The notes below the pieces were generated by a model, which worked only from the letters and a program-made list of their open reading frames with translations, made no database searches and was not told where the DNA came from. A DNA stretch of 64,000 bases. Source: an uncultured Pelagibacteraceae bacterium (GTDB lineage Bacteria > Pseudomonadota > Alphaproteobacteria > Pelagibacterales > Pelagibacteraceae). The DNA lies in assembly GCA_902551755.1 (NCBI GenBank), contig CACDEB010000001.1, forward strand, positions 121,803 through 185,802. Reading direction: 5' to 3'. Positions 1-64,000 of this stretch are shown piece by piece. Numbering within the stretch: the first letter of the stretch is position 1; every line of letters starts with the position of its first letter. The translations under genes were made by a program, and so were the position numbers.

Positions 1-464
1 GATGATCCAAGAATAGACTGAAAACATGTATTTCCCTCTATGTTAGTAATTTTAAACTTGTTTCCATTTTCAGGTAAAAAGCCACCGTTAAAAGTCAAAT
101 TATTGTTTTTATCATAAGTAGTTGGTCCAACTACACCACAATTTAAATTATTTTGATGTACTTCATATAAACTGAATATATTTCTCTCGTTAATTATACA
201 ATCTGCATTTAGTATTAATAAATATTCAGTATCTACAAAGCTTGCAATTTTATTATGTCCTTTGCTATACCCTATATTTTTCTTTTCTAAAATATATTTA
301 TGAATTTTATATTTCTTTGTTAATTCATTCTTTAATTTATAATTATTTGCATTATCTAAGATAATAACTTTAAATTTTTTTAGATTATTTAAACACTTTG
401 AAATTGTCTCCAAAGTTTCTTCATATATAACAATTTGAATTGTAATTTTTTCAAAATGTTTCAT
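1..464 (-). CDS. Glycosyltransferase family 2 protein (partial, runs off the left edge of the window)
   Basis: Not in the ORF track; translated by hand from ATG at 464: MKHFEKITIQIVIYEE...VIILDNA...KNIGYSKGHN...EYLLILNADC, the typical GT2 N-terminal pattern. Confidence 0.8.
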   Translation of the reverse strand, partial: MKHFEKITIQIVIYEETLETISKCLNNLKKFKVIILDNANNYKLKNELTKKYKIHKYILEKKNIGYSKGHNKIASFVDTEYLLILNADCIINERNIFSLYEVHQNNLNCGVVGPTTYDKNNNLTFNGGFLPENGNKFKITNIEGNTCFQSILGS

Positions 465-495
465 AATTCAATATAAGTATTATATATTAGAAATT

Positions 496-1206
496 ATGTT
501 TGAATATATTAATATAAAACTTGCTAAAACTAAGGGCAGTAAAAAACTAAGAAAATTGATACGAAAATTAAAAAATTTTTTTGGTGAAAAAGACCCTGGT
601 GCTCTTGACTTTAAGTTTTCAACAAAACCATCAAGATTATTTATAGTTCAGTCATTTATAAATAAAAAAAAATTTAATTCTTATTTAGAAATAGGCACTT
701 TTGATAATGAATTATTTGATCATATTAAATGTAAGAATAAAGTAGGTGTTGACCCATTTTCAGGTGGCACACATCGTATGACAAGCGATGAGTTTTTTTT
801 ACAAAATAGAGACAAATTTGATTGTATTTTTATTGATGGATTGCATCATTACGACCAAGTTAAAAGAGATATTAATAATTCACTAAAATTTATTAATGAT
901 CAAGGAATAGTCCTTGTTCATGATTGCTTACCTGAGAATATTGAGGCTCAATCAGTCCCCAGAACGATCACAAATTGGAATGGAGATGTCTGGAAGGCAT
1001 TTGCAGAGATTAGGGCTAACCCCAATTTAGATAGTTATACTTGTCTTGCAGATCATGGTATTGGAGTAATTTTTAAAAGTAGTAATAAGAAACCCTTTAA
1101 TTTTAAAATAAAAAATTTTAAAAAATTAAAGTTTTTAGATTATTACAAGAATCATTATGAAATGATGAATATAATTGAATATGAAGATCTAATTAAAATT
1201 ATTTAG
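496..1206 (+). CDS. Class I SAM-dependent methyltransferase (Methyltransf_24-like)
   Basis: YLEIG motif I, VGVDP, FDCIFIDGLHHYDQV and VLVHDC motifs. Confidence 0.8.
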   Translation: MFEYINIKLAKTKGSKKLRKLIRKLKNFFGEKDPGALDFKFSTKPSRLFIVQSFINKKKFNSYLEIGTFDNELFDHIKCKNKVGVDPFSGGTHRMTSDEFFLQNRDKFDCIFIDGLHHYDQVKRDINNSLKFINDQGIVLVHDCLPENIEAQSVPRTITNWNGDVWKAFAEIRANPNLDSYTCLADHGIGVIFKSSNKKPFNFKIKNFKKLKFLDYYKNHYEMMNIIEYEDLIKII

Positions 1207-1223
1207 AAATATTAATTAAAAAA

Positions 1224-1305
1224 TGGCGGAGAGAGTGGGATTCGAACCCACGAAAGAGTTTCCCCTAAACACGCTTTCCAAGCGTGCGCCTTAAACCGCT
1301 CGGCC
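1224..1305 (-). pseudogene. 5'-truncated copy of tRNA-Ser(GGA), acting as the distal att direct repeat
   Basis: 82 bp identical to 2826..2907 except one mismatch (1298 G vs 2900 A). The 5' acceptor strand GGAGAGAT is replaced by unrelated sequence, so the acceptor stem cannot form. Confidence 0.92.
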
Positions 1306-1361
1306 TACTTATATTGATTATACTTACTTATTTTTTTTGAACTTTGAGATTTTAAAACTGG

Positions 1362-1381
1362 TGACGACCAACTGACGACCA
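1362..1381 (+). repeat. Tandem TGACGACCA x2 (11-bp period), left candidate integrase arm site
   Basis: TGACGACCA at 1362-1370 and 1373-1381. Confidence 0.8.
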
Positions 1382-1386
1382 CTAGA

Positions 1387-1725
1387 TTATGACAGTAAAA
1401 CTTTAAGTACTTCTAAAACAGTATAAATCCCCCCAAGGACAATTAATATTTGGGCAGCTATTCCCCATCCTGAATTCTGTTTTTTTCTTTGTTTTTCTTT
1501 AACGTAAATTGTAGCGCTTTTAAATCCACCGATTAATAAAAAAGCATTGGCACCAATTAGGAAAAGCCAATAGACTATAAAAAAAAATGCTGCGCCACTT
1601 GAAACGTTTCCAGTAACAAAAACAAAAGGAATTGATAACACAATAGGTATAAGTATACATCCGATCCAGTAGCTTTGAACTAACGGATACTTTCCTTCCC
1701 AATATTTTTTAAGTTCTTTTTCCAT
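1387..1725 (-). CDS. Hypothetical membrane protein (about 3 TM), element cargo
   Basis: 112-aa ORF with three hydrophobic stretches; fits in tandem with its neighbours. Confidence 0.75.
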   Translation of the reverse strand: MEKELKKYWEGKYPLVQSYWIGCILIPIVLSIPFVFVTGNVSSGAAFFFIVYWLFLIGANAFLLIGGFKSATIYVKEKQRKKQNSGWGIAAQILIVLGGIYTVLEVLKVLLS

Positions 1726-1736
1726 AATTAAATATA

Positions 1737-2153
1737 CTAATTTCCTAAAATTTTATCCAGAAATTTCTGGGGACCACTTTTTTTCTTAGGTTGAATTGGA
1801 GTGATTGTTCTGTAGACCTTAAAACTTAAATCAACATTCGCACACTTTTTTCCTGAAGGTAATTTTGCGGTAATAACCATACTTCTATCTTCATATGACC
1901 TTACTTGTTTATTAATTCTATAAATCCTATACGGCTCTTCAGTGCTTGTATTAGTTGATGCACAAGGTTTATCCCAAATATTAATCTTTTCAACTATTAT
2001 AGTTTTTGATGGATGTTTATTATATGCATTAATTGTAACAGTGTCATAAGTTCGATCAACTTTCCAGGAATAATCAAAGAAATCATAAACATTCTCAGCA
2101 TTTGCATGAGAAGATACAATGATAAATAATATGTAAATTAAAATTTTTTTCAC
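1737..2153 (-). CDS. Hypothetical exported protein, element cargo
   Basis: 138 aa; MKKILIYILFIIVSSHANA looks like a signal peptide with an AxA cleavage site; two Cys; basic amphipathic C-terminus. Confidence 0.75.
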   Translation of the reverse strand: MKKILIYILFIIVSSHANAENVYDFFDYSWKVDRTYDTVTINAYNKHPSKTIIVEKINIWDKPCASTNTSTEEPYRIYRINKQVRSYEDRSMVITAKLPSGKKCANVDLSFKVYRTITPIQPKKKSGPQKFLDKILGN

Positions 2154-2162
2154 AACTCACAT

Positions 2163-2756
2163 TTAATAGTTAATAGATTTTACCATTTTTCTTCCCATTG
2201 TTTGCATCGTATTACAATTTTGATTTGTATCGCATCCAATGGTCAACGTTGCTAATCCTGATTTAACTTGAAATTGATATTGTATTAAATAATTCTTAGC
2301 TCCATCATGAATTAAAAAAATTACTGGATTAAACTTTGGTGAAAACTCGCTTGTTTGTTTACACTCATACTGTTTAATATTTTTGTTAAAAAGTCTTGAA
2401 TACTCTTTTTGGTATATTTTACACATTTCCTTCAAACCTACTATAAAAATATCGTTTACATCTCCTTCTTGAATATTAATGTTAATTGCATTTTTTACTG
2501 GATCCAAATCACTAGGAAAAAAGTATTCAACATTCATATTTTTCTTAGAAACACCTGCCATAATATCGTTGAATGCATCCATATCAATATCTTTACCCTC
2601 ATAATCTTTCAAAAGCTCCTCTATATTCAAATTTTGAACTGCTGTAAGGCCATCTGGTACATCTATATAAAAACCAAATCTTGATCTAATTTCTTTTGAA
2701 AAAGAGCTAGTTATTAAGTTGCAAAATAGTAAAAGGATAATTAAAATTTTTTTCAT
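2163..2756 (-). CDS. Hypothetical exported protein, element cargo
   Basis: ORF track gives 2163..2771, but the likely start is ATG at 2756 (MKKILIILLLF..., signal-peptide-like); the upstream extension runs into the repeat pair. Confidence 0.75.
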   Translation of the reverse strand: MKKILIILLLFCNLITSSFSKEIRSRFGFYIDVPDGLTAVQNLNIEELLKDYEGKDIDMDAFNDIMAGVSKKNMNVEYFFPSDLDPVKNAININIQEGDVNDIFIVGLKEMCKIYQKEYSRLFNKNIKQYECKQTSEFSPKFNPVIFLIHDGAKNYLIQYQFQVKSGLATLTIGCDTNQNCNTMQTMGRKMVKSINY

Positions 2757-2761
2757 TGTAT

Positions 2762-2781
2762 TGACGCCCATATGACGACCA
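2762..2781 (+). repeat. Tandem TGACGCCCA / TGACGACCA (11-bp period), right candidate integrase arm site
   Basis: TGACGCCCA at 2762-2770 and TGACGACCA at 2773-2781; same orientation and spacing as the left pair. Confidence 0.8.
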
Positions 2782-2825
2782 AATTATCTTAACCTGATTT
2801 TGACAATTGTAAAAGAGTAAATAAA

Positions 2826-2915
2826 TGGCGGAGAGAGTGGGATTCGAACCCACGAAAGAGTTTCCCCTAAACACGCTTTCCAAGCGTGCGCCTTAAACCA
2901 CTCGGCCATCTCTCC
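2826..2915 (-). tRNA. tRNA-Ser(GGA)
   Basis: GGAGAGA/TCTCTCC acceptor stem, CACGC-TTGGAAA-GCGTG anticodon arm, long variable arm, GGTTCGAATCC T-arm, encoded CCA. Confidence 0.97.
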
Positions 2916-2919
2916 AAAG

Positions 2920-3780
2920 TTATTTAATTAATCTTTTTAAATTTTTTCTTTGCCTGTTTATAAACCTTTTAAAAATATTATATCTTTTATCTCTACGAGC
3001 ATGAATAGGAAAATTTTTCAAATGTTGCCATGTTCTCCTATTTTGCTTCTCTGCCCATTCACATTCTGCTGAGGAAATTGAAAAAATGTTTTTTTTTTTA
3101 CAAATCAAAGAAAATACACTTTGATCGTGTCGGTGTTCAATAAATTTTTCATGATTCATAGAAAAAGATTTACTATCATCTATTAAACTGTCTTTTTTTA
3201 ATACTCTTTCCCAATCATGAATTAAACTTAATGAAAAATTACTTTTCTTTAAAAAAATAATACCTGACATTATTTGTTCTGAATTAATTATTTTAGATCT
3301 TTCTTTTTGAATTAAATAGTCGAATAAATCCATTTTAGTATACTCACATTCTAAATATTTTTGAAATTTTATGTTTTTTAATAAAGTAAATTTTTTTGTA
3401 ACAGGTAATTTATATTGAAAAGTAAGAACTTTTTTTTGGTTACACAATATTATATACTCTTTCAACCTTTTTAAGCCACCTATATTTAAATGGCAGCCAA
3501 CATCTGAATATTGCACAATAGAATTTTTTGGGACCTTTTTCAAAAATTTTTTTATCACCTCAGCTTTCCAGCACCCATATCCGTAAAGTCTTTTACCTTT
3601 ATATTTAAGAAAGTTTTGAATTTGCTTCCTTTTAGATTTTGATAGATCATCTATTCCAAAAACTTGAATTTTTTTATAAATATTTATCTTTTTTGCTTGT
3701 TCTATAAATCTTTGTTTACTTCTTTTAAGATCAGGACTTGCAAATGAACAAAGATATATATTATTAATTTTTGTTTTCAT
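2920..3780 (-). CDS. Putative glycosyltransferase-like protein (HRHDQS motif)
   Basis: YSDVGC and EHRHDQS motifs; context among glycan genes. Start placed at ATG 3780 (MKTKINN); the 3912 start overlaps the upstream gene extensively. Confidence 0.6.
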   Translation of the reverse strand: MKTKINNIYLCSFASPDLKRSKQRFIEQAKKINIYKKIQVFGIDDLSKSKRKQIQNFLKYKGKRLYGYGCWKAEVIKKFLKKVPKNSIVQYSDVGCHLNIGGLKRLKEYIILCNQKKVLTFQYKLPVTKKFTLLKNIKFQKYLECEYTKMDLFDYLIQKERSKIINSEQIMSGIIFLKKSNFSLSLIHDWERVLKKDSLIDDSKSFSMNHEKFIEHRHDQSVFSLICKKKNIFSISSAECEWAEKQNRRTWQHLKNFPIHARRDKRYNIFKRFINRQRKNLKRLIK

Positions 3781-4558
3781 AAAAAATCCAGGGCCATTCG
3801 TTATAACTAGTATATTTTCTGAACCAAAATGGCATGTATCTTTCAGCAAGAAAAGCATATAATCTAGTTTGGTCATAACCTTTAAGATTTTTAAAACCAA
3901 AAACTTTTTCACATTTAAATAACCACTCGAACTGATCTTTAAAAAAATTGTTAAGAATTTTTTTCTTTGAAATAAACATTATGTGTGGATTGTATGTTGT
4001 ATTTTTTTCTACAAATTCTGTAAAATCAGCTTTGTCCTTCTCATTCATAACGCTTATTGCTTTTTCTAATACTCCATATCCATGGTGAAGATCGAACTGG
4101 ATTTTTATTGTTATACGACTATGATCGATAAGTAATATTGGCTCTTTAATAATATTTCTCCAGCCTCTTTTTAAGAGTTTTGATAATTTTGTTCCAAGAG
4201 GAATAGGTTCACAAAGCACTGCATTATACTTTTCCCACTCCTTTGGTACACACTTTAATATTATTTTTGTAATGTCATCAGTTTCTGTTGTGCTTCTCGA
4301 ATTCAACCAAAATCTTCTTTTTTGGCAAAATCCTATCCAATCATGATCATTGTAATGTTGTAATTGATTCTTCCAAAACCAGTAATGAAAAGTTAGTTCA
4401 GAATAATTTTCCTCTTTATGGAATATATTATCCATATTATCACATCTTAAATACTTATCTGAAAACTTTTTTTTACCTACTGCTGCTAATTTATAGTTAC
4501 TTTTCTCTAAAAAGGGTACGTCCTTATCAGTAACGCAATAAATATCTAAATTTGACAT
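3764..4558 (-). CDS. DUF4422-family putative glycosyltransferase
   Basis: DNIFHKEENYSELTFHYWFWKN, IGFCQKRRFW and AFLAER motifs typical of DUF4422 proteins. Confidence 0.75.
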   Translation of the reverse strand: MSNLDIYCVTDKDVPFLEKSNYKLAAVGKKKFSDKYLRCDNMDNIFHKEENYSELTFHYWFWKNQLQHYNDHDWIGFCQKRRFWLNSRSTTETDDITKIILKCVPKEWEKYNAVLCEPIPLGTKLSKLLKRGWRNIIKEPILLIDHSRITIKIQFDLHHGYGVLEKAISVMNEKDKADFTEFVEKNTTYNPHIMFISKKKILNNFFKDQFEWLFKCEKVFGFKNLKGYDQTRLYAFLAERYMPFWFRKYTSYNEWPWIFYENKN

Positions 4559-4591
4559 GAAATTAATCTTAATTAATTTATAAATTAAATC

Positions 4592-5668
4592 ATGGTTTTT
4601 TATAGAAAAAAATTACAATTAATCTATAAATTTTTTATTTCTCAATTATTTAAGGTTATCTATGGAAAAGTCATTTTTTCCAATAAAAACGATAAAGATG
4701 TTAAATTTATTGAGATAAGCAAAGATAATCAAAAGTACAAGTTTGCTGAAATAGACAATGGCAGAATATTTACAGATTATGTGGAGAACGTAGCAATAAT
4801 TAATAAAAATCAAATTTTAGATTATGTGTCCTATCAACAAGTTGAAGGTGAGTTAAAAGAGCCATTTTTAAATGTTGTAGTTAAAAAAGGGACTCCGAAA
4901 TTCAAAAAAAGATTCAAAGGAAAAGTGTTTTCGTTAATTCAGGGTGCTAGTGGAAATAATAATTACTTCCACTGGATGTTTGACGTTCTTCCAAAACTGA
5001 TAATATTAGAAAAAGTTTACAAACTGAATGAAATTGATTATTTTTACTCTCCACAAATAAAACCATGGCAACTATCTTCTCTTTCTATTTTTGATATTTC
5101 TGAAGAAAGATTAATAAATAGTAATCATTTTAGACACATTCATGCCGATAAAATACTAGCAGTTTCACACCCTTGGTATAATAAAGGCAGAATTCTGGAT
5201 GAAGCCAAAACATTACCAACTTGGATAATAAATGAAATAGGATTAAAATTTGAAAAGTATGGAAAAAAATTCGAATGTAACGATAAAATTTTTATTGATA
5301 GAAGAGAGTCACACTTTAATCATTGTCAAATTATAAATGATGAGGAAATAAAGACTCATTTAAAAAAAAAAGGTTTTACGATATACAGGGTTGGTGAACT
5401 AAATTTTTTTGAGCAAATATACCTTTTTCAAAATGCTAAGATAATTATTGGTGCTCATGGGGCAGCGTTTGCAAACTTAATTTTTTGTAAACCAAATACT
5501 AAGGTTTTGGATATAATTCCAGAAAATCATCCCAATTCAGTTGACGAGACAATTGCAAAGTTTAAAAATTTAGATTTTAAATTTGTAAAAACCAAAGAAT
5601 TATCAATTGAAAAAAAAACTAATGGGGATATATTTTTACCAATAAAAGTAATTGACAGTTTTTTGTGA
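4592..5668 (+). CDS. Glycosyltransferase family 61 (DUF563) protein
   Basis: NYFHWMFDVLP, FIDR and QIYLFQNAKIIIGAHGAAFANLIF motifs. Confidence 0.85.
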   Translation: MVFYRKKLQLIYKFFISQLFKVIYGKVIFSNKNDKDVKFIEISKDNQKYKFAEIDNGRIFTDYVENVAIINKNQILDYVSYQQVEGELKEPFLNVVVKKGTPKFKKRFKGKVFSLIQGASGNNNYFHWMFDVLPKLIILEKVYKLNEIDYFYSPQIKPWQLSSLSIFDISEERLINSNHFRHIHADKILAVSHPWYNKGRILDEAKTLPTWIINEIGLKFEKYGKKFECNDKIFIDRRESHFNHCQIINDEEIKTHLKKKGFTIYRVGELNFFEQIYLFQNAKIIIGAHGAAFANLIFCKPNTKVLDIIPENHPNSVDETIAKFKNLDFKFVKTKELSIEKKTNGDIFLPIKVIDSFL

Positions 5669-6478
5669 CTAATCAATCCACTCTTTATAATTAGAAAGAT
5701 TATCTATAAGGTATTTGGGAAAAGAATTATCAATAGAAATTTTTTTATAATTATGATTTCTTCCAATAATATCTTTTTTTTCAGAAATCATCTTATTAAT
5801 TGAATCTAAAGATAGATATTTTTCGTCAATTTTTTCATTAAAATTTATTGGATCATTTGTTTCACACAAGTTTTTGTATTTATATAACAATTGCTCAGGT
5901 TTTTTTAAATTGCAAAAGTGCCAACCACCTTTATCAATTATATTATTTAATCTTAATTTATCTAATCTCCAAAAAGGTCTTCTTTTAAATTTAAGGTCCC
6001 TCAACCACTGAGGAGATTTTAAATATCTTTTTACACAAATTCTACTACCAAACCAAAATGGTTCATTTTCACTTTGAAGATTAAACTTATAATAAAAATG
6101 ATTTTGTTTAAAAACAGCATATCTCATTTTTTTACTAAATTTTTTAAATTGATTAGGATTTGGTATTTCATCCAAGTCTGAGACAATAATAAAATCATCA
6201 TCTTTACACTTTTCTAAACCTCTCATAATAGAATTTCTCTGGAAGTTCTCTCTTAAATAAGGATTAACACCGCCTGGCATATCTGTAACTGGTACGTAAA
6301 TAATTTTATCCTTAAATTTACTAAAATTATTAATATCAAATTTTAGATTTTTTGAATTATTTTGCCATGTTTTATTACCTTCTACGATAACAAAATAATC
6401 AACATGATTATCTAAAATATTTAATCTTAAATCTAATAATAAGTCTTCGTCCCAATAGGAAAAACAATCATAAATCAT
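5669..6478 (-). CDS. GT17-like beta-1,4-N-acetylglucosaminyltransferase family protein
   Basis: MIYDCFSYWDE, VDYFVIVE, RENFQRN, IIVSDLDEIP and GGWHF motifs. Confidence 0.8.
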   Translation of the reverse strand: MIYDCFSYWDEDLLLDLRLNILDNHVDYFVIVEGNKTWQNNSKNLKFDINNFSKFKDKIIYVPVTDMPGGVNPYLRENFQRNSIMRGLEKCKDDDFIIVSDLDEIPNPNQFKKFSKKMRYAVFKQNHFYYKFNLQSENEPFWFGSRICVKRYLKSPQWLRDLKFKRRPFWRLDKLRLNNIIDKGGWHFCNLKKPEQLLYKYKNLCETNDPINFNEKIDEKYLSLDSINKMISEKKDIIGRNHNYKKISIDNSFPKYLIDNLSNYKEWID

Positions 6479-6479
6479 T

Positions 6480-8288
6480 TTATTTTTCTTTATTAATTTT
6501 CAATACTCCTATGAAAGCTTCCTGTGGTATTTCTACTCTACCAAACTGTTTAGATCTTGCTTTACCTTTCTTTTGTTTATCCAAAAGCTTTCTTTTTCTA
6601 TCTCTTGCACCACCACCATGTATTTTCGTAAGAACATCTTTTTTAAAGCCTTTAATTGTTTCTCTAGCTATAATTTTACCCCCAATTGCTGCCTGGACAG
6701 GAATCATAAAGTTATGGCGAGGTATCAAGTCTTTTAATTTTTCACAGACTTCTCGACCAATAGTTTGAGCAAAGTCTTTATGTACCATCATTGCAAGAGC
6801 ATCAACCGGTTCAGAATTAACTAATATTCCCAATTTAACTAAATCGCCTTCTTTATGACCCATTATTTCGTAGTCAAAACTTGCATATCCACTTGTCATT
6901 GATTTAAGCCTATCGTTGAAATCAAAAACAACCTCATTTAGAGGGATCTCATAATTTAATACAGCCCTACTTCCTGAATAATTTAAATTTTTCTGTATAC
7001 CTCTTTTATTTTGACAGAGTTTCATAATAGATCCTAAATATTGGTCAGGAGTAATTATTGTAGCTTTAATCCATGGCTCTTCTATAAATTTGATTAAAGT
7101 TGGATCAGGTAAATTTGAGGGATTTTGCAAGTCTAGGATATTCCCGTTATTTAAATGGACTTTGTAAACAACTCCTGGGGTAGTAGTAAGCAAATTAATA
7201 TCAAATTCTCTTTCAAGTCTCTCAGTTATTATTTCAAGATGAAGTAAACCTAAAAAACCACAACGAAATCCAAGCCCCAGTGCTGAAGAGGACTCCGCTT
7301 CGTAAGAAAAGCTCGAGTCGTTTAACTGTAATTTAGCCAAACCATCTTTTAATTTTTGATACTCTGAACTATCAACTGGAAATAAGCCACAAAAAACCAC
7401 TGGTTTACTTGGTTTGAAACCAGGTAAAGCTTTTTTAAGAGGACTTTGAGCTTCACAAATAGTATCGCCGACTTTTGTATCAGATAAATTTTTTATTCCT
7501 GTAATAATAAATCCTATTTCACCAGATTTAAGTTCTTCAATGTCTTTGGCCTTTGGTGTAAATACACCTACTTTTTCTACTATATATTCTTGATCTGTAG
7601 ACATCATCTTTATTTTCATGTTTTTTTTCAATGTTCCATCTATCACCCTGACTAAAATAATAACTCCTAAGTAAGAGTCATACCAACTGTCAACAAGCAA
7701 GCATTTTAATTGTTCTTTAGTCTCACCTTTTGGTGGTGGTAGTGATGAGACAATCGACTCTAAAATATCTTCTATACCTTCGCCTGTTTTTCCTGAGCAA
7801 GGCACAGCATTAGATGTATCTATACCAATAACATCTTCTATTTGTTTTTTTGTTCTATCTAAATCAGAGGCTGGTAGATCAATTTTATTTAATACAGGTA
7901 TTATTTCATGATTTATATCTAACGCCTGGTAAACATTGGCAAGTGTTTGGGCTTCAACACCTTGAGTGCTGTCTACAATTAATATAGATCCTTCACAGGC
8001 ATAAAGTGATCGACTAACCTCATAACTAAAGTCTACATGACCTGGTGTATCAATAATATTTAGAATGTATTCTTTGCCATCTTTTGCTTTGTAATTCAGC
8101 TTTACTGTTTGTGCCTTAATTGTAATTCCTCGCTCTCTTTCGATATCCATGGAGTCTAATACTTGATCCTTCATTTCTCTTTCTGTCAAACCTCCACACT
8201 TATGTATTATTCTATCCGCAATTGTTGATTTACCGTGATCGATATGAGCGATGATGGCAAAATTTCTTATGTTATTAAGATTAGACAT
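6480..8288 (-). CDS. lepA: Elongation factor 4
   Basis: [24 protein letters not shown] and C-terminal [13 protein letters not shown]. Confidence 0.99.
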
Positions 8289-10673
8289 TTATGATCTTAA
8301 TTTTGCGCCAGTTTTCTCTTCGACAGTGCTGACTATCTTTTTTGATATATTTGTCAAATCGTTTTCGTCTAAAGTTTTGTGGTCAGATTGTATTGTCACT
8401 TTTAAAGCAATAGATTTTTTGTCAGATGGAATATTTTCCCCTTCATAAACATCAAAAATTTTTATTTGTTTGATTAAATTTTTATCTATATTCTGGATAA
8501 CTTCTGTTAAATCTTGAGCTCTTGTATCTTTATTGACTAAAAAAGCAAAATCCCTATCTGACTTCTGATAATCCGAAAAAGTTAGACTTTCTTTAGTTTT
8601 TTTATTTTTTGCTTTATATTCAACTAAGTTTTCTAAAAAGATTTCAAATCCAAAAGTATTTGAAATTATCTTTGGGTGCAAGGCACCAAAATATCCAAGA
8701 ACAAGATTTCCGTCTTTTGAGACTATAGATCCTGAAATACCTGGGTGATAATAAGAAGGTGTATTTTCCTCAACCTTAAAATCTTCTTTTCTTATCTCAA
8801 GTTCTGTTAATGATTGAACTAAATCTTTTTTAATATGAAAAACATCTACTAAATCATTTTTCTCTAAATTACTATCTTCATCTATAGATTGTTTTTTAAT
8901 CCCACAAACAACAGTGATTTGTTGACCAGGTTTTTTTCCTGTAAAAGCTGGACCAATTTCAAAAAGGGCTTGATCACCAAATCCTCTGTTTAGGTTTTTT
9001 TCTAAATAGAAAATGAGATTTGGATACAAAGAATTTCTTAATACATTTAAATCTGAACTTATTGGATTTACAATCTTTACACTTTCACACTTTTCTTTGA
9101 ATTTGTTATTAATTTTTTCGTCAGTAAAAGACCATGTTATTGTTTCAAGATATCCTTTTGAGGCTACAGATCTTTGAGCTAAATGAAAATGTTTCTGAAA
9201 GTAATTAAGTGTTGGTTTAGTTCGTTTTTTATCAGGTTCAATGGACTTTATTTTTTCAAATCCAATAATTCTAATTACTTCCTCTACTAGATCAATCTCT
9301 CCAAAAATATCCGGTCTCCAACTTGGAACCTTAACATTGAGAAATTTACCTTTGGTTTTAACAGTGAAGCCTAAGTTTGATAAGATCTTTTTTATCTCAT
9401 TAGTGTTTATGCTGGTTCCAACTGTCTTTGATACCATTTTGGGGTCAAATTTTATCTCAAGATTTTTGAATTTTTTTGTCTGCTTTACATCAAATTTAGA
9501 AACTTCCCCTCCACAAATTTCTAAAATTAGTTCAACGGCTGAGTCCAACCCAACAGTTACAGATTGAGGATCTACTCCTCTTTCAAAACGGAACTTTGCA
9601 TCACTATTCAAATCTAATTTTTTAGCAGTTTTTCTTGTAGTTGAAGGATCAAAATATGCTGACTCTAATAGTATATTTTTTGTGTGTATTTCTGTGCCTG
9701 ACCTTTCACCTCCGATTATTCCACCTAAACCAAGTACACCTTCATCATCTGATATCACACACATATCTTTATCAAGCGTATAATTTTTATTATCTAGGGC
9801 TTTAAAACTCTCTCCTTTTTTTGAATTTCTAACGGTAATTTTATTCTTTATCTTGTCTAAATCGTATGCATGGAGGGGTCGGTTCAAATCAAACATTACA
9901 TAATTTGTTATGTCAACAACAGCAGAAATAGGCCTTAAGCCAAGTGCTAAAATTCTATTTTTTAACCATCCTGGACTTTCAGTATTTTTAATATTTTTAA
10001 TGATACAGCTTCCAAAAATTGAACATGCCTGATTTTTATTTTTTTCAATCTTTATCTTTAAATTATGTTTAATGTTCTTTTTAACTTTACTCTTTCTTGG
10101 TTCTTTTAATTTTCCAAAGTTAGAGGCTGACAAATCTCTTGCGATACCTCTCACACCTAGGCAGTCTGGTCTATTAGGGGTAATTGATAATTCTATTACA
10201 TTTTTTCCTTTTTTTTCACCGAAGAATGATTTTCCAATTTTTGTTTTATATTTATCATTTAGATCTATTATTCCTTCGCTCTCATTAGAAAGTTTTAATT
10301 CTGACTCAGAACAAAGCATTCCATAAGAGGTTTCTCCTCTGATCTTTGATATCTCTAATTTCATGCCATTTTTTGGAATTACTGAACCTGGCGGTGCGTA
10401 GATTGTCAAAAGTCCATCTCTTGCATTAGGAGCACCACACACAACTTTAAGTGTATCTTTTTTTCCTATATCCACATCACATAATTTAAGCCGGTCAGCA
10501 TTAGGATGTTTGTTTGCTTTTATTATTTTCGCTACAATGAAGTCGCTTAATTCATTTTTGACTGGCTCTACCTTTTCTACTTCTAGGCCAATACTATTTA
10601 ATTTCTGGATAATTTGTGACTCACTTTTATTTGTTTTTAAATGAACATCAAGCCAGTCTTTTGTAAATTTCAT
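8289..10673 (-). CDS. pheT: Phenylalanine--tRNA ligase beta subunit
   Basis: [29 protein letters not shown] and a C-terminal FDX-ACB domain. Confidence 0.99.
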
Positions 10674-11737
10674 TTACTTAAACCTCTATAGTTTGTTGGA
10701 ACATCTAAAGGATCAAAACCATAATAATTTAACCATCTATAATCACATTCAAAAAAAGATCTTAGATCATTAATTCCGTACTTAAGCATTGCCAATCTAT
10801 CAATACCAATACCAAAAGCAAAACCTTGATAAATTTTTGGGTCAACCTTACAGTTTTTTAAAACATTTGGATGAACCATTCCACATCCAAGAATCTCAAG
10901 CCATTTATCACCTTCACCAATAATAATTTTGTTATTTTCAATCCTATACCCAATATCTACCTCGGCTGAAGGCTCTGTAAATGGAAAGTGACTAGGTCTA
11001 AATCTCATCTTAATTTTATCCACTTCAAAAAATTCTTTAATAAAATAATTTAAACATCCTTTTAAATGTCCCATATTAATATTTTTATCTATGTGAAGAC
11101 CCTCTAATTGGTGGAACATTGGTGTATGAGTTTGATCACTGTCACTTCGATAAGTTCTTCCTGGTGCAATTATTTTGAAAGGAGGCTTTCCTTTTATCAT
11201 CGTGCGAACTTGAACTGGAGAAGTATGGGTCCTAAGTAAAGTTTTCATGCTCTCATCCAAATAAAATGTGTCGTGCATATCTTTTGCTGGATGATCTTCA
11301 GGAGTATTTAAAGCTGTAAAATTATTATAATCATTTTCAACATCAGGCCCTTCTTCTACACTGAATCCTATCTCTGAAAAAATACACGATATTTCATCAA
11401 TAACTTGAGATACAGGGTGTATCTTTCCTATTTTGAATTCTTTCTCAGGTAAAGTTACATCAATTTTTTCTTTTTTTATTTTTTCATTAAGATCTTTATC
11501 CAAAACTTCTATTGCTTTTGATCTAAATATTTCAAGTAATTCTTGTTTTGCTTTGTTTATATTGGATGCAAAAGTTTTTTTTTCATCCTCAGATAAAGAA
11601 CCAAGTTTTTTAAACTGAGAATTTATAAATCCATTTTTACTGAAAATATCTGTTCTTATGGCTTCAATTTCTTTTGAATCCTGGGTGCTGTTTAATCTAT
11701 TTTTAAACTCGAGAATTTTTTTTTCAAAATCAGACAT
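10670..11737 (-). CDS. pheS: Phenylalanine--tRNA ligase alpha subunit
   Basis: [27 protein letters not shown] and [11 protein letters not shown] motifs. Confidence 0.99.
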
Positions 11738-11780
11738 TTTTAGAGATTATTTCTTAAACTAAGAAAAACAATAGAGAAGA

Positions 11781-12137
11781 TTAATTAAGTGCTGCTTGAG
11801 CTTTTTTTACAATTGTTTTAAACGCTTCAGGGTTATCATAAGCAATTTCAGCTAGAATTTTTCTATCTAACTTGATACCAGATTTACTTAAAGCATGTAT
11901 AAATTTTGAATATGTAAGCCCTTCACCTCTTACTCCTGCATTAATTCTTTGTATCCACAATGACTTAAATTCTCTTTTTTTATTTCTTCTATCTCTATAT
12001 GCATATTGCATCGACTTTTCCATCGCTTGTCTTGCAACTCTTATAGTATTCTTTCTTCTTCCCCACTGACCTTTTACAGCTTTAAGAACTTTTTTATGTT
12101 TAGCTCTGCTTGTGACTCCTCTTTTTACTCTTGGCAT
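11781..12137 (-). CDS. rplT: 50S ribosomal protein L20
   Basis: MPRVKRGV...YAYRDRR...LWIQRINA. Confidence 0.99.
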
Positions 12138-12138
12138 T

Positions 12139-12345
12139 TTATCCTCTCAAACTATATGGCATGTATGATTTTACAATTTTGCCATCTTGTTTAGACATTA
12201 CAGTTGTTCCTCTTTGTTTTCTAATTTGTGAATTCGTTCTCTTGATCATACCGTGTCTTTTCCCAGCTTGAGGCATAATAACTTTTCCTCTTGCAGAAAT
12301 TTTAAATCTTTTTTTTGCTGAACTTTTAGTTTTTAACTTTGGCAT
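12139..12345 (-). CDS. rpmI: 50S ribosomal protein L35
   Basis: [15 protein letters not shown]; true start is ATG at 12345. Confidence 0.98.
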
Positions 12346-12354
12346 AGCATGCGG

Positions 12355-12383
12355 GTTATACAAATATAATTATAATTTTACAA
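12355..12383 (-). promoter_or_regulatory. Sigma70-like promoter for rpmI-rplT
   Basis: TTGTAA - 17 bp - TATAAC, ending 9 nt before the ATG. Confidence 0.55.
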
Positions 12384-12389
12384 GAATAA

Positions 12390-12935
12390 TTAAATTGGTT
12401 GAATGACCATAATCATCTGTTTACCGTCAAATTTAGGCTGTAACTCTACTTTTCCAAGTTTTTCCATATCAACCTTAATTTTATCCATCAATTCATGTCC
12501 AAGATTTGAGTGTTGCAACTCCCTTCCTTTAAATTTAATAGTAAATTTTACTTTATCACCTTTAGTCAAAAATTTTTGAGCATTTTTTATTTTGAAAGTG
12601 TAATCATGAATTTCTGTCACTGGTCTAAGTTTTATCTCTTTAAGCTCAATTTTTTTTTGTTTCTTCTTTGCTTTGTTAGCTTTTTTTTGAGCATCATATT
12701 TATATTTACCCATATCCATGATTTTACAAACTGGTGGTTTGGCATTTTGAGCAATCTCAATTAAATCTAATCCTTCATTTTTAGCCATGTTTATTGCCTC
12801 TTGGGTATTTAATATCCCTAAATTTTTTCCATCACTAGATATTACCTGGACCTCTTGAGACATAATCCTGTTATTTGAACGAGGACCTCGATCCTTCGTT
12901 CTCCTTTGGAAATAGTTTTGTTTGAAATCTGCCAC
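12390..12935 (-). CDS. infC: Translation initiation factor IF-3
   Basis: LDLIEIA..PPVCKIMD, KEIKLRP and DKVKFTIKFKGRE; GTG start. Confidence 0.98.
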   Translation of the reverse strand: MADFKQNYFQRRTKDRGPRSNNRIMSQEVQVISSDGKNLGILNTQEAINMAKNEGLDLIEIAQNAKPPVCKIMDMGKYKYDAQKKANKAKKKQKKIELKEIKLRPVTEIHDYTFKIKNAQKFLTKGDKVKFTIKFKGRELQHSNLGHELMDKIKVDMEKLGKVELQPKFDGKQMIMVIQPI

Positions 12936-14852
12936 TTATAATGATGGAGCTTTATTTAAAGCTTGATAGTGATTAATAAATTTTTTTAATTCCATATTTT
13001 CTTGTTTTGTAGAATCCAATTGTCTAATAGTTACACTATTACTGTCAACTTCTTTTTTTCCACAAATTAATAGTATTGGAACCTTTGATAACGAATGTTC
13101 CCTAATTTTGTAATTTAAATTGTGATTTTTTAAGTCAACTTCCGAATTTAAACCAGATGCAATAAGCTTTTTATTAACTTCAACAGAATAATCATTAAAG
13201 TCTTCAGATACAGGTATTACCATGATTTGTGATGGGCTAATCCAAAATGGAAGTTTTCCAGAGTAATTTTCAATTAATATTCCAATAAATCTTTCAAGAG
13301 AACCGAATAAAGCTCGATGTAGCATTACTGGAACTTTTTTTGATCCATCTTTATCTACAAAAGATGCTCCCAATCTTCCTGGTAAATTTAAGTCAACTTG
13401 AAGAGTTCCACATTGCCAGTCTCTTCCTATTGCATCTCTTAAAACAAACTCAATTTTTGGACCATAAAATGCACCTTCTCCTTTATTAATACTATATTCT
13501 AATTTTGTAGCTCTAACTGCTTCCAATAAAGCTTTTTCTGCTTTATCCCAAACTTCATCCTCTCCAACTCTAAGGTCTGGTCTATCAGAATATTTTAGAA
13601 TAACATTTTCAAATCCAAGATCTTTATAAATATTTAAGATTAGATTTGTAACTGAAAGAGACTCTTCTGTAATTTGATCCTCTGTGCAAAAGATATGCGC
13701 ATCATCTTGAGTAAAAGCTCTTACTCTTAATAAGCCATGTAATGCTCCTGATGGTTCATATCTATGAACCTTACCAAATTCAGACATTTTATAAGGTAGG
13801 TCTCTATAACTTTTTAAACCTTGATTAAATACTTGAACACACCCTGGGCAATTCATAGGTTTAATAGCAAATACTTTTTCATCTGGAGTTTCAGATGTAT
13901 ACATGTGTGCACCAAATTTTTCCCAATGACCAGATTTTTCCCACAAAGATCTGTCTAAAACTTCTGGAGTATTAATTTCTTTATAACCTGCTTCGTTTTG
14001 TTTTTTTCTCATATAGTCAATAAGTTTTTGAAACAGTGTCCATCCTCTTTGGTGCCAAAATACTGCACCTGGACTTTCTTCTCTAAAATGGAATAAGTCC
14101 ATTTCTTTCCCGAGTTTTCTGTGATCTCTTTTCTCAGCTTCTTCTAATCTTTTAATGTAATTATCTAAATCTTTTTTTGATGCCCATGAAGTTCCATAGA
14201 TCCTCTGCAACATCTCATTTTTTGAGTCACCTCTCCAGTATGCTCCTGCAACTTTTGTTAATTTAAAATTTTTACCAATTTTACCTGTTGATGATAAATG
14301 TGGCCCTCGACAAAGGTCATGCCATTTGCCGTGAAAGTATATAGAAATTTCCTCAGTTTTAGGAATATCTTGAATAATTTCTGACTTATAATTCTCACCA
14401 ATTTTTTTGAAATGAGAAATAGCTTTGTCCCTATCCCAAACTTCTCTATAAGTTGGCTCATCTCTATCAACAATTTCAGACATCTTTGTCTCAATCTTTT
14501 TTAAATCTGCTTCAGTAAAAGGTTCTTTTCTAGAAAAGTCATAATAAAAACCATCTTCAATAGTTGGTCCGATCGTTACTTGAGTTCCAGGAAATAGCTC
14601 TTGGACTGCCATTGCCAAAATATGCGCTGTGTCATGTCTGATAGTATCAAGCCCATCTTTATCTTTTGATGTTAAAACTTTAACTTCGCAATCCTTTTCA
14701 ATTTCGTAACTTAAATCTTTCAATTTTCCATCAACGCTTATAACTAAAGCTTCCTTGGCGAGAGATTTGCTAATTTTTTCAGCAACTTTAAGTCCTGAAA
14801 CTTTTTCTTTAAAAGCTAATTTTTTTCCATCAGGTAAAGTTATATTAGGCAT
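12936..14852 (-). CDS. thrS: Threonine--tRNA ligase
   Basis: TGS domain, DLCRGPH, KPMNCP, FTQDDAH and HRALFGSLERF. Confidence 0.99.
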   Translation of the reverse strand: MPNITLPDGKKLAFKEKVSGLKVAEKISKSLAKEALVISVDGKLKDLSYEIEKDCEVKVLTSKDKDGLDTIRHDTAHILAMAVQELFPGTQVTIGPTIEDGFYYDFSRKEPFTEADLKKIETKMSEIVDRDEPTYREVWDRDKAISHFKKIGENYKSEIIQDIPKTEEISIYFHGKWHDLCRGPHLSSTGKIGKNFKLTKVAGAYWRGDSKNEMLQRIYGTSWASKKDLDNYIKRLEEAEKRDHRKLGKEMDLFHFREESPGAVFWHQRGWTLFQKLIDYMRKKQNEAGYKEINTPEVLDRSLWEKSGHWEKFGAHMYTSETPDEKVFAIKPMNCPGCVQVFNQGLKSYRDLPYKMSEFGKVHRYEPSGALHGLLRVRAFTQDDAHIFCTEDQITEESLSVTNLILNIYKDLGFENVILKYSDRPDLRVGEDEVWDKAEKALLEAVRATKLEYSINKGEGAFYGPKIEFVLRDAIGRDWQCGTLQVDLNLPGRLGASFVDKDGSKKVPVMLHRALFGSLERFIGILIENYSGKLPFWISPSQIMVIPVSEDFNDYSVEVNKKLIASGLNSEVDLKNHNLNYKIREHSLSKVPILLICGKKEVDSNSVTIRQLDSTKQENMELKKFINHYQALNKAPSL

Positions 14853-16002
14853 TAATTAATTTTTTATATTCTGAATAAGTTGAAAAACACATTTTTTCAA
14901 CATTAAATTTTTTTTGCACGTTTTTTCTACCATTATTTCCCATCACATTAAGTGAGGTATCGTCCAATCTAAAAATAAAATCTAATTTTTCACTCAAAGA
15001 ATGATGATCGCTAGAACTAAATAATAAACCAGTTTTATTATCAACTATTGTTTCCCTAGATCCGCCAATATCACTTGCAACTATTGGTTTTTTCATTGAT
15101 TGGGCTTCAACTGATATTCTGCCAAAAGCTTCAGGTTCAATTGATGCAGAAACAATAACGCTCGAGACGCTATAGGCAACAGGCATTGAAGGTGCATGTT
15201 CAAGAAAAATTACATCATTATTTAATCTAAATCTTTCAATCAACCTAATAAGTTTTTTTTTGTAGATTTTTCTTCCTTGATCAGACCCAAGAAGTATAGC
15301 TACAAAATTTTTATATCCAAATTTTATTTTAAGATCATTAAGAGCTTCAATAAAAATTTCTTGACCCTTCCACTCTGTAAGTCTTCCTGGCATTAAAATA
15401 ATTTTTTTATTAGCATCAATATTTAGTTTTTTTAAAAATTTAATTCTATCTGCTTCTTTGATGTTATCGGGATCATAATACTCAGTATTAATTCCTCTAA
15501 AAATAACTAAAAACTTTTTAATTCTGGATATGTACTCTGGATATTTTTCTTTGATGTGGGAAAAAATAAAGTTTGAACCTGCAATTACGCAATCTGACTG
15601 AAGCATAATTGCATTGTATTTTTTTTTTATTGAATTATTAAAATTATATGTTCCATGGAATGTTGTTACTAATTTACATCTAGTAATTTTGGAGACATAG
15701 TAACAAGACCATGCTGGCGCTCTGCTTCTAACATGAAGTATATTAATTTTATAAAATAGAACTATAAAAGTAAGTATAAATATATTTATTAAAATCAGTA
15801 AAGGATTTTTGCTGTGAACCGGGAGTCTAAATAGTTTTACTTTTTTTTTGTCTATATATTTCAATAACTCTCCTCCGCTAGTAGCAATAAAAGAGCTTGA
15901 TTTTTGTTCTTTTAAATAATGAGCAAGATCGTAACAACCTATTTCGGCTCCACCATAACCAAGTCTTGGTATTACTTGTAAAACTTTTAATTTAGATGAC
16001 AT
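14845..16002 (-). CDS. Glycosyltransferase family 4 protein
   Basis: GGAE, HVRSRAPAW, PGRLTEWKGQ and EPEAFGRISVEAQ motifs. Confidence 0.92.
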   Translation of the reverse strand: MSSKLKVLQVIPRLGYGGAEIGCYDLAHYLKEQKSSSFIATSGGELLKYIDKKKVKLFRLPVHSKNPLLILINIFILTFIVLFYKINILHVRSRAPAWSCYYVSKITRCKLVTTFHGTYNFNNSIKKKYNAIMLQSDCVIAGSNFIFSHIKEKYPEYISRIKKFLVIFRGINTEYYDPDNIKEADRIKFLKKLNIDANKKIILMPGRLTEWKGQEIFIEALNDLKIKFGYKNFVAILLGSDQGRKIYKKKLIRLIERFRLNNDVIFLEHAPSMPVAYSVSSVIVSASIEPEAFGRISVEAQSMKKPIVASDIGGSRETIVDNKTGLLFSSSDHHSLSEKLDFIFRLDDTSLNVMGNNGRKNVQKKFNVEKMCFSTYSEYKKLINA

Positions 16003-16037
16003 TTGTCTAACTTATAATATCATATTTAAATCTCAAA

Positions 16038-16784
16038 ATGACTAAATTCAATTATATCTATTTTAAAAAGGATAAAAAATTACGAATTTTGAATAGTAAA
16101 TTTAATTCTAAACTTACTGTTGTGTTTTTGCATGGTTTAAAATCTGATATGGAAGGAAAAAAACCTCTTTTTTTAAATAGATATTGTAAAAAAAACAAAG
16201 TTAACTTTCTATCTCTTGAATATGCTGGTCATGGCAAGTCATATGGAAAATTTGAAAATGGAACTATTTCTCAATGGAGGAACAACGTTAAATTTGTAAT
16301 TCGCAAAATAATTAAAAATGAAAAATTTTTAATAATTGGCTCAAGTTTAGGTGCTTGGCTCGGACTTCTGCAATTTCAAGATTTTAAGAAACAAATAATT
16401 GGATTTATTGGAATAGGTTCAGCCCCTGAATTTTTGGATAGGTTAATTTGGCAAAAACTAAAAGATGATGAAAAAAAACTGTTTTTAAAAAAAAAGTTCT
16501 ACATGCTTAAAAGTGATGGTTATGAATATAAAATCAAATTATCTTTTCTAAAAGATGGCAAAAAAAATAAAGTGCTTAATAGGAAAATAAACTCAAAGAT
16601 CCCTGTTTATTTAATTCATGGAAAAAAAGATGATGTCGTCCCTATAAATCTATCAAAAAAAATCTTTAGTATTTTTCCGAAAGCAAAAAAGAAAATACAG
16701 ATTATAAAGGGAGGTGATCATAGCTTGTCTCGTAAAGGAGATTTAAATAAACTCACAAATTTAATAGACGAAATTATACATTAA
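16038..16784 (+). CDS. Alpha/beta hydrolase
   Basis: HGLKSDM, GSSLG nucleophile elbow, HGKKDDVV and GGDHSLS. Confidence 0.9.
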   Translation: MTKFNYIYFKKDKKLRILNSKFNSKLTVVFLHGLKSDMEGKKPLFLNRYCKKNKVNFLSLEYAGHGKSYGKFENGTISQWRNNVKFVIRKIIKNEKFLIIGSSLGAWLGLLQFQDFKKQIIGFIGIGSAPEFLDRLIWQKLKDDEKKLFLKKKFYMLKSDGYEYKIKLSFLKDGKKNKVLNRKINSKIPVYLIHGKKDDVVPINLSKKIFSIFPKAKKKIQIIKGGDHSLSRKGDLNKLTNLIDEIIH

Positions 16785-17631
16785 CCTTCAAACCTTCTTC
16801 GTAGGTTGGGTAAATTAATTTTAATTTAAATATATCTTTGATCTTTTTATTTGAAACTTTTTTAGAATCTTTATAGAAATCTTTCAGCATACCTTCCTCT
16901 AATTCATCAAAACTAATAATTTTTGGTAATTCAAAATTAATCAAATTACATGCATATTTAACGACCTCAATGTTTGATGCTGGCTTATCATCTGACAAAT
17001 TGTAAATATCATTATTTAAAGATTTATTCAGTGACAGATATAATGTTTGAGCTATATCTTTAACGTGTATCCTTGAAAAAAAGTGATTTTTTTTTTCAAC
17101 AACAAATTTTTGATCATTTCTAAGTCTGGTAATTGCATTGTATCTATCAGAATAAATCCCAGAAAGTCTAAAAATTTGAACTGGCAATGAGTTTTTTGTT
17201 CCAATAGACAACCAATGTTTCTCAACATTCAATCTGTTTTTTCCTGCAAGCGTTTGTGGATTTGTTGTGCTGTCTTCATTTACCCAGGCTCCATCGTGAT
17301 TACCATAAACACTTGTTGAGGATAAATAAGTTAGCCATTTTAGGTTTTGTAAATTTAAATTATTTTTTACTAATCTTTCTATAAACATATCCTTCCCATT
17401 TATTGGGGGAACGGATATCAAAATATGATCAGACTCTTGTAATGGGTTAGTCAAATCTTTATCAAAATCATTTTCATTAAATTCATAATTAAAATAATTT
17501 AAATTTTTAAAAGTAAGCTCAGAAGTATTTTTTCTTGATGTGGTTGTTAATTTTAAATCAACATTACAATTTAATAGATGGTCCACAAAAGATTGGGCAA
17601 CTTGTCCAAAACCAAAACAAAATAATTTCAT
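16774..17631 (-). CDS. NAD-dependent epimerase/dehydratase (atypical SDR)
   Basis: FCFGFGQV, YLSSTSVYG, FRLSGIY and RIHVKDI. Confidence 0.88.
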   Translation of the reverse strand: MKLFCFGFGQVAQSFVDHLLNCNVDLKLTTTSRKNTSELTFKNLNYFNYEFNENDFDKDLTNPLQESDHILISVPPINGKDMFIERLVKNNLNLQNLKWLTYLSSTSVYGNHDGAWVNEDSTTNPQTLAGKNRLNVEKHWLSIGTKNSLPVQIFRLSGIYSDRYNAITRLRNDQKFVVEKKNHFFSRIHVKDIAQTLYLSLNKSLNNDIYNLSDDKPASNIEVVKYACNLINFELPKIISFDELEEGMLKDFYKDSKKVSNKKIKDIFKLKLIYPTYEEGLKVNV

Positions 17632-17637
17632 TTTTTA

Positions 17638-20600
17638 TTAACTTGCGAAGTTAGAGATTTTATTTGTAATAGGATTTTCAAGTTTGTCGATCATTTCTTT
17701 TGGACAGACTTGAATAAAATTATTAATCTCTGTATCAAAGTTTTCGAGTATTTTTTTGGAAACGTTTGAACTTGTCTCATTTGAATGTTCTTCAACTAAT
17801 TTTTTTAGAAATTCCTGCCAAAATTTTGTTTCAACACCTTGCCAAATTACACTTTCAGGATTTACTCTTTTTTCGAATTCTTTTTCTTTATCATAAATAA
17901 AAGCCATACCACCTGTCATACCGGCAGCAAAATTATCTCCAGTATTTCCTAAAATTACAATATTTCCCCCAGTCATATATTCACAACCATTTGAGTCACA
18001 TCCTTCAACTACAGCCGTAGCCCCAGAATTTCTAACAGCAAATCTTTCACCTGCTTGTCCAGCTGCAAATAATTTTCCTGAAGTTGCTCCGTATAAAACT
18101 GTGTTACCAATAATTGTGTTGTCTTTTGAAATCAAATTACTTTCTTTGCTAAGTTTAATGACTATCTTACCTCCTGATAATCCCTTCCCAACATAATCGT
18201 TGGCATCTCCACTTAAAACTAATTTTAGTCCTTTAATACCGAATGCACCAAAAGATTGTCCCGCAGATCCTTCAAAATTCAAAGTTAAGTAGTCATCGTT
18301 TAATTTTGTATTATTATATTTCTTATATAATTCATAAGAAATACGTGTGCCTACAGCTCTATGAGTGTTTTCAATTTGATAGGATTTTTCAATTTTTTCA
18401 TTGTTATCAATTTTTTTATTTATCTCAGGCCAAATTTTCTGATCTAAAGTGTCTGGTACAAAATTTATTATTTGTTTTTCACAATATCTTTTATTTTTAC
18501 CAGGATCAGCTCGTACAAAAAGAGGATTCAGATCTAAATCATCTAAATTTGGTGATCCTTTGCTCACCTGCCTTAAGAGATCTGTTCTTCCAATTATTTC
18601 GTTTAAAGATTTAAATCCAAGCTCAGACAGAATTTCTCTCACCTCTTGAGCTATAAAAGTGAACAGGTTCACCACCTTATCAGGAGTTCCATTAAACTTT
18701 TCTCTCAATTTTTCATCTTGCGTACAAACTCCCACTGGACAAGTGTTTGAATGACATTGCCTTACCATAATACATCCCATAGCTACTAAAGCAGTTGTTG
18801 CTACACCAAATTCTTCCGCTCCCATCATGGCTGCAATGACAACATCTCTACCAGTTTTAATTCCACCATCTGTCCTCAATGTAACTGTATGTCTTAAGTT
18901 GTTTAGAGTTAAAACTTGGTTTGCCTCGGTCAATCCCATTTCCCAGGGTATACCAACGTATTTAACACTAGTTTGAGGAGTAGCTCCTGTTCCACCATTA
19001 TGCCCGGAAATTAAAATTATATCAGCTTTTGCCTTTGCAACTCCTGCTGCAATAGTACCAATACCAGAAGATGCAACAAGTTTTACACCAACACGTGCTT
19101 TAGGATTTATCTGTTTTAAATCATAAATTAACTGGGCTAAATCCTCAATTGAGTAAATATCATGATGAGGAGGGGGCGATATTAAAGTCACCCCAGGAGT
19201 AGAATGTCTTAATCTGGCAATTTCTTTTGTGACCTTAAATCCGGGTAACTGTCCACCTTCTCCTGGTTTAGCGCCTTGTGCAATTTTAATTTCTATCTCG
19301 TTACAATTATTTAAATAATTAATTGTAACTCCAAATCTTGCGGATGCTATTTGTTTCACTCTTGAATTAGCACTATCTCCATTAGATTGAATTTGAAATC
19401 TTTTTTCATCTTCACCACCTTCTCCACTACAAGATGCTCCTTTAATTCTATTCATTCCAATAGCTAGTGTTTCGTGAGCTTCTTTTGATAGTGCTCCATG
19501 GGACATACTTCCACTTCCAAAACGTTTTAAGATATTCTCAACTGGTTCTACTTCATCGATGCTGATTGTATTTTTTTTCTTGAAATCGATTAAGTCTCTT
19601 AAATTTATAGGTGGCAACTCATATATTCCTTTAGAGTATTTTTTGTATAATTCATAAGATTTGTTTGTAACTGCAGATTGAAGCAAATGTATCAGTTTAC
19701 CTTGGTATTGGTGTGTCTCACCATTTTTTCTATATCGATAAATTCCTCCTATTGGCAATACGTTTGTATCAGATCTAAAAGCCTCCTCATGAATATCTCT
19801 TATTTTTTTTTCAATTCCTGTAAGTCCGATACCTGAAATTTTAGAGGTTACACCAGGAAAAAAATCATTAACAATTGTTCTGCTTAATCCTACAGTTTCA
19901 AAATTACATCCTCCTCTGTAAGAACTAATTACAGAAATACCCATTTTTGACATTATTTTTAAAAGGCCTAAATTTACAGATTTCACATATCTTTCAACAC
20001 AATCATCATAAATAAATTTTCCAAATAATTTTTTTTCAAATCTCTGGTAAAGACTGTCTAATGCTAAATAGGGATTTACTGTAGTAGCTCCAACTCCAAT
20101 AAGAGTTGCAAAAGAGTGGGTATCTAGCGCTTCACCCGTTTGAGCATTAATTGAAACATAACCTCTTAACTTTAATTTGGTAAGATGAGTATGAACAGCA
20201 CCAATACATAGAAGCATAGGAATTGGGTACTTGTCCTTAGAAACTTCTTTATCGCTTAAAATTAGTTGCGTTACCCCTTGTCTTACTAAAACTTCAGCCT
20301 CTTTTTTTAATCTTTCGAGTGAAGTTTCTATATTTTCTTCATTAGTAAAAGTACAATCTAAAACTTGATTATTTTTGTCAAAAAAAGAAACAAATTTTTC
20401 AAACTGTTTATTTGATAGAATTGGACTATTTAGTACATAAATATTTTCTTCAGTAAGGTTATTAAAATCTAAAATATTGCCAAGATTTCCAAACCTTGTT
20501 TTTAAACTCATAACCTTATTTTCTCTTAATGAGTCTATTGGCGGGTTTGTTACCTGGCTAAAATTCTGTCTAAAAAAATGATACAAGGGTCTATATTTAT

Positions 20601-22164
20601 TAGACAAAACTGCTAGAGGTGTATCATCACCCATTGATCCAGTCGCTTCTTTTGCATCCTCTGCCATTGGGTGAAGTATCAATTCAAGGTCCTCTAGACT
20701 GTATCCAAAACAATGTTGAAGTTTTCTTAATTGATCACCTTTAAATAAATTTGTCTCATTTTTGATCGGGAATTTTTTGTCTAAATCAATAATTTGGTTA
20801 TTAAAATGTTTGTACTCTTTTGCTAAGTAGTTTTTTATCTCTTTATTTTTAAATATCTTCCCTTTTTCTATTCTAACACCTAAAATTTCACCAGGACCTA
20901 ATCTTCCTTTCGAAACTATCTTTTTTTCATTAAGTTCAATCATTCCAGTTTCTGATCCAGCAAAAAGTAAATTATCTTTTGTGATTGTGTATCTCATAGG
21001 TCTAAGACCATTTCTGTCTGTAGCAACTATCACCCATTCATTATCTGTGGCAGCAATAGCTGCGGGACCATCCCATGGTTCCATTGTGCTGTTTAGAAAG
21101 TTAAACAATTTTTGGTGTTCAGCTGGTAGCACTTTACTTTTTTTTGACCAAGCGTCAGGTATTAACATTAATTTTGCTAAAGGCGCAGGTTGGCCAGAAA
21201 TATTAAGTAACTCAAACACATTATCTAATGATGCTGAGTCTGAATTTCCGCTTGGGATCACTGGCTTTAAGTTCTCCATATCTTCAAAAACTGGGCTGAA
21301 CATTTCTTCCTCATGAACCTTCATCCAATTTACATTACCTTTTAGGGTATTTATTTCTCCATTATGTGCTAGAGCTCTGAATGGTTGTGCCAGATCCCAG
21401 CTTGGTGCAGTATTTGTCGAAAATCTCTGATGAAAAATTGCATATCTTGATACAAATCTTGGATCTTTAAGATCTAAATAAAAATCAGACAAAGACTCAG
21501 CAAGGAACATTCCTTTGTAAATGATTGATTTAGAGCTAAACGAACATATGTAAAATTCATTAAGGTTTTCTTGAAGTATTTTTTTTTCAATCTTTCTTCT
21601 AGCTTCATAAAGTTTTATCTCTAGTGATTTACCCTTTTCATTTTTATCATTATATTTAAACAAGACTTGTGTAATTTCTGGTCTATTTAAATCTGCCTTT
21701 TCTCCTAGAACAGAAGGATTGACAGGTACCTGTCTCCATCCATAGATGTTAAAATTACTTTTTGTTAACTCACTTTCAACAATAGTTCTGCAAGCTTCTT
21801 GAGCGCCATAATTATTTCTTGGAAGAAACAACATTCCCACACAAACTTCTGAGTTATCATGTTTATGACCTGTAGCTTCAATTTTTTCGATAAAAAAATC
21901 TGAAGGAATTTCTATATGGATACCAGCACCATCACCTGTTTTTCCATCAGCATCAATTGCTCCTCGATGCCAAACAGCTTTTAATGCTTCAATTCCGTAT
22001 TCAACAACTTGTCTTGATTTTTTTCCATCTGTAGATGATACCAAACCAACTCCACAAGCATCATGTTCCATATTTTCGCTGTAAACATGATTTGATTTTA
22101 ATAATTCTAAGTTTTCTTTTCTTCTTAATTTTTCTAACTTTAGATTTATCTTTTTCTTGCTCAC
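17638..22164 (-). CDS. gltB: Glutamate synthase large subunit
   Basis: EHDACGVG, HQRFSTNT, HNGEINT, IKIAQGAKPGEGGQL and the GXGXG domain. Confidence 0.99.
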   Translation of the reverse strand: MSKKKINLKLEKLRRKENLELLKSNHVYSENMEHDACGVGLVSSTDGKKSRQVVEYGIEALKAVWHRGAIDADGKTGDGAGIHIEIPSDFFIEKIEATGHKHDNSEVCVGMLFLPRNNYGAQEACRTIVESELTKSNFNIYGWRQVPVNPSVLGEKADLNRPEITQVLFKYNDKNEKGKSLEIKLYEARRKIEKKILQENLNEFYICSFSSKSIIYKGMFLAESLSDFYLDLKDPRFVSRYAIFHQRFSTNTAPSWDLAQPFRALAHNGEINTLKGNVNWMKVHEEEMFSPVFEDMENLKPVIPSGNSDSASLDNVFELLNISGQPAPLAKLMLIPDAWSKKSKVLPAEHQKLFNFLNSTMEPWDGPAAIAATDNEWVIVATDRNGLRPMRYTITKDNLLFAGSETGMIELNEKKIVSKGRLGPGEILGVRIEKGKIFKNKEIKNYLAKEYKHFNNQIIDLDKKFPIKNETNLFKGDQLRKLQHCFGYSLEDLELILHPMAEDAKEATGSMGDDTPLAVLSNKYRPLYHFFRQNFSQVTNPPIDSLRENKVMSLKTRFGNLGNILDFNNLTEENIYVLNSPILSNKQFEKFVSFFDKNNQVLDCTFTNEENIETSLERLKKEAEVLVRQGVTQLILSDKEVSKDKYPIPMLLCIGAVHTHLTKLKLRGYVSINAQTGEALDTHSFATLIGVGATTVNPYLALDSLYQRFEKKLFGKFIYDDCVERYVKSVNLGLLKIMSKMGISVISSYRGGCNFETVGLSRTIVNDFFPGVTSKISGIGLTGIEKKIRDIHEEAFRSDTNVLPIGGIYRYRKNGETHQYQGKLIHLLQSAVTNKSYELYKKYSKGIYELPPINLRDLIDFKKKNTISIDEVEPVENILKRFGSGSMSHGALSKEAHETLAIGMNRIKGASCSGEGGEDEKRFQIQSNGDSANSRVKQIASARFGVTINYLNNCNEIEIKIAQGAKPGEGGQLPGFKVTKEIARLRHSTPGVTLISPPPHHDIYSIEDLAQLIYDLKQINPKARVGVKLVASSGIGTIAAGVAKAKADIILISGHNGGTGATPQTSVKYVGIPWEMGLTEANQVLTLNNLRHTVTLRTDGGIKTGRDVVIAAMMGAEEFGVATTALVAMGCIMVRQCHSNTCPVGVCTQDEKLREKFNGTPDKVVNLFTFIAQEVREILSELGFKSLNEIIGRTDLLRQVSKGSPNLDDLDLNPLFVRADPGKNKRYCEKQIINFVPDTLDQKIWPEINKKIDNNEKIEKSYQIENTHRAVGTRISYELYKKYNNTKLNDDYLTLNFEGSAGQSFGAFGIKGLKLVLSGDANDYVGKGLSGGKIVIKLSKESNLISKDNTIIGNTVLYGATSGKLFAAGQAGERFAVRNSGATAVVEGCDSNGCEYMTGGNIVILGNTGDNFAAGMTGGMAFIYDKEKEFEKRVNPESVIWQGVETKFWQEFLKKLVEEHSNETSSNVSKKILENFDTEINNFIQVCPKEMIDKLENPITNKISNFAS

Positions 22165-22166
22165 GG

Positions 22167-23606
22167 TTAGGCTACCTTTCTCTTTGAGTCCTTTAAATCT
22201 TTCAAATATTTATGAATACTTTCTGCAACATCTCTTCCATCTTTTATAGCCCAAACAACCAATGAAGCTCCACGAACTATATCGCCAGCAGCAAATACAC
22301 CTTTTACACTTGTCTCCATAGTGTCAAAATCAATTTTTATTGTACCCCATCTTGAAACTTGTAATTTGTTTTCACCAAATAAAACTGGTAAATCTTCCGG
22401 GTCGAAGCCTAATGATTTAATAACCATGTCAGCTTTCAATTCGAAATCAGAGTTTTCTTGAATAATAGGTTTTCTTCTTCCACTTTCATCAGGATCACCA
22501 AGTTTAATTTTATCTACAGAAACTTTTTCTATTTTGTTTTTACCTAAAAACTTTTTTGGACTAGATAACCAGACAAATTCAACACCCTCTTCCTCAGCGT
22601 TTGCAACTTCTCTTGATGAACCTGGCATGTTTTCTTTATCTCTTCTATACAAACATTTTACTGATTTAGCTTTTTGTCTCACTGCGGTTCTTACGCAGTC
22701 CATTGCTGTATCACCACCACCAATTACAATAACATCTTTATCTTTTGCATTTAGAGATCCATTATCAAAGTTTTCAACCTTATCTCCAAGACCCTTTTTA
22801 TTTGATGCGGTCAAAAATTCCATAGCAGGATAAATGTTGTTCAAATCGCTTCCTTCAATTTCAATTTCTCTTGGTTTATAAACCCCAGTAGAAATTAAAA
22901 CTGCATCGTGCTTCTCTCTCAATTCGTTTAATGATGCATCTTTTCCAACTTCAAAATTTAAAACAAACTTAATACCACCATCTTGTAAAAGCTTTGTTCT
23001 TCTTTCGACAACATGTTTTTCCAATTTAAAATTTGGTATTCCGTATATTAATAATCCACCAGCTCTATCATATCTATCGTAAATAGTTATTTGGTAACCC
23101 TTTTTTCTGAGCTGCTCGGCACAAGCCATACCTGCGGGTCCAGATCCAATAATTCCTATACTTTGAGTTAATTCCCTCTCAACTTTGATTGGCTTTACCC
23201 AACCCTTATCCCAAGCATTGTCGGTTATAAATTTTTCAACAGATCCTATCGTTACCGTGCCATGACCAGACTGTTCGATAACACAATTCCCTTCACACAA
23301 TCTATCTTGCGGACAAATTCTTCCGCAGACTTCTGGCATATTATTTGTACTTTGAGATAAATTGTAAGCCTCCTCTAATCTTCCCTCCGCTGTAAGTTTT
23401 AACCAATCTGGAATATTGTTACTTAAAGGACAGTGAACTTGGCAAAAAGGAACACCGCATTGAGAGCATCTACTTGATTGTTCTTTCGCACCTTCGTGAA
23501 TGAACTCTTTATATATCTCATTAAAATCTTCTTTTCTGGAATCAGTTTTCCTTTTAGGTGGGTTCTGTTGACCTATTTCCACAAATTTCAGCATTTTTTC
23601 AGACAT
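22167..23606 (-). CDS. gltD: Glutamate synthase small subunit
   Basis: RCSQCGVPFCQVHCP, GRICPQDRLCEGNC and GGGDTAMDC. Confidence 0.98.
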   Translation of the reverse strand: MSEKMLKFVEIGQQNPPKRKTDSRKEDFNEIYKEFIHEGAKEQSSRCSQCGVPFCQVHCPLSNNIPDWLKLTAEGRLEEAYNLSQSTNNMPEVCGRICPQDRLCEGNCVIEQSGHGTVTIGSVEKFITDNAWDKGWVKPIKVERELTQSIGIIGSGPAGMACAEQLRKKGYQITIYDRYDRAGGLLIYGIPNFKLEKHVVERRTKLLQDGGIKFVLNFEVGKDASLNELREKHDAVLISTGVYKPREIEIEGSDLNNIYPAMEFLTASNKKGLGDKVENFDNGSLNAKDKDVIVIGGGDTAMDCVRTAVRQKAKSVKCLYRRDKENMPGSSREVANAEEEGVEFVWLSSPKKFLGKNKIEKVSVDKIKLGDPDESGRRKPIIQENSDFELKADMVIKSLGFDPEDLPVLFGENKLQVSRWGTIKIDFDTMETSVKGVFAAGDIVRGASLVVWAIKDGRDVAESIHKYLKDLKDSKRKVA

Positions 23607-23715
23607 AGTGTGGTGGCTTATATATTATTAGTCTGTTGAATTAAACGAAAAATAGGACAGTTATTGTTACCTATATTTTGAAAAATTCACTGTTTTTGCT
23701 AGTTTTTTCCTGTTT

Positions 23716-23732
23716 TGCATACCTCATATGCA
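23716..23732. promoter_or_regulatory. Palindrome TGCATA-N5-TATGCA (GCA-N9-TGC geometry), candidate NtrC/NtrX-family site
   Basis: Perfect 6-bp arms in the gltD/uppP divergent intergenic region. Confidence 0.45.
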
Positions 23733-23784
23733 TTCATGTTATTGCTTTAATTTACCCCTAATTAGTTTAGTTAAATAATTAATA

Positions 23785-24549
23785 ATGGCGGAATTCATCG
23801 AAATTATAATTTTATCAGCAATACAAGGGATATCTGAATTTATTCCTGTCAGTTCATCTGCTCACTTATACTTAATGTCTGAAGTACAAAATTTTGAGAT
23901 AAAGTCTCTTTTGACTGATGTTTCTCTTCATCTAGGATCACTATTAGCAATACTATTTTATTTTAGAAATGATTTTTTAAAATTACTCAAAGATCAAAAA
24001 TTACTTAAATTATTAATTTTTGGATCTCTACCTCTAATTATAGTTGGTTTCTTTGTATTCAAAACCGGATTAATTAATTATTTTAGAAGCATTGAAATAA
24101 TAGCGTGGACTACAGTAATTTTTGCAATCTTTTTATATATTGCTGATAAATTTTCTGTAAGAAAAAAAATTGATACAGATTTAAATTTAAGGACAATACT
24201 TGCTATTGGCATTTTTCAAGTGCTTGCATTAATTCCAGGAGTAAGTAGAGCTGGAATTGTTATTACTGCTGGCAGATTTCTCAACTTTGATCGATACGAT
24301 TCAGCTAAAATTTCATTTTTTCTCTCTGTGCCAGCAATCACCGGTGCAAGTTTTTTAAACTTAAAAGAATTAACTTTTTCAGATATTGAAGTAAATTTTA
24401 TTGTTTTGCTTGCGGTCATCTGTTCTTTTATTTTCTCATATATCACAATTAAATATTTTTTAATTTTTGTTAAAAAATTTAGTATGAGTTTTTTTGTAGT
24501 TTATAGGGTTTGTTTAGGATTAGTCTTATTTTGGTTTATCTATACTTAA
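23785..24549 (+). CDS. uppP: Undecaprenyl-diphosphate phosphatase
   Basis: IQGISEFIPVSSSAH and PGVSRAG motifs. Confidence 0.95.
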   Translation: MAEFIEIIILSAIQGISEFIPVSSSAHLYLMSEVQNFEIKSLLTDVSLHLGSLLAILFYFRNDFLKLLKDQKLLKLLIFGSLPLIIVGFFVFKTGLINYFRSIEIIAWTTVIFAIFLYIADKFSVRKKIDTDLNLRTILAIGIFQVLALIPGVSRAGIVITAGRFLNFDRYDSAKISFFLSVPAITGASFLNLKELTFSDIEVNFIVLLAVICSFIFSYITIKYFLIFVKKFSMSFFVVYRVCLGLVLFWFIYT

Positions 24550-25431
24550 TCGTTTAAATTCTGGCATCAATTGTGACAGCAAAACTCCAGCAAGAATAAA
24601 TAAACATCCTAAAATATTATCTATGTTTAAAATTTGATTTAGTATAATCCAAGCTGCTATTGTTGCAAAAACACCCTCTAATGAATAAATTATTGCTGCT
24701 GGTGCGGGACTAATGTTTTTTTGTGCATAAATTTGTAAAACAAAGGCAAATCCACCAGATAATACGCCTGCATAAAGAATTTCATATGTCTCGGATAAAA
24801 TATTTGAAATTGTAAAGGTCTCATAAACTAATCCAATAAAGATTGATAAAATTGATACTATTAAAGTTTGAATAAGGCCAACCGTGACTGGTAAATCAAA
24901 TTTTTCCACTAGTTGTCCGATAAAAATAATATGTAAACTCCAAAATAAAGCACATATTAATACTAATATGTCTCCTTTTCTAACTGATGCGTCGTAAAAA
25001 TTTGTTAGCAGATATCCTCCTACTACACACAACAAAACAGATGGCCAAACACTCCAATGAACTTTTTTTCGATAAAGGATATAAAGAACAAATGGTACTA
25101 AAGGTACATAAAAGATTGTAAAGAAAGCTGCATTAGCTACATCAGTATAGAGGAGTGCAACTTGTTGTAATGCAGAGGCTAAGAATAAAAAAATACCTAT
25201 AGAGATTGAGAGATATAGAAAATTCCTTCTATCTTTATTAAATTCATTAAAAAATTTATTTTTTTCAATTATTAAAAAAAAAGGAACCAGCGCAAGGAAA
25301 CCAACAAAAAATCTCACTCCATTAAATGTGAAAGGGCCAATTTCATCCATCCCTGTGTCTTGTGCAATAAACGTGGTACCCCAGACTAAACAACAAACAA
25401 ACGCGCTTAAAAGTGATAGTCTTTTTGACAT
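24526..25431 (-). CDS. DMT/EamA family transporter
   Basis: WGTTFIAQ start, about 10 TM helices, two EamA repeats. Confidence 0.9.
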   Translation of the reverse strand: MSKRLSLLSAFVCCLVWGTTFIAQDTGMDEIGPFTFNGVRFFVGFLALVPFFLIIEKNKFFNEFNKDRRNFLYLSISIGIFLFLASALQQVALLYTDVANAAFFTIFYVPLVPFVLYILYRKKVHWSVWPSVLLCVVGGYLLTNFYDASVRKGDILVLICALFWSLHIIFIGQLVEKFDLPVTVGLIQTLIVSILSIFIGLVYETFTISNILSETYEILYAGVLSGGFAFVLQIYAQKNISPAPAAIIYSLEGVFATIAAWIILNQILNIDNILGCLFILAGVLLSQLMPEFKRLSIDKPK

Positions 25432-25439
25432 TTAGTTAA

Positions 25440-26336
25440 TTATATTGAGAGGTTGTAGGCAAAGTTTTTACCCAGGTTTTCTTTAATCTCATTACAAAAT
25501 CTCGCAGCATCTGCTCCGTTGATAATTCTGTGATCATAGGATAGTGACAGCGGAAGTATAAGTTTGTCACTTTTATCTTTTTGAAATATTTTTCCAATTC
25601 CTAAAATAGCTACCTCAGGTGGATTTATTATAGGTGTAAAAAATGTTCCACCTATCCCACCAAGACTAGTGATAGTTATTGAGCCACCTTGAAATTCTTT
25701 TTTGTCAATTTTTAAATTTCTACATTTATCACTTACTTCTTTTAATTTTTGCGATAAGTCAGATATTTTAAATTTATCTGCATCTCTTATTTTAGGAACC
25801 ATAAGACCGTGTGGAGTATCTACCGCAATACCGATATGAAAATATTTTTTTAATATAATTTGATAATTTTCTTCATCTTTTATTGATGAATTAAATATAG
25901 GATATTTCATCATACTTTTTACCAACGCCTTAATTATAAAAGCAAGTGGGGTAATTTTCTTTTGCTCACCTGTGTAACCATCCTTTAAATTTTTACGGAA
26001 GTTCTCAAGTTCAGTAACATCAGCTTCATCATGATGTGTAACATGTGGAATAGTTCTCCAAGATTCGGATAACAACGGTGCTGCAAGTCTTTTAACTCTT
26101 GGCATTTCAACAATTTCTATTTCGCCAAATTCAGAGTGATCAACTAAGTTTTTTTTAGGTTCTGGTTTTTGAGTTTCTTTTACCGGTATACTCTTTTTAG
26201 AATTTTTTATAAAATTTTTGACATCTTCCTCTGTTATTCTCCCGTTTCTTTCAGACCCTTTTAAGTTAGATATATCAGCCCCTAATTCACGTGCAAATTT
26301 TCTTACTTTTGGAGTAGCGAGTATTCTATTAATCAT
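25440..26336 (-). CDS. aceF: Pyruvate dehydrogenase E2 (binding and catalytic domains only, no lipoyl domain)
   Basis: ATPKVRKFARELG...GRIT binding domain; PIINPPEVAILG and SYDHRIING catalytic motifs. Confidence 0.92.
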   Translation of the reverse strand: MINRILATPKVRKFARELGADISNLKGSERNGRITEEDVKNFIKNSKKSIPVKETQKPEPKKNLVDHSEFGEIEIVEMPRVKRLAAPLLSESWRTIPHVTHHDEADVTELENFRKNLKDGYTGEQKKITPLAFIIKALVKSMMKYPIFNSSIKDEENYQIILKKYFHIGIAVDTPHGLMVPKIRDADKFKISDLSQKLKEVSDKCRNLKIDKKEFQGGSITITSLGGIGGTFFTPIINPPEVAILGIGKIFQKDKSDKLILPLSLSYDHRIINGADAARFCNEIKENLGKNFAYNLSI

Positions 26337-26338
26337 AA

Positions 26339-29300
26339 TTATAATTTTGTAGGTATGGGTTTATTTTTATCAATGTTATATTTCTTAATTACTTGTTCTG
26401 CATATTTTGATGGAATTAATTGTTCTTTTGCTAAAACACTTAAAGCGTAAGTAACAATATATTTTTTATCCACCTCAAAAAAATTTCTAAGTTTTTCCCT
26501 ACTGTCACTTCTTCCATAACCATCTGTTCCAAGCGAATAAAAACTTTTGTTAGTAAAAGGTCTTATTTGATCTGATGTAATTCTCATATAGTCTGATGCA
26601 GCCAATATAGGGCCTTCGGCATCTTTTAAACAAATTTCAACATATGTTTTTTTAGGTTTTTCATTTGGATTTAAAAGATTAAATCTCTCCACTTCCATTC
26701 CGTCTTTTCTTAATTCATTAAAACTTGTCACACTCCACACATCACAATCAATTTTAAAATCTTTGTCCAATATGTCTGCCGCCTGCATCATTTCTCTTAA
26801 AATAGTTCCAGATCCTAATAGTTGAATTTTTGTTTTTTTGTTTTTTGAAATTTGTTTAATTTTATACATTCCTTTTAAGATTGCTTCTTCAATATTTTTA
26901 TCTTTTGGTATTGCTGGATGCGGATAATTTTCATTCATTGTTGTAATATAATAAAAAACATTTTCCTTTTTTTCATACATTCTTCTTAAACCATCTCTGA
27001 ATATTACAGCTAGCTCATAAGCAAAGGTTGGGTCATAGGAAACACAATTTGGTATTGTGGAAGCAAGTAGATGGCTATGTCCATCTTGATGTTGTAATCC
27101 TTCTCCAGCCAAAGTTGTTCTCCCAGATGTAGCGCCTATAAGAAATCCTCTTGCCTGACTATCACCTGCAGCCCAGGCGAAATCACCGACTCTTTGAAAA
27201 CCAAACATTGAATAGAACAAATATATTGGAATCATTTCTATATCATGATTAGTGTATGATGTTCCTGCTGCTATCCAAGATGACATGGAACCAGCCTCCG
27301 TTATTCCCTCCTCTAACACCTGTCCTGATTTATCTTCCCTATAAGATGAAAGTAGTTTCGAATCCACAGGCTCATACTTTTGACCTTCATGCGCGTAAAT
27401 ACCAATTTTTTGAAAAAAGCCCTCCATACCAAATGTTCTAGCCTCATCAGGAATTATAGGAACTAATTTAGGTGAAACATTTTTATCTCTTAAGAGGTTT
27501 GTTAACATTCGAACCAGTGCCATAGTCGTCGACATTTCTTTAGTGCCTGTTGATTGTTTCATCACATCGAAGATATCTTTTGGAGGAACTTTAATTGGTT
27601 TAGCAAAAGATGATCTTTCAGGAATGAAACCTCCAAGTTGAAGTCTTCTCTCTTTTAGATATTTTATTTCTTGTGAATCTTCTTTTGGTCTATAGTACTC
27701 AATATTTTTTACCTGCTCGTCAGTTAAAGGAACATCAAATCGATCTCTGTAATAAAGTAAATCGTCTACGTCCAATTTTTTTTGTTGATGGGTGGTATTA
27801 ATACTTTCCCCAGATTTACCCATTCCATAACCTTTGATAGTTTTGGCAATGATCACTGTTGGACTACCTTTATTTTCTACTGCTCTATGGTAAGCTGAAT
27901 ACACTTTGTGTGGATCATGGCCTCCTCGATTAAGCTTCCATATATCTCTATCGGTTAAGCTTGAGACCATTTCTTTTAATTCTTTGTATTTTCCAAAAAA
28001 TTTGTCTCTTACATATGCGCCGCCCTTCGCCTTAAATGCTTGATACTCACCATCAACAGCTTCATTCATTCTTTTTACCAATAAACCTGTTTTATCTTTC
28101 GCTAATAATTGGTCCCAGTAAGATCCCCATATCACCTTTAACACGTTCCAACCGGCTCCTCTAAAAATTCCCTCAAGTTCCTGAATTATCTTTCCATTGC
28201 CTCTAACGGGTCCATCTAATCTTTGAAGATTGCAGTTAACCACAAATATTAGGTTGTCTAATTTTTCTCTGGATGCTAATCCAATTGCACCTAAAGACTC
28301 TGGTTCATCCATTTCCCCATCTCCTAAAAAGGCCCAAACTTTTCTATTCTCATCTTTAATCAAACCTCTATTAATTAAATATTTCATAAATCTTGCTTGG
28401 TAGATCGCTAACATTGGACCAAGACCCATTGATACAGTTGGAAACTGCCAGTAGTTCGGCATAAGCCAAGGATGAGGATAAGAAGACAAACCACCTGGTA
28501 AGACCTCCTGTCTAAAAGAGTCTAATTGTTTCTCAGTTAATCTTCCCTCTAAAAAAGATCTTGCATAAATTCCAGGAGCACTATGACCTTGGAAATATAT
28601 TAAATCTCCACCAAACTTATTATTTTTAGCTCTCCAAAAATGATTCATACCAACGTCATATAATGTTGCAGCTGAAGCAAAGGTTCCTATATGACCGCCT
28701 AGATCAGGATTTTTTTTATTAGCTCGTACAACCATAGCAGCTGCATTCCATCTAATTAAAGATCTTATTTTTCTTTCAATGTTTTGATCCCCTGGAGATT
28801 TTTTATCTTCTTCAGGAGGAATAGTATTTATGTAGGGTGTATTTCGAGACAAGACTAAATCTGAGCCTTCTTTATAAGAATGTTCAATTAATTGTTTTAT
28901 TAAATATTGAGCTCTTTCTTTACCGTCATTTTGAAGGACTGCAGATAAAGACTCTAGCCACTCTTTAGTTTCAGTTGGATCTAGATCATTGCCATCAGAT
29001 ATTATTTCAATATTTCTGGTTGGTTTCTTTTTCTCTTGGCTTATAGTTTTTGTTTCAACAGGTTTTTCTTGTTCTACTCTTTGAGATTTTTCAGCGTCTA
29101 CAATTATTTTTTCAGTATCTTTAGGAATATCTAAATTTTTGACTTCCTTTTTTTCAGGTTCGGGTTTTTTTTCAGAGGCAGATTGAATTTCTACTAGTTT
29201 ATCTCCCTTTGATACTTTATCACCAACTTTTACTAAAATTTTTAAAACATTACCCTCTTCGGTGCTTGGAACCTCTACACTTGATTTATCGCTTTCAAGA

Positions 29301-29410
29301 GTAACAATAGAATCGTTTTTTTGAATTTTTTGACCCTCTTTTACGAGAACTTCTATGATTTCTACGTTATCGAAATCTCCTATATCAGGTACTAGAATGT
29401 CTTTTTTCAT
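26339..29410 (-). CDS. aceE: Pyruvate dehydrogenase E1, homodimeric AceE type, with a fused N-terminal lipoyl domain
   Basis: VPDIGDF...TLESDKSSVEVPS lipoyl domain, then DLDPTETKEWLESL, GGHIGTFAS, FPTVSMGLG and GDGEMDE. Confidence 0.97.
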   Translation of the reverse strand: MKKDILVPDIGDFDNVEIIEVLVKEGQKIQKNDSIVTLESDKSSVEVPSTEEGNVLKILVKVGDKVSKGDKLVEIQSASEKKPEPEKKEVKNLDIPKDTEKIIVDAEKSQRVEQEKPVETKTISQEKKKPTRNIEIISDGNDLDPTETKEWLESLSAVLQNDGKERAQYLIKQLIEHSYKEGSDLVLSRNTPYINTIPPEEDKKSPGDQNIERKIRSLIRWNAAAMVVRANKKNPDLGGHIGTFASAATLYDVGMNHFWRAKNNKFGGDLIYFQGHSAPGIYARSFLEGRLTEKQLDSFRQEVLPGGLSSYPHPWLMPNYWQFPTVSMGLGPMLAIYQARFMKYLINRGLIKDENRKVWAFLGDGEMDEPESLGAIGLASREKLDNLIFVVNCNLQRLDGPVRGNGKIIQELEGIFRGAGWNVLKVIWGSYWDQLLAKDKTGLLVKRMNEAVDGEYQAFKAKGGAYVRDKFFGKYKELKEMVSSLTDRDIWKLNRGGHDPHKVYSAYHRAVENKGSPTVIIAKTIKGYGMGKSGESINTTHQQKKLDVDDLLYYRDRFDVPLTDEQVKNIEYYRPKEDSQEIKYLKERRLQLGGFIPERSSFAKPIKVPPKDIFDVMKQSTGTKEMSTTMALVRMLTNLLRDKNVSPKLVPIIPDEARTFGMEGFFQKIGIYAHEGQKYEPVDSKLLSSYREDKSGQVLEEGITEAGSMSSWIAAGTSYTNHDIEMIPIYLFYSMFGFQRVGDFAWAAGDSQARGFLIGATSGRTTLAGEGLQHQDGHSHLLASTIPNCVSYDPTFAYELAVIFRDGLRRMYEKKENVFYYITTMNENYPHPAIPKDKNIEEAILKGMYKIKQISKNKKTKIQLLGSGTILREMMQAADILDKDFKIDCDVWSVTSFNELRKDGMEVERFNLLNPNEKPKKTYVEICLKDAEGPILAASDYMRITSDQIRPFTNKSFYSLGTDGYGRSDSREKLRNFFEVDKKYIVTYALSVLAKEQLIPSKYAEQVIKKYNIDKNKPIPTKL

Positions 29411-29485
29411 CTATACTTCTTTAAGATCAATATTTTAACATATTTATATCTTTTTTTCGTCATCCTAAAATGAGTTAATTTGAAT

Positions 29486-29602
29486 ATGTTAAAAATATTT
29501 ATTAATTTTATTAAGAAAAAGCCTAATTATAAAAATTTGGACGCAAAAATTTGGGTGCAAAATATTATTCTAAATAAGTATTATAAATCACTTAAATATT
29601 AA
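29486..29602 (+). CDS. Possible small protein (38 aa, MLKIFINF...KSLKY)
   Basis: Open frame filling the aceE/thiolase gap; its stop overlaps the thiolase stop (TTAA), like other convergent pairs here. No homology evidence. Confidence 0.3.
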   Translation: MLKIFINFIKKKPNYKNLDAKIWVQNIILNKYYKSLKY

Positions 29603-30705
29603 TCTTTTTCTATACACATCGAAATTCCCATCCCTCCTCCGATGCATAATGTTGCCAAACCTTTTTTCCCACTTATTTTTTTTAACTCATTTAAAAGTGT
29701 AACAACAATTCTTGCTCCGGAGGCACCTATCGGATGACCAAGAGCTATTGCTCCACCATTCACATTTACTTTTTCTTTAGGAACTTTTAATTCTTTAATT
29801 ACAGCAATGCTTTGAGCGGCAAAGGCTTCGTTAATTTCAATTAAGTCTAAATCTTTTACATTCCATTTCGCTATTTCTAGAGCTTTGTTTGATGAGGGGA
29901 TTGGTCCTAACCCCATCATGGATGGATCAACACCACAGGTTGCCCAGGATATAATTTTCCCCAATATTTCTAAATTATTTTTTTCAGCTAACTCTCTTGT
30001 TGTTAATACCACTGCAGCTGCTCCATCATTGATACCAGATGAATTTCCAGGAGTGACAGTTCCTTTTTCCTTAAAAACAGAATTTAGTTTTGATAGGTCG
30101 TTAATTGTAATTCCAGTTCTTGGATGTTCGTCAATATCATTGTTAATAATTTCGTTATCAAATTTTTTTTTTTTTATTGCTATATTTGCTTTATGTTGAG
30201 ACTGAAGAGCAAATTCATCTTGTTCTTGTCTTGATATATTATATTTTGCAGCAACATTTTCAGCTGTTACACCCATATGATAATTATAAAAAGCATCCGT
30301 CAAACCATCTTTCATCATTTGATCATGAATTGAATTAGTCATACTTTCTTGACCACCAGCAATTATAAAGTTTGCAGAATTTGTAAGTAATGATTGATAT
30401 CCGTTTACAATTGATCGTAGTCCAGATCCACATACTTGATTTATAATTATTGCAGTCTTTTCTTTTGGAATTCCGGAATTTATAGCGGCTTGCCTTGCTG
30501 GATTTTGTCCACATGATCCTGTCAAAACTTGTCCTAATATTACCTCGTCAATTTCATCTACTTTTAACTTAGTCTTTTCAATTAAACTTTTAATTACTAA
30601 CGAGCCTAGGTTATGAGCCTGCAGATCTTTATAAATACCTTTATATCTTCCTATGGCTGATCTTTTAGCAGCAACGAAAACAATGTCTTTAGAATTTTTT
30701 GACAT
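29599..30705 (-). CDS. Acetyl-CoA C-acyltransferase (thiolase) with shortened loops
   Basis: INQVCGSG, NEAFA, GHPIGASG and LCIGGGMG motifs. Confidence 0.95.
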   Translation of the reverse strand: MSKNSKDIVFVAAKRSAIGRYKGIYKDLQAHNLGSLVIKSLIEKTKLKVDEIDEVILGQVLTGSCGQNPARQAAINSGIPKEKTAIIINQVCGSGLRSIVNGYQSLLTNSANFIIAGGQESMTNSIHDQMMKDGLTDAFYNYHMGVTAENVAAKYNISRQEQDEFALQSQHKANIAIKKKKFDNEIINNDIDEHPRTGITINDLSKLNSVFKEKGTVTPGNSSGINDGAAAVVLTTRELAEKNNLEILGKIISWATCGVDPSMMGLGPIPSSNKALEIAKWNVKDLDLIEINEAFAAQSIAVIKELKVPKEKVNVNGGAIALGHPIGASGARIVVTLLNELKKISGKKGLATLCIGGGMGISMCIEKD

Positions 30706-30768
30706 TAATATAGAATAATTGTTTATTTAAAAATTACATTATTAAATATGATTTTTTTTTATAATTCA

Positions 30769-30845
30769 GCGCCTGTAGCTCAACTGGATAGAGCGCTTGG
30801 CTACGGACCAGGAGGTTCTGGGTTCGACTCCTAGCAGGCGCACCA
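30769..30845 (+). tRNA. tRNA-Arg(ACG)
   Basis: GCGCCTG/CAGGCGC acceptor stem, CT-ACG-GA anticodon loop, GGTTCGACTCC T-arm, encoded CCA. Confidence 0.97.
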
Positions 30846-30849
30846 AATT

Positions 30850-30933
30850 ATGAAAGTCTCTTTACAATCAAGTGTTGTATATTTTTTTACTATAGTGTTA
30901 ATAGTTTTAATTTTATTAACAATATTTTTATAA
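30850..30933 (+). CDS. Possible 27-aa single-TM microprotein (MKVSLQSSVVYFFTIVLIVLILLTIFL)
   Basis: Exactly fills the gap between the tRNA CCA and the next ATG; entirely hydrophobic C-terminal half. Confidence 0.4.
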   Translation: MKVSLQSSVVYFFTIVLIVLILLTIFL

Positions 30934-30936
30934 AAA

Positions 30937-31338
30937 ATGAAAAATAATTTTGAACAAATCAGCAAAGTTTCTGGTTTTATGAAACACAATGGTGGTCTTC
31001 TTTTTAGAGATTTATCCGAGACTGAGTTTGAATTTAAAAGCACAATACAAAAAATTCATTTAAATAGAAGAGACATTACCCATGGAGGTTTTATTTGTTC
31101 TTTAATTGATGCAGGTGCTGGAACTGCTGTGTATAGAGCTAGCAATAATCAATCATGTGTAACGGTTTCATTAGATGTTAAATTCATTGCACCATCCAGA
31201 CTAGGGGATGAAATATTAGGTAAAGTAAATATATTAAAGAGAACAAAGTCAATGTTATTTGTGAATTGTAATTTATATATGAACAAAAACATTATTGCAT
31301 CTGCAACAGGAGTTTGGAAGGTAATAAAAAAAATATGA
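30937..31338 (+). CDS. PaaI family thioesterase
   Basis: HLNRRDITHGGFICSLIDAGAG hot-dog fold motif. Confidence 0.9.
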   Translation: MKNNFEQISKVSGFMKHNGGLLFRDLSETEFEFKSTIQKIHLNRRDITHGGFICSLIDAGAGTAVYRASNNQSCVTVSLDVKFIAPSRLGDEILGKVNILKRTKSMLFVNCNLYMNKNIIASATGVWKVIKKI

Positions 31339-32033
31339 TTGGGATTTTAGGGGGGATGGGGACACAGGCTGGTTTAGATATTTGTAATAAGATAGCTATT
31401 TTGCACAGAGGGAAACAAGATCAACAATACCCAAAATTTTTATTATACAACAAATCAGACACACCTAAGAGGCCTGAAAATTTAAAAAAATACTACAACG
31501 TTCTAAGAGAATTAGTTAAGGGCTGTAAATTATTAGAAAAAAATAAATGTAAGTTTATTGTAATGCCGTGTAATACAGCTCACTTTTGGTATGATGATTT
31601 AAAGAAGAAAGTTAAGATACCTATTTTAAGTATGCCAGAGGAAGTTTATAATCATACAAAAAAAAGCTGTAAGATTAATTCTCAAATTGGAATACTTGCT
31701 ACGGAAGCTACCTTAAATACAAAGATCTATCATAAGTATTTCAATAAAAGATTTAAGCTTTTATCGCCACCTAAAAAAATACAAAAAAAGAATGTAAATA
31801 AAGCAATCAAATTTGTTAAAATGGGAAATGTAAGAAAAGCAGAAAAAATAATAAAGCCTGCAATTGATTATTTGATAAAAATAAATTGTAAAAAAATAAT
31901 CTTAGGATGTACTGAATTACCTATAGCCATTTTTGCATTCAAATCTTTTAAAAAAGCAAAAAAATCAAAAATTTTTATTGATCCAAATTTAATACTGGCA
32001 AATACTTGTGTAAATAAATATAAGGCTGCATAA
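31335..32033 (+). CDS. Aspartate/glutamate racemase family protein (RacX/YgeA-like)
   Basis: MIGILGGMG, PCNTAH and LGCTELP; start at 31335 by ATGA overlap. Confidence 0.92.
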   Translation: MIGILGGMGTQAGLDICNKIAILHRGKQDQQYPKFLLYNKSDTPKRPENLKKYYNVLRELVKGCKLLEKNKCKFIVMPCNTAHFWYDDLKKKVKIPILSMPEEVYNHTKKSCKINSQIGILATEATLNTKIYHKYFNKRFKLLSPPKKIQKKNVNKAIKFVKMGNVRKAEKIIKPAIDYLIKINCKKIILGCTELPIAIFAFKSFKKAKKSKIFIDPNLILANTCVNKYKAA

Positions 32034-32173
32034 TTTGATCAAATATGTTAATATTAAAAAAAAATAAAAATGAGAACTTTTACCTTAATGATTCGGACTT
32101 GTTTTAGACTATTTTTGTTCTTTAGCGATAACAATATATAGTAGTAAAAAAATTTAACACACCAAAAGTAGAA

Positions 32174-34654
32174 ATGACAAAAAATAAAATAACTGCTGTT
32201 CTCGGACCTACCAATACTGGAAAAACCTTTCTAGCTATTGAAACAATGCTCTCTTTTAGCTCTGGAATGATGGGTTTTCCCTTGAGGCTTTTAGCGAGGG
32301 AAGTTTATGACAAAGTTGTTAAAAAAACTGATCCAAATAAAGTAGCGTTGATAACAGGTGAAGAAAAAATAATACCTCCAAACGCTAAGTATTATTTTTG
32401 TACTGTAGAGTCTATGCCTATAGAAAAAGATTTAGAATTTGTAGGAATAGACGAAATTCAAATGTGTTCTGACCATGAAAGAGGTCATATTTTCACTGAC
32501 AGATTATTAAACCTAAGGGGAGAAAAGTTAACAATGTTCATGGGATCAAACTCAATGAAAAATATTATTGATAAATTAGATGGCGATATAGAATATATCG
32601 ATAGAAAAAGACTATCAAAATTAACTTTCTCTGGTCACAAAAAAATCTCTCGAATAGAAAGAAAAAGCGCAGTTATAGCATTTTCAGCAGAAGAAGTTTA
32701 TGCCATTGCAGAATTAATTAGACGTCAAAAGGGTGGAGCTGCAATTGTGATGGGGTCTTTAAGTCCTAAAACAAGAAATTCACAAGTGCAACTATATCAA
32801 TCTGGAGATGTTGACTATCTTGTTGCAACCGATGCAATTGGTATGGGAATAAACATGGATTTAAATAATGTCTTTTTTTCGAGTATTAAAAAATTTGATG
32901 GTAAAAAAATAAGGAGACTTAGATTATCTGAAATTGCACAAATTGCTGGAAGAGCAGGCAGATATCTTAATGATGGTTCTTTTGGGATAACAGGCGAATG
33001 TGGTGAGATAAGTCCAGAGGAAATTGAATTACTTGAAACCCATAAAATTGACGACATCAACACAATTTTTTGGAGGAATCCAAATTTAAACTTTAAAAAC
33101 GGACAATCTCTAATCAAGTCATTAGAAGAGAAACCTAACAAACCTTGGCTTAAAAGAATTTCAGAATGTGAAGACGAAAAAGTTTTAAAATATATTTTAA
33201 AAGATACTGAAAAATTACAAATTTATAATAATGAGAATGAATTAAAACTGTTATGGGAATGTTGCCAGATCCCTGATTTTGTAAAAAAAACTTATGGAAA
33301 TCATTTAGAGGTAATTGGAAAAGTATTTAATTTTTTAAGAGAAAGAACAGGAAAAATTTCAAATAAATACATGAAAGAACAACTTTCAATTTTAGATAAA
33401 GTTGATGGAAATGTAGATTCTATATCTAATCGAATTGCGAACGTAAGAACATGGTCTTATGTTTCTAACAAAAATGGGTGGGTAGAAAATCAAGATTATT
33501 GGATAAAAAGGACAAAGTTTTTAGAAGATAAACTATCTGACAGATTGCACGAGGAGCTTACCAAAAGTTTTATTGATAAACGAGCAAGTGTACTAGCAAA
33601 AGGTTTAAAACAAGATATTTCTTTTGAGACAAAAATTGAGAATAATGAAAAAGTTTTAATTAATAATCAATTTATTGGGAACTTAAAAGGTCTAAAGCTT
33701 GAATTAGATTTTAAAGTGGGTGATTTAGAAACTGACATTAAATCTTTAAAGAAGGCTGCAAGACAAAATGTTAGCCCGGAATTTTCAAAGAGAATAAATC
33801 AAATAATTGAGGGAAAACAAATTGAATTAAAAGAGGATAGAAAAATTTATTGGAACAATTTTCCTATAGCAATTCTTGCTAAGGGTGCAGACTATCTGTC
33901 TCCAGAACTTAATTTAATTATAGACGATATTGTAGAAAATGATGAAAAATTAAAACTTCACTCTTTTTTAAAAAAATGGTTAGAAACAAAAATTGCTGAT
34001 GAACTAGATAGTTTATTTAAACTGAAGAACATAAATTCGGTAAATTCTCAAATAAGAGCTTTATCTTATCAATTATATGAAAACAACGGTGTAGTAAAAA
34101 GAGATGAGGTTTTAAATATCGTTAATAGTTTGAGTCAAGATGAAAGAAAAACTCTTAGAAATTTAGGTGTAAAATTTGGAAGATATCATATATTTTTGTT
34201 CAAACTTTTTAAACCTAGTGTTGTCTCTTTGAGAATTTTACTTTGGAAGAATTTTAAAGGAGAAGACTTAAATCTATTTCCTCCTACTTTTGGATTAAAT
34301 TTTGTGAACGATTTAAAATATAGAAACAAAAAATTTATGCTTTTATGTGGATTTGAAAAATTTGATAGTTTTTTTGTTAGAATTGATATTTTAGAAAGAT
34401 TATTTATTGAAATTATAAACTCTAATGAAAATAAATCTGACAAAATTAAACTATTACCCAAAATGTTAAATTTACTGGGTTGCGACAAAGAAAGTTTTGT
34501 AAAAGTTATTAAATTAATGGGGTATAAAGTTTTTGACGAAAAAAACGAAACCTTTTTCAAATATAAACCTTTTAAAAAGATTAAAAAGAGTTTAGATTTA
34601 AAGATCAAAAAAGATAATCCCTTTGAAGCATTAAAACAACTAGATTTAAAATGA
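32174..34654 (+). CDS. SUV3/MgpS-like helicase
   Basis: GPTNTGKT, DEIQ, VATDAIGMGIN and QIAGRAGR. Confidence 0.92.
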   Translation: MTKNKITAVLGPTNTGKTFLAIETMLSFSSGMMGFPLRLLAREVYDKVVKKTDPNKVALITGEEKIIPPNAKYYFCTVESMPIEKDLEFVGIDEIQMCSDHERGHIFTDRLLNLRGEKLTMFMGSNSMKNIIDKLDGDIEYIDRKRLSKLTFSGHKKISRIERKSAVIAFSAEEVYAIAELIRRQKGGAAIVMGSLSPKTRNSQVQLYQSGDVDYLVATDAIGMGINMDLNNVFFSSIKKFDGKKIRRLRLSEIAQIAGRAGRYLNDGSFGITGECGEISPEEIELLETHKIDDINTIFWRNPNLNFKNGQSLIKSLEEKPNKPWLKRISECEDEKVLKYILKDTEKLQIYNNENELKLLWECCQIPDFVKKTYGNHLEVIGKVFNFLRERTGKISNKYMKEQLSILDKVDGNVDSISNRIANVRTWSYVSNKNGWVENQDYWIKRTKFLEDKLSDRLHEELTKSFIDKRASVLAKGLKQDISFETKIENNEKVLINNQFIGNLKGLKLELDFKVGDLETDIKSLKKAARQNVSPEFSKRINQIIEGKQIELKEDRKIYWNNFPIAILAKGADYLSPELNLIIDDIVENDEKLKLHSFLKKWLETKIADELDSLFKLKNINSVNSQIRALSYQLYENNGVVKRDEVLNIVNSLSQDERKTLRNLGVKFGRYHIFLFKLFKPSVVSLRILLWKNFKGEDLNLFPPTFGLNFVNDLKYRNKKFMLLCGFEKFDSFFVRIDILERLFIEIINSNENKSDKIKLLPKMLNLLGCDKESFVKVIKLMGYKVFDEKNETFFKYKPFKKIKKSLDLKIKKDNPFEALKQLDLK

Positions 34655-35076
34655 TATTTAAATTTTTAAATAAGAATAAAGAAAATCCTGACACTAATTC
34701 TGAGGCTGTTAACATTGCTTGTCTTTTAGTACACGCAGCTAAAATAGATGAAAATTATACATCAGATGAAAAGGAAATTATAAAAAAAACAGTAAAGAAA
34801 TTGTATCCTGATTTAGAAAACTTAAATGAAGTTATTACACAAGCAGAACAAAAGGAAAATGATTCTAATCATATTCAAGAATTTACTAAAGACGTAAAGT
34901 CTTTAAGCACAGAAAATAAAATTTTAATTGTTGAAACTTTATGGAGAATAATTCTATCAGATGGAAAATCAGACGTTTATGAAAATAACCTTATGAGACG
35001 TTTAGCTGGGTTGCTTTATTTAGATGATAAGATAGTTGGTGAGACCAAGATTAAAGTGCTTAATAATAAAAAATGA
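34651..35076 (+). CDS. TerB family protein
   Basis: [13 protein letters not shown], and LWRIILSDG...[13 protein letters not shown]. Confidence 0.85.
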
Positions 35077-35399
35077 CTTACATAGTAAATGACAAATGTA
35101 TTAAATGTAAATTAATGGATTGCGTTGAAGTATGTCCAATTGACTGTTTCTATGAGGGGAAAAATATGCTTGTAATTAAACCGGATGAGTGTATAGATTG
35201 TGGCGTTTGTGAACCTGAGTGTCCGGTTGATGCAATAAAACCTGATACAGAAGAAGGAAGTGAAAAATGGTTAGAATTAAACAAAAAATATTCAGAAATA
35301 TGGCCAAACATTTCAGAAAAAAAAGATCCACCATCAGATAACGAAAAATATAAAAATGAAGAAAATAAATTTGAAAAGTATTTTAAAGAAAACCTTTAA
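35073..35399 (+). CDS. fdxA: 7Fe ferredoxin FdxA
   Basis: [14 protein letters not shown] and [12 protein letters not shown]. Confidence 0.96.
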
Positions 35400-36225
35400 A
35401 AAAAAAAAGAAAGAGTTGCCTAAGAAAAAATCAAAGCCCATAACTAAAAAAACAAGTAAAATAAAAGTTAAGAAAAAGATTGGTAGACCAAAACTAAAAA
35501 CTATAGATAAAAAGTCTTTGAAAGAAAAAGCTAAGGCTAATTTATCTAAGCCAAAAGGTGCTGAAAATTTACGTCTTTCTAAAAACCAAGACCAAAAACC
35601 TGAAATAGTAAAAATTAAAAAACAAGAAACAGAAAAGAAACAATTTAAACCTAAAGATTACGTAGTTTATCCAAAACATGGTGTTGGGCAAATTTTATCA
35701 GTAAGCGCAAAAACAATTGGTGGAATTGATGTGCAGTGTTACGATATAAAATTTGAAAAAGATAAAGCTGTAGGATTGTTGCCAATAAATAAACAATCAC
35801 ACTTAAGACCTTTATCTACAATTAACCAAGTAAATAAATCTATCTCAATTTTAAAAGGTAAACCAAAAATAAAAAGATCAATGTGGAGCAGAAGAGCGCA
35901 AGAATATGAACAAAAAATTACATCCGGAAAAATCTATGAATTAGCAGAGGTTGTCAGAGATCTAAATAAAGGTGACGATATTATGATTGACCAATCTTAC
36001 AGTGAAAGACAGCTATTCGAAAAAGCTTATGAGAGAATATTAACAGAATTCCAAATTATATTAAATCTATCCCTTGAGGATACTCAAAAAAAGTTGGATA
36101 AGGCTTTGAAGAGAAATTTAGAAAAGAATCAGCAAAACCTAGAAAAAAAAGCACCAACTAATCCAAAACCAAGTCAAGATACTGAGGAACCAGAAAATTT
36201 AGAAAACGTTTCAGAAGAGGAGTAA
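35356..36225 (+). CDS. carD: CarD/CdnL family regulator with a Lys-rich N-terminal extension
   Basis: [32 protein letters not shown] and SYSERQLFE. Confidence 0.92.
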
Positions 36226-36227
36226 AA

Positions 36228-36266
36228 AAAAACGCTTCTCACACAAACGTTATGAGAAGCGTTTTT
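36228..36266. terminator. Bidirectional intrinsic terminator
   Basis: AAAAACGCTTCTCA - 11 nt - TGAGAAGCGTTTTT between convergent genes. Confidence 0.85.
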
Positions 36267-36278
36267 AAAAAAGAAAAT

Positions 36279-36350
36279 TTATCTTCTTCTTCTTCTTTTT
36301 TTTGCTTTTTTCTTAGCTTTTTTCTTAGCTTTTTTTCTTCGTTTAGCCAT
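36279..36350 (-). CDS. 23-aa ultra-basic protamine-like peptide MAKRRKKAKKKAKKKAKKRRRRR
   Basis: Below the ORF-track cutoff; GGAG SD upstream, TTGACA promoter upstream, terminator downstream. Confidence 0.8.
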   Translation of the reverse strand: MAKRRKKAKKKAKKKAKKRRRRR

Positions 36351-36397
36351 CTTTAGCTCCCTGTTGTTACGAATCTTTTTGATTCGTTATAAGTTTA

Positions 36398-36426
36398 TTT
36401 TTAAATATTTTCTTTTGTTATGTCAA
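36398..36426 (-). promoter_or_regulatory. Sigma70-like promoter of the basic peptide gene
   Basis: TTGACA - 17 bp - TAAAAA, followed by a 7-bp 5' hairpin at 36369-36387. Confidence 0.6.
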
Positions 36427-36548
36427 ACATTTAATTAGTTATAAATTGATTCATCAATGAAGTAAAAAATTAAATTTAATTTTATAAATGTTAAATGTTA
36501 AAAAAGAATAGTATTTATGCGCATTATAATCAATTTTGTTTGTTAAAT

Positions 36549-38237
36549 TTAATAAAGTTTTTCTAAATCTTCTTTATATTTTTCTAAAATTTTTTTTCTT
36601 TTTAATTTTAAAGTTGGTGTTAACATTCCATTTTCAATTGTAAATTCATCTTTAATAAGTTTTATTTTTTTAACTTTTTCTATTGTTTGTAAGTTTTTAT
36701 TTAAATTTTCGATGTATAAATTAATTTCTGATCTATTTTTTTCGTTATCACTTACAATTAATGCAACTAAATAAGTTTTTTTGTCTCCATAAACTAAACT
36801 TTGTTTAATTTTTTCATTTAAACAAAGTAAATTTTCAATTTTAGATGGAGAAATGTTATCACCACCTAAATTTACAATGATTTCTTTTTTTCTATCAGTT
36901 ATTTTCAAATTTCCTTCTTTAGTGAACTCTCCTATATCACCAGTATGCAACCATCCTTCTTTTATAACTTCATTGGTTTCATCTTTTTTATTCCAATATC
37001 CAAGCATAACGTTTTCCCCTTTTACTAATATTTCACCATCGTTTGAAATTTTAACTTCATTGGTTTTAAATGGAGGCCCTACAGTCTCAATTTGAATATT
37101 TCCTGGAACGTTACAGCTAACGACTGGAGAAGCTTCAGTCAATCCATATCCTTGTAATGTTGGTAATCCAATAGAATTAAGAAATTCTCCAATTTTTTGG
37201 TCAAGAGCACCACCACCTGAAACAAAAGCTTGTAATTCTCCACCAAACTGTTTTTTTATCTTTTTTCTAACTAAAATTTCACACAAAAAATTAGATATTT
37301 TTTCTCCAAAATTTAGGTTTTCTTTTTTAAGTTTTTTTGTGCCAAATTTAAGGGTATTCGTTATTAATTTTTTTTTTAACCCCTCCTGTTTAGAAAAATT
37401 TAAAGAAATTTTGTTATATAAATTCTGATAAAATCTTGGAACAGCGGTCATGATGGTTGGTTTCGCCACTGACATGTTAGGAATAAGTTTATCTAAACTT
37501 TCAGCATAATAAACTTTTGCTCCCAGAGAAATTTGAACGAATTGAACAGTATGTTCATACGAATGTGAAAGAGGTAACCATGTCAAAAAAACCGGTTTTT
37601 TCTTTTTGACAATAGAAGCCAATATTTCTAAAGCTCCCTCGCAATTTGAAAGAATTCCACCATGACTTAACATTACTCCTTTTGGTTTACCTGTCGTACC
37701 AGAGGTATAGATTATACAAGCTAAGTCATTTCTTTTTATTTTATCGTTATAACTTTTATTACTAAGATTTGTTTTTTTGAATATTTCTGAAAAGTTTTCA
37801 ATTTCATTTGTTAATTCATCAATAGAAATTATCTTAATCTTGTCATTTAAAAATTTTTCTATTTTTTCATATTGTAATTTATTTGAAACTATACAAACCT
37901 TTGGTGCACAATCATTAATTATATATTCATAGTCTGAGTCTGAGTAAGTGGTAAATAATGGCACTGTTACACCTCCAGAATTCATTATTGCAATATCAGC
38001 AATTAACCATTGTGGTCTATTCTCAGACAATAATACACATCTGTCCCCAGGGGAAATATAGTCTTGTAGAAAAGTTGTTAAGCTTTTAATTTTTAATGTT
38101 ACTTCATTCCAATTTAACGAAGAGTTTTTATCTTTTGAACTTAATCCAAATAAAAAAGGAGGACCTTTTTTGTTTTTAATTTCATCGTATTTTTTGAAAT
38201 AAAGTTCTACTAAACTATTTATGTTTTCTATTTTCAT
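36549..38237 (-). CDS. Long-chain fatty acid--CoA ligase (AMP-dependent synthetase)
   Basis: IIYTSGTTGKPKGV, WLPLSH, QGYGLTE and WLHTGDIG. Confidence 0.95.
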   Translation of the reverse strand: MKIENINSLVELYFKKYDEIKNKKGPPFLFGLSSKDKNSSLNWNEVTLKIKSLTTFLQDYISPGDRCVLLSENRPQWLIADIAIMNSGGVTVPLFTTYSDSDYEYIINDCAPKVCIVSNKLQYEKIEKFLNDKIKIISIDELTNEIENFSEIFKKTNLSNKSYNDKIKRNDLACIIYTSGTTGKPKGVMLSHGGILSNCEGALEILASIVKKKKPVFLTWLPLSHSYEHTVQFVQISLGAKVYYAESLDKLIPNMSVAKPTIMTAVPRFYQNLYNKISLNFSKQEGLKKKLITNTLKFGTKKLKKENLNFGEKISNFLCEILVRKKIKKQFGGELQAFVSGGGALDQKIGEFLNSIGLPTLQGYGLTEASPVVSCNVPGNIQIETVGPPFKTNEVKISNDGEILVKGENVMLGYWNKKDETNEVIKEGWLHTGDIGEFTKEGNLKITDRKKEIIVNLGGDNISPSKIENLLCLNEKIKQSLVYGDKKTYLVALIVSDNEKNRSEINLYIENLNKNLQTIEKVKKIKLIKDEFTIENGMLTPTLKLKRKKILEKYKEDLEKLY

Positions 38238-38241
38238 AAAA

Positions 38242-38328
38242 TGGTGGGCAAAGAGAGAATCGAACTCTCACAGTATTGCTACTATTGGATTTTGAGTCCA
38301 ACGCGTCTACCAGTTCCGCCATTCGCCC
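38242..38328 (-). tRNA. tRNA-Leu(CAA)
   Basis: GGGCGAA/TTTGCCC acceptor stem, TTGGA-CTCAAAA-TCCAA anticodon arm, long variable arm, encoded CCA. Confidence 0.96.
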
Positions 38329-38377
38329 AATATTAATAATTTCATTTTTATAATTATAGTATAAAAACAAATTTAGT

Positions 38378-38986
38378 ATGTTTAAAGAAATATATAGAAA
38401 ATCAATTGAATTAGCAGGTCATAAAAAATCAAAATTTTTTCTAGGTTTTATCTCATTCATCGAAAGTTTTATATTTCCAATACCACCAGACGTTTTTATT
38501 ATACCAATGACTATTGCTAAGAGAGCTCAGTGGATTAGAATTGCACTAATTGCTACCATTGGATCTGTTTTAGGAGCATGCCTTGGATATTTTATTGGTT
38601 ACGTTTTTTTTAACGAGATTGGTGTAAAAATATTTGATTTATACGGTGTTGATAATGCTAATTTTTTAAAAGAGAAAATGTCCTCAGAAGGTGGTGTAAT
38701 AGCTTGGGTAACTTTATTGGCTATTGCTGGTTTCACGCCTGTACCATTTAAATTACTCACTATTACAAGTGGATTTGTACACTTCAATTTTTTCTATTTT
38801 GTTATTGTATCTTTATTAACAAGAGGTTCTAGATTTTTTTTAATAGCATTTTTAATTGGAAATTTTGGACCTACTATGAAGAAAATAATTGAAAAAAAAC
38901 TAGTTACAGTTTCAATAATAATATCTGTTATTTTAGTAATAGTTGCTTACTTTGTATATAATTTCTTAATTAAATTTACATCCTAG
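38378..38986 (+). CDS. YqaA/DedA family membrane protein
   Basis: SFIESFIFPIPPD and GFTPVPFKL motifs. Confidence 0.92.
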   Translation: MFKEIYRKSIELAGHKKSKFFLGFISFIESFIFPIPPDVFIIPMTIAKRAQWIRIALIATIGSVLGACLGYFIGYVFFNEIGVKIFDLYGVDNANFLKEKMSSEGGVIAWVTLLAIAGFTPVPFKLLTITSGFVHFNFFYFVIVSLLTRGSRFFLIAFLIGNFGPTMKKIIEKKLVTVSIIISVILVIVAYFVYNFLIKFTS

Positions 38987-39463
38987 ATGGTCTTAGAAAA
39001 AAAATTTAAGATATTTTATTTGTTTATTATATTGCTGTGTGTGACTTCGATATTTTACGCATTTTTTGTAGAATTTTTTTTGGGATATAAACCATGTATT
39101 TTATGCAAGTATCAAAGAGTGCCTTATGCTCTTGGTTTGATAATTGGATTTTTTGGTTTTTTTAAACCTTCAAATACAAAAATATGCATCTATATATTTT
39201 TAACCTTTTTAATAAGCATGATATTATCTGGATACCATGTTGGTATTGAACAAGAATTATACCAGTCAATTTTTAATTGTTCAGACGATAATTTAAGTAT
39301 TTTGGAAGAGGGTAAATTGCTTCAAAGTTTAAGTGTTATAAATCCTGACTGTAGAAATGTAAATTTTGCTGTATTTGGAGTATCGCTTGCGACTATAAAT
39401 TTTGTATTATCATTTGTAATTTCCTCATTTTCTTATTATTTGTATTCTTATGCAAAAAACTAA
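38987..39463 (+). CDS. dsbB: Disulfide bond formation protein B family
   Basis: PCILCKYQRVPY, YHVGIE and a second Cys pair. Confidence 0.88.
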   Translation: MVLEKKFKIFYLFIILLCVTSIFYAFFVEFFLGYKPCILCKYQRVPYALGLIIGFFGFFKPSNTKICIYIFLTFLISMILSGYHVGIEQELYQSIFNCSDDNLSILEEGKLLQSLSVINPDCRNVNFAVFGVSLATINFVLSFVISSFSYYLYSYAKN

Positions 39464-39983
39464 TAAACAAAAATTAGAAGAATTCATTAGAGTTGATCAC
39501 GCTGGGGAAAGAGGAGCGATCAAAATTTACGAAGGTCAGCTATTAGCATTGAATACGATAATTAAAGACGAGACCTTAAAAAAAAAGATTGAAGACATGA
39601 AAAAACACGAAGATGAACACTGTTCATTTTTTGAAAATGAGATTAAAAAAAGGAATATAAGTCCAACTAAATTTTTACCTTTATGGGACCTTTTAGGATT
39701 GGGTCTTGGGTTTGGAAGTACAATATTAGGAAAAAAGGCTGCCATGCTTTGCACTGCGTCTGTAGAGGAAGTAATTGATGAACATTACCTAAACCAAATT
39801 AACCAGATAAAAGACGATGAAAAGAAATTAAGAGAAAAAATTAAAAAATTCAGACAGGATGAAATTGATCATAAAGATATCGCATACGAAGAAGGAGCAA
39901 CGAAAAAAGGTTTATACTCTGTTATGGACAAAGTAATAAAAACTGGATCAAGAATAGCGATCAATATTTCTGAAAAAATCTAA
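39450..39983 (+). CDS. coq7: Demethoxyubiquinone hydroxylase
   Basis: IRVDHAGERGA and EEVIDEHY...DEIDH di-iron motifs. Confidence 0.93.
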   Translation: MQKTNKQKLEEFIRVDHAGERGAIKIYEGQLLALNTIIKDETLKKKIEDMKKHEDEHCSFFENEIKKRNISPTKFLPLWDLLGLGLGFGSTILGKKAAMLCTASVEEVIDEHYLNQINQIKDDEKKLREKIKKFRQDEIDHKDIAYEEGATKKGLYSVMDKVIKTGSRIAINISEKI

Positions 39984-39984
39984 T

Positions 39985-40551
39985 TTAAGGTTCTAATTCA
40001 ACATCCCAATACAGATAATCCATCCAACTTTTATGAAGGAAATTCGGAGGAAAATTTTTTCCATTTCTGTGTAGATCTTCAGTTGATGGTTGATAAGGCA
40101 TTTTGTTCAAAGTCATACCTGATTTTGAAAGCAGTCTTCCACCTTTTTTAACATTGCAAGATGAACATGCAGTTACTACGTTATCCCAATTAGTTTTTCC
40201 ACCTTTTGATCTAGGTAATAAATGGTCAAAAGTTAATTCTTTGCTGCTTCCACAATACTGACAAGAAAATTTATCTCTTAGAAAAACATTAAATCTTGTA
40301 AAATTTGGATTTGACATTGGTTTAATATAACTTTTCAATGCAATCACACTTGGAAGTTTCATACTAAACGAAGGGCTTCTAATTACTCGATCGTAATAAC
40401 TAACAATAGAAACCCTATTTAAAAAAACTGATTTAATAGAATCCTGCCAGCTCCATAATGACAATGGATAATAACTTAATGGTCTATAGTCTGCATTTAA
40501 AACAAGTGCAGGACACTTTTCTAAAGACATATTATCACTATTTAACATCAT
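39985..40551 (-). CDS. HNH endonuclease (conserved alphaproteobacterial type)
   Basis: LVLNADYRPLS, CQYCG..LTFDHLLPRSKGG and ACSSCNVKKG. Confidence 0.92.
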   Translation of the reverse strand: MMLNSDNMSLEKCPALVLNADYRPLSYYPLSLWSWQDSIKSVFLNRVSIVSYYDRVIRSPSFSMKLPSVIALKSYIKPMSNPNFTRFNVFLRDKFSCQYCGSSKELTFDHLLPRSKGGKTNWDNVVTACSSCNVKKGGRLLSKSGMTLNKMPYQPSTEDLHRNGKNFPPNFLHKSWMDYLYWDVELEP

Positions 40552-40608
40552 AAATTTTTAATAAGTTAACCTAAAAAATATTTTAATTCAATGGGTCAAT
40601 TAATTAAA

Positions 40609-41268
40609 CTAAGAATTTATATTAAATATCTTTTTTAAAAAAGTCAGGCCCAAACTAGACGCTTCAACAGGTATGTTGTGACCACATCCCTTTAACATTT
40701 TCGTTGTTATATCAATTTTATTTCTCTCAAAAAAATCTTTCGCCTCTAATAAATTCACAGGTGGCACAATTTCATCTTGATCTCCGTGAATTAATAATGT
40801 AGAAGGTCTCGATAAAATTCTGTTACCTAATTCATTTCTGTTAATTATTTTTCCTGAAAATCCTATAATCCCTGCAAATTTTTCTTTCTCAGATAATCCA
40901 ATGTTAATTGACATCATACATCCTTGGCTAAAACCCGATAAACAAATATTTGAATTGTACAAATTATATTTAGTCTTAATTTCTTCTATGAATTTTTTTA
41001 ATATTTTCTCACTTTCTAAAGCTTTTTCGGTAATATATTTTTCATCTTCGGTGTTTAAATCAAACCATTCATAACCCATAGGATTAATAGAACATTTTTC
41101 AGGTCCATTTGGACAAATAAAAAGAGTGTTTGGTAGAAATCTCTTCCAGTTAATTGTGAGTGCAGCTATGTCATTTCCATCCCCACCATAACCATGTAAT
41201 AAAATTACTACATTATTGATCTTTTCGCCCACTGGCTTAATCATTTTAGCATCTAGACAAAATGTCAT
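40609..41268 (-). CDS. Phospholipase/carboxylesterase
   Basis: LLHGYGG, GFSQG, IHGDQDEIV and GHNI. Confidence 0.9.
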   Translation of the reverse strand: MTFCLDAKMIKPVGEKINNVVILLHGYGGDGNDIAALTINWKRFLPNTLFICPNGPEKCSINPMGYEWFDLNTEDEKYITEKALESEKILKKFIEEIKTKYNLYNSNICLSGFSQGCMMSINIGLSEKEKFAGIIGFSGKIINRNELGNRILSRPSTLLIHGDQDEIVPPVNLLEAKDFFERNKIDITTKMLKGCGHNIPVEASSLGLTFLKKIFNINS

Positions 41269-41319
41269 TTTATAAAAAATTTTAATTTTTTTTCTTTAAA
41301 TATGTAATACATATAATTT

Positions 41320-41523
41320 ATGATTTCAGAAATATTTGTCAAAGTAAGTGCAGTAATACTTTTGGTCTCTGTAGCGGTTGTATTAATATTAGGTATTGGT
41401 ACCCTGTTTAAAGGTGGGGACACTAGCAAGAAATACTCCAATAAACTTATGCAGCTTAGGGTTCTGTTGCAGTTTGTAGCCATAATAGTCCTGGTTTGTT
41501 TAGCATATTTTTTTAAAGATTAA
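41320..41523 (+). CDS. HIG1-like twin-TM small protein
   Basis: Two TM helices flanking KYSNKLMQLRVLLQ. Confidence 0.85.
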   Translation: MISEIFVKVSAVILLVSVAVVLILGIGTLFKGGDTSKKYSNKLMQLRVLLQFVAIIVLVCLAYFFKD

Positions 41524-42050
41524 TCATAATTTAAAAGCCAGTTAACGAATTTAGGATCTTCAAAATCTATCGAACCTATAACTTTTGCAAATTCATAACC
41601 ATCTTTATTGATCAAAATTGATGTTGGAATACCTCTTAAAGAAAATTTCTTGGCTAGTTTTACATCAGAGTCATAAAATATTTCAAAAGCATCAATATTT
41701 ACATCTGAAAAAAACTTTCTGATCGAATTTTTGTCCTCCTGACCAATATTAATTGGTAAAATTTTAAGATTTTTAAATTTTGAATTGTTTTGAAGATTTT
41801 GCAGAGATGGCATTTCTTCTTTGCATGGTTCGCACCAAGTAGCCCAAAAATTCAGAATTAGTAATTTGTTTTCATATTCAGATAATGAAACATTCTTATC
41901 TTTTTCATTTTTAAATGATATTTCGCTAATTTTTTTTTTATCCTTATAAATAACTAAATTTTTTAAACTATTTAATTCTTTTGAATCAACATTATTTGGG
42001 ATAAATAATACCACTAATAAGATAAAGAACTTTAAAGTTAATAATTTCAT
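41520..42050 (-). CDS. TlpA-family thiol:disulfide oxidoreductase
   Basis: NFWATWCEPCKEEMP and GIPT. Confidence 0.92.
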   Translation of the reverse strand: MKLLTLKFFILLVVLFIPNNVDSKELNSLKNLVIYKDKKKISEISFKNEKDKNVSLSEYENKLLILNFWATWCEPCKEEMPSLQNLQNNSKFKNLKILPINIGQEDKNSIRKFFSDVNIDAFEIFYDSDVKLAKKFSLRGIPTSILINKDGYEFAKVIGSIDFEDPKFVNWLLNYD

Positions 42051-42073
42051 ATAAAGTAGTATAGTTACATATC

Positions 42074-43468
42074 ATGAGTCAAAATAAAAACAATAATACA
42101 GTTTGGAACACTAGAATTAAAAAAAAGACTTCAAACATTTTTAAAAAAGTTGGATCATCTATTGAGGTAGATAAAAGGTTGTACAAAGAAGATATATTAG
42201 CATCCGTTTCACATGCTGAAATGTTATACAAACAAAAGATTATAACTATCAAGATTAAGGATAAAATTTTATGGGGATTGAAAAGAATCCAAAATGAAAT
42301 TGAGAAAAAAAACTTCAAATTTAACGAAAATTTAGAAGACATTCATATGAACATAGAGAATAGACTTTTTGAACTTATTGGTAATGATGCTGGTTATTTA
42401 CATTCGGCACGATCTAGAAACGACCAAGTAGTTACAGATTTAAAACTATGGTTAAAAAAATCCACAATAGAAATTGATAGTTTATTATTAAAGCTAATAA
42501 AATCTTTGATCAAAATTTCAGAGAAAAATATATTTTCTATAATGCCAGGTTTTACTCATCTTAAAAATGCTCAACCAATTTCTTTAGCACATTATTTTTT
42601 ATCAAACGTTGAAATGTTCAAAAGAGATAGATTTAGATTTTCTTCTAATATGAAAAGTTTGAACCAAAATCCTTTGGGAGCTGGTGCTTTTTCTGGAACA
42701 TCTTTTAATATTGATAGATGGTATACCACTAAGAAACTAAAATTTGAGGAACCAACAAATAACTCTTTAGATACAGTTTCTGACAGAGATTTTGTTTTAG
42801 ATTTTTTGTACAGTTCATCTATATGCTCAATGCATATATCAAGAATTGCAGAAGAGTTAATAATTTGGAATTCAGACCAATTTAAATTCATTAGCTTAAA
42901 AGATAATATTGTAACAGGCTCATCGATAATGCCTCAAAAGAAGAATCCTGATACTTTGGAGTTTTTAAGAGGAAAAACTGGATCGATTTTTGGAAATCTT
43001 TTTTCAATGTTAACAATTGTTAAAGGTTTACCAATATCTTATTTTAAAGACTTACAAGATGATAAAGATCTGGTTTTCAGATCTTTTGATAATTTGAAAA
43101 ATTGTTTAATAATTTTTGATGAAGTAATAAATGGAATAATTGTTAACAAGAAAGTGATGTTAGATGCTGCTAAAATAGGATTCACAACAGCAACCGATTT
43201 TGCTGATACATTGGTTAAAAACATGAATTTTTCTTTTAGGGAGGCATATTTGTTAACGGCAAAAGTTGTGAATTTTGCTGAAAAGAAAAATTTGGCTTTA
43301 AATGAAATCGGACATGATGATTTAAAGAAGATTGTTCCAAAAATAAGTCCCGATGTAATGAAAAATCTAGATTTAAGAAACTCTGTAAATTCAAAAAAAT
43401 CATATGGTGGAACTTCTTTTGAAAACATAAAGAAAATGATAAGAAAACATAAAAAAGAAATAAAATGA
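42074..43468 (+). CDS. argH: Argininosuccinate lyase
   Basis: EDIHMNIE, HSARSRNDQV and GSSIMPQKKNPD. Confidence 0.98.
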   Translation: MSQNKNNNTVWNTRIKKKTSNIFKKVGSSIEVDKRLYKEDILASVSHAEMLYKQKIITIKIKDKILWGLKRIQNEIEKKNFKFNENLEDIHMNIENRLFELIGNDAGYLHSARSRNDQVVTDLKLWLKKSTIEIDSLLLKLIKSLIKISEKNIFSIMPGFTHLKNAQPISLAHYFLSNVEMFKRDRFRFSSNMKSLNQNPLGAGAFSGTSFNIDRWYTTKKLKFEEPTNNSLDTVSDRDFVLDFLYSSSICSMHISRIAEELIIWNSDQFKFISLKDNIVTGSSIMPQKKNPDTLEFLRGKTGSIFGNLFSMLTIVKGLPISYFKDLQDDKDLVFRSFDNLKNCLIIFDEVINGIIVNKKVMLDAAKIGFTTATDFADTLVKNMNFSFREAYLLTAKVVNFAEKKNLALNEIGHDDLKKIVPKISPDVMKNLDLRNSVNSKKSYGGTSFENIKKMIRKHKKEIK

Positions 43469-43581
43469 AAAAAATTTTTATTATTGTTGTTTTAAGTTTT
43501 TTATTAATTTCCTGTGGAAAAAAAGCAGATCCTGAATACAAAGGTTCAATTGGAACAAATAGTTTAATTCAAACATCGTAA
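43465..43581 (+). CDS. Small lipoprotein (YifL/LptM-like) between argH and lysA
   Basis: 38 aa MKKIFIIVVLSFLLIS-CGKKADP...; lipobox LISC; this position upstream of lysA is typical for the family. Confidence 0.75.
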   Translation: MKKIFIIVVLSFLLISCGKKADPEYKGSIGTNSLIQTS

Positions 43582-44795
43582 TGAATTATAAAAATAGTAA
43601 ATTTTATGTTGAGAATATTTCTATAGGGAAATTAACTCGATCATTTCAAACTCCTTTTTATTGTTATTCAAAATTAAGGCTGAATCAAAATATAAAAAAC
43701 TTTTATAAAAACTTTGAAAAAACAAAACCATTAATATGCTTTTCTGTTAAATCTAATTCAAATTCAAAATTATTAAAGATAATAAAAGACAACGGATTGG
43801 GTGCTGATGTTGTCTCAATAGGTGAGCTCCAAAAAGTTTTAAAAGTAGGTTTTAAACCAAATAAAATTGTGTTTTCAGGAGTTGGAAAAACTTCAAGTGA
43901 ACTAAATTTTGCGATTAAAAAGAAAATTTTATTGATTAACATTGAGTCTGAGAGTGAACTAAAAAATATTATCAATTTATCTAAAAATAAAAAAACTGTC
44001 GTCAATGTAGGTATAAGATTAAACCCAAATGTTAATGCCCAAACTATAGGAAAAATTTCAACTGGCAGAATGCAAGATAAATTTGGATTAACTTTTAAAG
44101 ATGCAATCAAAATTATCGATAAATACAAAAATTCGAATTCAATTAGATTTAAATGCCTAAGTGTTCACATTGGTAGCCAAATTTTAAGTAATGCGCCATA
44201 TCAAAAAATGATACGCGTTGTAAATAATTTTCTAGAAAAAGTTTCAGTAAATTTTGAATATGTAGATTTTGGTGGCGGGATGGGTATTGACTATAGTTCA
44301 AACAAAAAAACTTTTGATTTTAAAAAGCTTGCTTTGGAAATTCATAAATTTTCAGAAAGGAATGAATGTAAAATTATTCTTGAACCAGGAAGATCTATAA
44401 TAGGGGATACTGCTGTACTCATTTCTAAGGTTATCTATATAAAAGAAAGTCCAACCAAAGATTTTATTATTTTAGATGCTGGCATGAACGATCTAATTAG
44501 GCCAGCTTTATACAATGCAAAACACATGATTATTCCTGCAATTAAATCGAGTAAAAAAAGTAAAAAAGAATATGATTTTGTTGGTCCAATTTGTGAAACT
44601 TCAGATAGGTTTTTGAAAATGAAAAAATTTCAAAGGTTAAATGAGGGGGAGATTGTTATTCTAAAAGACGTAGGAGCATATGGTTATGTATTGTCATCAA
44701 ATTACAATGTACGACCAATGCCAAAAGAAGTTTTGGTTGATAAATCAAAAACTCAAATCATTAGTAAAAGGCAGTCCATTAAAGATCTTATTTAA
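43581..44795 (+). CDS. lysA: Diaminopimelate decarboxylase
   Basis: FSVKSN, HIGSQI, EPGRS, GPICETSD and GAYG...SNYNVRP. Confidence 0.97.
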   Translation: MNYKNSKFYVENISIGKLTRSFQTPFYCYSKLRLNQNIKNFYKNFEKTKPLICFSVKSNSNSKLLKIIKDNGLGADVVSIGELQKVLKVGFKPNKIVFSGVGKTSSELNFAIKKKILLINIESESELKNIINLSKNKKTVVNVGIRLNPNVNAQTIGKISTGRMQDKFGLTFKDAIKIIDKYKNSNSIRFKCLSVHIGSQILSNAPYQKMIRVVNNFLEKVSVNFEYVDFGGGMGIDYSSNKKTFDFKKLALEIHKFSERNECKIILEPGRSIIGDTAVLISKVIYIKESPTKDFIILDAGMNDLIRPALYNAKHMIIPAIKSSKKSKKEYDFVGPICETSDRFLKMKKFQRLNEGEIVILKDVGAYGYVLSSNYNVRPMPKEVLVDKSKTQIISKRQSIKDLI

Positions 44796-45497
44796 ATGAT
44801 AAGAAATATAATATTTTTCCTTTTTTTTTATCTAGGGATTATTTCAATTTCAATTTTATTTATTCCAACACTTTTATTTCCAAAAAAAGGGGTTCAGTTT
44901 GGAGGTCGTTTAATGGGTATTTGGACTGGCATTTGTCTTAAACTTTTTTTAAGTGTTAATATCACAATCAAAGGTTTAGAAAACATTCCTAGAGAAAAAA
45001 AATACTTTGTTGTTTGCTCTCATCAATCTATGTTTGAAACATTCTACTTACAAACAATTTTTAAATCATCGGTTTTTATTCTTAAAAAAGAACTGATGAA
45101 AATTCCTTTGTTTGGTTCTTATCTTAAAAAAATGGGATGCGTATCTATTGATAGGGATAAAATCTCAAAAGAAAATTTAGGTTTCACAGGATTAGTTGAA
45201 AAAGTTTTAAATGACAAAAAAAACACACTTATAATTTTTCCTCAAGGTACAAGGAAAGATTATAAAGACAGGTCAAAGTTTAAAAAGGGATTTGCAAGAA
45301 TTTACAATGACTTTCAAATAAATTGCCTTCCAATTGCAATTAATTCAGGAAAAACATGGCCAAAGTCCTCTTTATTACAGAGTAAACAAAATATAACAGT
45401 CTCTATATTAAAATCCCTTGAGCCCGGTAAAGACGTTGAAAAGTTTTCTATGGAAGTTGAAAATTTAATTTATAAAGAATTAGATTTAATAAATTAA
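44796..45497 (+). CDS. plsC: 1-acyl-sn-glycerol-3-phosphate acyltransferase
   Basis: SHQSMFET and IIFPQGTR motifs. Confidence 0.9.
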   Translation: MIRNIIFFLFFYLGIISISILFIPTLLFPKKGVQFGGRLMGIWTGICLKLFLSVNITIKGLENIPREKKYFVVCSHQSMFETFYLQTIFKSSVFILKKELMKIPLFGSYLKKMGCVSIDRDKISKENLGFTGLVEKVLNDKKNTLIIFPQGTRKDYKDRSKFKKGFARIYNDFQINCLPIAINSGKTWPKSSLLQSKQNITVSILKSLEPGKDVEKFSMEVENLIYKELDLIN

Positions 45498-45499
45498 AT

Positions 45500-46612
45500 T
45501 TAACCTTTCATCGGCATTATCACAAAAATACTGTCAAAATCGCTTGGATCTTTTATTAATGCTGGCGACGCAGTATCGTTAAAAAAAATTTCAATTTTTT
45601 CACCTTCTAACTCACTAGCAACATCTATCAAATATTTAGAATTGAAAGTTATATCTAAGTCATGTTCAAATTTTACAGAAACACTTTCATTTCCATCACC
45701 ACTATGAGTATTATTTACTGATAAATCTAGTTTATCTTTTGATAATTTAATCTTTACTCCATCCTTTTTGTCTGTAGAAACAGACGCAACTCTGTCTACA
45801 CTGCTTTTAAATAATTCTAGATCTGCTTCCATTTTTTTTTTATTATTTTTTGGAACAACTTGAGCATAATTAGGAAATTTCCCATCTATAACTTTTGAAA
45901 TTAAAACACTGTTATCCATCGAAATTTTAATTTTTGTTTTTGAATTTGAAACTTTGATTTTTCCTTGGTTATTTTCTAATATTGAGCAAAGTTGAAAAAT
46001 TGTTTTTTTTGGTAATATTATTGGTTCAAAGTTTATAGGTTTCTCAAGTCTCATTTTCGATATAGACATTCTGTGAGAATCTGTTGAAACAGCAGTCAAA
46101 AAGTTTTTATCATCTCCACTAGTAAAATGTAAAAAAATACCACTTAAATAATGTCGAGTTTCATCATTTGAAATTGAAAACTTACATTTATTTAATAGCT
46201 TTAAAAAACTTTGTGAGTCTAAACTAATTTCTTCAGCCTCAAAACCTTCTTCCATTAATGGAAATTCCTGAGGGTCAATGCAATTTAACTTAAATTTAGA
46301 TTTTTCAGACTCTAGTTGCATCTTATTTTCTGATAGACTCTCTAAGTTAATTTTTTTTCCTGAACTGAATTTTCTGACAATATCGTACATTATAAGAGAA
46401 TTTGTGGTTGTTTTGCCTTCCTTTTCAATTTCAACACTTTGAATTCGATGAACAAAAATCATATCTAGATCTGTTGCGGTTATAATTAGTTCATTTCCAC
46501 TCGCCTCTAAAAGGACATTAGATAAAATTGGTAGTGTACTTCTTCTTTCAATTACATTCTGACAAAAACTTAATGACTCTTGGAGGTCTTTTTGATTTAC
46601 ACTAAACTTCAT
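45500..46612 (-). CDS. dnaN: DNA polymerase III beta clamp
   Basis: STLPILSNVL, ATDLD, STDSHR and VIMPMK. Confidence 0.98.
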   Translation of the reverse strand: MKFSVNQKDLQESLSFCQNVIERRSTLPILSNVLLEASGNELIITATDLDMIFVHRIQSVEIEKEGKTTTNSLIMYDIVRKFSSGKKINLESLSENKMQLESEKSKFKLNCIDPQEFPLMEEGFEAEEISLDSQSFLKLLNKCKFSISNDETRHYLSGIFLHFTSGDDKNFLTAVSTDSHRMSISKMRLEKPINFEPIILPKKTIFQLCSILENNQGKIKVSNSKTKIKISMDNSVLISKVIDGKFPNYAQVVPKNNKKKMEADLELFKSSVDRVASVSTDKKDGVKIKLSKDKLDLSVNNTHSGDGNESVSVKFEHDLDITFNSKYLIDVASELEGEKIEIFFNDTASPALIKDPSDFDSIFVIMPMKG

Positions 46613-48005
46613 TTTCTGATTTATACATTATCTGGTTTTTAAGATAATTTATTCCATTATTTATTTCGCTATTTTCTACCTTTAATTTTTCTATAGTTTT
46701 TACAGAGTGAATTATTGTTGTGTGATCTCTATTTGAAAATTCTCTACCTATTTCTGGTAAAGATTTTGAGGTAAGTATTTTTGACAGGTAAATTGCTACC
46801 TGTCTAGGTCTTACCAAATATCTTGATCTTCTTGAAGAAAGCATTTCATTTTTACTAATTTTGAAATATTTGCAAACTAACGTTTGGATATTATCTATAG
46901 AGACTTTGGCTTCGTTTATGTTTAGGAGGTCTTTAAGTATTATTTTAGTTTCTGAAATATTTGGAACTCTTTCATATATCCTTGCAAATGATGCGATTCT
47001 ATTTAAGGCACCAACCAACTCCCTGATACTACTTCTAATTTCATAACTAATAAATTTAAGTATTTCTTCCGATATATTAATCTTTTCATTATAGTATAAA
47101 TTAAGTTCATTAGTTTTTTCTTTCAGGATTTTATATCTCAATTCATATTCAGGATTTTGAATATCAACCACCAATCCTCCTGAAAACCTAGATTTAATTC
47201 TCTCTTGTATTCTTTTTAACTTATTTGGAGGTCTATCGGCTGAAACAACTATTTGTGACCCTTTTTCGAGTAATGCATTAAACGTATGAAAAAACTCTTC
47301 CTGCATAGCCTCTTTTCCATCCATAAATTGAATATCATCTATAATTAAAACGTTAGTATTTCTAAAATTATCTTTAAATCTAACCATTTCATTACTTTTT
47401 ATAGATTTAACGAATTGGTACATAAATCTTTCTGCTGAGATAAATGTGACCTTATTTTCAGATTTAAGTTTTAAACCAATAGCATTTAACAAATGAGTTT
47501 TTCCCATCCCTACACCACCATACAAATACAAAGGATTATAATGTGATATATTTTCTGAGACTTTTTTTGATGCTTCGAAAGCTAGCTTGTTACTCTCTCC
47601 AATGATGAAGTTATCAAATGATTTATTTTGATCGATCCTATTGTACTGTAGAAAGCTGTCTTTAATGAAAGAGATATTATCATCTTTTTTAATGATATTA
47701 TTAACTGCTTTATCTTTTTCATGCTCCTTATCCTCAATTCTAAATTCTATTCTAGAAATTTCTTTAATTTGTTTTTTAACAATTTTTAAAATTTCATCTA
47801 AATATCTTGATACAATCCAATCTCTAAGAAATCTTGTTGAAACTGAAACAACTAGATAATTGCTGTGTTGTTCTTCGAAATATATTTTTTTCAGCCAGCT
47901 CTCATAAATTTCTGAACCAAATTTTGATTTCATTTCTTTTTGAATTTCTGTCCATATTAGGTTTGCATCTTTTTTTTGATTAAAATCTTTATTTAAATTT
48001 TTCAT
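46602..48005 (-). CDS. dnaA: Chromosomal replication initiator DnaA
   Basis: YNPLYLYGGVGMGKTHLL, LIIDDIQF and RDHTTIIHS. Confidence 0.99.
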   Translation of the reverse strand: MKNLNKDFNQKKDANLIWTEIQKEMKSKFGSEIYESWLKKIYFEEQHSNYLVVSVSTRFLRDWIVSRYLDEILKIVKKQIKEISRIEFRIEDKEHEKDKAVNNIIKKDDNISFIKDSFLQYNRIDQNKSFDNFIIGESNKLAFEASKKVSENISHYNPLYLYGGVGMGKTHLLNAIGLKLKSENKVTFISAERFMYQFVKSIKSNEMVRFKDNFRNTNVLIIDDIQFMDGKEAMQEEFFHTFNALLEKGSQIVVSADRPPNKLKRIQERIKSRFSGGLVVDIQNPEYELRYKILKEKTNELNLYYNEKINISEEILKFISYEIRSSIRELVGALNRIASFARIYERVPNISETKIILKDLLNINEAKVSIDNIQTLVCKYFKISKNEMLSSRRSRYLVRPRQVAIYLSKILTSKSLPEIGREFSNRDHTTIIHSVKTIEKLKVENSEINNGINYLKNQIMYKSENEV

Positions 48006-48295
48006 GTGAAGTTATTTCTAGCTAATCTTTAAAAAATTTTTATTCAATAAAATATTTCTTTGATCAAAAGAAATTTAAAATCCTTAATTGAATGAAATTT
48101 GAAATTGTATTAATTTTAAATTGAAAAGTGATTAGCTTAAAAATTGAATTCAATTTAAAATACTAAAGTAAATAAAAATTTACTTTCTTTGTTTTGAAAA
48201 ATTCCAACATGTTGTGTTCAGTCTTTAAAACTTAATTATATTTTGTGGCAAGAGTTTTTTCTGTGTGCGTTAAAATAATTTTAACCGCAGGTTGT

Positions 48296-48556
48296 TTAAA
48301 GGGAGTTTATTTTTCTCGTAATCTTAGAAACGTTTCGAGTTGCGTTTCCTTTTTTTATTACGCCGGTCTTAGCAATTTTCATTAATTCCGAGTTCAATTT
48401 GGGTAAGTAGGAAAGAGCTTCTTTCTTCTTCTTGCTATCAATCAATTTTTTCATTTTTTTTAGAGCTATTTTATAACGGCTCTTACGGGTCTTATTAACC
48501 TCTGTTTGCCTCTTAATTCTTCTAATTCTTTTGATTGCTGATTTTGTATTTGCCAT
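48296..48556 (-). CDS. rpsT: 30S ribosomal protein S20
   Basis: MANTKSAIKRIR. Confidence 0.98.
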   Translation of the reverse strand: MANTKSAIKRIRRIKRQTEVNKTRKSRYKIALKKMKKLIDSKKKKEALSYLPKLNSELMKIAKTGVIKKGNATRNVSKITRKINSL

Positions 48557-48565
48557 TTTGGCGAT

Positions 48566-48594
48566 GGTATATCCTCTCTAAGTTGGACGGTCAA
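48566..48594 (-). promoter_or_regulatory. Sigma70-like promoter for rpsT
   Basis: TTGACC - 17 bp - TATACC, ending 9 nt before the ATG. Confidence 0.6.
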
Positions 48595-48603
48595 TAGGTA
48601 ATT

Positions 48604-49461
48604 TTACTTTTGACAAACTGAGCATATAAAAGTGGATCTGTTTGAAATTATTTTTCTACTAATTTGTCCAGAGCAATTATTTCGACTACATCTCTTTTTT
48701 GTACGATCGTATACTTTAAACTCAGACTGGAAATTACCACTTTTGCCTGTGATCCCTTTAAAATCCCTTATTGAAGAACCTCCAAAATCTATAGCTTTTT
48801 TTAGGATTATTTTCGAATACTTAACTATTCTTTTGTTTTCTTCTAAATTAATTAGATAAGATTTTTTAAACGGATTAATCTTTGCCTGAAATAATATTTC
48901 ATTCACGTAAATATTACCTAGTCCAGAGACTAATTTTTGATCTAATAATAAGTTCTTAATATTTTTCGTTCTATTCTTTAAAATTTTACTAAGGTAAGTT
49001 TTGTTAAATTCTTTACTTATCGCCTCAGGGCCTATTCTAGTAAAAAACTTTAAATAATCACTCTTATTTTTTAGAATCTTAAAAAATCCAAATCTTCTAG
49101 GATCATTGTAAATTAGTTTAAAATTTTTAAATCTAAAAATTATATGATTATGTTTTTTTGGTAGACTTTTAGATCCATAAAAACTTAAATTAGTGGTTTT
49201 TTTTTTTAAACCCATAAAATGAAGTGTGCCTGACATGCCTAAATGGATCACACAGTAGAGATTATTATTAAATACCAAAATAAGATATTTTGATTTTCTT
49301 TGAATCTTTTCTATGACTGCATTTTTGAATATTTGTTCAAAATCTTTTGGTACTTTAAGTCTCAGGTTTCGGTTATTGACTTGAATATTTATTATTTTTC
49401 GGTTCTTTACTTGTCTATTTAGGGACTGTCTTACTATTTCTACTTCTGGTAATTCTGGCAT
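48604..49461 (-). CDS. mutM: Formamidopyrimidine-DNA glycosylase
   Basis: MPELPEVE, HLGMSG, GLGNIY and a C-terminal zinc finger. Confidence 0.98.
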   Translation of the reverse strand: MPELPEVEIVRQSLNRQVKNRKIINIQVNNRNLRLKVPKDFEQIFKNAVIEKIQRKSKYLILVFNNNLYCVIHLGMSGTLHFMGLKKKTTNLSFYGSKSLPKKHNHIIFRFKNFKLIYNDPRRFGFFKILKNKSDYLKFFTRIGPEAISKEFNKTYLSKILKNRTKNIKNLLLDQKLVSGLGNIYVNEILFQAKINPFKKSYLINLEENKRIVKYSKIILKKAIDFGGSSIRDFKGITGKSGNFQSEFKVYDRTKKRCSRNNCSGQISRKIISNRSTFICSVCQK

Positions 49462-49495
49462 TAAATATTATATTACACTTTTATAACATTTAAAT

Positions 49496-50200
49496 ATGCA
49501 ACAAAATCTGCAAAAAAAAAGAGGTCTTGTAAAAAAAGTTTTTGATAACGTCTACAATAAGTACGATCTCATGAATGATTTTATGTCTTTGGGTGTCCAC
49601 AGACAGTGGAAAAGAGAACTCATCAGACAAATGAATCCCTATCCAGAGAGTACTTTAATTGATGTTGCATGTGGTACTGGAGATATTGCTAAATTATTTG
49701 CTGATAATACATCCAATAAATCAAAAATATTATGCGTCGATTTTAATAAAAAAATGTTGGACGAAGGAAAAAAAAGGTTATCAAATTATAAAAATATTAA
49801 CTGGAAGGTTTCAAGAGCTGAAAAAATTGATGCACCAAATGAAACCTTTGATTATTATACAATTAGCTTCGGTTTAAGAAACACAAAGAATTTAAACTCA
49901 ACTATCTCGGAAGCTTATAGGGTTTTGAAAAAAGGAGGTAGATTTTTCTGCCTTGAGTTTTCAAAAATTCAAAACCAAAATTTAGATTTCATTTACAAAC
50001 AGTATTCAAAACTAATACCATTAATAGGTAAATTAGTAGTTGGAAAAAGTGCACCTTATGAATACTTGGTTCAAAGTATTGATGAATTTGTTAATCAAGA
50101 AGAATTACTCGATTTAATCAAAAGTAAAAATTTCTATAATGCCAGTTATAAAAACTTGTCTGGCGGTATTGTATCTTTACATACAGGTTGGAAAATATGA
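49496..50200 (+). CDS. ubiE: Ubiquinone/menaquinone C-methyltransferase
   Basis: YDLMNDFMSLGVHRQWK, DVACGTGD and ISFGLRN. Confidence 0.96.
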   Translation: MQQNLQKKRGLVKKVFDNVYNKYDLMNDFMSLGVHRQWKRELIRQMNPYPESTLIDVACGTGDIAKLFADNTSNKSKILCVDFNKKMLDEGKKRLSNYKNINWKVSRAEKIDAPNETFDYYTISFGLRNTKNLNSTISEAYRVLKKGGRFFCLEFSKIQNQNLDFIYKQYSKLIPLIGKLVVGKSAPYEYLVQSIDEFVNQEELLDLIKSKNFYNASYKNLSGGIVSLHTGWKI

Positions 50201-51762
50201 TTTTTAATAAATTCTTTATACTTTTCAAAATTGGAAGAAAAATTGGCAAATCTAATATAATAAACATAGTTTCGGAAACTCATAAAATACCAGTATTCAT
50301 TAAATTATTTTTTAATTTGTTAGCTTTTTCACTTTCAAGTTCAAATAATACGAAAAGTAAGGGTAAAGAAAACTTGAGTGAGTCAATTCAAGAAATGGGA
50401 ACTACTTTTATAAAACTTGGTCAATTCTTGGCCACACGCCCAGATATAATCGGTGAAAAATTGTCTAAAGAACTTGAGTCTCTTCAAGATAAATTGCCTC
50501 CTTTTTCAAAAAAAGAGGCGGAAAAAATTATAATAGAAAATTTAGGTCGGTCTAATTTTGATGATATAATTGATTTATCAGAACCTATAGCAGCTGCTTC
50601 GATAGCCCAAGTCCATAAAGCCAAAATTAAAGAGGATGATATAATCAAAAATGTTGCAATAAAAGTTTTAAGACCAAACATTAAGAAAATTTTTAATGAT
50701 GAGATAGATGCCATTATGTTATTGGCATATATAATTGAAAGTTTAATCAGCAAAACAAAAAGACTTAAACTCATTGAAGTTGTTTTTCTTTTCAAAGAAA
50801 TTACAAATCACGAGATGGACTTAAGATTTGAAGCTGCAGCTGCAAATGAGTATGCTGAAAATACCAAAAATGATTTAGGATTTTTTGTCCCTAAAATATA
50901 TTGGAATTTTACAAGCGAAAGTGTTCTTACCTTAGATTGGGTGGATGGGGTATCGATAAGAGAAAAGGACTTACTCAAAGAAAAAAATATTGAGACCTCT
51001 AAAATAGCTACAAATTTAATTCAACATTTTTTAAGACATGCAGTCCGTGATGGATTTTTTCATGCTGACATGCACCAAGGAAATATTTTTATCAATGAGT
51101 CTTCCCAAATAGTTCCAATAGATTTTGGTATAATGGGAAGAATAGATAAATTGAGTAGAAGATACTTAGCAGAAATTCTATACGGATTTGTACGTAGAGA
51201 TTACAAAAAAGTAGCTGAGGTACATTTGTTAGCTGGATTGGTACCAAAAGGCACATCTGTAGAGGAATTAGCTCAAGCCTTGAGATCTATTGGAGAGCCA
51301 ATATTTGGCCAGAGTGTTAAAGACATATCGGGTGGAAAATTATTAAAACAATTATTTGATATTACAGAAAAATTTAATATGCAAACTCAACCACAATTAC
51401 TACTTTTACAAAAAACAATGGTTGTAGTAGAGGGTGTTGCAAGGAATTTAGATCCAAATAATAATATATGGGAGACCTCTAGACCTGTCTTAGAGAACTG
51501 GCTAAAAGAGACTAAAGATCCTGTAAAGAATATGATGGATACATTAAAAGACTCTTCTGAAGTAATTAAAAGAATTCCTGAGTTACCTAAGATAATGGAT
51601 AATGCAAATCAGGCTTTAGCATTTTTGGCAAGTGGTCAGATACCCCAAAATACAAATTCCTTTTCTTCTTTTAATGACAAAAAAAATGAGATGAAATCAA
51701 TTAGAAATCAAAGTATTATTGGTTTATTAGTGCTTGTCTTTTTAGGTGTCATAGTATTTTAA
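50197..51762 (+). CDS. ubiB: Ubiquinone biosynthesis kinase-like protein
   Basis: IKLGQFLATRPD, AAASIAQVHKA and FFHADMHQGN; start at 50197 by ATGA overlap. Confidence 0.96.
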   Translation: MIFNKFFILFKIGRKIGKSNIINIVSETHKIPVFIKLFFNLLAFSLSSSNNTKSKGKENLSESIQEMGTTFIKLGQFLATRPDIIGEKLSKELESLQDKLPPFSKKEAEKIIIENLGRSNFDDIIDLSEPIAAASIAQVHKAKIKEDDIIKNVAIKVLRPNIKKIFNDEIDAIMLLAYIIESLISKTKRLKLIEVVFLFKEITNHEMDLRFEAAAANEYAENTKNDLGFFVPKIYWNFTSESVLTLDWVDGVSIREKDLLKEKNIETSKIATNLIQHFLRHAVRDGFFHADMHQGNIFINESSQIVPIDFGIMGRIDKLSRRYLAEILYGFVRRDYKKVAEVHLLAGLVPKGTSVEELAQALRSIGEPIFGQSVKDISGGKLLKQLFDITEKFNMQTQPQLLLLQKTMVVVEGVARNLDPNNNIWETSRPVLENWLKETKDPVKNMMDTLKDSSEVIKRIPELPKIMDNANQALAFLASGQIPQNTNSFSSFNDKKNEMKSIRNQSIIGLLVLVFLGVIVF

Positions 51763-51768
51763 TTCTGT

Positions 51769-52983
51769 ATGAAATTTTTAGAAAATAAAAAAATATTGAT
51801 TATAATAACAGGTGGAATTGCCGCTTATAAAACATTAGATCTAATTAGAAAATTATCAAAGCTAAATTGTGAAATTAAAACAATTTTAACTAAAAGCGGT
51901 AAAGAATTTGTAACCCCTTTATCAATTACCTCATTATCAAAGAATAAAGTTTATACGGATTTATTTTCAGTGGAAAATGAAAGTGAAATGGATCATATCT
52001 CTCTTTCAAGATGGTCCGATCTAATACTTGTTGCTCCAGCTTCTTCAAATTTTCTTACAAAAATTTCAAATGGTTTTTCAGATGATTTGGCAAGCACTGT
52101 AATTAAAGCATCAGATAAAAAGGTTTTTTTGTGCCCTGCAATGAACGTTAGAATGTGGGAACACGCATCAAATAAACAGAGCATCAATACCTTAAAGAGT
52201 TATGGTTATAGAATTTTAGGACCAGAAATTGGTGAGATGGCGTGTGGTGAATTTGGGGAAGGAAAGATGTTAGAAGTTGATGAAATTATTAATCAACTTG
52301 AAATTTATTTTAAACAAATAAGTAAAAACAAAAAATTAAAAGCGATAGTTACTGCTGGACCTACTCAAGAATTGATTGATCCTGTTAGGTTTATCACCAA
52401 CAGATCTAGTGGTAAACAAGGATATGAGATCGCAAATTCCTTAGTAGAAAATGGATTTGATACAACACTAATCTCTGGACCTACTAACTTAAAGCCGAAT
52501 GATAACTTAAAATTAATAAAGGTCAAAACTGGTGAAGAAATGCACAAAAAAACAATGGAGTTGCTTCCGTGTGATCTTGCAATTTTTACAGCTGCGGTAT
52601 CAGATTTTAAGATAAAAAAATTTAATAAAGAGAAAATTAAAAAAGATAAAGATCAAAGTTTTGATTTAGACTTAAATCCAGATATTTTAGAATTGGTTTC
52701 TAAAAGTAATAAAAAACCAAAAATTGTTGTTGGTTTTGCCGCCGAGTCTGAAAATTTATTTGATAATGCAAGATCAAAACTGGAAAAAAAAGGTTGTGAT
52801 TTGATTGTTGCAAATGATGTAAGTAATAATGAAATTGGGTTTGAGTCCGATTTTAATGAAGTTCATTTGTTTTATAAGGACAAAAACATAGATGATGAAA
52901 AAATCCCAAAAAATTTCAAATCTGCCATTGCAGATGAATTAATTAAAAAAATTACGAATAAATTTAATTTTTTTAATGATTAA
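51769..52983 (+). CDS. coaBC: Phosphopantothenoylcysteine decarboxylase/ligase
   Basis: GGIAAYK, PAMNVRMW and DPVRFITNRSSGKQG. Confidence 0.97.
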   Translation: MKFLENKKILIIITGGIAAYKTLDLIRKLSKLNCEIKTILTKSGKEFVTPLSITSLSKNKVYTDLFSVENESEMDHISLSRWSDLILVAPASSNFLTKISNGFSDDLASTVIKASDKKVFLCPAMNVRMWEHASNKQSINTLKSYGYRILGPEIGEMACGEFGEGKMLEVDEIINQLEIYFKQISKNKKLKAIVTAGPTQELIDPVRFITNRSSGKQGYEIANSLVENGFDTTLISGPTNLKPNDNLKLIKVKTGEEMHKKTMELLPCDLAIFTAAVSDFKIKKFNKEKIKKDKDQSFDLDLNPDILELVSKSNKKPKIVVGFAAESENLFDNARSKLEKKGCDLIVANDVSNNEIGFESDFNEVHLFYKDKNIDDEKIPKNFKSAIADELIKKITNKFNFFND

Positions 52984-53416
52984 GGTTTTAATTAAAAAGT
53001 TAAACCAAAAAGTAAAAATTCCCTCCTATAAAACGACAGGGTCTTCTGGAGTTGATCTTGAAGCATTTTTAGAAAATCCAATTGAAATAGGGCCAAATAA
53101 ATCTGCTTTAATTCCAACCGGACTTGCAATTGCTATTCCTGAAGACACGGAGGTTCAAATACGTCCAAGATCTGGACTTGCAGCTAAGTCTAGTATTGGA
53201 GTGCTTAACTCACCGGGTACAATTGATAGTGATTATCGAGGAGAGATTAAAATTATTCTTTTTAATCATGGTAATGAAAAATTTTTAGTTAATAATGGAG
53301 ATAGAATAGCTCAAATGGTATTGATGCCTGTTTTGAAATTTGAGTTTGAAGAAACAAAAAATTTACCAGACACTTTAAGGGGTTCAGGTGGATTTGGATC
53401 TACTGGAAAAAAATGA
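52976..53416 (+). CDS. dut: dUTP diphosphatase
   Basis: RPRSGLA, NSPGTIDSDYRGE and RGSGGFGSTG. Confidence 0.98.
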   Translation: MIKVLIKKLNQKVKIPSYKTTGSSGVDLEAFLENPIEIGPNKSALIPTGLAIAIPEDTEVQIRPRSGLAAKSSIGVLNSPGTIDSDYRGEIKIILFNHGNEKFLVNNGDRIAQMVLMPVLKFEFEETKNLPDTLRGSGGFGSTGKK

Positions 53417-54144
53417 ACTTAAAAACAAAAGAACTTGAAAGATATTCCCGACAAATAATTATTAAAGATATTGGTATCTCAGGACAAAAAAAAATTAAAA
53501 ACTCAAAAGTTCTTATTGTTGGATTAGGTGGACTAGGATGTCCTGTTGCAGAATATTTGTCTAGAACTGGTGTAGGCACGATTGGTTTAATCGATCATGA
53601 TAAGATAGATCTTTCAAATATACATAGGCAATCTATGTTTACCACAAAAGATATTGGTAAATTTAAAGTAAAAGTAGTTAGTGATAGGGTTAAGAAAATT
53701 AATCCAAATATTAAGATAGAAAGTTATAAAAAAAAATTAAATCAATCAAATGTTGAAGACCTAATAAAGAATTTTGATATAGTGGTAGATGGAACAGACA
53801 ATTTCACAAGTAAGTTTCTTGTGAATGAGTTTTCTAGGAAATTTAAAAAAATTTTCGTGTGTGGTGCGATTAGTAAATTTGATGGTCACATATTTAGTTT
53901 TAACTTTTCAAAAGATAAAAGATTGTGTTTAAAATCTTTTTATCAAACGATACCAAACGATGAAGTTTTAAATTGTGAGGCAGATGGTGTTGTTGGTACA
54001 ATAGCAAGTGTTGTAGGCAGTATTCAGGCAAATGAAGTAATTAAAAATATTGTCGGAATTGGAAAAAGTTTAAATGGTAAGGTTTTAATTATAAATCTTT
54101 TAAATCTAGACTTTAGAGTAAGTAACCTTAAAAAGATAAGATGA
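53413..54144 (+). CDS. HesA/MoeB/ThiF family adenylyltransferase
   Basis: RYSRQI, GLGGLG, SNIHRQ and DGTDNF. Confidence 0.92.
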   Translation: MNLKTKELERYSRQIIIKDIGISGQKKIKNSKVLIVGLGGLGCPVAEYLSRTGVGTIGLIDHDKIDLSNIHRQSMFTTKDIGKFKVKVVSDRVKKINPNIKIESYKKKLNQSNVEDLIKNFDIVVDGTDNFTSKFLVNEFSRKFKKIFVCGAISKFDGHIFSFNFSKDKRLCLKSFYQTIPNDEVLNCEADGVVGTIASVVGSIQANEVIKNIVGIGKSLNGKVLIINLLNLDFRVSNLKKIR

Positions 54145-54590
54145 TTAAAAAATTTTTAATTATAAATTTATTTTTATTTAGTTTTTTTTTGACTAATTCT
54201 TATTCAGATAACAATACATATATGTCACTTAAGAATAAAAAAGTAAATGTAAGGTATGGCCCTGGATTAGATTACCCAATAAAATTTGTATTTAATAAAA
54301 AAAATTATCCGGTTGAAATTATAGATGAAAAAGAAAATTTTAGAAAAATTTTAGATTTTAAAAAAAATAGTGGATGGATTCATAGATCTCAATTAAAAAA
54401 AAGTAATTCATTTATAACGCTAGATACTGTAATTCTTTTTTCTGATAGTACAAAATTTTCAAGACCTATTGCAAAAATTGATTCAGGTAGACTATTAAAT
54501 AAGAAAAAGTGTAATTTAAATTGGTGTAGAGTTGAAACTGGAGAATATAAAGGATGGGTTTTAAAAGAAAATCTTTGGGGGTTAAATTAA
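54141..54590 (+). CDS. Exported bacterial SH3-domain protein
   Basis: VNVRYGPG, GWIH and WCRV..GWV motifs. Confidence 0.85.
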   Translation: MIKKFLIINLFLFSFFLTNSYSDNNTYMSLKNKKVNVRYGPGLDYPIKFVFNKKNYPVEIIDEKENFRKILDFKKNSGWIHRSQLKKSNSFITLDTVILFSDSTKFSRPIAKIDSGRLLNKKKCNLNWCRVETGEYKGWVLKENLWGLN

Positions 54591-54591
54591 A

Positions 54592-55077
54592 ATGAAATAC
54601 AAAATTGACGATCAAATTCCCAATTGTGAAGTTTTTCAATTAATTGATGGAAATCCGAAAAAATTTCAAATAAACGACTTTTTTAAAGATAATAAATTTA
54701 TTCTATTAGGAATGCCCGGTGCGTTTACATCTGTGTGCTCAAATAAACATTTACCAAGTTATAAAAAAAACATTGATAAGATCAGATCCAAAGGTGTTGA
54801 AAAAGTTTTTTGTATCAGTGTAAATGATCCATATGTAATGGATGCTTGGGCCAAAATTTCAAAAGTTGAGAATGAGATAATAATGTTAGCAGATCCTTTT
54901 GGAGATTTTGCCAACAAATTAGGAGTATTAGTAAACAAAGATGCAAAAGGTTTAGGTATGAGATCTAGTCGTTATACGATGATTATTGAAAATAAAGTTA
55001 TAAAATACGTAGCTGTAGAAAAGGAAACAGGAATCTGTGAGCTATCAGCTGCAGATAATGTTTTATCTAAGCTTTAG
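54592..55077 (+). CDS. Peroxiredoxin (Prx5 type)
   Basis: PGAFTSVCSNKHLP, SVNDPYVM and RSSRY. Confidence 0.93.
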   Translation: MKYKIDDQIPNCEVFQLIDGNPKKFQINDFFKDNKFILLGMPGAFTSVCSNKHLPSYKKNIDKIRSKGVEKVFCISVNDPYVMDAWAKISKVENEIIMLADPFGDFANKLGVLVNKDAKGLGMRSSRYTMIIENKVIKYVAVEKETGICELSAADNVLSKL

Positions 55078-55087
55078 AGGTCTTTAT

Positions 55088-55267
55088 TTATTTTTGTTGT
55101 GAACAAACGTCTTTGATAACCGGTACATTAGCACAATCACCACATTTAGTTAACTGAACTAAACATCCGTCATCTAGAACTTTTACATCAACTTTTCTAT
55201 CACACTTGGAGCATGTAGAAGAGATTGTAAGTCCACATTTTTTACAGTTATAATTTTGTAGTTCCAT
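55088..55267 (-). CDS. 59-aa Cys-rich metal-binding microprotein (8 Cys, three CxxC)
   Basis: Translated by hand: MELQNYNCKKCGLTISSTCSKCDRKVDVKVLDDGCLVQLTKCGDCANVPVIKDVCSQQK; just under the ORF-track cutoff. Confidence 0.75.
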   Translation of the reverse strand: MELQNYNCKKCGLTISSTCSKCDRKVDVKVLDDGCLVQLTKCGDCANVPVIKDVCSQQK

Positions 55268-55312
55268 AAAAGAAAAAATAATTGCTGAAAAAATATTTAC
55301 AAGAAAATATTG

Positions 55313-55333
55313 TGATAATGATAATTGTTTGCA
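55313..55333. promoter_or_regulatory. Fur-box-like site, proximal
   Basis: TGATAATGATAATTGTTTGCA; contains GATAATGATAAT, the first 12 nt of the classic Fur box. Confidence 0.5.
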
Positions 55334-55368
55334 AAAAAAAAATTTTTTATGCGATTATTTGATTTGAA

Positions 55369-55383
55369 TAATAATCATTCTCA
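55369..55383. promoter_or_regulatory. Fur-box-like site, distal
   Basis: TAATAAT-C-ATTCTCA; two mismatches to the 7-1-7 TGATAAT-N-ATTATCA motif. Confidence 0.45.
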
Positions 55384-55387
55384 ATGA

Positions 55388-55630
55388 TTATTTTTTAGAT
55401 TTACTTGCCCACCATTTGTCTAAAATAAAATACCAAACAGAGTTAGCGATAGGTTCAACTATAGCGTCAGTCAGAGCAATCATAAAAGAAACATCTGCAA
55501 CTAACATTAAAACTGTGATTGCTATTGCAAAGTGACCAACTGTATAAACAATTGTTCTTAATATTGAGCCTCTATTATTACTGTATATTTCTTTACTTGC
55601 TTCAAATATACCTTTTGTAACTTCGACCAT
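55388..55630 (-). CDS. DUF2061-like membrane protein
   Basis: SILRTIVYTVGHFAIA...EPIANSVWYFILDKWW. Confidence 0.75.
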   Translation of the reverse strand: MVEVTKGIFEASKEIYSNNRGSILRTIVYTVGHFAIAITVLMLVADVSFMIALTDAIVEPIANSVWYFILDKWWASKSKK

Positions 55631-56242
55631 TTATTTAAAAGGACTTTCTAAAACACATGCTACTAAATGTATTCTAGACTGTTCTCCTCCATTAAAAAAA
55701 TTATGATATTTTGTATTGTTTGTTATCCAAACTTTACCATCTGCTGGCAAGTGTTTTGCAACGTTCTCGATTACCATAGAACACCCTTGATTTGTAATAA
55801 TTGGTACGTGCAATCTGCACTCAGGATCTTTATGCCAGCTAAGCGTTGACCTTGGCTCCTTTAATAAAAGTCTTACTCTTCCAAGCTTAAATTTTTTATT
55901 TAATGTTTCATAAACTTCCTTGAAATAAGTTTTTTCAAACTCCGGTAAAAGTTGCGTATATTTTGACTCGTCTATATCAACGTCTCTTGAAACCTCTTTT
56001 CCACTCTCATCTGCAATAGTCCAATATTTGCCTCTAATTTTATTTCCATTTATCGAGTCAATATCATTCGGTATTTGATTAAGTGGGATAGCACCAAAAT
56101 GCGTAACCCCAGGCGTATTAAATTTTTTTTCTTTAAGAATTATTTCTAAGTCTTTTCTTAATCTATCAATATCAAATTTTAGATTTGGAACTTCGTAGAA
56201 ATCTTCAAAAGATACCTTGGGAGTGTTTATCGCAGTTTCCAT
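55631..56242 (-). CDS. Aspartyl/asparaginyl beta-hydroxylase-like 2OG-Fe(II) oxygenase
   Basis: RVRLL..EP..LSWHKD..RLHVPI..N...HNFFNGG..RIHLV: an HxD...H facial triad. Confidence 0.8.
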   Translation of the reverse strand: METAINTPKVSFEDFYEVPNLKFDIDRLRKDLEIILKEKKFNTPGVTHFGAIPLNQIPNDIDSINGNKIRGKYWTIADESGKEVSRDVDIDESKYTQLLPEFEKTYFKEVYETLNKKFKLGRVRLLLKEPRSTLSWHKDPECRLHVPIITNQGCSMVIENVAKHLPADGKVWITNNTKYHNFFNGGEQSRIHLVACVLESPFK

Positions 56243-56246
56243 TTTT

Positions 56247-58481
<2,235 letters not shown>

Positions 58482-58498
58482 TTAATCTCCTTTATTAA

Positions 58499-58547
58499 TT
58501 TATAATTATTCTAAATAAATTTGTCAACAGTTTAGAACTATTATAAT
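58499..58547 (-). promoter_or_regulatory. katG promoter flanked by two Irr-box (ICE)-like sites
   Basis: TTGACA (58522-58527) - 17 bp - TATAAA (58499-58504); boxes TTTAGAA-N3-TTATAAW at 58499-58515 and 58531-58547. Confidence 0.7.
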
Positions 58548-58559
58548 GTAGAATTTTAA

Positions 58560-58976
58560 TTATTCTGCGTCTTCGACTTTGACTAAGACTTCAACAGACT
58601 TAATTTTTTTGCCAGGAATTCTTGTATTGATTTTAACTGGCTCTACATCTGCATCATCTATGTCTATTAAGTCTTTTTGATTTTCATCATAAAAGTGATG
58701 GTGATGCGACGTATTGGTATCAAAATAACTTTGGTCAGAATTTATCGGTATCTCTTTTAAGTAACCTTTCTTTTTGAAAGCATGGACCGTGTTGTAAACT
58801 GTTGCTAAAGAAATTTTATCGTTTGTTGCTTTACTAATTTTTTTTACCAAATCATTTATTGTAAAATGAAAAGTCTTTTCAGTATTAAATAAGATTTCAC
58901 AAATTTTAATTCTTTGTTTGGTAGGTCTTAAGCCAGAGCTTCTTAATTTATCAATATAATGGCTATTATTAAGCAT
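58560..58976 (-). CDS. irr: Fur-family regulator, Irr type
   Basis: GLRPTKQR, ISLATVYNT and SHHHHFYD; divergent from fabA as in the conserved alphaproteobacterial irr locus. Confidence 0.88.
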   Translation of the reverse strand: MLNNSHYIDKLRSSGLRPTKQRIKICEILFNTEKTFHFTINDLVKKISKATNDKISLATVYNTVHAFKKKGYLKEIPINSDQSYFDTNTSHHHHFYDENQKDLIDIDDADVEPVKINTRIPGKKIKSVEVLVKVEDAE

Positions 58977-58981
58977 TGTTA

Positions 58982-58998
58982 TTTATAATAATTCTAAA
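58982..58998. promoter_or_regulatory. Irr-box-like site upstream of irr (candidate autoregulation)
   Basis: TTTAGAATTATTATAAA on the minus strand, 5 nt before the irr ATG. Confidence 0.6.
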
Positions 58999-59048
58999 CT
59001 AAACCTATATTATATTTAGTTTAAATCAAGTATTAAGGTTATCAAAAA

Positions 59049-59549
59049 ATGAAAAAAAACTCATACACATATGAGGATTTAATTAGTTGCGGAAATGGAG
59101 ATCTTTTTGGACCAGGTAACGCGAAACTTCCCTTACCACCGATGCTAATGTTTGACAGGATCACTGAAATTAGCGAGAATAAGGGTACGTTTAGTAAAGG
59201 ATTAATAATTGCTGAACTGGACATTAAAGATAATCTTTGGTTTTTTGATTGTCATTTTAAAAAAGATCCAGTGATGCCAGGGTGCTTAGGTTTAGATGCG
59301 ATGTGGCAATTAGTTGGATTTTATTTAGGTTGGCTTGGAAATCCAGGAAGAGGAAGGGCTTTGGGTGTAAACACTGTAAAGTTTACTGGTGAAGTTCTAA
59401 AAAATGTCAAAAAAGCAATTTATGAAATAAATATGAAAAAAATTCTTAAAAAAGAAGGAGCGACTGTTGGGCTAGCTAATGGAATACTATTAGCTGATGG
59501 AAAACAAATTTATACAACAGAAAATTTAAAAGTAGGTTTATTTAAATAA
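59049..59549 (+). CDS. fabA: 3-hydroxyacyl-ACP dehydratase/isomerase
   Basis: [12 protein letters not shown] and [24 protein letters not shown]. Confidence 0.98.
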
Positions 59550-60760
59550 TGAAAAGAGTAGTTGTAACTGGAATTGGAGTTGTTTCTTGTTTAGGAAACA
59601 ATCAAGATGAGGTCTATCAATCTCTATTAAATTCTAAATCAGGAATTTCTTTTTCAGACGAATACAAAGAGTATAATCTTAAAAGTAACATACATGGAAA
59701 ACCAAAAATTAATCTTGAAGACCATGTTGATAGGAAATTTATTAGGTTTATGGGACCTGGCTCAGCTTACAATTATATATCAATGGCAGAGGCAGTTAAA
59801 GACTCTGGTTTAGAGGATAAAGATGTGAGCAATATATCAACGGGAATGATAATGGGTTCAGGAGGACCATCTATTGAAAACGTAATTTTAGCAGCTGATA
59901 AAACTAGAGCAAAAAGTCCAAAGAGGATGGGTCCGTTTGTAGTACCAAGAACTATGTCAAGCACTGCTTCTGCAACATTAGCGGTTCCATTTAAAATTAA
60001 AGGCGTTAATTATACTATCAGTTCAGCATGCGCAACTAGCGGACACTGCATTGGTAATGCGATGGAATTAATTCAATTAGGAAAACAAAAAATTATTTTT
60101 GCTGGGGGAAGTGATGAAGTTCATTTTGCCATGACCGCTATGTTTGATGCAATGACTGCATTATCTTCAAAATATAATGACACACCAGAAAAAGCTTCGA
60201 GACCTTATGACAAAACAAGGGATGGATTTGTGATAGCCGGTGGTGGTGGAGTTTTGGTTCTAGAGGAATATGAGCATGCAAAAGCACGGGGTGCAAAAAT
60301 ATATGCAGAATTGACTGGTTATGGAGCTACCTCTGATGGTTACGATATGGTTGCACCATCTGGTGAAGGAGCTGTCAGGTGCATGAAAATGGCTTTAAGT
60401 ACTGCAAAAAATAAAATTGATTACATAAACACGCATGGAACATCAACACCTGTTGGTGATATTACCGAATTAAAAGCAGTTGGAGAAACTTTTACAGATT
60501 ATAAACCAAAAATAAGTTCAACAAAATCATTAGCTGGTCACTCCTTAGGAGCTACTTCAGTTCATGAAGCAATTTATAGTTTAATAATGATGAAAAATAG
60601 TTTTATAGCAGCATCCGCAAATATTACTGACATGGATGACGAGGCTAAAAAATATCCGATAGTTACCAAAGTTGAAAAAGATGTTAATTTAAACTCAGTA
60701 ATGTCTAATAGTTTTGGTTTTGGTGGAACTAACGCAACGCTAGTTTTTGAAAAGGTTTAA
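59549..60760 (+). CDS. fabB: Beta-ketoacyl-ACP synthase I
   Basis: [21 protein letters not shown] and NSFGFGGTN. Confidence 0.96.
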
Positions 60761-60763
60761 TTT

Positions 60764-61549
60764 ATGGATCTAATGAAAGGAAAAAAAGGACTTATCATGG
60801 GTGTTGCAAATGAAAGGTCTATTGCGTGGGGAATATCTCAAAAATTAGCTGAAGCGGGTGCAGAATTAGCATTCACTTACCTCGGGGATGCTCTTAAAAA
60901 GAGAGTTATACCTTTAGCGGAAAAATTAAATTCAAAAGTTACATTTAGTTGCGATGTTGAGAAAAAAGAAGAAGTAGTAAAATTATTCGAAGATATAAAA
61001 AAACAATGGGGTCAAATTGACTTTGTGGTTCATGCAGTTGCATTTTCAGATAAGTCAGAACTGTCTGGTGAGTATCTCAATACAACTAGAGAAAATTTTT
61101 TAAGAAGTATGTTAATTTCATGTTTTTCATTTACAGAGGTTGCAAAAGAAGCATCTAAGATAATGAAAGATGGAGGAAGTATGCTAACATTAACCTACGA
61201 ATCTACAAAAGCGATTCCAAATTATAACGTTATGGGTGTTTGTAAATCTGCATTAGAAGCTAGTGTAAAATATTTAGCAAGGGATTTGGGTTCTAAGAGA
61301 ATTAGAGTAAATGCAATTAGTGCTGGTCCAATTAAAACGCTTGCTGCATCTGCAATTGGTGATGCTAAGTTCTTGTATAAATGGAATGAAAATCATTCTT
61401 TTTTAAAAAGAAATGTTGATATTCATGATGTAGGAAATTCAGCCCTATATTTATTAAGTGATCTAGGAGGGGGTGTGACTGGTGAAATTCATTATGTTGA
61501 TGCTGGTTATAACAAAGTAGGGATGCCTGATCCAAAAAATATGTCCTAA
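60764..61549 (+). CDS. fabI: Enoyl-ACP reductase
   Basis: GVANERSIAWG, YNVMGVCKSALE and ISAGPIKT. Confidence 0.97.
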   Translation: MDLMKGKKGLIMGVANERSIAWGISQKLAEAGAELAFTYLGDALKKRVIPLAEKLNSKVTFSCDVEKKEEVVKLFEDIKKQWGQIDFVVHAVAFSDKSELSGEYLNTTRENFLRSMLISCFSFTEVAKEASKIMKDGGSMLTLTYESTKAIPNYNVMGVCKSALEASVKYLARDLGSKRIRVNAISAGPIKTLAASAIGDAKFLYKWNENHSFLKRNVDIHDVGNSALYLLSDLGGGVTGEIHYVDAGYNKVGMPDPKNMS

Positions 61550-61552
61550 GTT

Positions 61553-61675
61553 ATGGTAGAAATTCTTCTATCAGTCTTTGTGTTGCTGGTTGTTTTAATG
61601 TACTTATTTAGACCAACTTCCAAAAATGAAAAAGATCATTTCAATGATAAAAATAATTGGAGAGGTGGGTTTTGA
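61553..61675 (+). CDS. Possible 40-aa single-TM microprotein
   Basis: MVEILLSVFVLLVVLMYLFRPTSKNEKDHFNDKNNWRGGF; starts 3 nt after the fabI stop and fills the gap. Confidence 0.5.
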   Translation: MVEILLSVFVLLVVLMYLFRPTSKNEKDHFNDKNNWRGGF

Positions 61676-61689
61676 TATTTTGAAAAATA

Positions 61690-62310
61690 TTAATTAATAG
61701 GTTTTCTTTTATAAATTTTTCTAAGCAAATTTTTTATTCCAAATTCTCTCGACTTTATTTTTTTCGATTTATTCAAATAATTTTCTTCATTTTTTGTAAT
61801 AATTGCATAGCCAGAGTCTCTGAAATAGAACTCTAAATCAAAATTTTTTTTATTCTGATTAAATATTTCAAGGATCTTTTTAAATGTTGATCTATTAATG
61901 TACTCACTAAATTCTTTATCTCTCTCCTGATTTTTAGAGTAAGGAAGCCAACTTATGTCGTCTATTATACAAATACCTCCTTTTTTTAAAAAACTATAAT
62001 AATGATAAAAAACTTTTTCTACATGATTTGGCTCATGTAAAGAATCTATAAAAATGAAGTCTAATTTATTTTTAATATATTTATCAACTTCTTGAAAATT
62101 ATCGTCGCTGGAATGGATAAACTTCCATCTATCACTTTTAACTACATCTGAACAATCTTTAATATCAACTGAAGTTAAAAAACCATTGTTTGACTCACAT
62201 AAATCAATAAATTTTTTTGTGGAATATCCCCTTTGAACTCCTAATTCTAATATTTGGATTCTCTCTATGTGCTGAATTTTTTTTATGATATAATCCAACT
62301 TATTTTTCAT
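61690..62310 (-). CDS. Class I SAM-dependent methyltransferase (Methyltransf_24-like)
   Basis: ILELGVQRGYST, SVDI, FIFIDSLH and IIDD. Confidence 0.8.
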   Translation of the reverse strand: MKNKLDYIIKKIQHIERIQILELGVQRGYSTKKFIDLCESNNGFLTSVDIKDCSDVVKSDRWKFIHSSDDNFQEVDKYIKNKLDFIFIDSLHEPNHVEKVFYHYYSFLKKGGICIIDDISWLPYSKNQERDKEFSEYINRSTFKKILEIFNQNKKNFDLEFYFRDSGYAIITKNEENYLNKSKKIKSREFGIKNLLRKIYKRKPIN

Positions 62311-62342
62311 ATTCAGTAAGATAGATCTCTTTTTAAAAAAAT

Positions 62343-64000
62343 TTATATAGCAGCTTGTTTAATGGACAATTTTACTTTTCCTCTATCAAAGCCGATAACT
62401 TTTACTTTAACCTCGTCCCCCTCTTTAACTACGTCAGTAACTTTAGCTACTCTCTTATCCGCAAGCTCTGAAATATGCACAAGACCATCTTGTTTTCCTA
62501 AGAAATTTACGAAGGCTCCGAACTCCATAATCTTCATAACTTTACCATTATAAATTTTATTAAGTTCAGCTTTTGCTGTTAAATCTTTGATCATTTGCAT
62601 AGCTTTGTTTCTAGAATCTTCATCTGGCGCTGCTACAGTTACTATCCCTTCATCATTAACATCTACTTTTGCTCCTGATTTTTCAACTATTTCCCTTATT
62701 GTGGCTCCACCTTTGCCAATAACAGTTGCAATATCTTTTTTATCAACTGTAATTTTTTCCATTTTTGGAGTGTGTTTACCCACGTTGTCTCTTGATTTGG
62801 CCAAAGCTTTATTCATCTCTCCTAAGATATGAATTCTACCATCTTTAGCTTGTTTCAGCGCTTGTTCCATAATCTCAAAAGTAATTCCTGTAATCTTGAT
62901 GTCCATTTGTAAAGAAGTAATTCCGTCTTTAGTTCCAGCTACTTTAAAATCCATATCCCCAAGATGATCTTCATCCCCAAGAATATCTGAGAGTACACTA
63001 AAATCATTTCCCTCTTTAATTAACCCCATTGCAATACCTGCTACTGGCTCCTTAATTGGAACTCCTGCATCCATTAAAGCTAGAGACGAACCACAAACTG
63101 TTGCCATTGAAGAGGATCCATTCGACTCAGTAATTTCAGAAACTATTCTAAAAGTATATGGAAAGCTTTCTTTAGAAGGTAATGAAGAGTTGATTGCTCT
63201 CCATGCTAATTTTCCATGACCTATTTCTCTTCTTCCAGTACCTATTCTACCAGTCTCACCAACAGAAAATGGTGGGAAATTGTAATGAAGCATAAATCTT
63301 TCCCTTTGTAGGCCATCCAAACTTTCAATTCTTTGTTCATCATCTGAAGTACCGAGTGTAGTAGTAACAATTGCCTGTGTTTCTCCTCTAGTAAATAGTG
63401 CTGAACCATGAACTCTTGGAAGTATTCCAACCTCACACATTATTGGCCTTACATCAGCAAGTCCTCTTCCATCAATTCTATTCTTGTTTTTTAAAATATC
63501 AGTTCTTACAATTCCTTTTTCAATATCTTTAAGCTCGTGCATAACATCCAGCTCTGTAAAGTTCTCATCCTCTTCATAAAGTTTTTTTGCTTTCTCTGTA
63601 ACCTCAGATATTAAATTTGATCTCTCTTGTTTGTCTTTAATTGAGAAGGCTTTTTTCAAGTCTTTAGTAAATTCACTCTCTAATTTTTTCTTTACAGATG
63701 ACAAATCTTTTTTCTCAACAACCCAGTCAGGTTTTTTACACTCCTTTGCTAAATCCTCGATCATTTTTATAACTGGTGTAAATCCCTCATGACCAAATTT
63801 GACAGCATCCAACATTTGTTGTTCTGTAAGGCCACTTGCTTCGGACTCTACCATTAAAACAGCGTCTTTCGTCCCTGCTACGACTAAGTCTAGTTTTGAA
63901 TTCTTTAAATCTTTTTTTGATGGATTTAAAACATATTTTCCATCTATAAAACCAACTCTTGACGCGCCAACTGGTCCTAAAAAAGGCATTCCCGAAATAG
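62343..64000 (-). CDS. pnp: Polyribonucleotide nucleotidyltransferase (partial, N-terminus beyond the window)
   Basis: [35 protein letters not shown] and S1 domains. Confidence 0.98.

Follow-up and report, generated by a model that had tools for sequence, protein, structure and literature searches.

A probable cargo-only integrative cassette with att ends in the tRNA-Ser(GGA) gene of a SAR11 bacterium

We describe a segment (positions 1224-2915) of a 64,000-nt stretch of DNA from an uncultured Pelagibacteraceae bacterium, the whole stretch being called the window below. The segment is probably a cargo-only integrative cassette flanked by att sites, functionally a CIME, within a SAR11-wide family of tRNA elements, that is, small elements inserted by tyrosine integrases into the 3′ part of tRNA genes. 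Its block of three probable envelope-protein genes, 1.5 kb long, lies between two integration scars and two sets of docking repeats without a recombinase, and the ends recur with other genes in further SAR11 lineages; all this gives it the look of a small, dependent cassette for shuttling genes.

SAR11 is the most abundant group of bacteria in the ocean, and the source of its strain-specific genes is debated. A recent genus-wide study proposed tRNA-anchored phage insertion for the main variable region of SAR11, with no att-level evidence. We give the anatomy of one site at base level, with attL and attR defined, candidate arm sites that covary within elements, and a promoter-bearing arm; to this we add at least eight sets of cargo that share these ends, spread over two genera, and autonomous relatives at other tRNAs. 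This base-level anatomy makes the question directly testable.

Anatomy and cargo of the segment

The features, from the tRNA gene to its displaced fragment, are the following.

2826..2915, minus strand: intact tRNA-Ser(GGA) gene (ARAGORN), 3′ end (CCA) at 2826; proximal att site with the gene reconstituted
2782..2825, minus strand: proximal (P′) arm spacer, containing the promoter-like site
2813->2786, minus strand, directed into the cassette: promoter-like TTTACA-16-TAAGAT (consensus scan)
2762..2781, minus strand: proximal tandem pair, TGGTCGTCA-TA-TGGGCGTCA in the tRNA sense, 11-bp period, 5 nt upstream of the ATG of the first gene
2163..2756, minus strand: cargo gene 1, ORF197, signal-peptide protein of 197 aa counted from the second ATG
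1737..2153, minus strand: cargo gene 2, ORF138, signal-peptide protein of 138 aa
1387..1725, minus strand: cargo gene 3, ORF112, small hydrophobic protein of 112 aa
1362..1381, minus strand: distal tandem pair, TGGTCGTCA-GT-TGGTCGTCA in the tRNA sense, oriented as the proximal pair
1306..1361, minus strand: distal (P) arm spacer between tandem pair and tRNA fragment, conserved in L062, L075, L221 and L222
1224..1305, minus strand: displaced tRNA-Ser 3′ fragment (tRNA positions 9-90, 81/82 identical), distal att site

The tRNA-Ser(GGA) gene has the same or almost the same sequence in other genomes of the genus. The copy at 1224-1305 covers tRNA positions 9-90, hence only the 5′ 8 nt are missing, and lies in direct orientation 1602 bp from the gene, start to start. 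A tRNA island made by a tyrosine integrase is marked by an intact target tRNA at one end and, at the other, by a directly repeated piece of that tRNA, and this is the arrangement seen here. At tRNA position 16 the fragment has C and the full gene T, C16 being the native state in the tRNAs of G034, G017 and G297; this mismatch fits a crossover lying 3′ of position 16. Just inside the two ends stand the tandem 9-mers, TGACGACCA twice at 1362-1381 (2-nt spacer, 11-bp period) and TGACGCCCA/TGACGACCA on the same strand at 2762-2781. The window contains 10 matches to the 9-mer at up to one mismatch versus 3.9 expected, and none of 100 shuffles had as many. The proximal pair is a candidate both for integrase arm-type sites and for an operator.

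No PF00589 match occurs between the repeats. A preliminary description of this DNA had listed the tRNA, its 82-bp copy, the inner repeat pairs and three co-oriented ORFs with no recombinase among them, and ARAGORN and our repeat scan agree with it. It had also called the element MITE-like; the repeat scan found no terminal inverted repeats bounding the cassette, whose ends are the 82-nt direct tRNA repeats, and the label does not fit because MITE ends are inverted repeats with target duplications. Nor is it an integron gene cassette, which would have an attC site and an IntI/attI platform next to it: there is no IntI-type gene near the cassette and its ends are tRNA-derived. The stretch from the distal fragment to the GyrB/ParE-like gene contains no older att remnants.

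Two near-identical 82-nt copies in direct orientation might also result from a local duplication of the tRNA region, with no mobile element involved. This is effectively refuted: the DNA between the copies is unique, the copy ends at tRNA position 9, the arm pairs match, relatives have empty sites, and integrase-bearing elements have the same layout.

The cargo probably consists of envelope proteins, two with signal peptides and one small and probably membrane-embedded. Pfam, PHROG and PADLOC gave no match for any of the three ORFs. They had been described as ORFans, a term we drop, as ORF197 has 31 homologous protein clusters and all three occur in identical or nearly identical form in Tara/ENA contigs. 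One ORF197 homologue, 66% identical, resides at a core locus beside a heparinase II/III-like gene, and structure prediction suggests, with low to moderate confidence, a PsbP/DcrB-like fold (pLDDT 70, TM 0.58 to CyanoP 2lnj). ORF138 is represented in L075 by a 131-aa allele that retains both termini, its central part swapped for unrelated sequence. ORF112, judged by eye from its sequence, is probably a multi-pass membrane protein; the identical protein is found in six metagenome contigs. With secreted and membrane proteins as cargo, the system may contribute to diversity of the cell envelope, a matter of importance under phage pressure.

Integrase-bearing relatives and the search for a partner enzyme

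SAR11 also has autonomous elements, 4-10 kb long and sited at tRNA-Met, Arg, Leu and Lys, which encode an integrase together with an AAA_25 primase/helicase-like or T5orf172 protein. Their layout is that of the cassette: tRNA, short spacer, tandem pair, genes, tandem pair, tRNA fragment. A tandem 8-9-mer pair lies 25-70 nt after the CCA, immediately upstream of int, a second pair lies inside the distal end, and the 3′ tRNA fragment measures 26-65 nt. Motifs agree between the two arms of an element and not from one element to another; the arms of the tRNA-Arg(TCT) elements at loci L046 and L050 read TGACGACC. Among 14 elements, a mean of 4.8 GC-containing 7-mers were shared with the element's own distal arm versus 1.2 with the arms of others, and the observed sum was reached in 0 of 20,000 permutations.

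No integrase-bearing element with the arms of the cassette or its tRNA-Ser core was found in 401 SAR11 genomes, INPHARED, IMG/VR, GTDB species genomes or JGI metagenome contigs. The host genome has one Xer-like gene and a 545-aa tyrosine integrase, both of its PF00589 matches being on contig C2. The latter, which sits on a 7.7-kb element in tRNA-Leu(TAA) of that contig, was rejected as the cognate enzyme, its arms and its target tRNA being different. On contig L210 the same arm and a 30-nt tRNA-Ser core lie beside a 495-aa integrase and a partial tRNA-Thr that resembles an attP. We rejected this integrase too, because the family it belongs to is directed at the 5′ half of tRNA-Thr(TGT) and carries a different pair (two copies of CTGTAGCCAA). 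The 16 best-scoring extra integrases from 200 SAR11 genomes include none beside tRNA-Ser; nearly all adjoin tRNA-Arg(TCT), Met, Leu or Lys.

A phage source was also sought: in blastn against INPHARED, the fragment joined to the distal arm had no matches but generic ones to tRNA-Ser. Exact scans of IMG/VR with the arm pairs and with SAR11-specific tRNA-Ser segments gave no match, and a shorter T-arm pattern matched only unrelated, mostly high-GC contigs there. The proposal that these ends would turn up near an integrase gene in phages or viromes thus found nothing behind it in INPHARED or IMG/VR, and as no integrase-bearing phage, viral contig or island with these ends was found in the sets searched, mobilization in trans is something we infer.

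Cargo variants, empty sites and decayed copies

The proximal arm TGGTCGYCATATGGGCGTCAA, with its promoter-like site and an ATG at fixed distance, precedes at least eight different first cargo genes in two genera. In 11 of 12 related cassettes the proximal 20-mer is unchanged or has one altered nucleotide, amid spacer sequence that diverges. In 12 cassettes from the two genera the -35 and -10 columns are conserved, the other genus having TTGCAC-16-TAAAAT. This second genus, with the same proximal arm and other cargo, is represented by G181, G354, SAG AG-917-N08 and five metagenome contigs, and the fragment in its cassettes, 74 nt long, matches the tRNA of this second genus at 100% identity. A sister family has analogous integrase-less cassettes, 0.63-1.9 kb from tRNA to fragment, with fragments of 58-60 nt. 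The distribution is patchy, with cassettes in 5 of 401 SAR11 genomes and 11 of 60 genomes of the sister family. A promoter or leader function, rather than integrase binding, could also underlie the conservation of the proximal pair.

Two sister-family genomes (G106 and G151) carry two cassette copies each, and on contig L206 cargo from two cassette types is fused at a hybrid pair, TGGACTCCGCATGGGCGTCAACAGATG; the tandem copies and the fusion show accretion only. The hybrid pair, and the presence of a pair at fixed distance from the ATG at the start of every cassette, could be taken to mean that the locus is an integron-like site, where crossover takes place in the tandem 9-mer pairs instead of the tRNA repeat and pair-headed gene units come and go. 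We regard this as very improbable: the internal genes of the cassette lack such a pair, a deletion between the directly repeated pairs of two tandem cassettes would explain the L206 junction equally well, and in the autonomous relatives the pairs flank the tRNA-derived core and do not replace it.

Within the genus, 6 of 15 loci are empty (G029, G033, G011, G012, G013, G008), with a gap of 107-171 nt from the 3′ end of tRNA-Ser to the GyrB/ParE-like gene. In the ancestral state the GyrB/ParE-like gene, tRNA-Ser and lepA are neighbors. Among close relatives, all of which carry the cassette at the same place, neither an empty site nor an excised circle was seen, so that the expectation of empty alleles holds for the genus but not for its nearest members. 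The expectation of alternative cargo likewise stands in part, for the same arm precedes at least eight first genes across two genera, but the allele differences within the genus are accounted for by short-homology deletions and not by exchange of cargo. In L075 the tRNA fragment is reduced to positions 9-49, in L220 the distal arm and fragment are gone, G297 has only the P′ arm and a gene stub, and G034 has only a spacer scar; G035 also has a decayed copy. Such copies in several relatives imply that much of the history of the cassette is vertical descent and deletion.

Identity values suggest a history uncoupled from that of the backbone, the cassettes sharing 96-99% identity where the backbones share about 86%. 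In L062 the cassette is 95.8% identical and the flanks 85-86%, in L220 the values are 98.6% and 86.2%, and L074 shows the reverse (92.7% versus 96.5%). Distal flanks of the cassette are of three different kinds. The high rate of homologous recombination in SAR11 could by itself yield an identity mosaic.

The chief rival reading is that an autonomous tRNA-Ser element integrated once in the ancestor of the sub-clade and lost its integrase and replication genes by deletion, and that the remainder is ordinary chromosomal DNA, varying by deletion and homologous recombination and never excising. We consider such a dead relic rather unlikely, even though it would account for the absence of a cognate integrase from every genome, phage, virus and metagenome set searched, for the decay series (G297, L075, L220, G034, G035) and for the microhomology deletions that separate alleles within the genus, and though the tycheposon model already predicts such leftovers beside tRNAs. 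It requires an independent and precise loss of the integrase that spared both arms and the exact arm-to-ATG junction, and this in at least eight cargo variants, in two genera, as well as in the sister-family cassettes. Nor does it sit well with a 20-nt pair that is invariant within a diverging spacer, with the patchy distribution, or with cassettes whose similarity exceeds that of the flanking core genes by 10-12 percentage points.

Proposed mechanism and comparison with known systems

The att-flanked cassette that we favor could have arisen by recombination between a donor, or circular attP, with an 82-nt tRNA-Ser-like segment and the chromosomal tRNA-Ser(GGA), which would give exactly this structure, rebuilding the tRNA at the proximal end and displacing the old 3′ part by 1602 bp. 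This retains the original view of an integrase-less integration product, with the tRNA restored proximally, the 3′ fragment distal and arm-type pairs inside both ends. The 9-mer pairs, spaced by 11 bp, would be arm-type sites for the N-terminal domain of the integrase. The proximal arm may combine an inward promoter with the pair as operator just before the first ATG, the gene behind the pair being the integrase in autonomous relatives and one for a predicted secreted protein in the cassette. The cassette would be unable to move alone, and could be excised or inserted only with a cognate integrase in trans; alternatively it may be carried in cis by a neighboring element. It may also pass from one lineage to another by homologous recombination at its conserved ends, and, when unused, would decay through microhomology deletions.

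A broader reading, which we consider doubtful, is that tRNA-Ser(GGA) hosts a cassette-exchange system in SAR11. Sets of secreted and membrane proteins would be swapped between ends that stay constant (promoter with operator-like 9-mer pair, a core derived from the tRNA, distal pair), integrases from outside the cassette would act on these ends, and the cassettes would sometimes ride autonomous satellite-like elements. If true, cassette exchange would diversify the cell surface in the manner of an integron, within a genome regarded as nearly free of mobile DNA.

The tycheposons of Prochlorococcus and their remnants (bioRxiv 10.1101/2020.12.28.424599) are also targeted to tRNAs, with partial-tRNA flanks and cargo beside the tRNA. 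The autonomous SAR11 relatives, of 4-10 kb with a tyrosine recombinase and a primase/helicase-like gene, resemble them in gene content. The preliminary term tycheposon-like cannot be kept for the cassette itself, which has no hallmark gene and so is not a tycheposon; tycheposon remnants lack clear boundaries (bioRxiv 10.1101/2020.12.28.424599), whereas the cassette has both. The additive flexible islands at tRNA-Lys of 'Ca. Methylopumilus' (PMC10872708) are likewise blocks beside a tRNA delimited by direct repeats of its 3′ end. Their repeat is 20 nt, versus 82 nt here (PMC10872708), and the cassette differs further in its element-specific arm pairs on both sides, with arms that recur with other cargo. 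Temperate pelagiphages of the HTVC019P type also use tyrosine integrases at SAR11 tRNA genes (bioRxiv 10.1101/410191), their targets being tRNA-Cys, Leu and Arg with cores of 11-46 bp.

The CIMEs of streptococcal ICEs and IMEs (defined in PMC5704250) provide the closest functional description. Like them, the cassette keeps attL and attR without genes for integration or transfer and lies at the 3′ end of a tRNA, and its relatives show tandem accretion (G106, G151 and the fused L206). It differs in its host, a streamlined marine alphaproteobacterium with no known conjugative partner, in arms with a predicted promoter driving the cargo, and in the many cargo variants between the same ends, which suggest more than passive decay.

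Anatomy and setting of the tRNA-Ser(GGA) cassette

The source genome is SAR11 (Pelagibacterales; 1.07 Mb in 12 contigs), and the window covers C1:121803-185802 of it. The cassette and its surroundings comprise:

496-1206, methyltransferase on the 3′ side of tRNA-Ser, beyond the cassette, with a glycosyltransferase after it
1224-1305, second tRNA-Ser copy (tRNA positions 9-90), one mismatch to the full gene
1362-1381, distal pair TGACGACCA-AC-TGACGACCA, read on the + strand
1387-1725, − strand, ORF112
1737-2153, − strand, ORF138
2163-2756, − strand, ORF197
2762-2781, proximal pair TGACGCCCA-TA-TGACGACCA, read on the + strand
2826-2915, − strand, intact tRNA-Ser(GGA) (ARAGORN)
2920-6478, four glycosyltransferase-type genes on the 5′ side of tRNA-Ser

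The two tRNA repeats are spaced at 1602 bp, and the interval is filled by the three − strand ORFs (112, 138 and 197 aa). A signal peptide starts two of them; the third is hydrophobic and, judged by eye, probably membrane-spanning. None matched Pfam, PHROGs or PADLOC. The 9-mer, at one mismatch or fewer, has 10 matches in the window versus 3.9 expected, a count reached in 0 shuffles. ARAGORN and the repeat and motif counts thus bear out the anatomy of the preliminary description (tRNA-Ser, near-complete copy, end pairs and three ORFs).

This is the geometry expected when DNA integrates in the 3′ portion of a tRNA gene: towards the promoter the gene is whole, and its displaced 3′ part is found on the far, downstream side of the insert. 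At tRNA position 16 the fragment has C and the full gene T; three related genomes have C natively, and the difference fits a crossover 3′ of that position.

Among relatives the backbone order is GyrB/ParE-like gene, tRNA-Ser, lepA. Empty sites, with 107-171 nt from the tRNA 3′ end to the GyrB/ParE-like gene, were found at 6 of 15 same-genus loci (G029, G033, G011, G012, G013 and G008). Additional genes flank the tRNA on both sides in the window genome, and a search past the distal fragment found no older tRNA remnants. The glycosyltransferase and methyltransferase genes around tRNA-Ser (2920-6478, and from upstream of the window to 1206) vary among relatives, the lepA to GyrB/ParE-like interval being a small, two-sided variable region centred on tRNA-Ser. 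Genome G017 (L028, 7775-9812) shows an insertion that is older and of another type: a 2-kb insert 3′ of tRNA-Ser, with two ORFs named by eye only (one methyltransferase-like, one of 331 aa with no family assigned), terminates in a degenerate ~60-nt tRNA fragment, about 75% identical.

Allelic variation and cargo

We compared Tara/ENA contigs that have this cassette at the matching site. In L062 and L063 a TATTAA microhomology marks a 707-bp deletion, and the resulting one-gene allele has its repeats spaced at 890 bp. L075 has three genes, the middle one replaced, and its fragment is trimmed to positions 9-49. The two-gene alleles of L207 and L220 come from recombination between similar signal-peptide starts; in L220 the distal arm, fragment and two downstream genes are all gone, and in genome G297 the arm and a gene stub are the sole remains. 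Cargo variation within the genus is therefore by deletion, not exchange, and some lineages have a decaying attR.

Identity to the window of cassette and flank in three related contigs
L062: cassette 95.8%, flank 85-86% (lepA side and GyrB/ParE-like gene)
L220: cassette 98.6%, flank 86.2%
L074: cassette 92.7%, flank 96.5%

Cassette identity to the window is uncoupled from backbone identity, and relatives have three different distal flanks; the cassette has thus moved between lineages, by either site-specific or homologous recombination. The main rival reading is a non-mobile relic kept by homologous recombination; present-day mobilisation of the cassette in trans is plausible but unproven.

The preliminary description had proposed looking for different cargo between the same ends, and such cargo was found. 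In an alignment of 12 proximal arms a 20-mer is nearly invariant, promoter-like −35/−10 columns are kept (TTTACA-16-TAAGAT, 2813->2786, in the window) and a ATGAAAAAA start lies at constant distance, past which the sequences split, giving 8 or more distinct first genes. In g8, another SAR11 genus (G181, G354 and SAG AG-917-N08), the window 20-mer comes with a conserved distal arm, a fragment of 74 nt identical to the g8 tRNA, and unrelated cargo: a 238-aa secreted protein; 145 + 104 + 78 aa; and a 372-aa lipoprotein. The window arm type occurs in 5 of 401 SAR11 genomes, 3 GTDB species genomes and 6 JGI metagenome contigs. It is rarer than that of a sister family, whose conserved distal arm was found in 11 of the family's 60 genomes (G106 and G151 each have it twice).

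Cassettes lacking an integrase recur at tRNA-Ser(GGA). Six sister-family genomes (loci L033-L038; G042, G037, G038, G055, G053 and G051) have a 58-60-nt fragment, mostly 100% identical, 0.63-1.9 kb downstream of tRNA-Ser, most with matched pairs of their own and none with an integrase. The first five share a ~80-100-nt distal arm (..AAATTATCCTCTAATCT..), with a 58-nt fragment downstream of it, and differ in cargo and in proximal pairs, where present; the distal arm of G051 is unlike the others. In L206 (77-1600) the cargo of two cassette types is joined via a hybrid 9-mer pair, TGGACTCCGCATGGGCGTCAACAGATG, a fusion expected if tandem cassettes lost the DNA between directly repeated pairs.

ORF197 has 31 homologous clusters, and a 66% identical relative, at a core locus, has a heparinase II/III-like gene on one side and purH on the other. 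The predicted structure of ORF197 (pLDDT 70; confident in only one of five models) resembles PsbP/DcrB-type periplasmic proteins. ORF138 (1737-2153) and the 131-aa allele in L075 (1575-1970) have in common a signal peptide and a C-terminal KKSGxQKFLDKILGN, with unrelated central parts; ORF138 looks like a small secreted protein with a swapped or fast-evolving core. Other cassettes likewise encode proteins with signal peptides, along with small membrane proteins and a protease.

Arm sites and the search for an integrase

Most SAR11 genomes have only Xer-type recombinases; some complete genomes add ~340-aa integrases. We examined 16 of the best-scoring, nearly all of which lie within a few hundred bases of tRNA-Arg(TCT), Met, Leu or Lys. 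Elements with both ends located span 4-10 kb, and those scanned with Pfam contain the integrase and an AAA_25 primase/helicase-like or T5orf172 protein. Most have a tandem 8-9-mer pair of 10-12-bp period, 25-70 nt past the CCA and directly upstream of the integrase start (for example TGACGACC-TGA-TGACGAAA and TGACGTCCA-TA-TGACGTCCA); at the distal end a related pair lies inside, followed by a 3′ tRNA fragment of 26-65 nt. For the 14 elements with both ends known, proximal and distal arms of the same element share a mean of 4.8 GC-containing 7-mers, versus 1.2 with distal arms of other elements, and the arm-sharing sum was reached in 0 of 20,000 permutations. Because of this layout and covariation the window pairs match a pattern already established in SAR11, in which arm sites are specific to each element, and we infer that an integrase binds them. 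At another tRNA, L202 (G048:C7) has an orphan pair, AGGTCGTCATCTGGTCGTCA, 57 nt past tRNA-Met, with integrase and distal fragment both absent; it is probably a remnant arm belonging to that motif class.

No integrase was found within any element bearing the window arms. The suggestion that phage or virome contigs might share the cassette ends near an integrase gained nothing from INPHARED, where matches were limited to generic tRNA-Ser homology, or from IMG/VR, where no contig had the SAR11 tRNA-Ser segment or the pairs. Known pelagiphages target tRNA-Cys, Leu and Arg (bioRxiv 10.1101/410191). The genome is not free of non-Xer recombinases, since a 7.7-kb element with other arm motifs encodes a tyrosine integrase (545 aa) together with a primase/helicase-like protein (759 aa) and a small Xis-like protein:

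C2:104453-112314 (outside the window), element in the 5′ half of tRNA-Leu(TAA)
C2:104453-104538, full tRNA-Leu(TAA)
C2:112276-112314, 39-nt identical repeat

One contig (L210:1-4342) has a 30-nt tRNA-Ser 3′ core and the same TGGTCGTCATATGGGCGTCAA arm, then a trypsin-like gene. Beyond that gene come a truncated tRNA-Thr (5′ half), a pair of CTGTAGCCAA repeats and, some 0.6 kb downstream, a gene for a 495-aa integrase. Insertion by this integrase family adjoins tRNA-Thr(TGT), with a pair of its own. The only tRNA-Thr sequence in front of the L210 integrase is the truncated one, an attP-like arrangement, so the cassette piece of this single contig may ride on an autonomous tRNA-Thr element.

Classification

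Sequence anatomy and relatives together give good support to insertion by a tyrosine integrase. An integron cassette was rejected, its defining features being absent. The cassette also lacks those of MITEs and tycheposons, to which it had been likened. It is best filed as CIME-like (as defined in PMC5704250), because attL and attR are retained and recombination genes are absent. Among the elements at tRNA-Arg(TCT), Met, Leu and Lys (L046-L060), some have AAA_25 primase/helicase-like genes, a satellite- or tycheposon-like trait. The SAR11 family of tRNA-integrating elements, to which the cassette belongs, resembles tycheposons in life-style and additive tRNA-repeat islands in outcome.

Follow-up and report, generated by a model that had tools for sequence, protein, structure and literature searches.

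Tandem TGACGMCCA pairs as candidate arm-type integrase-binding sites in an integrase-less SAR11 cassette at tRNA-Ser(GGA)

Arm-type sites of lambda-type (heterobivalent) integrases have been described for lambda (P1, P2, P'1-3), Tn916, and CTnDOT (IntDOT arm-type sites: PMC2817482). CIMEs (cis-mobilizable elements) and tandem accretion at att sites are known from ICESt1 and ICESt3 of Streptococcus thermophilus (reviewed in PMC5704250), and ICEberg 2.0 treats CIMEs as a class (PMC6323972). Prochlorococcus is known for tycheposons and for island remnants flanked by tRNAs (bioRxiv 10.1101/2020.12.28.424599), and Methylophilaceae for additive genomic islands in which tRNA-end repeats recur (PMC10872708).

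Here we analyse a window of 64 kb of SAR11 DNA (the whole stretch under study), in which a short cassette at tRNA-Ser(GGA) carries two tandem pairs of TGACGMCCA. The cassette is a CIME-like, tycheposon-like remnant. From their sequence and setting, the two pairs are most likely arm-type integrase-binding sites in a cassette that lacks an integrase of its own. No earlier description of TGACGMCCA as an arm site could be found; searching the text of the literature for the 9-mers returned primer sequences only.

The cassette and its two pairs

The insertion and its geometry are established by the close relative G347, in which the site is empty. Window positions 1-1305 align with G347 at 96.6% and continue into its complete tRNA-Ser gene; this delimits the cassette exactly as the stretch from one tRNA repeat to the other, a precise 1602-bp insertion at tRNA-Ser(GGA) with 82 bp of the tRNA 3' part copied at its boundary (Table 1). 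Within the boundaries set by this empty site, both pairs are internal to the insertion, at its inner ends and in direct orientation. As in CIMEs, the attL and attR repeats come from the target gene, and no recombinase or transfer gene is present among the three ORFs. The tRNA gene itself borders a variable region rich in glycosyltransferases.

Table 1. Positions in the window of the cassette features and the tRNA-Ser(GGA) sequences that bound them
Feature	Position	Strand	Remarks
Partial tRNA-Ser(GGA) copy	1224..1305	-	3' 82 nt, differing from the complete gene by one mismatch; attR-side att repeat, displaced; from alignment and BLAST
A/T-rich spacer, 56 bp	1306..1361		P-arm equivalent, from the tRNA-derived repeat to pair A; siblings have a homologous left spacer
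Pair A	1362..1381	+	TGACGACCA-ac-TGACGACCA; on the distal arm, candidate integrase-binding sites of arm type
Cargo ORF1	1387..1725	-	112 aa, predicted membrane protein; no Pfam match; also in sibling L165
Cargo ORF2	1737..2153	-	138 aa, N-terminal signal-like segment; no Pfam match; missing from siblings L165 and L166
Cargo ORF3	2163..2757	-	~198 aa, begins MKKILIILLLF (signal-like); no Pfam match; also in sibling L166; start placed at the sibling-conserved ATG 2757, not at ATG 2771 within pair B
Pair B	2762..2781	+	TGACGCCCA-ta-TGACGACCA; on the tRNA-proximal arm, candidate integrase-binding sites of arm type; 4 bp ahead of the cargo ATG
Spacer, 44 bp	2782..2825	-	P'-arm equivalent; promoter-like TTTACA-16-TAAGAT (2813 to 2786) pointing at the cargo
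Complete tRNA-Ser(GGA)	2826..2915	-	integration target, attL side; 3' 82 nt duplicated at 1224-1305

The four copies of TGACGMCCA noted in the sequence-only reading, in two direct tandem pairs with an 11-bp period, were confirmed; all are on the + strand, and the window holds no others. Its rough figure of about 0.1 chance copies per window agrees with a computed expectation of 0.09, and four or more copies were reached in none of 100 shuffles. The pairs stand 56 and 44 bp from the tRNA repeats; measured to the anticodons, the distances are about 83 and 98 bp, close to the 80 and 95 bp first given.

Sibling cassettes and conservation of the pairs

As the sequence-only reading had anticipated, the pairs are associated with tRNA 3' ends. 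The pair pattern matched five times in four of 401 family genomes, every time at tRNA-Ser(GGA); a reversed control pattern had no match in the same 401 genomes. Every SAR11 match sits 45 bp from the tRNA-Ser 3' end, and in a species-genome scan a tRNA lay within 100 bp at 28 of the 119 loci returned. The motif scan that had been proposed recovered sibling cassettes, a tandem array included; its pelagiphage part was unproductive, no pelagiphage among the phage records and IMG/VR contigs scanned carrying the pair.

About 16 sibling cassettes of this type (0.7-1.6 kb, 1-3 genes) were found in two SAR11 genera and in ocean metagenomes, with the same pairs and differing cargo, mostly secreted or membrane proteins (DUF2846; trypsin-like protease; DUF805; proteins without family match). 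One sibling (L172) is a tandem array, and another (L174) has three repeats. Window and siblings have the left-spacer blocks tattgatta, tatttttt, and attttaaaa in common; at the position equivalent to pair A the siblings read TGRCGMCCA-NN-YGRMGWCMW. In the place of the promoter-like hexamers of the window, siblings of the other genus have TTGCAC-16-TAAAAT, as read off the right-arm alignment.

The pairs could be fossil arm sites, left behind by a full element that inserted once, lost its integrase and replication genes, and spread as an immobile remnant by homologous recombination between SAR11 cells only. A cognate integrase is encoded in no cassette-bearing genome examined, the left pairs have partly degenerated in the other SAR11 genus, and the internal indels that window-type siblings show between identical ends could come from deletion or from homologous recombination. 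Against this stands the conservation of the right pair: its 20 bp are near-invariant over 16 right arms (three variable positions) and form the most conserved block of the arm, although between the two genera the adjoining spacers are too diverged to align, which argues for ongoing selection on the pair. At least ten unrelated cargo sets between the same arms, and a tandem array of siblings with a perfect internal left pair, are likewise hard to derive from one ancestral deletion, and the 82-bp repeats of the window differ by one base only. We regard a purely fossil origin as unlikely.

Integrases beside tandem pairs

Integrase-bearing elements of 9-11 kb occupy the same tRNA-Ser in other SAR11 genomes; parent-type elements among them encode a Prim-Pol/AAA_25 protein. 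In each of them a tandem 11-bp pair precedes the integrase ATG by 12-18 bp and stands 45-55 bp away from the tRNA; to the four integrase subfamilies at this tRNA correspond four different pairs (CTTGTCACA; TGGACACT; TGATCACA; CGGTCGCAC). At this equivalent position the repeat sequence co-varies with integrase lineage. In element L260 an identical pair is present at both inner ends. The 7.8-kb integrase element that this genome has in tRNA-Leu serves as an internal control, with its own tandem motif at both ends.

In other phyla the TGACGMCCA pair itself adjoins integrases: it is separated by 60-85 bp from a tRNA end and by 12-150 bp from a tyrosine integrase gene, on the 3' side of that gene. 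Integrase-bearing tRNA elements of many phyla have the layout full tRNA, 70 bp, pair, integrase, and at the far end pair, 130 bp, partial tRNA. In Eremiobacterota, full tRNA-Ala, ~70 bp, and pair were found at 18 loci, and pair, ~130 bp, and partial tRNA-Ala at another 16, giving the same two-arm layout. Three integrases from other phyla were scanned for domains (PF00589 in all three; Phage_int_SAM_3 in two; Arm-DNA-bind_4 in one, weakly), and a KDGRW-type N-terminus is common to eight aligned integrases. With the tRNA as reference, the SAR11 motif points the opposite way from that of Ca. Actinomarina and Eremiobacterota. The target gene in Ca. Actinomarina is tRNA-Val(TAC), the full gene being located by genome search; an Rfam search of the repeat copies, which are partial, gave no matches.

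The motif is tied strongly to tRNA att sites and, in other phyla, to integrase genes, which supports the candidate integrase arm site of the sequence-only reading; an absence of either association had been named there as contrary evidence. The further proposal, a barcode for the cognate integrase and for sibling cassettes, has comparative support: each SAR11 tRNA-Ser integrase subfamily has its own pair, and sibling cassettes were found. The cognate integrase for TGACGMCCA was not found in SAR11, and the 9-mer pair is not SAR11-specific.

This genome encodes no cognate integrase that has an arm-binding domain at its N-terminus; its recombinases are a 323-aa Xer-like protein and a 545-aa integrase only, with no IntI-like gene. 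The other cassette-bearing SAR11 and Actinomarina genomes likewise yielded no integrase with a suitable arm-binding domain, and an integrase-bearing element with TGACGMCCA arms was absent from the SAR11 genomes, IMG/VR viral contigs, and JGI metagenomes searched. The 545-aa integrase was rejected as cognate, its own tRNA-Leu(TAA) element using TTTCTAGTTT repeats. A 490-aa integrase on contig L168, 1.7 kb from a right pair, at first seemed cognate and was also rejected; its relatives adjoin tRNA-Thr(TGT) without a TGACGNCCA repeat, and a tandem GGCTACAG pair lies upstream of its gene. On L168 there appears to be a tRNA-Ser cassette, either captured or decayed, in which just 28 nt of the tRNA are left. 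A pelagiphage origin was rejected as well: when the locus was compared by BLAST with 50,697 phage records, only generic tRNA-Ser matches came up, and IMG/VR scans with the pair, the degenerate left pair, and the tRNA-Ser anticodon-arm segment yielded nothing but unrelated contigs, either high in GC or not from SAR11. The att sites published for pelagiphages lie in tRNA-Cys, tRNA-Leu, and tRNA-Arg, not in tRNA-Ser (10.1101/410191).

Pair B lies between promoter-like hexamers and the cargo ATG, 4 bp from the latter, in an arrangement conserved in siblings, so that a function in expression could account for some of its conservation. The pairs would then be operators or 5'-UTR elements for the cargo, bound by a regulator of host or element and not by an integrase. 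Pair A fits this poorly, since it follows the last cargo stop codon and faces only the tRNA fragment, and in other phyla the motif is found downstream of integrase genes beside tRNAs, not in promoters. The genome-wide promoter motif that the sequence-only reading had allowed for, as expected of a host transcription-factor operator, was not observed: the two tandem pairs of the window are the only ones in the 1.07-Mb genome, and the four further single copies, against ~3.3 predicted from composition, are at chance level. No terminator was predicted at the pairs, and - strand RNA folding of the arm regions showed no excess over shuffled sequence (z-scores -0.4 to +1.7). A regulatory role in place of integrase binding appears very improbable.

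Binding of another element-encoded protein to the pairs is harder still to credit: excisionases (recombination directionality factors) do typically bind direct repeats spaced about one helical turn apart, as lambda Xis does, and a primase/helicase that could use iterons is encoded by the parent-type SAR11 elements (Prim-Pol/AAA_25), but Xis-type sites are normally on one arm and the pairs are on both, two copies at each of two distant sites in cassettes without an adjacent rep gene or AT-rich unwinding block do not resemble the iterons of a replication origin, and the repeats vary with integrase subfamily while the AAA_25 gene stays a constant neighbour.

Docking, at the two pairs, of an integrase made elsewhere thus appears the most likely function. 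The pairs would be the P and P' arm sites for the N-terminal DNA-binding domain of a tyrosine integrase, and the 1602-bp cassette would have been inserted by site-specific recombination into the tRNA-Ser(GGA) 3' part. On circularisation, pair B, 44 bp, the 82-nt tRNA-like core segment, 56 bp, and pair A would form a complete attP of ~220 bp. The repeats are direct, distinct from the core, and less than 150 bp from the 82-bp core segment, which they flank on both sides once the cassette is circular. As the repeats of a pair are one helical turn apart, two integrase N-domains would bind the same face of the DNA, from which they could bridge to the core; the protein binding is inferred. The cassette appears to be a miniature derivative of the integrase-plus-primase/helicase elements found at the same tRNA in other SAR11 genomes, its cargo genes occupying the usual place of the integrase gene after the proximal pair and promoter. 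It would then be mobilised by an integrase supplied in trans, and its cargo would probably be expressed from the former integrase promoter.

A wider picture can be offered as speculation. SAR11 might possess, at tRNA-Ser(GGA), an integron-like, tRNA-anchored cassette system built of lambda-type att sites, and Ca. Actinomarina might independently have one at tRNA-Val(TAC); cassettes of 0.7-4 kb (cargo, two docking arms, and a tRNA mimic) might be excised, exchanged, and stacked by trans-acting integrases from rare integrase/primase elements of 9-11 kb. The arm repeat might then be the address label for the integrase, and the system a main route by which cell-surface and defence genes are renewed in streamlined, nearly integrase-free genomes.

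Comparison with known systems

SAR11 bacteria are among the most abundant in the ocean and are usually described as poor in mobile elements. Their tRNA-Ser(GGA) gene is an integration hot spot, with 9-11-kb integrase elements and many tiny integrase-less cassettes for secreted and membrane proteins. The repeat is a simple sequence key for finding such cassettes, one that worked here, and it gives a testable hypothesis on which integrase moves which cassette. Mobilisation in trans, if true, would explain the continued exchange of surface genes in genomes without integrases. One 9-mer pair beside integrases in many phyla suggests a widely conserved arm-binding specificity and could help in att-site prediction.

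With the arm sites of lambda, Tn916, and CTnDOT the pairs have in common that they are short direct repeats distinct from the core and about one helical turn apart; that they are on both arms, inside the element, and within ~50-130 bp of the core; and that related elements place the pair beside an integrase with an N-terminal arm-binding domain. Unlike lambda-type elements, the SAR11 cassette is without any integrase and has only two candidate sites per arm.

CIMEs similarly have attL and attR flanks, no integrase or transfer genes, tandem arrays, and autonomous integrase elements on the same target gene. The SAR11 cassettes are much smaller (0.7-1.6 kb, 1-3 genes) and belong to a streamlined, free-living ocean host; no conjugative partner is known, and the autonomous elements found at tRNA-Ser have different arm repeats.

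Integron gene cassettes (attC, IntI) are comparable in being small, mostly of one gene, variable in cargo, stacked at one site, and without a recombinase of their own. The SAR11 cassettes differ from them in a tRNA gene target and double-stranded direct repeats, with no attC-like single-strand fold and no IntI.

The tycheposons and the islands of Methylophilaceae are likewise found in streamlined marine bacteria, with integration at tRNA genes, partial tRNA copies, units stacked between partial tRNAs, and parent-type elements with a tyrosine recombinase and primase/helicase. The tycheposon preprint (10.1101/2020.12.28.424599) makes no mention of arm sites (text search for 'arm'), and SAR11 and tRNA-Ser(GGA) are not among its cases. 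Unlike the units described in both of these systems, those of SAR11 consist of cargo only, yet have kept complete arms.

The tandem pairs and the insertion that carries them

The four TGACGMCCA 9-mers lie exactly where the sequence-only reading had placed them and are the only matches in the 64-kb window (0.09 expected by chance from dinucleotide-preserving shuffles; none of 100 shuffles gave four). The genome (1.07 Mb, 12 contigs, 29.5% GC) contains four additional single copies against about 3.3 predicted by a composition estimate, which puts single copies at the level expected by chance. The tandem arrangement is confined to this locus, and the genome-wide occurrence in ordinary promoters that would have pointed to a transcription-factor site is absent.

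Coordinates of the cassette features and of related loci (window positions unless a contig or locus is named)
Feature	Position	Strand	Basis or detail
tRNA-Ser(GGA), complete	2826-2915	-	ARAGORN
Partial tRNA-Ser copy, 3' part	1224-1305		82 bp, one mismatch; alignment to complete gene
Pair A, TGACGACCA-ac-TGACGACCA	1362-1381	+	
Pair B, TGACGCCCA-ta-TGACGACCA	2762-2781	+	
Three small cargo ORFs	between tRNA copies	-	112, 138 and ~198 aa
tRNA-Leu(TAA) element, window genome	C2 ~104,500-112,320 (L205 4501-12317)		7.8 kb
Xer-like gene, window genome	C2:15559-16530 (L006 1456-2427)		
Two tRNA-Ser cassettes in tandem array	L172 (CETH01028829.1) 2152-3907		
Three TGACGCCCA repeats in succession	L174 1714-1746		11-bp period
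Six successive 11-bp units, TGACGACCATT-type	L075 (Mycobacterium sp. MAG) ~4830-4895		at ORF end
Actinomarina tRNA-Val(TAC) arrays	L268 (SAG AG-917-O09, G401:C2:93500-102500), L269, L086, L157		

Pair A lies 56 bp inward of the partial tRNA copy; the first cargo start codon is 4 bp downstream of pair B, and the complete tRNA has its 3' end 44 bp away on the other side. A hypothetical circle closed across the repeat would carry pair B, 44 bp, an 82-nt tRNA-like segment, 56 bp and pair A, the same layout as a lambda-type attP, in which arm sites flank the core on either side. In G347, a close relative with an empty site, the counterpart of window 1-1305 (96.6% identity) continues directly into a complete tRNA-Ser, beyond which comes the right flank of the window. 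The cassette thus corresponds precisely to the 1602 bp delimited by the tRNA repeats. The 20 other SAR11 genomes sampled have a single tRNA-Ser each and no partial copy within 7 kb. The N-termini of all three cargo ORFs are membrane or signal-peptide-like, and Pfam gave no match for any of them. The sole mismatch between the tRNA repeats, G at 1298 in the partial copy versus A at 2900 in the complete gene, fits an element-borne tRNA mimic with crossover 3' of the D-loop; the G is also present in the sibling cassette L165.

Sibling cassettes and related pairs in other lineages

The motif had been proposed as a marker of sibling cassettes, and scanning recovered these at tRNA-Ser(GGA) in family genomes and in metagenomes. 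Among 401 family genomes, TGACGNCCANNTGACGNCCA was matched only in the window genome and in three genomes of one other genus (reversed control pattern, no matches). In those three, the pair lies 45 bp from the tRNA-Ser(GGA) 3' end, immediately upstream of a ATGAAAAAA start, with a 72-bp partial tRNA copy at 0.7-1.35 kb and different cargo in each. One scan of JGI metagenomes for TGACGCCCATATGACGMCCA returned 20 contigs, of which 13 are SAR11-like and show this arrangement; the contigs include the L172 tandem array, the L174 triple repeat and two window-type siblings, L165 and L166. The internal left pair of the tandem array in L172 is a perfect TGACGCCCATATGACGACCA; L165 and L166 keep the window's arms with different subsets of its ORFs. 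Sibling cargo consists mostly of secreted or membrane proteins (DUF2846, trypsin-like protease, DUF805, several with no family match). Across 16 aligned right arms, conservation between cargo start and tRNA is highest in the 20-bp pair, which is identical in both SAR11 genera, whose spacers are unalignable; left pairs are more variable, with the common frame TGRCGMCCA-NN-YGRMGWCMW.

Cassettes armed with TGACGCCCA-AA-TGACGCCCA stand in arrays behind tRNA-Val(TAC) in Ca. Actinomarina, a streamlined marine lineage, together with units bearing ACACCCACA-type or TGACACACA-type tandem pairs. These arrays carry, among other cargo, an EcoRI-type methylase accompanied by a GmrSD/HNH protein, and a secreted protease of 1114 aa; the cassettes lack an integrase.

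The association of the motif with tRNA genes and integrases, also expected from the sequence-only reading, extends across phyla. A scan of 185,579 species genomes for TGACGMCCANNTGACGMCCA gave at least 119 loci; among the matches listed, 28 have the pair no more than 100 bp from an intact tRNA gene (well under one expected by chance). In Eremiobacterota/Vulcanimicrobiota, at least 18 loci show a full tRNA-Ala, ~70 bp and then the pair. Wherever an intact flank is present, an integrase gene comes next, with its 3' end towards the pair. At least 16 further loci show the pair, ~130 bp and then a partial tRNA-Ala (positions 32-76). These elements share the two-arm architecture of the window, but with the enzyme present. 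Independent cases occur at tRNA-Met, -Gln, -Lys, -Thr and -Glu (Chloroflexota, Myxococcales, Planctomycetota, Acidobacteriota, Clostridia, one viral contig). Three pair-adjacent proteins gave PF00589 (3/3), Phage_int_SAM_3 (2/3) and a weak Arm-DNA-bind_4 (1/3), and eight aligned integrases have a KDGRW-type N-terminus in common. Relative to the tRNA, the motif is inverted in SAR11 as compared with Actinomarina and Eremiobacterota.

Other arrays were seen alongside. In dozens of species (L036-L154; Eremiobacterota, Vulcanimicrobiota and Ca. Cybelea MAGs), TGACGACCATTTGACGACCA is found at both ends of tRNA-Ala-integrated elements with a 417-aa integrase, several integrases being fragmentary. Four low-GC JGI contigs (L156, L158, L164, L171) carry an 11-bp periodic array, TGACGCCCATA two to three times, TTGACTGCCATA twice and then TTTGACGAGGG, beside low-complexity ORFs; in L164 a tyrosine-recombinase-like ORF has its 3' end ~80 bp away. 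The mycobacterial array, with no integrase nearby in BLAST queries, may be a tandem repeat of unrelated origin.

Integrase-bearing elements and the question of a cognate enzyme

A profile built on the integrases associated with the motif detected relatives in 15 of 64 near-complete SAR11 genomes. The SAR11 genome G095 has a 10.9-kb element between perfect 67-bp tRNA-Ser(GGA) repeats, encoding a 333-aa integrase, a Prim-Pol/AAA_25 protein and a restriction-type helicase. The integrase starts ~90 bp past the tRNA, behind tandem CGACC-type repeats; the far end carries three GAGTCCA repeats, the second half-site word of many left pairs. Marine and freshwater metagenomes commonly contain homologues of this integrase. 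All contexts read have a tandem 11-bp pair 45-55 bp past the tRNA-Ser 3' end, with the integrase ATG 12-18 bp further on. The pair is CTTGTCACA, TGGACACT, TGATCACA or CGGTCGCAC according to integrase subfamily, which at SAR11 tRNA-Ser agrees with the proposal that the motif would serve as a barcode for its integrase. Both ends of one element are on a single contig (L260), with the identical pair TCGGTCGCACTGCGGTCGCAC at both inner ends. As an internal control, the tRNA-Leu(TAA) element of the window genome, bounded by a 41-bp repeat of the tRNA 5' half and encoding a 545-aa tyrosine integrase and a 759-aa ORF, has a different tandem motif, TTTCTAGTTT, near both inner ends.

No integrase fit for TGACGMCCA arms was found in the window genome (92% complete), in three other SAR11 or in two Actinomarina cassette-bearing genomes, these last five having only Xer-like recombinases (~295-325 aa); nor was a TGACGMCCA-armed integrase-bearing element found among the SAR11 genomes, phages and viral contigs searched. 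The cassettes may thus be mobilised in trans by a rare, unsampled helper, or the pairs may sit on recent fossils now spread by homologous recombination.

The window genome, G248, G031 and G347 each have one conserved Xer-like tyrosine recombinase (~323 aa), adjoining a glycosyltransferase-like gene in the window genome; a XerC/XerD pair was not detected, and the Actinomarina genomes have two Xer-like genes. A 490-aa integrase on contig L168 (Ga0208019_1009079) was rejected as cognate: it belongs to tRNA-Thr elements, its relatives lack the TGACGNCCA repeat, and on L168 itself a GGCTACAG pair precedes the integrase gene. That contig combines the tRNA-Thr(TGT)-family integrase, half a tRNA-Thr and a tRNA-Ser-type cassette (trypsin-like protease, right pair, just 28 nt of the tRNA-Ser 3' end) that may have been captured by another element. 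An integrase of the same family and a family-A DNA polymerase are encoded on L203 (ERZ26051151 ctg162320_2x_c), a 19-kb record with the same gene order twice (~9.65-kb unit), possibly a small circular episome.

Reading of the pairs and comparison with known systems

The pairs are best read as candidate arm-type integrase-binding sites, as first suggested, a reading that the comparative evidence supports. A host operator is unlikely, given that the rest of the genome lacks the tandem motif and that the cargo lies upstream of pair A. Excisionase sites or iterons are a poor match, since both arms carry the pairs, each site has just two copies, the repeats change along with the integrase, and a rep gene is absent. 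Nor is there support for a terminator or structured RNA.

With the pairs taken as putative arm sites, the cassette can be understood as a miniature member, lacking an integrase, of a tRNA-Ser(GGA)-targeting element family. The cargo sits where an integrase gene would otherwise be, after a promoter-like site (TTTACA-16-TAAGAT in the window; TTGCAC-16-TAAAAT in the other SAR11 genus) and the proximal pair, which suggests that it would be expressed from the former integrase promoter; bound integrase could then repress it.

An integron cassette was rejected because an attC-like fold and IntI are both absent. Among the closest known kinds are lambda-type arm sites for the pairs and, for the cassette, CIMEs with tandem accretion (PMC5704250, PMC6323972) and tycheposon islands that contain partial tRNAs (10.1101/2020.12.28.424599); similarly close are additive islands in which tRNA-end repeats recur (PMC10872708).

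Follow-up and report, generated by a model that had tools for sequence, protein, structure and literature searches.

Among very small basic proteins, the ribosomal bS22/mS38/eL41 and bL37 microproteins are 24-33 aa long, consist of ~60% or more Lys/Arg, have helical propensity and are routinely left unannotated (PMC10618245). Namely, bS22 of Borrelia has 30 aa (61% K/R), differs by one residue across the whole genus and was missing from annotation; only cryo-EM brought it to light, and further cases are anticipated by the authors (PMC10618245). In Chlamydia, translation of the small basic DNA condenser HctA (Hc1) has been proposed to be blocked by the sRNA IhtA (PMC4355289, PMC8343073). IhtA is a hairpin RNA encoded in trans, and it pairs with the mRNAs of HctA and DdbA at their start (PMC4355289, PMC3469542, PMC8343073). 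The rhtB RNA motif (RF01814) was described from ~1250 environmental copies with a conserved loop. No function is known for it, and its authors (Meyer et al. 2009) proposed a cis regulator or a terminator (PMC2704228). Our literature search found no later work on this motif.

SAR11 bacteria (order Pelagibacterales) rank with the most abundant organisms on Earth; their genome of ~1.3 Mb is a textbook case of streamlining. The locus considered here was located in a window of 64,000 nucleotides (the whole stretch of DNA that was analysed) from a Pelagibacteraceae genome that had 29.5% GC and was 92% complete. An earlier note had described this place as a complete stand-alone expression unit for a 23-aa protamine-like peptide. 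We found every element that it listed, with the whole unit on the minus strand (36218..36426), and observed that the unit was conserved in relatives. The elements and their neighbours were the following:

36421..36426, minus strand: -35 hexamer TTGACA; the string TTGACAT was unvarying in all orthologous units
36398..36403, minus strand: -10 hexamer TAAAAA, after a 17-nt spacer and inside a conserved A-rich block
36369..36387, minus strand: 5'-proximal hairpin ACGAAUC-AAAAA-GAUUCGU, 7 bp, fold z = -4.4
36357..36361, minus strand: Shine-Dalgarno (SD) sequence GGGAG, 6 nt ahead of the ATG at 36348..36350
36344..36361, minus strand: translation-initiation region GGGAGCUAAAGAUGGCUA (SD, spacer, AUG and codon 2)
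36279..36350, minus strand: ORF of 23 codons, MAKRRKKAKKKAKKKAKKRRRRR, with stop TAA
36218..36266, minus strand: intrinsic terminator, stem 36228..36266 followed by a T-run; bidirectional, common to the convergent carD
35356..36225, plus strand: CarD-family gene, convergent (Pfam CarD_C 2e-18 and CarD_TRCF_RID), used as synteny anchor
36549..38237, minus strand: acyl-CoA (fatty-acid) ligase gene, upstream neighbour on the same strand as the small ORF

Thus, the promoter with its 17-nt spacing, the 7-bp hairpin, the clear SD and the 23-aa ORF were all where the earlier note had placed them, and its 14-bp terminator was also recovered, with a different pair count (16 when A-T pairs were counted). 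The scan for terminators found one where 0.2 were expected from shuffled sequences, and the stem was kept in relatives with compensatory changes. At the site of the promoter, the scan offered TTGACA-18-AAAAAT as an alternative spacing; the consensus of the -10 region, ..AAAAAATAAAAAT.., was kept across the genus. The product had 11 K and 7 R, which made 18 of its 23 residues Lys/Arg, with neither acidic nor hydrophobic residues. The hairpin was located a few nt past the predicted transcript start, and its CGAAUC was unvarying in 52 distinct sequences. Subclade IIIa, LD12 and IMCC9063 had an identical 5' arm but a different and longer 3' arm. We ruled out that the palindrome was the operator of a regulon, since it occurred only once in the 1.07-Mb genome and had G-U variants (GAUUUG) that were compatible with the minus strand only, favouring an RNA role. 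An antisense ORF of 34 aa on the plus strand (36252..36356) was also ruled out: its start was within the terminator and it lacked an SD. Judged from these signals, the unit has its own predicted sigma-70 promoter and intrinsic terminator, together with a strong SD and a putatively stabilising hairpin at the 5' end. The signals were conserved base for base across the family, far beyond chance.

Two observations concerned the neighbours. The CarD-family protein had 289 aa with a polar/acidic tail and an additional Lys-rich N-terminal part of ~95 aa, its Pfam matches (CarD_TRCF_RID) starting at residue 97. A tRNA gene (Rfam 58.7 bits, 38245..38328, minus strand) was located just upstream of the acyl-CoA ligase gene.

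The earlier note had suggested synteny downstream of carD as a check, and there we found a Lys/Arg ORF of 21-30 aa at the same place and in the same orientation in all 18 same-genus genomes that had sequence in this region, a count that, like every conservation count reported here, was inflated by kinship among the sequences. All of these genomes carried TTGACAT, the CGAAUC hairpin, AGGGAGCTAAAG-ATG and the terminator. A covariance model of the hairpin, SD and start (R1), whose E-values were rough, had matches in 177 of the 201 Pelagibacteraceae genomes, in 70 of the 74 near-complete ones and in 17 of the 19 genera. The weak matches were inspected by eye, and all of them had a K/R ORF, adding nine further genera with products of 20-58 aa (genus g17 had 31 aa and g20 had 58 aa). 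We took g17, g15 and g20 to be the Fonsibacter/LD12, HIMB114 and IMCC9063 lineages. Moreover, the gene order fadD -> ORF <- carD <- ferredoxin (fdx) was preserved in six further genera.

Reading the DNA downstream of carD also revealed the gene in the sister family of the order (L021-L030, about 100-400 nt off), where the positional orthologue of 84-89 aa, MEELKVIFAKARKKAKKKAAPKKKRKAAKRKPAKKK...RRKKRR, had the same promoter and CGAAUCA hairpin. This orthologue started with a short hydrophobic/acidic head (MEELKVIFAKA), continued with (AAPKKKK)n repeats, and had a terminator separate from that of carD, making two terminators at the locus. A protein-profile search of the sister family gave no match, and the R1 matches found in it were dismissed as noise. 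The promoter, hairpin, SD, AUG, frame, C-terminal Arg run and terminator kept their positions order-wide. The gene was single-copy, core and syntenic, neither mobile nor patchy.

A look-alike was noticed in one unrelated alphaproteobacterial family when ~400 genomes were scanned. It was a 58-aa ORF, MAKKKKKAAPKKKKK...KKRR, with (KKKKKAAP)n repeats (L182/L200, G441:C1 ~305,039), located in a 1.6-Mb AT-rich genome between ccmA-like and aconitase genes. The ORF had an AAGGAG SD, a similar 5' hairpin, AUCACUUAGGUGAU, and a GGAGG/CCUCC helix. The resemblance could be due to homology or to convergence.

The coding potential was examined in 64 distinct coding sequences of 19 lengths, among which AGGGAGCTAAAG-ATG was unvarying. 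These ORFs contained more than 100 TAA/TAG triplets, and all of them were in frame +2 with none in frame. The T-containing codons (GCT, ACT, CCT) were spaced by multiples of three without exception, although the intervening A-runs would slip easily by 1 nt. Lys was encoded by AAG in 28% of cases, compared to 14.8% genome-wide (486 long ORFs). The longest A-run had a mean of 7.1 nt versus 9.15 +/- 0.17 nt after within-gene shuffling of Lys codons, and 0 of 1000 shuffles were as low, although this was not a clean probability since the sequences were kin. The earlier note had regarded frame-breaking indels in close relatives as a sign against the gene. We found such 1-nt changes of A-runs in ~2 of ~100 sequences, and the others stayed in frame over the 19 lengths, although a low-complexity sequence with repeat units of 9-15 nt tends by itself to change length in frame. 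The two exceptions were a MAG (L035; G049, genus g12) and a complete genome (L234; NZ_CP172844.1, Ca. Pelagibacter bacterium nBUS_28); each of them reflects either a sequencing error in a homopolymer or a rare pseudogene.

The two frameshifted copies would agree with the view that there is no gene at all and that the stretch from the terminator to a promoter-like string is an A-rich spacer of low complexity, open by chance, as would the AT-richness of the genome (29.5% GC) and the presence of purine-rich tracts without stops. However, chance openness was scarcely credible given the order-wide positional conservation of the signals, the frame, the C-terminal Arg run and the terminator, the strictly out-of-frame position of the TAA/TAG triplets and the non-random placement of AAG. 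The small ORF is very probably a real and translated SAR11 gene.

As the earlier note had anticipated, gene callers missed this ORF: an exact look-up of 19 variants (23-89 aa) in ~15 billion predicted proteins found none of them, and the sister-family orthologue of 84-89 aa was likewise absent from that collection. Searches of Pfam and NCBIfam with the peptide, the profile and the long orthologues, and of PDB chains (including ribosome chains) with the single sequence and the profile, gave no match at E <= 10, where the bias filters of HMMER may mask weak matches. A search for protein homologues of the 85-aa orthologue returned only fragments. Our literature search found no paper mentioning this small gene. 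On genomic grounds, it is a core SAR11 gene that annotation has overlooked.

The predicted products of this gene had 20-89 aa, with 58-86% Lys/Arg and mostly Ala, Thr and Pro spacers in the rest. The short forms were of the (KKKA)n type and had no acidic residue and no signal or hydrophobic segment, and the orthologues of 58-89 aa were built from (AAPKKKK)n repeats with the composition of histone H1 tails. Positional orthologues changed four-fold in length through gain and loss of repeats and exchanged K, R, A, T and P freely. Bacterial proteins with Lys/Ala/Pro repeats of similar composition include Hc2, AlgP and the tails of HupB. The comparison with protamines and H1-like proteins made in the earlier note was partly borne out. 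Namely, the repeats and composition of the long orthologues supported it, and Pfam, including the Hc1 and linker-histone families, gave no match with the 23, 58, 85 and 89 aa forms. The likeness to histone H1 tails and protamines lies in a Lys/Ala(/Pro) low-complexity polycation with the same style of repeats, which would be expected to neutralise the charge of nucleic acids. In contrast to them, the SAR11 microprotein was free-standing and monocistronic and had no folded DNA-binding domain, and the analogy was one of composition, without homology.

Alternatively, the peptide would be the alphaproteobacterial counterpart of bS22/mS38/eL41 or bL37, a specific microprotein of the ribosome with its helix in an rRNA pocket. 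The known members are similarly small (24-33 aa), rich in Lys/Arg (~60%) and often unannotated (PMC10618245). The SAR11 gene itself was small, near-universal in the family and provided with a strong promoter and SD. Mitochondria, which are of alphaproteobacterial descent, have mS38. Yet neither Pfam and NCBIfam families nor ribosome chains in the PDB matched even at E = 10, and the orthologues varied strongly in sequence and, through repeat expansion, in length (20-89 aa), unlike the nearly fixed bS22 of Borrelia; a four-fold change in length should not suit a helix that fits a pocket. We considered a ribosomal role rather improbable, since the variation in length and repeats fits a sequence-unspecific polycation better. 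Thus, by analogy with H1 tails and protamines, we leaned on balance towards a sequence-unspecific counter-ion of nucleic acids (nucleoid DNA and/or RNA) as the function of the product. The proposal of the earlier note that the microprotein is highly expressed and condenses the nucleoid is likewise an inference.

The connection of this gene to the rhtB RNA was absent from the earlier note on the unit and came from a genome-wide search with a DNA word, the 18-mer GGGAGCTAAAGATGSCTA, which comprised the SD, spacer, AUG and codon 2. This 18-mer had exactly two copies in all 36 sampled near-complete Pelagibacter genomes as well as in the genome under study, where ~6e-6 chance copies per genome were expected from base composition (29.5% GC), and the reversed 18-mer had none. 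The second copy in the genome under study (C2:289863-289880) was on the opposite strand of an RF01814 hairpin. In other words, the translation-initiation region matched, as its reverse complement, the loop and inner stem of an rhtB element located outside the window (G000:C2:289828-289910), and the 13-nt loop with its inner stem, UAGCCAUCUUUAGCUCCC, was antisense to the ribosome-binding site of the small ORF, with 18 nt of perfect complementarity. When the loop was scanned against 214,116 windows of the same genome, its strongest duplex with anything but itself was the one with this ribosome-binding site (-36.6 kcal/mol versus a background mean of -7.7, sd 3.6). The region in the window itself gave a weak, sub-threshold antisense match to RF01814 (28.6 bits).

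When both loci were compared, complementarity of 13-19 nt was preserved in all 35 genome pairs. The 14-nt core GGGAGCUAAAGAUG (36348..36361) was unvarying in 34 of the pairs, and 13 nt were kept in the remaining one. With GCU as codon 2 the complementarity reached 18-19 nt, and with CCU it was 14 nt followed by a mismatch and a further 5-7 nt; the change from GCU to CCU had no matching change in the rhtB RNA. Relative to separate folding of the two RNAs, cofolding gained -17 to -22 kcal/mol (-22 in the genome under study), versus about -3 to -5 with a shuffled loop. Since the core varied on neither side, there was no compensatory covariation between loop and target. The spacer between SD and AUG offered a comparison: CUAAAG was unvarying in the genera with the rhtB element, whereas in those without it the spacer was free to vary (GGGAGAUAAAG, GGGAGUUAAAG, GGGAGCUGACA, GGGAGAAAACG, GGGAGGAACGGAG, AGGAGACUAAAG).

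A search for the 18-mer in one genome per species (~185,000 species) returned almost only records of Pelagibacter, Pelagibacteraceae and Pelagibacterales. The two exceptions were a chance match within a Sulfurovum gene and a SAR11-like contig of 3 kb binned as Cytophagales. The latter (L251, JAPYTU010000121.1, labelled a Cytophagales MAG) carried a typical SAR11 rhtB element and is probably mis-binned SAR11. In one relative (G160, 1,308,759 bp), the coordinates of the rhtB element agreed with those published by Meyer et al. 2009 for 'Ca. P. ubique' HTCC1062. These results assign the window to the genus Pelagibacter within SAR11.

The element of the genome under study was a bona fide member of RF01814 (72.7 bits versus a cut-off of 55, E = 1.9e-14). 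Matches above the cut-off were present in 39 of the 201 family genomes, all in three genera (Pelagibacter and two neighbouring ones); a weak match in genus g8 proved to be an ordinary terminator and provided no covariation data. The element folded into a bulged hairpin of 10-11 bp and 4 bp with a 13-nt loop, in which the stems had compensatory changes and the loop was unvarying. An extended -10 (TGnTAnnnT) was found 6-8 nt upstream of the hairpin, on the Rfam strand, in all 32 distinct elements, which suggests that a transcript begins with this hairpin. The G-U pair of the inner stem AGCC/GGUU would be A-C on the opposite strand, and one genome had a compensating AGUC/GAUU; the folding energies of the two strands (-18.2 versus -18.1 kcal/mol) favoured neither of them. 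About a third of the elements were followed by a T-run.

The genes next to the element differed between genomes. In HTCC1062-type genomes, the next gene started ~13 nt past the element and belonged to the LysE family, being nearest to RhtB/LeuE. In the genome under study this exporter gene was absent, and a P5C-reductase-like gene (proC) followed the element. The retention of the element where the rhtB gene was lost fits a function in trans. On the other side of the element (G000:C2:288863-290880, L042), we observed a divergent DUF2805 gene and then a glutaredoxin-like ORF. Compared to the rhtB motif as described, the present element shared the bulged hairpin, the conserved loop and the position next to rhtB or proC; the difference was that its loop was antisense to an unannotated gene, at the ribosome-binding site, and the ORF itself was not a member of the motif. 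Based on the conserved complementarity, we consider it fairly likely that the rhtB RNA and the mRNA of the small ORF form an sRNA-mRNA pair.

The nearest functional analogy is chlamydial HctA with its sRNA IhtA. Both cases involve a small, highly basic, Lys/Ala-rich protein and a trans hairpin RNA proposed to pair at the start of its mRNA, without Hfq; a tblastn search of the 92%-complete genome under study did not find Hfq. The differences are that HctA has ~125 aa with a folded part and acts in a developmental cycle, whereas the SAR11 product has 20-89 aa of pure low complexity, and that IhtA makes short loop contacts, whereas 14-19 nt over the SD and AUG are predicted to pair in SAR11.

Pairs of a small ORF and a trans RNA over it are also known among type I toxin-antitoxin systems (tisB/istR-1 and zor/orz). 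A toxin-like pair, in which the polycation would be harmful if overproduced and the rhtB RNA would be its antisense antitoxin, would account for an SD-AUG complementary to 14-19 nt of a trans RNA. However, the peptide was not hydrophobic, the partner genes were hundreds of kb apart rather than adjacent or overlapping, the gene was core and syntenic in a single copy rather than mobile or patchy, and most genera had the ORF without the rhtB RNA. This made a toxin very unlikely. Specifically, the partners were ~250 kb or more apart in complete Pelagibacter genomes and on separate contigs in the genome under study.

The transcript might also matter more than the peptide. The mRNA would then be a dual-function or sensor RNA whose translation through Lys/Arg codons reports the supply of charged tRNA-Lys/Arg, and a free ribosome-binding site would open the hairpin in the rhtB leader and switch on the exporter/proC/liv genes. 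In SAR11 bacteria, transcription factors are scarce and RNA switches numerous (PMC2704228). The ORF consisted almost wholly of Lys/Arg codons, the rhtB hairpin was at the 5' end of an mRNA and ~13 nt ahead of the start codon of a LysE-family exporter, the T-run after about a third of the elements was attenuator-like, and pairing would release the 3' arm of the hairpin according to cofolding. On the other hand, the exporter was nearest to RhtB/LeuE (homoserine, threonine, leucine) and not to LysE/ArgO, which weakened a link to Lys/Arg export. Moreover, the ORF was present in 14 or more genera and the sister family without the rhtB element, no cis-regulated gene followed it since carD was convergent, and the genome under study lacked the exporter gene yet had both partners. 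We therefore gave a sensor RNA little credence, about as little as a ribosomal protein. An attenuator leader peptide was rejected: the next gene was the convergent carD, with which the terminator was shared, and the sister family had two terminators.

Returning to the pairing of a polycation mRNA with the rhtB RNA, the small ORF was found in 17 genera and the rhtB element in three. Because the gene was far wider in distribution than the element, the pairing would be a late add-on and uninformative on the function of the peptide. Some lineages without the element had a predicted cis helix (CUCC...GGAG) over the SD, which suggests that this SD has repeatedly come under some form of control. In the subclade IIIa and IMCC9063-type genera (L147, L149, L150, L158), the 5' UTR contained the sequence ..GCUCCAAAC.. 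at 10-25 nt upstream of the SD, and the two were predicted to form a helix that sequesters the SD in cis.

Taken as a whole, our explanation is that a real and translated polycation gene is paired by an RNA at its ribosome-binding site in Pelagibacter and the two nearest genera; as a conclusion drawn from genome comparison, we hold the arguments for and against it to be about evenly balanced. In the proposed mechanism, the gene product of 20-89 aa would act as a counter-ion for nucleic acids. Once paired with the rhtB hairpin, the mRNA would have its ribosome-binding site covered and its translation into the polycation repressed; the same pairing could also unfold the hairpin of the rhtB/proC leader. 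We infer the direction and sign of this RNA-RNA regulation: it may repress the polycation, open the leader, or do both. That the mRNA of an abundant SAR11 polycation, serving as a nucleic-acid counter-ion genome-wide and conserved throughout the order, and the leader hairpin of an exporter/proline operon regulate each other through a ribosome-binding site is a tentative extension, which we rate as unlikely, though somewhat less so than a sensor RNA.

What is new here is the recognition of the second SD-AUG copy as the antisense of the RF01814 loop, and with it a candidate sRNA-mRNA pair that would work without Hfq, in bacteria for which riboswitches are considered the main means of RNA control. 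RF01814, without a function since 2009, is given a concrete and testable target, and the finding illustrates that a ribosome-binding site searched as a genome-wide DNA word can reveal antisense partners. A free polycationic microprotein could bear on the packing of DNA and RNA in very small cells. If the explanation is true, the synthesis of a polycation, which is a sink of Lys and Arg, would be coupled to amino-acid homeostasis without a transcription factor or Hfq, the orphan rhtB motif would gain a function, and the most abundant marine bacterium would gain a core gene.
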